Assembly: GCA_031370785.1 (NCBI GenBank)
Contig: JANMQY010000033.1
Location: forward strand, 1-14,400
Direction: 5' to 3'
DNA: 14,400 nucleotides
DNA from: Candidatus Eiseniibacteriota bacterium
GTDB lineage: Bacteria > Eisenbacteria > RBG-16-71-46
This document shows, piece by piece, positions 1 through 14,400 of this stretch. Within the stretch, counting starts at the first letter, position 1; each line of letters opens with the position of its first letter. The position numbers and the translations under genes were made by a program. The notes under the pieces were generated by a model, which was not told the DNA's origin, ran no database searches, and saw nothing but the letters and a program-made list of their open reading frames with translations.

Positions 1-126
1 GAGCGCCTCGAACCTGGAGCGGCACTCCTCGCATGCGCCGAGATGCGCCTTGACCCGCGAGAGGTCGGCGCCCGACAGCGCTCCGTCGAGACGTGCGCTC
101 AGCTGGCTGTCACTCAGGTGCTTCAC
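1..126 (-). CDS. Zinc-binding anti-sigma factor (ZAS / zf-HC2), N-terminal part only; runs off the window edge
   Basis: Manual translation from GTG at 126, which overlaps the sigma factor stop (GTGA) and follows a GGGGA SD: MKHLSDSQLSARLDGALSGADLSRVKAHLGACEECRSRFEAL. It has the L-D-G-x-L and HxxxCxxC ZAS motifs. Not in the ORF track. Confidence 0.9.
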   Translation of the reverse strand, partial: MKHLSDSQLSARLDGALSGADLSRVKAHLGACEECRSRFEAL

Positions 127-719
127 GATGATTCCCCGGTCCTCGCCCTGAGGCGTGTTCTGAGATCGGCGCGGGCGCGCGACAGGCGCGACATCACCGT
201 CCCGGCGGGCACGCCCAGCGTGCGCGCGATGTCCTCGTACGTCAGTCCTTCCACCACCCGCAACACCAGGATCGCGCGATGCTCATCGCTGAGCCCGGCG
301 AATGCCTCGGCCAGATGGCGCTGGCCTTCTCGTTCCGCGACTTCTTCGGCCGGATCGCCGCCGCTGCTCCACTGCCGTCCGGCCTCGAGCAGCGGCTCGA
401 GCGGAGTCTCGGGCCGGCGCCGCCGGTGGCGATAGAGCGAATACGCCAGGTTGACCGCAATGCGCGACAGCCAGGGATAGAGCGGCTCTCCCACCCGGAA
501 GCGGCCGATCGCCTTGAACGCGCGCACGAACGTCTCCTGCGCCAGGTCGTCAGCGTCGCTCGTGTTCCGGGTCATGCCGTAGGCCACCCGAAAGACGGCG
601 CGCTGGTAATGGCGCACGATCCGGCCGAAGGCCTCGGCGTCGCCGTGCTGCGAGGCGAGCACCAGGGCGGCCTCTTCGCCCGGCTCCATCCACGGGTTAC
701 GCTTCCCGGCGGCTTCCAT
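123..719 (-). CDS. ECF (sigma-70 group 4) RNA polymerase sigma factor
   Basis: Region 2 motifs GDAEAF, DADDLAQETFVRAF and WLSRIAVN; region 4 motif GLTYEDIARTLGVPAGTVMSRLSRAR. Adjacent to an anti-sigma gene. Start is either ATG 719 or ATG 689. Confidence 0.95.
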   Translation of the reverse strand: MEAAGKRNPWMEPGEEAALVLASQHGDAEAFGRIVRHYQRAVFRVAYGMTRNTSDADDLAQETFVRAFKAIGRFRVGEPLYPWLSRIAVNLAYSLYRHRRRRPETPLEPLLEAGRQWSSGGDPAEEVAEREGQRHLAEAFAGLSDEHRAILVLRVVEGLTYEDIARTLGVPAGTVMSRLSRARADLRTRLRARTGESS

Positions 720-728
720 TCCCGGCCA

Positions 729-758
729 TGGCTACCCTCGTATGGGGGCTGCTGTCAA
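729..758 (-). promoter_or_regulatory. Possible internal promoter for the ECF sigma/anti-sigma pair
   Basis: Perfect TTGACA (758-753), 18 nt spacer, then a weak -10-like TAGCCA (734-729), in the 54 nt pyrF-sigma gap. Confidence 0.3.
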
Positions 759-773
759 GAAGTGGAACGGTTG

Positions 774-1487
774 TCATCCCTTGAGCGCTGCCTGGGCGGC
801 ATCCCGTTCGGAGCGAACCGCTTCGAGCGCAGCCATGGGATCCGGGGCTTCGGACACCGCACGACCCAGCACCAGCAAGGCCGCCCCCTCCCGGACCGCC
901 TCGGACACAGTGGCGACCCGGGCCTGGTCCTGCCGGGCGCCTCCGGCCGGGCGAATTCCGGGTGTCACCGCGAAAAACGGGGCGCGCCGGACGGCCCTGA
1001 CCCCGGCCAGATCGGCCGCGGAGCATACGATGCCGAGCGCGCCGGCGCGCTCGCTCATCTCGAGGAGCCGGGCGATGGTCGCATGCAGATCGAACGGGCT
1101 CGCGAAGCCGGGCGGCAGATCGGCGGGATCGAGGCTGGTGAGCAGCGTGACCGCGACGATCCTGGTCGGCGCACCGACTCTGGCGATGGCGCGCGCGGCC
1201 GCTTCGATCATCGGTGCGCCGCCGAGCGCGTGCACGGTCAGCAGGTCGGCGCCGAGCCGCGCGGCCTCGGTCGCAGCGCCCGCCACCGTGTTCGGGATGT
1301 CGTGCAGCTTGAGGTCCAAGAACACGCGCCGCCCGCGCGCGCGAAGTCTACGCACCACCTCGGGGCCCGCCGCGGTGAAGAGCTGGAGGCCCACCTTCGC
1401 GTACTCCGGGCCCTCGCCGAGAGTGCGGTCGAGCGCGAGCGCCTGATCGAGGCCCTCGACATCGAACGCGATCGCGATTTCGCTCAA
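774..1487 (-). CDS. pyrF: Orotidine-5'-phosphate decarboxylase
   Basis: Signature FLDLKLHDIPNTV, plus AKVGLQLF, VTLLTS, TPGIRP, DQARV and LGRAV. Start re-called as TTG at 1487, overlapping the pyrD stop (TTGA) with a GGGAG SD 7 nt upstream. Confidence 0.95.
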   Translation of the reverse strand: MSEIAIAFDVEGLDQALALDRTLGEGPEYAKVGLQLFTAAGPEVVRRLRARGRRVFLDLKLHDIPNTVAGAATEAARLGADLLTVHALGGAPMIEAAARAIARVGAPTRIVAVTLLTSLDPADLPPGFASPFDLHATIARLLEMSERAGALGIVCSAADLAGVRAVRRAPFFAVTPGIRPAGGARQDQARVATVSEAVREGAALLVLGRAVSEAPDPMAALEAVRSERDAAQAALKG

Positions 1488-2509
1488 CGTCGCGCTCCCG
1501 CGCGCCGCGCCCGGGCAGGCAGCGCGCGTCGGGCCTGGGCAGGCAGCGCGCGCCGCCTGGGGCCGGGCGCTTCGGCTTCCAGCGCGTCGCGCAGGCAGCC
1601 CTGCCATTCGCCGAGGCTCTTCACTCCACGCGCACCGAGCAGCGCCTGGATCTCTTCGAGCACGAGGCTCGCGGCGCGCGGCCGGATGAACGACACGGTG
1701 CCGACCTGCACCGCGGCCGCGCCCACCGCGAGGAATTCGAGCGCATCGCGCCCGTTGAAGATGCCGCCCGAGCCGATCACGGGGATGCCGACCGCGCGCG
1801 CCGCTTCGTGACAGCGCGCGAGTGCGAGCGGCTTGATCGCGGGCCCGGAGAGCCCGCCGGTCGCGCGTCCGAGGTGCGATCCGGCGTGATCGAGGTCGAC
1901 CGCCATGCCGACGAAGGTGTTGACCGCGGTCAACGCATCGGCTCCGCCCTGCTCGCAGGCGACCGCGAGGTCCGCGATCGAGGTGACGTCGGGCGAGAGC
2001 TTGGCGATCAACGCGCCGCGGGTGAGCGGACGAAGCGTACGCAGCGTGCGTTCGAGCCGACGCGGCGTCGCCCAGAATCGCGCGCCGCCCCGCGCCACAT
2101 TCGGGCACGAGAAATTGATCTCGAAGCCACCGACTCCGCGCTCGCCTCCCAGCGCTTCGAGCAGGCGGATCAGCTCGCCCGGCGTCTCGCCGCCGATCGA
2201 GGCCACGATGGTCGCGCCCAGCGCGCGCAGCTTCGGCAGCTTCTCGGATCGGAACTTCGCGAGCCCGACGTTCTCGAGCCCGATCGAGTTGAGCATCCCG
2301 GCCGCGGTCTCGGCGATCCGCTGCGGCGGATTGCCGGCGCGCGGCTCCAAGGTCACGGTCTTGGTGATCACCGCGCCGAGCGCGGCCACGTCCAGCACGT
2401 GCGCGTACTCATCGCCATAGCCGAACGTGCCCGAGGCGGTAAGGACCGGGTTCCTGAGCACGAGCGGACCGAGTCGCACTCCGAGATCGACGACCGCCGC
2501 GCGGCTCAT
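1484..2509 (-). CDS. pyrD: Dihydroorotate dehydrogenase, family 1B catalytic subunit
   Basis: Motifs LRNPVLTASGTFG, GMLNSIGLEN, EINFSCPNV (catalytic Cys), KLSP and GGLSGPAIKP. ATG at 2509 overlaps the pyrK stop (ATGA). Confidence 0.96.
   Translation of the reverse strand: MSRAAVVDLGVRLGPLVLRNPVLTASGTFGYGDEYAHVLDVAALGAVITKTVTLEPRAGNPPQRIAETAAGMLNSIGLENVGLAKFRSEKLPKLRALGATIVASIGGETPGELIRLLEALGGERGVGGFEINFSCPNVARGGARFWATPRRLERTLRTLRPLTRGALIAKLSPDVTSIADLAVACEQGGADALTAVNTFVGMAVDLDHAGSHLGRATGGLSGPAIKPLALARCHEAARAVGIPVIGSGGIFNGRDALEFLAVGAAAVQVGTVSFIRPRAASLVLEEIQALLGARGVKSLGEWQGCLRDALEAEAPGPRRRALPAQARRALPARARRAGARR
1513..1552. repeat. Tandem duplication with 24 bp period and 16 bp identical core GGGCAGGCAGCGCGCG, in the 3' end of pyrD
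   Basis: Copies at 1513-1528 and 1537-1552, encoding RRALPA twice. Confidence 0.85.
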
Positions 2510-3468
2510 TCCACGCGCGCCCAGTCGAGGTCGTGCGCCTCGAACACCGGGCCCTCGGTGCAGCACATCGCGAACTCGTGATTGCCGTAGAGCGATGGAG
2601 TCCGGTCGCTGCGGAACGCGGCGCGCGCGGAGCTGCTTCGGGGCAGCGGGCAGCCGCGACACACGCCGGTGCCGCACGCCATCACCGATTCCATCGCGAG
2701 ATACGCGGGGACCCTGCGCGCGAGCGCCCACTCGGCCACCGCGCGGAGCATCGCGTGCGGCCCGCACGCGTGCAGCACCGGCGTTCCGTCCAGCCGGGGC
2801 GCGAGGCCCTCGAGCAACGCGAGCACGTTGCCCTTGAATCCCGCGCTGCCATCGTCGGTCGCCAGATGCAGCCGCCCGCCCACGCGAGTCAGGGTCGAGC
2901 GCGCCTCGGCCAGCGCGACCAGGTGTGCGCGGTCGCGCGCGCCGAACAGGAATTCGCAGCGCAGCGCAGCGCGACGGCGAGCCCCTCCGGCCAGAGCGTC
3001 GGCCGCAAACAGCAACGGAGCCACACCGCGCCCGCCGGCGATCAGCACCGGCACCCAGGGTTGATCGAGCGGGAAACCGCGCCCGAGTGGCCCGAGCACG
3101 TCCACCGCATCGCCCGTTTCCAGCGCGGCGAGAAGGCGCGTCCCGGCGCCGACCGGCGCGTAGACGAATTCGATCGAGAGCGCCCTGCCCAGCCGGCGCA
3201 CGCCGGCCACGCTCATCGGACGCGGCAGCAGCACCGCGGAGGGATCGGCGAGCAGCAACTGGACGAACTGGCCGGGCGTGGGCTCCACGAAGCCGGCGGG
3301 CATCGCGAGCTCGAGCCAGCGGTGCCCGGCGCCGACATCGCGGTGGCCGGCAACGCGCGCGGTCATCTGGCTCCACGCGGGTTGCGGCGCGATCACGGTG
3401 CCGCGATCGGTCTTGAAGCTCGGCCGGGCCGCCGGGCGACGCGCTCCGCTGGCCGAGGCGAGGCTCAT
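2506..3468 (-). CDS. pyrK: Dihydroorotate dehydrogenase electron transfer subunit (FAD, 2Fe-2S)
   Basis: Motifs PGQFV, LPRPMSV, GPLGRGF, AGGRGVAP, ACGPHAML and MACGTGVCRGC...CTEGPVF. Directly upstream of pyrD; ATGA overlap with the TPR gene stop. Confidence 0.94.
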   Translation of the reverse strand: MSLASASGARRPAARPSFKTDRGTVIAPQPAWSQMTARVAGHRDVGAGHRWLELAMPAGFVEPTPGQFVQLLLADPSAVLLPRPMSVAGVRRLGRALSIEFVYAPVGAGTRLLAALETGDAVDVLGPLGRGFPLDQPWVPVLIAGGRGVAPLLFAADALAGGARRRAALRCEFLFGARDRAHLVALAEARSTLTRVGGRLHLATDDGSAGFKGNVLALLEGLAPRLDGTPVLHACGPHAMLRAVAEWALARRVPAYLAMESVMACGTGVCRGCPLPRSSSARAAFRSDRTPSLYGNHEFAMCCTEGPVFEAHDLDWARVE

Positions 3469-5261
3469 GGCTTGGTCATGCTGCTGTCGCGCGCCCGAGC
3501 GCTGGTGTCGGGCGCAAAGCGCGAGCTGTCCCGCATGGCGCGCTCGCGTTCGCGCCGCAGGCTGTCGGTCAGGGCGGTCATGGCGCGGCGCACGCTGTCC
3601 GGGGATATACCGCTCATGATCATGCGCTCGCGCATGTCGATCGCCGCCTGGCGTCTGACCTCGGCCTCGGCAGCGATTCCGCCCGGCCTGGGCGCGCCCA
3701 GGCGGAGCATCGAGTCCGCGACCCCCGGCGATGTCCCGAGCCTGGGCACGGTCAGAGGCGGCGCGGTCAGGTGCACCGAGTCGGCGACCGAGGTGTCGCG
3801 CTTCACGACCGGCATCCGGATCAGATCGGCCGGCACCGAGATCCCTTCGGCCTCCAGGTAGTCGCGCGCGGCGAGCTGGGCTTCAGTCGCCGGGTATTCG
3901 CGCACCACCTTCCAGAACAGCGAGTCGGCTTCGGCCTTGCGCGAGAGCTTGCGGCTCAGCACCCACGCCTTCGCGTTGTACGCCTTGCCGGCGTACGGCG
4001 TGCCGGACCATGTACTCGCGAGCCGGGTGTACTCCTCGAGCGCGCGCTCGGGCTTGTCGAGCTGGAACAGGTACTGCTCGGCCAGCAGGAAGCCGGCTTC
4101 GGCTCTCTTCTCGAGCGAGTCGCGGCCGGTGGCGCCGCGCACCTGCGAGATGCGCTCCAGATTCACGAGCCGGCTGTTGGCCTGGAGCGTGAAGCCGCCG
4201 ATGCCGGCCTGATCCTTCACCTTCGCGTACTCGGCGCGCGCGCGCTCGAAATCGTCCCCGACCGTTTCGTAGGCATAGCCGACGCGGTACTGGGCTTCGG
4301 CGGCGAGCGGATTCTTGGGATAAGTGGCGATCACGTCCTTGTACTCGGCCAGTGCCGGTTCGAGCCGCCCGGCGAGCAGGTGCGCGGTGCCGATCCGGAT
4401 GCGCAGCCGGCCCCAGCGATCGACGCCCGGTCCGGTCGGCGCGACGCGCTGCACGTTGGCTCCGGAGCCGACCTCGACCGGGATCGGAGTCTTCTCGTGG
4501 CTCAGCGCGTCTCGCAGCAGCTGGATCTCCGCATCGTAATCGCGCGCGCCCTCCAGGCAGTCGGCCTCGCGCAGCAGGAACATGAAGCGCTCCTCGTCGT
4601 CGAGCGCGTGCTCGCCGAGGTAGCGGAAGTCCGCGCGCGCGGCGGCGAAGTCACCCTTGGCGATCAGCGCCTCGGAACGCGCCACCCGCGCCTGCTTCAC
4701 GAGCGGGCTCTTCGGGAAGCGTTCGATCAGGTTCCCGGCGGCCTGCGCGGCCTCGGTCGGACGTTCGAGCGTGGTGAGAACGCGCGAGCGCTCGAGCAGC
4801 GCATAGGGCGCGAGCTTGTGCTTCGGCGCCTGCTTGAGGAATTCGTCGAACGCGGACAGCGCCTCGGTGGGCTTGCGCGACTGGCGATAGCCGACGCCCA
4901 GATAGAAAGTCGCATCGTCCTTGAGCTGGCTCTTGGGGAAGCGCGTCGGGAAACCCACCAGCATGTTCACAGTCTGGCGCGGATCGTCCTTGCCGAGCAG
5001 TGCGCGCGCCCACAGCAGGTACGCATCGTCCACCCAGCCCGACTTGGGATACTGGGAGAGCAGCTTCTTCGAGTAGTCGATCGACCGATTGAAGTTCTGG
5101 GTGGCCGAGCCGGCATTGCGCTCGACCAGGTAGGGCTCGCCTCCGGTCGCGACGTCGTAGTTCTTCCGCGCCAGGTAGAACGTGTTGTAGTAGGCGCAGG
5201 AGCCCAGGATGAGTGCGGCCGTGAGGGCGAGTGCGCTCGCGAATGTGCGACGCACGCTCAC
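3465..5261 (-). CDS. Tetratricopeptide-repeat lipoprotein, function unknown
   Basis: Signal peptide with lipobox LILGS-C followed by AYYNTFY. Repeated TPR-like helices with YP.S/FP.S turns. GTG at 5261 overlaps the carB stop (GTGA). Confidence 0.88.
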
Positions 5262-8200
5262 AGCGTCTCCTGAAGGGTGGTGACGTCGAGCGGACCGCGC
5301 GCCAGCGCCTCGAGCCCCGAGACCGCGGCCAGCGCGCCGGCCACGGTCGTGATCACCGGGACGCCGAGCGCGATCGCGCGCTCACGGATGGCACGATCGT
5401 CATATTCCGAGCGACTGCCGAGCGGGGTATTGATCACCAGCTGGATCTCTCCGTTCTCGATCGCGTCGACCACGTGCGGGCGGCCCTCGTGCACCTTGAA
5501 CACCTGGGCGCACGGGACGCCGTTGCGACGCAGGAACTGCGCGGTGCCCTGGGTCGCCACCAGTCCATACCCCAGTTCGACCAGTTTCTTCGCCATGAAG
5601 GTGATCGAGCGCTTGTCGTCGTCGCGCACGCTCAGGAACACCCGGCCGGTGCGCGGCAGCGGCTCGCCTGAGCCCAGGTGCGCCTTGGCCAGCGCCCGGC
5701 CAAAGTCCACGTCGCGGCCCATGACCTCGCCGGTCGACTTCATCTCGGGACCGAGCAGCGCATCCTCGCCCGGGAAGCGCGCGAACGGCAGCACCGGCTT
5801 CTTGACGCTCACCATCGGCGCCTCGGGGCTCACCGCCGGGGCGATGTCGCTGAGCCGCTCGCCGGCCATCACCCGCGCGGCGAGCCGCGCCAGCGGCAGC
5901 CCGACCGCCTTGCTCACGAACGGCACGGTGCGCGAGGCGCGCGGGTTGGCTTCGAGCACGTACACCTGGCCGCCGCGGACCGCGAACTGAACGTTGATCA
6001 GGCCCCGGACTCCGAGCGCCCGCGCCAGCTGCGCCGTGATCTCGCGTACCCGGCGCAGCGTCTCCTCGCCGAGCGTGAACGGCGGGATCACGCAGGTCGA
6101 ATCTCCCGAGTGAATGCCGGCCTCTTCGATGTGTTCCATCACCGCCCCGACCAGCACGGTCTCGCCGTCGGCCACGGCATCCACGTCCACTTCGAGCGCC
6201 GCCTCGAGGAACCGGTCGATCAGCACCGGAGCCTCCTCCGAGATCAGCGCTTCGCGCGTGAGCCACTCCTCGAGCTCGGAGGCAGCGTACACCACCTTCA
6301 TGCCGCGCCCGCCGAGCACGTAGGACGGGCGCACCAGCAGCGGCCAGCCCAGATCGTGCGCCACCTGGAGCGCCTGCTCGCGCGAGGTCGCGCTGGCGCT
6401 GGCCGGCTGGAGGATGCCGAGCGAATCGAGCAGCACGCGGAAGCGCTCGCGATTCTCGGCCAGGTCGAGTCCGTTCCACGGCGTGCCCCACAGCGGGACT
6501 CCGGCATCGTGCAGCGCCTTCGCAAGCTTGAGCGGGGTCTGGCCGCCGAGCTGGACGATCACGCCGACCGGCTTCTCACGCTCGATCACGTTGAGCACGT
6601 CCTCGACGGTGAGCGGCTCGAAGTAGAGCCGGGTCGAGACGTCGTAGTCGGTGCTCACCGTCTCGGGATTGGAGTTGATGATCAGCACGTCGTAGCCGCG
6701 CTCCTTCAGCTCGAGCGAGGCCTGCACGCAGCAGTAGTCGAACTCGAGCCCCTGCCCGATGCGGTTCGGCCCGCTGCCGATGATCACCACCCGCGGGCGC
6801 GTCGACTCGGGAACCTCGTCTTCGTCCTCATACGTCGAGTAAAAATACGGCGTCAGCGCCTCGAACTCGGCGCCGCAGGTGTCGACCGCCTTCATCGCGG
6901 GAACGATCTGGTGCGCGAGGCGGCGGCGGCGCACATCCATCTCGCTCAAGCCCAGCCGGTGCGCGAGATGGCGATCCGACAGCCCGAGCCGCTTGGCGGC
7001 CCGGATCAGACCCTCGCGCCACGGCGCCTCGGGATCGCGCGCCACGCGCTCGGCCAGCTCGCGATCGCAGTCCACGATGCGCTGGATCTGGTTCAGGAAC
7101 CAGGGATCGATTCCGGTCAGGCGCGACAGCTCGGCCGGCTCTTCCCCGGCCGCGAGCGCGCGATACAGATCGCGCAGGCGCTCCGAGCTCGGTTCGCGCA
7201 AGGAACGCCGCAGGTCTTCCAGCTCCTGGAAGCTGGCGCGCTCGGGCAGCGTGTCGGCGCCGCTTTCGAGCGCGCGCCAGCCCTTGAGCAGCGCCTCGGG
7301 GAAGGTGCGTCCGATCGCCATCACTTCGCCCACCGACTTCATGCGCGTGCCGAGTTGCGGATCGGCGTCGCGGAACTTCTCGAACGCCCAGCGCGGAATC
7401 TTGACCACGCAGTAGTCGAGCGTGGGTTCGAAACACGCCGGGGTCTTGCGCGTGATGTCGTTGGGGATCTCCTCGAGCGTGAGCCCGGCCGCGAGCAGCG
7501 CGGAAATCTTCGCGATCGGGAACCCGGTCGCCTTGCTCGCGAGCGCCGAGGAGCGCGAGACTCGAGGATTCATCTCGATGATGCGCATCTCGCCGGTATC
7601 CGGATGCACCGCGAACTGGATGTTGGAGCCGCCCGCCTCGACCTTGATCGTGCGCATCACGAGCAGCGCGGCGTCGCGCATGCGCTGGTAGCAGCGGTCG
7701 CTCAGGGTCTGGGCTGGCGCGCAGGTGATGCTGTCGCCGGTGTGGACGCCCATCGGGTCGAAGTTCTCGATCGAGCACACCACCACGCAGTTGTCCGCGC
7801 GGTCGCGCATCACCTCGAGCTCGAACTCCTTCCAGCCGAGCAGGCACTCCTCGATCAGGATCGAGCCGTTGGGACTGGCCGCGATCCCGAGCCTCGAGGC
7901 CTCGCGCAGCTGGCGCATGTTGTGCACCAGCCCCGAGCCCGCGCCGCCGAGCGTGAACGAGGAGCGGATCACGAGCGGATAGCCGAGCGCCTCGCCCAGG
8001 CCCACCGCCTCGGCCACGCTGGTCGCGTAGCCGCTGCGCGGCAGCTGGAGTCCGGCCCCCTCCATCGCCCGCTTGAACCGGGCGCGGTCCTCGGCGGTCT
8101 CGATCGCCTCGAGCGAGGCCCCGATCAGCTCGACGCCGTGGCGTTCGAGCGCGCCCGAGTGGGCGAGCGAGACCGCCAGGTTGAGGGCGGTCTGGCCGCC

Positions 8201-8470
8201 GAGGGTGGGCAGCAAGGCGTCCGGCTTCTCGCGCTCGAAGATGCGCTCGACGATCTCGGGGAGCAGCGGCTCGACGTAGGTGCGATCCGCGAACTCCGGG
8301 TCGGTCATGATCGTCGCCGGATTGGAATTGAGGAGCACGACCTCGATCCCGAGCGAGCGCAGCGCGCGGCAACCCTGGGTGCCCGAGTAGTCGAACTCGC
8401 ACGCCTGCCCGATCACGATCGGGCCCGCGCCGAGGATCATCACCTTCTTGAGATCGGGACGGACCGGCAT
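5258..8470 (-). CDS. carB: Carbamoyl-phosphate synthase large subunit
   Basis: 1070 aa. Motifs [60 protein letters not shown] and [13 protein letters not shown]-terminal MGS-like domain; AAGGAG SD. Confidence 0.99.
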
Positions 8471-8514
8471 CAGCGCGCTCCTTCGGCCGGCGGCATCGAG
8501 GGCGCGGCGCTCAT
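8470..8514 (-). other. Candidate 14-codon bridging mini-ORF ([14 protein letters not shown]) between carA and carB
   Basis: Its ATG overlaps the carA stop (ATGA, 8514-8511) and its TGA overlaps the carB ATG (TGATG, 8472-8468). Confidence 0.4.
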
Positions 8515-9686
8515 CGTGCGGCCGCCTTCACAGGCCTGGCGGCCGGCTTCGCGACGGATCGATCGCGCGTCTTCGCCACGCGCTCGGCGAACGCCCGGAA
8601 CCAGGGGCGCGAGTCGTGCGGGCCGGGACTCGCCTCGGGATGGTACTGGCACGAGAGGATCGGAAGCTTGCGATGCACCATGCCCTCGAGCGTCCGGTCG
8701 TTGGCGCTGAAGTGGGTCAGCTCGAACTCGCCGCCGGGAAGGGTCGCGTCGTCCACCGCAAAGCCGTGATTCTGCGAGGTCACCTCGACCGCGCCGGTGC
8801 GCCGGTCGATCACGGGGTGGTTCGCGCCGCGGTGCCCGAACTTGAGCTTGAAGGTGCGCGCACCGAACGCGAGGCCGAGCAGCTGGTGGCCGAGGCAGAT
8901 GCCGAGCGTCGGCACACGCTGCGCGAGCGCGCGCGAGGTCTCGATCGCGAAGTCGAGCGGCTCGGGGTCCCCGGGGCCGTTCGAGAGCACCACGCCCGCC
9001 GGCTCGAGCGCCAGCACGTCGCGGGCGCTGGTGCGCGCCGGCACGACCCGGACGCGAAAGCCCTCGGCGTGCAGCCGGCGCAGGATGTTGTACTTGACGC
9101 CGAAGTCCATGACGACCGCGAGCGGACGCTCGGCCTCGGTCGCCGGCAGCGCCTCGCCCGGGCCGCGCTCGGTCCACCAGTAGGGCTCGACGCAGGTCAC
9201 GATGTCAGCGAGCGCGAGCCCGACCATGCTCGGGCTGCGGCGCGCCTTGTCGATCAGCGAATCCGGGTTCAGATCCACCGCCGAGACGCAGCCGCGCATC
9301 GCGCCGCGCTCGCGCAGGTGGCGGGTGAGCGCGCGGGTGTCGATGCCGGCGATGCCGGGGACGCCCTGCGACTCGAGCAGCTCCTGCAGCCGCCCGGTCG
9401 AACGCCAGTTGCTCGGGAACTCGCACACTTCGCGGCACACCATGGCCTGCGCGCGCAGCGAAGCGCTCTCCCAGTCCTCGTCGTTGACGCCGTAGTTGCC
9501 CATCAGGGTGTAGGTGAAGGTGACGATCTGCCCGCAGTACGAGGGATCGCTCAGCACCTCCTGATAGCCGGTCATCGCGGTGTTGAACACCACCTCGCCG
9601 GTGGTCTCGGCGCGCGCGCCAAAGCTCTCGCCGTGAAACACCCGGCCGTCTTCGAGCGCGAGTAGCGCGGGTGGTCGCCGGCTCAC
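8511..9686 (-). CDS. carA: Carbamoyl-phosphate synthase small (glutaminase) subunit
   Basis: Motifs [37 protein letters not shown] (catalytic Cys) and [12 protein letters not shown]. Start re-called as GTG at 9686, overlapping the pyrC stop (GTGA). Confidence 0.98.
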
Positions 9687-10987
9687 CGTAGCGCCTCGAG
9701 CAATTCGGGCGAAGCGCCGGCGACCGTCATCGATGGGTCGAGATGGGTCAGCGCTCCCGCGCACACCGTCGCGCAGACGCGACCTTCCAGCTTCCACCCG
9801 GCGAAGGGCGTGTTGCGCCCCATCGAGTGGAAGGCGTCCGGGTTCACGGTCCACGGCGCGGACGGATCGAACAGCACGAGATCGGCGGGGAAGCCGGGCT
9901 CGAGCCGCACTTTGGGAAGCGCAAAGGCGCGCCGCGGCGCATCGGTCCACAGCTCGATCGCGCGCGCGAGCGAAAGATGGCCCGGCTTGACGAGGAAGGT
10001 GAGGGTGAGCGCGAACGCGGTTTCGAGGCCGACGATGCCGAACGGGGCCTGGTCGAACGGCTGGCGCTTGTCCTCGGCCGTATGCGGTGCATGGTCGGTG
10101 GTCAGGCAGTCGATGGTGCCGTCCGCGATCGCGGCGATGGTCGCGTCGCGATCCGCGGCCGAGCGCAGCGGCGGATTCATCTTGGCGTGCGTGTCGTAGT
10201 CGGCAACCGCTTCGTCGGTGAGCGTCCAGTAGTGCGGGCAGGTTTCCCCGGTGACCGGCAGGCCGCGCCGCTTCGCGTCGCGCAGCGCCTCGAACGACTC
10301 GGCGCACGAGAGGTGCGCGAAGTGCACGCGGCCTCCGGTCAGCGCGGCGAGCTCGACGTCGCGCCGCGCCATCACGCTCTCGGCGGCCGAGGGAATGCCG
10401 CGCAGCCCGAGCCGGGTGGAGGTGAAGCCCTCGTGCATCACGCCCTCCCCGCGCAGGGAGAGATCCTCCTCGTGGCACACGATGGGCAGACCGGCGTGCG
10501 TCGCGTACTCGAGCGCGTGGCGCATGGTGCCGGCCGACAACACAGGGCGGCCGTCGTCCGAGAGCGCGACCGCGCCGGCCTTGCGCAGCGCCAGCGCCGG
10601 CGCCAGCGTCTCGCCCTTCTGTCCGAGCGTCACCGCTCCGATCGGGTGCACGCGGCAACGGCCTTCCGCCCGCGCGCGGTTCACCACCCATTCGATCCAC
10701 GCCGCGCTGTCGAGCACGGGCTCGGTGTTGGGCATGCAGGCGACCGCGGTGAATCCGCCCGCGGCGGCCGCGCGCGTGCCGGTGCGGATGGTCTCGCGCG
10801 CGGACTGGCCCGGCTCGCGCAGGTGCACGTGCAGGTCGACGAGCCCGGGCGCGAGCACCGCGCCCTCAGCATCGAGTGTCGCGGCTCCGGCCGGCGCGCG
10901 AGCGACGATCGTGCCATCCGCGACCGCCAGGTCGAGGGGCTCGCCGGTCTGCCAGTGACGGGCGTTGCGGATGATGAGCGCGCTCAC
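9683..10987 (-). CDS. pyrC: Dihydroorotase (long, type I form)
   Basis: Metal ligands DLHVHLREPG, plus AAAGGFTAVACMPNT, KMNPPLR, TDHAPH and GIVGLET. GTG at 10987 overlaps the pyrB stop (GTGA). Confidence 0.97.
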   Translation of the reverse strand: MSALIIRNARHWQTGEPLDLAVADGTIVARAPAGAATLDAEGAVLAPGLVDLHVHLREPGQSARETIRTGTRAAAAGGFTAVACMPNTEPVLDSAAWIEWVVNRARAEGRCRVHPIGAVTLGQKGETLAPALALRKAGAVALSDDGRPVLSAGTMRHALEYATHAGLPIVCHEEDLSLRGEGVMHEGFTSTRLGLRGIPSAAESVMARRDVELAALTGGRVHFAHLSCAESFEALRDAKRRGLPVTGETCPHYWTLTDEAVADYDTHAKMNPPLRSAADRDATIAAIADGTIDCLTTDHAPHTAEDKRQPFDQAPFGIVGLETAFALTLTFLVKPGHLSLARAIELWTDAPRRAFALPKVRLEPGFPADLVLFDPSAPWTVNPDAFHSMGRNTPFAGWKLEGRVCATVCAGALTHLDPSMTVAGASPELLEALR

Positions 10988-11988
10988 GCCGCGGCCCTCG
11001 CATCGCCGGTCACGCACCACGCCAGCACCGCGCACCGCACCGGCAGGCCGTTGGCGGTCTGGCGGAAGATCACGGAGCGGCCGCCGTCCGCCACGTCCGA
11101 AGCGATCTCGACTTCACGGTTCATGGGGCCGGGGTGCATCACCACCGCCTCCGGCTTCATCAGGCGCACGCGCTCGGCGCTGATCCCCCACGTGCTCGCG
11201 TATTCGCCGAGCGAGGCGAGCAGGCCGCGCTCCATGCGCTCGCGCTGCAGACGCAGCGCCATGACCGCGTCCGCTCCGCTCATCGCGTCCTCGACCGTGG
11301 GCGCGGCCGTGCAGCCCAGCGCCTCGACGTCGGCGGGCATCAGCGTGGCGGGGCCGCAGACCGTGACCTCGGCGCCGAGCGCGGTCAGCCCGGCGATCGC
11401 CGAGCGCGCGACGCGCGAATGCGCGATGTCACCGACGATCGCGAGGCGCCGGCCTTCGAAGCGGTCCTGCCACGAATCGCGGAGCGTCATCAGGTCGAGC
11501 AGACCCTGGGTCGGATGCTCGTGCTCGCCGTCGCCTGCGTTCACGATCGAGGCGTCGAGGTGCGAGGCGAGATAGGCGGGGACCCCGGCCGAGCGGTGGC
11601 GCACCACCATGACCTCGACCGCCATGGATTCGAGCACGCGCAGCGTGTCGAGCAGGGTCTCGCCCTTTGAGGCCGAGGTGCCACTCGTGCCGAAGCTCAC
11701 GTGCATGGCGCCGAGCCGCTGCTCGGCCAGCTCGAAGGAGCAGCGCGTCCGTGTCGAGTCCTCGAAGAACGCGTTGCACACCGCGACCCCGGCCAGCGCG
11801 TTGGATTTCCACCGTCCCGCGTCGAGGCGGTCGCGATACAGGCGCGCGGCGTCGAGCAGGTCGAGCACGGCGTCACGGGTGAGACCCTCGAGTCCCAGTA
11901 GATGTCGACGACCTCCGGAGGCGGTGGAGGGATAAAAAAACCCCGCGCCGGCCGGGGCCGGGCAGGGCGAAGCAGTGGCACGGTCCAT
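10984..11988 (-). CDS. pyrB: Aspartate carbamoyltransferase catalytic subunit
   Basis: Motifs FFEDSTRTRCSFE, KGETLLDT, NAGDGEHEHPTQGLLD, GDIAHSRVARS, RLQRER and HPGPMNR. ATG 11988 (SD AAGGGGG) is the nearest in-frame ATG/GTG/TTG upstream of the typical N-terminal RHLL motif. The start position is less certain than the gene call. Confidence 0.96.
   Translation of the reverse strand: MDRATASPCPAPAGAGFFYPSTASGGRRHLLGLEGLTRDAVLDLLDAARLYRDRLDAGRWKSNALAGVAVCNAFFEDSTRTRCSFELAEQRLGAMHVSFGTSGTSASKGETLLDTLRVLESMAVEVMVVRHRSAGVPAYLASHLDASIVNAGDGEHEHPTQGLLDLMTLRDSWQDRFEGRRLAIVGDIAHSRVARSAIAGLTALGAEVTVCGPATLMPADVEALGCTAAPTVEDAMSGADAVMALRLQRERMERGLLASLGEYASTWGISAERVRLMKPEAVVMHPGPMNREVEIASDVADGGRSVIFRQTANGLPVRCAVLAWCVTGDARAAA
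11934..11959 (-). terminator. Intrinsic terminator/attenuator hairpin inside the 5' end of pyrB
   Basis: Minus strand reads GGCCCCG-GCCGGCG-CGGGG-TTTTTTT: a GC stem followed by seven T residues, the longest A/T homopolymer I saw in the window. Confidence 0.8.
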
Positions 11989-11991
11989 CGG

Positions 11992-12032
11992 ATCCCCCTT
12001 TTGCCGCCTCTCGGGGCGGCCCTTTAAAGGAT
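11992..12032 (-). promoter_or_regulatory. PyrR-binding-type RNA stem-loop
   Basis: Transcript AUCCUUUAAAGGGCCGCC-CCGAGA-GGCGGCAAAAGGGGGAU has a CUUUAA motif, an upper stem GCCGCC/GGCGGC, a CNGNGA hexaloop followed by GG, and a lower stem CCUUU/AAAGG. This matches the known Bacillus-type PyrR binding loop architecture and sits at the head of a pyr operon. Confidence 0.85.
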
Positions 12033-12058
12033 GGCGCTGACTGCTCGAATCGGGCGCA

Positions 12059-12087
12059 ACTGTAGCGGACGCGATTCGGCGAATCAA
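12059..12087 (-). promoter_or_regulatory. sigma70-type promoter of the pyr operon
   Basis: TTGATT (12087-12082), 17 nt spacer, TACAGT (12064-12059). Predicted start near 12052, about 20 nt before the PyrR loop. Confidence 0.75.
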
Positions 12088-12215
12088 GCGCGGCGTGCGG
12101 CGGCTTCCAGGTCCGGTGCGACGGCCCCCACGAGCCGACGGATAGTCGCCTCTGACACGGACGCCATGCTCTCGACATTCGTACGAACGCGCTCCCGCTG
12201 GCGCCTCGCGGCGTG

Positions 12216-12221
12216 TATCAT
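12216..12221 (+). promoter_or_regulatory. Possible -10 element for the divergent secreted-protein gene
   Basis: TATCAT about 45 nt upstream of ATG 12266; no convincing -35. Confidence 0.35.
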
Positions 12222-12265
12222 TTCGCTTCCCTTTGTCCATGCCGGGCCTGCTCAGGAGGTCGTCC

Positions 12266-13189
12266 ATGCCGCATCGCCGCCCCGCCCGAACATGCATTAC
12301 AGGCGCCCTCGTGCTCACCGCACTGCTCACGCTCGTGTCCGCCGCCGGCGCTGTGCCCACACTTGGTTTCCGCGAGGAATGGAGCGGCGGCGTCGGCAAC
12401 ACCGACGGCTGGGGCGGCGGCTCCTTTTACGGCAACCCCGGGGGCGGCGGGGTCGGCGGCGACGGCGATGGATTTCTGGCGATCACCACCGCGGTGGCGG
12501 CCAAGTTCGGAGGCTTCGCGGCCAATGCCGAATACACGGGCGACTGGCAGGCAGCCGGCATCACGCAGATCCGGCTGTGGCTGAACGACGTGATCGCCGA
12601 CGAGCCGATCGAGTTGCACGTTTCGGTGGGCAACGGCACGAACATGTGGCAGTACAACGTGGGGTTCAATCCGCCGAACGGCCAGTGGGCCGAATACGTG
12701 GTGGATCTCACCAATCCCGCGAACTTCACGCAGATCGTCGGCGTGGGCACTTTCGACGCCGCGTTGCAGGGCGCCGATCGCATTCTCATCCGCCACGACC
12801 TTGCGCCGTTCGCGATGGTGCCGGACAACGTGAAGGGCGATGTCGGCATCGATCACCTGCTGCTCACCAACGGCACGGTCGGGGTGGAACGGGGCGGCGC
12901 GGCGATCGCGCGGGCTCCGGCGCTGTCCAGCCCCTCGCCCAACCCGTCGCGCGGCGACGTGCAGTTCTCGATCGAGACCTTCGAATCGGGCGCGATCGCC
13001 CTCGACGTGCTGGACATCGCCGGCCGCCGCGTGCGCCACGCGGTGGTCGCCGCGGCCGGCCCGGGCCACAGCACGTGGGTCTGGGACGGCCGCGACGATG
13101 CCGGCCGCCTGACCGCGCCGGGCGCGTACCGAGTGCGTGCGAGCGGACGATCGGGCGGAGTCACGCGAGCGCTGGTGCGGGTGCGGTAG
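12266..13189 (+). CDS. Secreted protein with C-terminal FlgD Ig-like / T9SS type A-like sorting domain
   Basis: Strong SD AGGAGGT 5 nt before ATG 12266. Signal peptide ending AAGA. C-terminus PNPSRG...LDIAGRRVR...WDGRDDAGR..APGAYRVR is typical of FlgD_ig-type C-terminal domains. The N-terminal Gly/Trp-rich domain is unassigned. Confidence 0.88.
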   Translation: MPHRRPARTCITGALVLTALLTLVSAAGAVPTLGFREEWSGGVGNTDGWGGGSFYGNPGGGGVGGDGDGFLAITTAVAAKFGGFAANAEYTGDWQAAGITQIRLWLNDVIADEPIELHVSVGNGTNMWQYNVGFNPPNGQWAEYVVDLTNPANFTQIVGVGTFDAALQGADRILIRHDLAPFAMVPDNVKGDVGIDHLLLTNGTVGVERGGAAIARAPALSSPSPNPSRGDVQFSIETFESGAIALDVLDIAGRRVRHAVVAAAGPGHSTWVWDGRDDAGRLTAPGAYRVRASGRSGGVTRALVRVR

Positions 13190-13223
13190 CGGCGGAGTCG
13201 CGCTGAAGGTCGGATCAAGCGAT

Positions 13224-13255
13224 GGGCGGGTTGCTCGACCTCGAGCGGCCCGCCC
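13224..13255 (+). terminator. Long GC-rich hairpin downstream of the secreted-protein gene (terminator or 3' stabiliser)
   Basis: GGGCGGGTTGCTCG-ACCT-CGAGCGGCCCGCCC gives a 14 bp stem including two G-U pairs on the + strand. The following U-tract is weak. Confidence 0.6.
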
Positions 13256-13506
13256 CGATTCGTTGCGAGCGAAAGGATTTCCTGTTGACACACTTCTTGG
13301 GAACGACCTCGCGCGACTCGAGGCTCGTTCGCGAATCGCGCGCCGGAAGGCCGCAACCAGGGCGCTGACAAAGTAGCGACGCCGGTTTGCGAAATTCTTC
13401 GTCGAGGCCCGCGCGTTGCGCGCAGCGGCCAAGCATAGAGGCCGCGAAGCCTCGTGATATGAAGTGATGGTGCCCCCGCGATGCGTCACCTTCGCGGAGT
13501 CCCATC

Positions 13507-14400
13507 ATGAAATCCTACTCGCTGTTGCATCTCGACGATCACGTCCTGCTGCGCGACCTGGCTACACATGTTTCCCGGGATCGCGCAACAACTGCGTCAA
13601 TGCTGGCTCACATCGCCGAGGTCGATGAGCGCAAGCTGTACGTGTCGGCGGCGTATCCCTCGATGCTCCTCTACAGCGTGCGCGAGCTGCGCATGTCGGA
13701 GGACGTGGCGATCGAGCGTATCCGTGTCGCACGAACCGCCCGGCGCTTCCCGGCCATCTTTCCGGCGCTGGCAGATGGTCGACTGAACATGACGGCCGTG
13801 CTGCTCCTCACGCCGCACCTGACCCCGCAGGTGACCCCGGAGATGGCGGAAGAGCTCCTCGCGGCAGCCGCAAACAAGACGAAGAATGAGATCAGGCTGC
13901 TGCTTGCCGAGCGCTTCCCGCGGCCGGACGTACCGACCCTCGTGCTGGCCATCGGCGCGCCGGGAGGTTCGGACGAACGGACCACGGGTACGCAAGTGAG
14001 TCCAGACTCGCCCGTCTTGCAACTGAGTCCAGACTCACCTGAGTTGCCCGCCCTGCAACTGAGTCCAGACTCACTTGGCCGGCCGGCGCCGCGAGCCAGG
14101 ATTGCTCCGCTCTCGCCCGGGCGGTTCGCGCTGCAGGTCACCGTGGATCAGGAGACCTACGATCAACTCCGGTACGCGCAGTCGTTGCTCAGTCACGCCG
14201 TGCCCTCGGGCGATGTCGCGAAGGTGCTCAAGCGCGTGCTGGACTTGGCGGTCCCGAAACTCGAGCAGCGGAAGTTCGCCAAGTGCGCCCGGTCGCGCCC
14301 GCGCCGCAGCTCTGCGAACGGTCGCTACGTCCCTGCCGAGATCCGGCGCACCGTCTCGCAGCGAGACGGCGGCCAATGCACGTTCGTCAGCGAGAGTGGG
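13507..14400 (+). CDS. DUF222-like / HNH endonuclease-family protein, truncated by the window end
   Basis: Open frame from ATG 13507 (SD GGAG) to the window edge: MKSYSLLHLDDHVLLRDL...AHIAEVDERKLY...ALADGRL...RYVPAEIRRTVSQRDGGQCTFVSESG. The R..PA.IRR.V..RDGG.C motif normally precedes an HNH domain, but the HNH residues themselves are outside the window. Not in the ORF track. Confidence 0.82.
   Translation, partial: MKSYSLLHLDDHVLLRDLATHVSRDRATTASMLAHIAEVDERKLYVSAAYPSMLLYSVRELRMSEDVAIERIRVARTARRFPAIFPALADGRLNMTAVLLLTPHLTPQVTPEMAEELLAAAANKTKNEIRLLLAERFPRPDVPTLVLAIGAPGGSDERTTGTQVSPDSPVLQLSPDSPELPALQLSPDSLGRPAPRARIAPLSPGRFALQVTVDQETYDQLRYAQSLLSHAVPSGDVAKVLKRVLDLAVPKLEQRKFAKCARSRPRRSSANGRYVPAEIRRTVSQRDGGQCTFVSESG
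13992..14074. repeat. Three copies of a palindromic repeat GCAA(C/G)TGAGTCCAGACTC within the HNH-type gene
   Basis: Copies at 13992-14009, 14018-14038 and 14054-14074; the last two are identical 21-mers TGCAACTGAGTCCAGACTCAC. Periods are 27 and 36 bp. They encode Q(V/L)SPDS. Confidence 0.92.

Follow-up and report, generated by a model that had tools for sequence, protein, structure and literature searches.

Analysis of a 14,400-nt stretch of DNA from a Candidatus Eiseniibacteriota bacterium (the window; all leader features lie on its minus strand) suggests that pyrB is controlled by a PyrR-gated, translation-coupled attenuator, in which the first codons of pyrB itself would take the place of a leader peptide. 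Based on the sequence comparisons described below, we assign this reading a probability of roughly 0.7. Its observed basis comprises the layout of the leader, the conservation of this layout among relatives, a frame running through the terminator into the enzyme, the presence of pyrR in the genome and the rarity of a competing antiterminator pairing. PyrR binding, termination, ribosome control and ligand dependence would, as we infer, be combined in the following way. At high levels of uridine nucleotides, PyrR would bind its loop and keep the lower stem closed, and initiation would be blocked because the Shine-Dalgarno (SD) sequence sits, hidden, in that stem. With no ribosome loaded, the hairpin would fold and RNA polymerase would halt on reaching the U-tract (near 11934), leaving a transcript of about 120 nt. 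At low levels of pyrimidines, PyrR would be released and a ribosome would initiate at 11988; after a few codons it would cover the 5' arm of the hairpin, so that transcription would continue through the operon, while the same ribosome would be making aspartate carbamoyltransferase (ATCase) with a floppy 27-residue tag. Both halves of this scheme have precedents: PyrR with UMP or UTP stabilizes the loop in B. subtilis (PMC7430163), and ribosomes suppress the pyrL terminator in E. coli (PMC5021804).

Organization of the pyrB leader and operon

The element order proposed from the letters alone was recovered in full, as the promoter, a PyrR-type loop, ATG at 11988, a hairpin with U7 and, from 11907, the ATCase core follow each other on the minus strand at the expected places. 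The sigma70-type promoter consists of a -35 hexamer TTGATT (12082..12087) and a -10 hexamer TACAGT (12059..12064) separated by a 17-nt spacer, and transcription would start near 12052-12050. With 8 of 12 consensus matches, this promoter falls under the cut-off of the scanner and is therefore without an entry in its output. Among the host-family loci with enough flank, the pattern TTG-N19-21-TANNNT precedes the loop by no more than 75 nt at 72 of 74 (vs. 0/74 in a pyrB-body control). Three metatranscriptome runs from one study, available as assembled contigs that carry no strand, level or end information, include a contig of depth 3.6 over 11918-12103; a flat 12.7-kb contig from the same study crosses genes of both strands. 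No weight is given to these contigs.

The pyrB gene itself (10984..11988, minus strand, 334 aa, ATCase core from 11907) matches NF002032 with 359 bits (cut-off 263). It is followed on the same strand by pyrC, carA, carB, a TPR lipoprotein gene, pyrK, pyrD and pyrF (774..10987, approximate boundaries), with pyrC and carA identified via NCBIfam and the remainder by reading translations. The TPR-like lipoprotein gene is located between carB and pyrK at window positions 3465-5261 (minus strand), and the divergent gene at positions 12233-13189 (plus strand) encodes a secreted protein whose C-terminus weakly matches FlgD-like proteins.

The predicted PyrR-type binding loop (11993..12033, minus strand) displays all parts of the PyrR-loop architecture: a lower stem CCUUU/AAGGG, a purine-rich bulge, an upper stem (12020-12015 with 12008-12003) and a GAGAGG terminal loop. 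In nascent RNA folded from 12052, the pairing probability of the upper stem is 0.99, and across 27 genera this stem is 96% paired with both-sided changes at four of six pairs. An Rfam search, as suggested by the sequence-only reading, gave a divided answer: the PyrR model (RF00515) spans both loop and terminator (12034-11933) and this match is the sole one genome-wide (E 0.006), but its 35 bits (E 0.11 in the window) fall under the gathering score of 54. The same model also matches in T. thermophilus, and only 2 of 14 controls reach the gathering cut-off. Relative to the full B. subtilis consensus ARUCCAGAGAGGYU (PMC7430163), the loop core agrees and three upper-stem positions differ yet stay paired; Thermus-like loops likewise deviate at those positions. 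The CUUUAA + GNGAG signature is found at 75 of the 76 host-family loci. A loose loop pattern has 89 matches in this genome and hence is no test alone, so that loops were accepted via their position and signature.

As had been claimed, the 3' strand of the lower stem doubles as the SD of pyrB (11993..12002, minus strand), with its G-run (11998-11994) ending 5 nt ahead of the ATG and a predicted unpaired probability of about 0.3. This succession of loop 3' strand as SD and then start codon is of the Thermus type, and it recurs at 76/76 host-family loci, a count partly inherent in the loop search pattern.

The predicted terminator is a G-C rich hairpin of 12 bp (11941..11968, minus strand, codons 7-16, -23.4 kcal/mol, one-base bulge) directly abutting a U7 tract (11934..11940), which is read as two Phe codons and would contain the RNA 3' end. 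Both had been anticipated at 11959-11934; the best hairpin proved longer, starting at 11968. Its 5' arm begins 20 nt beyond the A of the ATG, and the U-tract 48 nt beyond the start. The leader frame fused to pyrB (11908..11988, minus strand) amounts to a 27-codon extension rather than the approximately 26 residues estimated earlier, with the RHLL motif beginning at 11907. Residues 1-27 lie outside the NCBIfam and PDB ATCase alignments, both of which start at residue 28, and AlphaFold assigns pLDDT < 50 to residues 1-15 and 17-25. Inspection of this genome bore out the claim that no in-frame ATG, GTG or TTG is present between U-tract and RHLL. A frameshift at the U-tract was also considered; it is unnecessary, since the frame is continuous, and the tracts are interrupted in many relatives.

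The gene for the putative regulator is found outside the window, on contig G000:C62 (255 bits vs. cut-off 138). Its product can be aligned end to end with solved PyrR proteins, the top PDB match being 1ufr, which we take to be the Thermus thermophilus protein, and the closest named relative is a Candidatus Eisenbacteria record (85% identity). The end of C62 shares 141 identical bases with the end of the window contig, which puts pyrR outside the operon, on the same strand and about 8 kb upstream. No loop was seen in the 390 nt upstream of pyrR. Overall, pyrR is present in 73 of 86 host-family genomes searched. One genome of this set (G020, a single contig, 94% complete) has pyrR, and the pyrB query used finds nothing in it at E 1e-60.

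Conservation of frame and terminator in the host family

A pyrB match was obtained in 82 of 89 host-family genomes, and after dropping six of them (contig ends or late match start) the analyzed set included 76 loci from 27 genera. Taking as the start the first ATG at least 5 nt past the AGG core of the loop (GTG/TTG if no ATG), we found it in frame with pyrB and stop-free at 75 of 76 loci and in 26 of 27 genera, which upholds the conservation of ATG and frame expected by the sequence-only reading. This rule was fixed after seeing the data: a first pass, in which codons inside the SD were chosen, gave 70/76, and a second-pass rule accepting the first of ATG/GTG/TTG gave 65/76, with ten of its failures tracing to a single genus in which a GTG in another frame precedes the in-frame ATG by 5 nt. 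The extensions come in 24 different lengths from 66 to 201 nt, every one divisible by 3, with variation within eight genera. At the 75 loci, the extension contains no stops in frame 0, as compared with 20/75 in frame +2 and 62/75 in frame +1, although the latter is no fair control because its stops come largely from the ATGA at the start. All these conservation figures are to be read as counts, not tests, since kin are not independent.

At the sole exception (L040, from genome G004), a leader of 57 codons forms a frame of its own between pyrR and pyrB, and its stop overlaps the pyrB ATG (ATGA); this locus possibly represents an intermediate state. In a pyrB tree of 56 loci, the 34 labeled fused forms fall in one clade and G004 outside of it; with a support of only 0.41, and with L025 labeled among the 34 despite having no visible loop, this tree establishes neither a single origin nor the order of events.

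The hairpin and U-tract are similarly widespread, in agreement with what had been predicted for relatives. The median hairpin energy in the host family is -18.0 kcal/mol vs. -11.8 kcal/mol for pyrB-body controls, and hairpins of -14 kcal/mol or better are present at 72/75 loci vs. 81/225 controls. At least six T in 8 nt are found at 63 of 75 loci and at most five at the remaining 12, L023 being the single locus without a U-tract. Throughout the family, the distance of hairpin and U-tract from the start is held at 43-63 nt. Terminator covariation is modest (84% of cells paired, both-sided changes at two of nine pairs) and the register varies among genera. In the tract, Phe is encoded by TTT 70 times and by TTC 5 times, vs. 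8 and 325 times, respectively, across the first 100 core codons. This bias, along with the disordered extension and the translation of the hairpin in other frames in sister families, supports the suggestion that selection here would act on the RNA rather than on the peptide.

The 3.44-Mb genome contains 96 runs of at least six T, only 14 of which come with a hairpin that reaches -15 kcal/mol; together with the element order kept in the host family, this indicates that the site exceeds chance. Since intrinsic terminators are rare and Rho is encoded, termination in this genome is probably mostly Rho-dependent. A search of the genome for a second terminator in an N-terminal coding region reduced 84 sites with at least five T to six candidates, none of them convincing. 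Near position 9664 of contig G000:C45 (plus strand), a hairpin with T6 is located just 5' of a gene resembling asparaginyl-tRNA synthetase. This gene is equipped with an SD and ATG of its own; in addition, the frame from an ATG further upstream, preceded by a weak SD, runs through the hairpin in phase with the gene, making this site a possible second case of a terminator inside a frame.

PyrR leaders in other lineages and described systems

Comparison of leaders across lineages, with antiterminator pairing scored as a loop-3'-strand/terminator-5'-arm pairing of 0.4 or more, revealed two contrasting groups. Such pairing is common in Bacillota (55/68 leaders, representing 43 of 61 loci) and in family f11 of the same class as the host family (9/10), where a frame translated over the terminator is found in 15/68 and 0/10 leaders, respectively. 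Conversely, the frame extends over the terminator in 74 of 75 host-family leaders, 10/10 from Deinococcota, 7/8 from Omnitrophota and 7/7 from family f3, with antiterminator pairing in 5/75, 0/10, 0/8 and 0/7. The observation that translated-frame leaders mostly lack the antiterminator pairing, and vice versa, supports ribosome-gated termination. Nevertheless, the either-or contrast depends on the measure: a stricter count (at least seven Watson-Crick pairs: Bacillota 8/68, f11 8/10, host family 0/75) separates f11 but not Bacillota from the host family. This genome is one of the five host-family members with antiterminator-like pairing (0.46, RNA folded from the loop onwards); upon folding from the predicted 5' end, the pairing is gone and the loop is folded (at least 0.99) at all lengths tested.

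In the sister families f3 and f2, the same element is located ahead of pyrR rather than pyrB. All seven f3 leaders are separate frames of 25-58 codons that end on or beside the pyrR start. In all three f2 loci (L059-L061), leader and pyrR form one fused frame of 206 aa. Another SD and start are present past the terminator, so that two forms of PyrR may be made. The ten f11 leaders (L044, L222, L224, L225, L228, L231, L234, L239, L241, L245) have loop and terminator, no start at SD distance and, in some of them, no clear SD before pyrR. Among Deinococcota, the loop is found at 10 of 30 pyrR loci, all ten with a start and a frame reaching the terminator (five with a 28-codon leader); the Thermus-like label that we use for these loci rests in part on the PyrR N-terminus. 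The other 20 of the 30 Deinococcota pyrR-pyrB loci (L192-L221), mostly from larger genomes, have no pattern-matched loop within 330 nt upstream of pyrR.

The closest described arrangement is that of the pyrR-pyrB-bbc-pyrC operon of Thermus strain ZO5, for which Van de Casteele et al. in 1997 (J Bacteriol 179:3470) reportedly proposed a PyrR loop on the SD combined with a ribosome translating a leader peptide through the terminator. To our knowledge, this proposal has never been directly tested; our plasmid search yielded no Thermus record. The pyrB leader shares with the ZO5 type the PyrR loop on the SD, translation across an intrinsic terminator, the lack of an antiterminator and a spacing similar to that in Thermus-like Deinococcota loci. 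The difference is in the frame, which in ZO5 is a separate short peptide before an autoregulated pyrR, whereas here it forms the N-terminus of ATCase; moreover, pyrR is located upstream and has no loop. For Mycobacterium smegmatis, Fields and Switzer are said to have described in 2007 translational repression by PyrR. There, too, the PyrR loop coincides in part with the site at which ribosomes bind a genuine gene, but no terminator is involved, in contrast to the conserved hairpin and U-tract inside the gene observed here. In E. coli pyrL-pyrBI, sensing relies on pausing that depends on UTP, and the leader peptide is separate, whereas here a protein would gate initiation and no separate peptide exists. 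What the two would share is a ribosome preventing an intrinsic terminator, located ahead of pyrB in E. coli (PMC5021804) and within pyrB here. The B. subtilis attenuators (PMC7430163 and PMC4347634) share the PyrR family, the loop signature, the order of loop, hairpin and U-tract and a pyrimidine operon; the pyrB leader differs in having no conserved antiterminator, a translated terminator region, a G-C rich upper stem and one site instead of three. Thus, with the antiterminator absent in 70/75 host-family leaders and the region translated, it is not of the Bacillus type, and with no separate peptide, it is not strictly of the Thermus type either.

The sequence-only reading went too far in regarding the whole combination as novel, as the hybrid had been proposed for Thermus ZO5 and the layout is present in Thermus-like genomes. 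The only new part is the fusion of leader and enzyme, which appears undescribed. In the literature searched, which leaves out most subscription journals, no enzyme gene was seen to be described as harboring an intrinsic terminator gated by PyrR, and the available portions of PMC6524683, PMC3766115, PMC4347634 and bioRxiv 2026.10.21.760802 contain nothing on the fused form. The supplements of PMC3766115 list PyrR sites and may bear on distribution. Premature transcript ends inside ORFs as such are known in E. coli (PMC7815308).

Alternative explanations and biological meaning

The main objection to translation-coupled attenuation is timing, since a terminator only 48 nt beyond the start may be difficult for a ribosome to suppress. 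In E. coli, terminators within the first 100 nt of ORFs are about 100% efficient (Li et al. 2015, as summarized in the review PMC7858274); the same review describes RNA polymerase as prone to pausing in the early stretch of ORFs. The proposed mechanism would require either a polymerase pause or a leaky terminator, and one of these must belong to the design, because the Thermus-like leaders share the same geometry. This objection would lose its force if PyrR were a translational repressor only, as in mycobacteria. Hairpin and U-tract would then act independently of the ribosome, as a pause, a processing site or a constitutive but leaky terminator, and any polarity would come from Rho. We view this possibility as unlikely. 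It would accommodate the weak U-tracts of some members, the presence of Rho and the rarity of intrinsic terminators in this genome, and cases in which Rho terminates transcription within ORFs after repression are known (PMC7815308); but it leaves unexplained why the hairpin and U-tract are held at their distance from the start with such a strong TTT bias, and why translation through the hairpin is kept even where the frame is a separate leader making no enzyme.

The other explanations are less probable still. An ordinary Bacillus-type switch, with the loop 3' strand and the terminator 5' arm forming an antiterminator and hairpin translation being incidental, could draw on the pairing of 0.46 in this genome and on the use of such a layout by f11; given the lack of this pairing in most of the host family (and of any with at least seven Watson-Crick pairs) and the persistence of the folded loop once the predicted 5' end is included, we consider it very unlikely. 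Hardly any weight can be given to a pyrB start past the U-tract, at CTG 11898 or GTG 11868, which would leave the terminator in an untranslated or separately translated leader. Two of 11 members of the public cluster of the pyrB product are indeed annotated from the GTG (294 aa), and GGAGG is present at 11916-11912; however, it is 13 nt from the CTG, seven of the 11 members have 334 aa (six that were fetched all start at Met 11988), and either start would remove residues that align with solved ATCases. In-frame ATG/GTG/TTG codons between U-tract and RHLL are absent at 56 of 76 host-family loci, any table-11 start with an SD is found in this stretch at only 7/75, and the 24 frame-keeping lengths would be unexplained, so that the downstream start named by the sequence-only reading as its refutation did not materialize. 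An equally slim chance is left for sensing of UTP without PyrR as in E. coli pyrBI, the loop being a relic or a pause hairpin and polymerase speed alone setting the coupling: the geometry of a translated terminator resembles pyrL and pyrR is outside the operon, yet the loop signature is maintained with covariation, no U-rich pause run precedes the hairpin in the coding stretch, and pyrR is kept in the host family. UTP sensing at the U-tract may, however, add to PyrR control.

Overall, the mechanism put forward in the sequence-only reading, which we infer in its PyrR-gated, translation-coupled form, fits the frame conservation, the lack of a downstream start, the apparent selection on the U-tract, the pyrR gene and the general absence of an antiterminator, with the subthreshold Rfam score as the point that did not come out in its favor. 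We lean slightly towards a still broader picture, in which the first 16-20 codons of ATCase would contain a working attenuator throughout the family, with one initiation event deciding on both enzyme and operon. In this picture, a Thermus-type leader would have been fused twice independently (to pyrB here and to pyrR in f2), three PyrR mechanisms (antiterminator, separate leader and fused leader) would coexist in one class, and function at only 48 nt from the start codon would depend on a built-in polymerase pause, which, being possibly UTP-sensitive, would provide a second pyrimidine sensor.

The 120-nt element offers a compact reporter for whether a ribosome catches RNA polymerase less than 50 nt from the start codon, and the either-or pattern across phyla represents comparative support for the Thermus proposal. 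If the proposed mechanism is true, a regulated intrinsic terminator can reside within the very codons of an essential enzyme, out of sight of gene finding and of intergenic regulon scans, and odd N-terminal extensions can be RNA switches.
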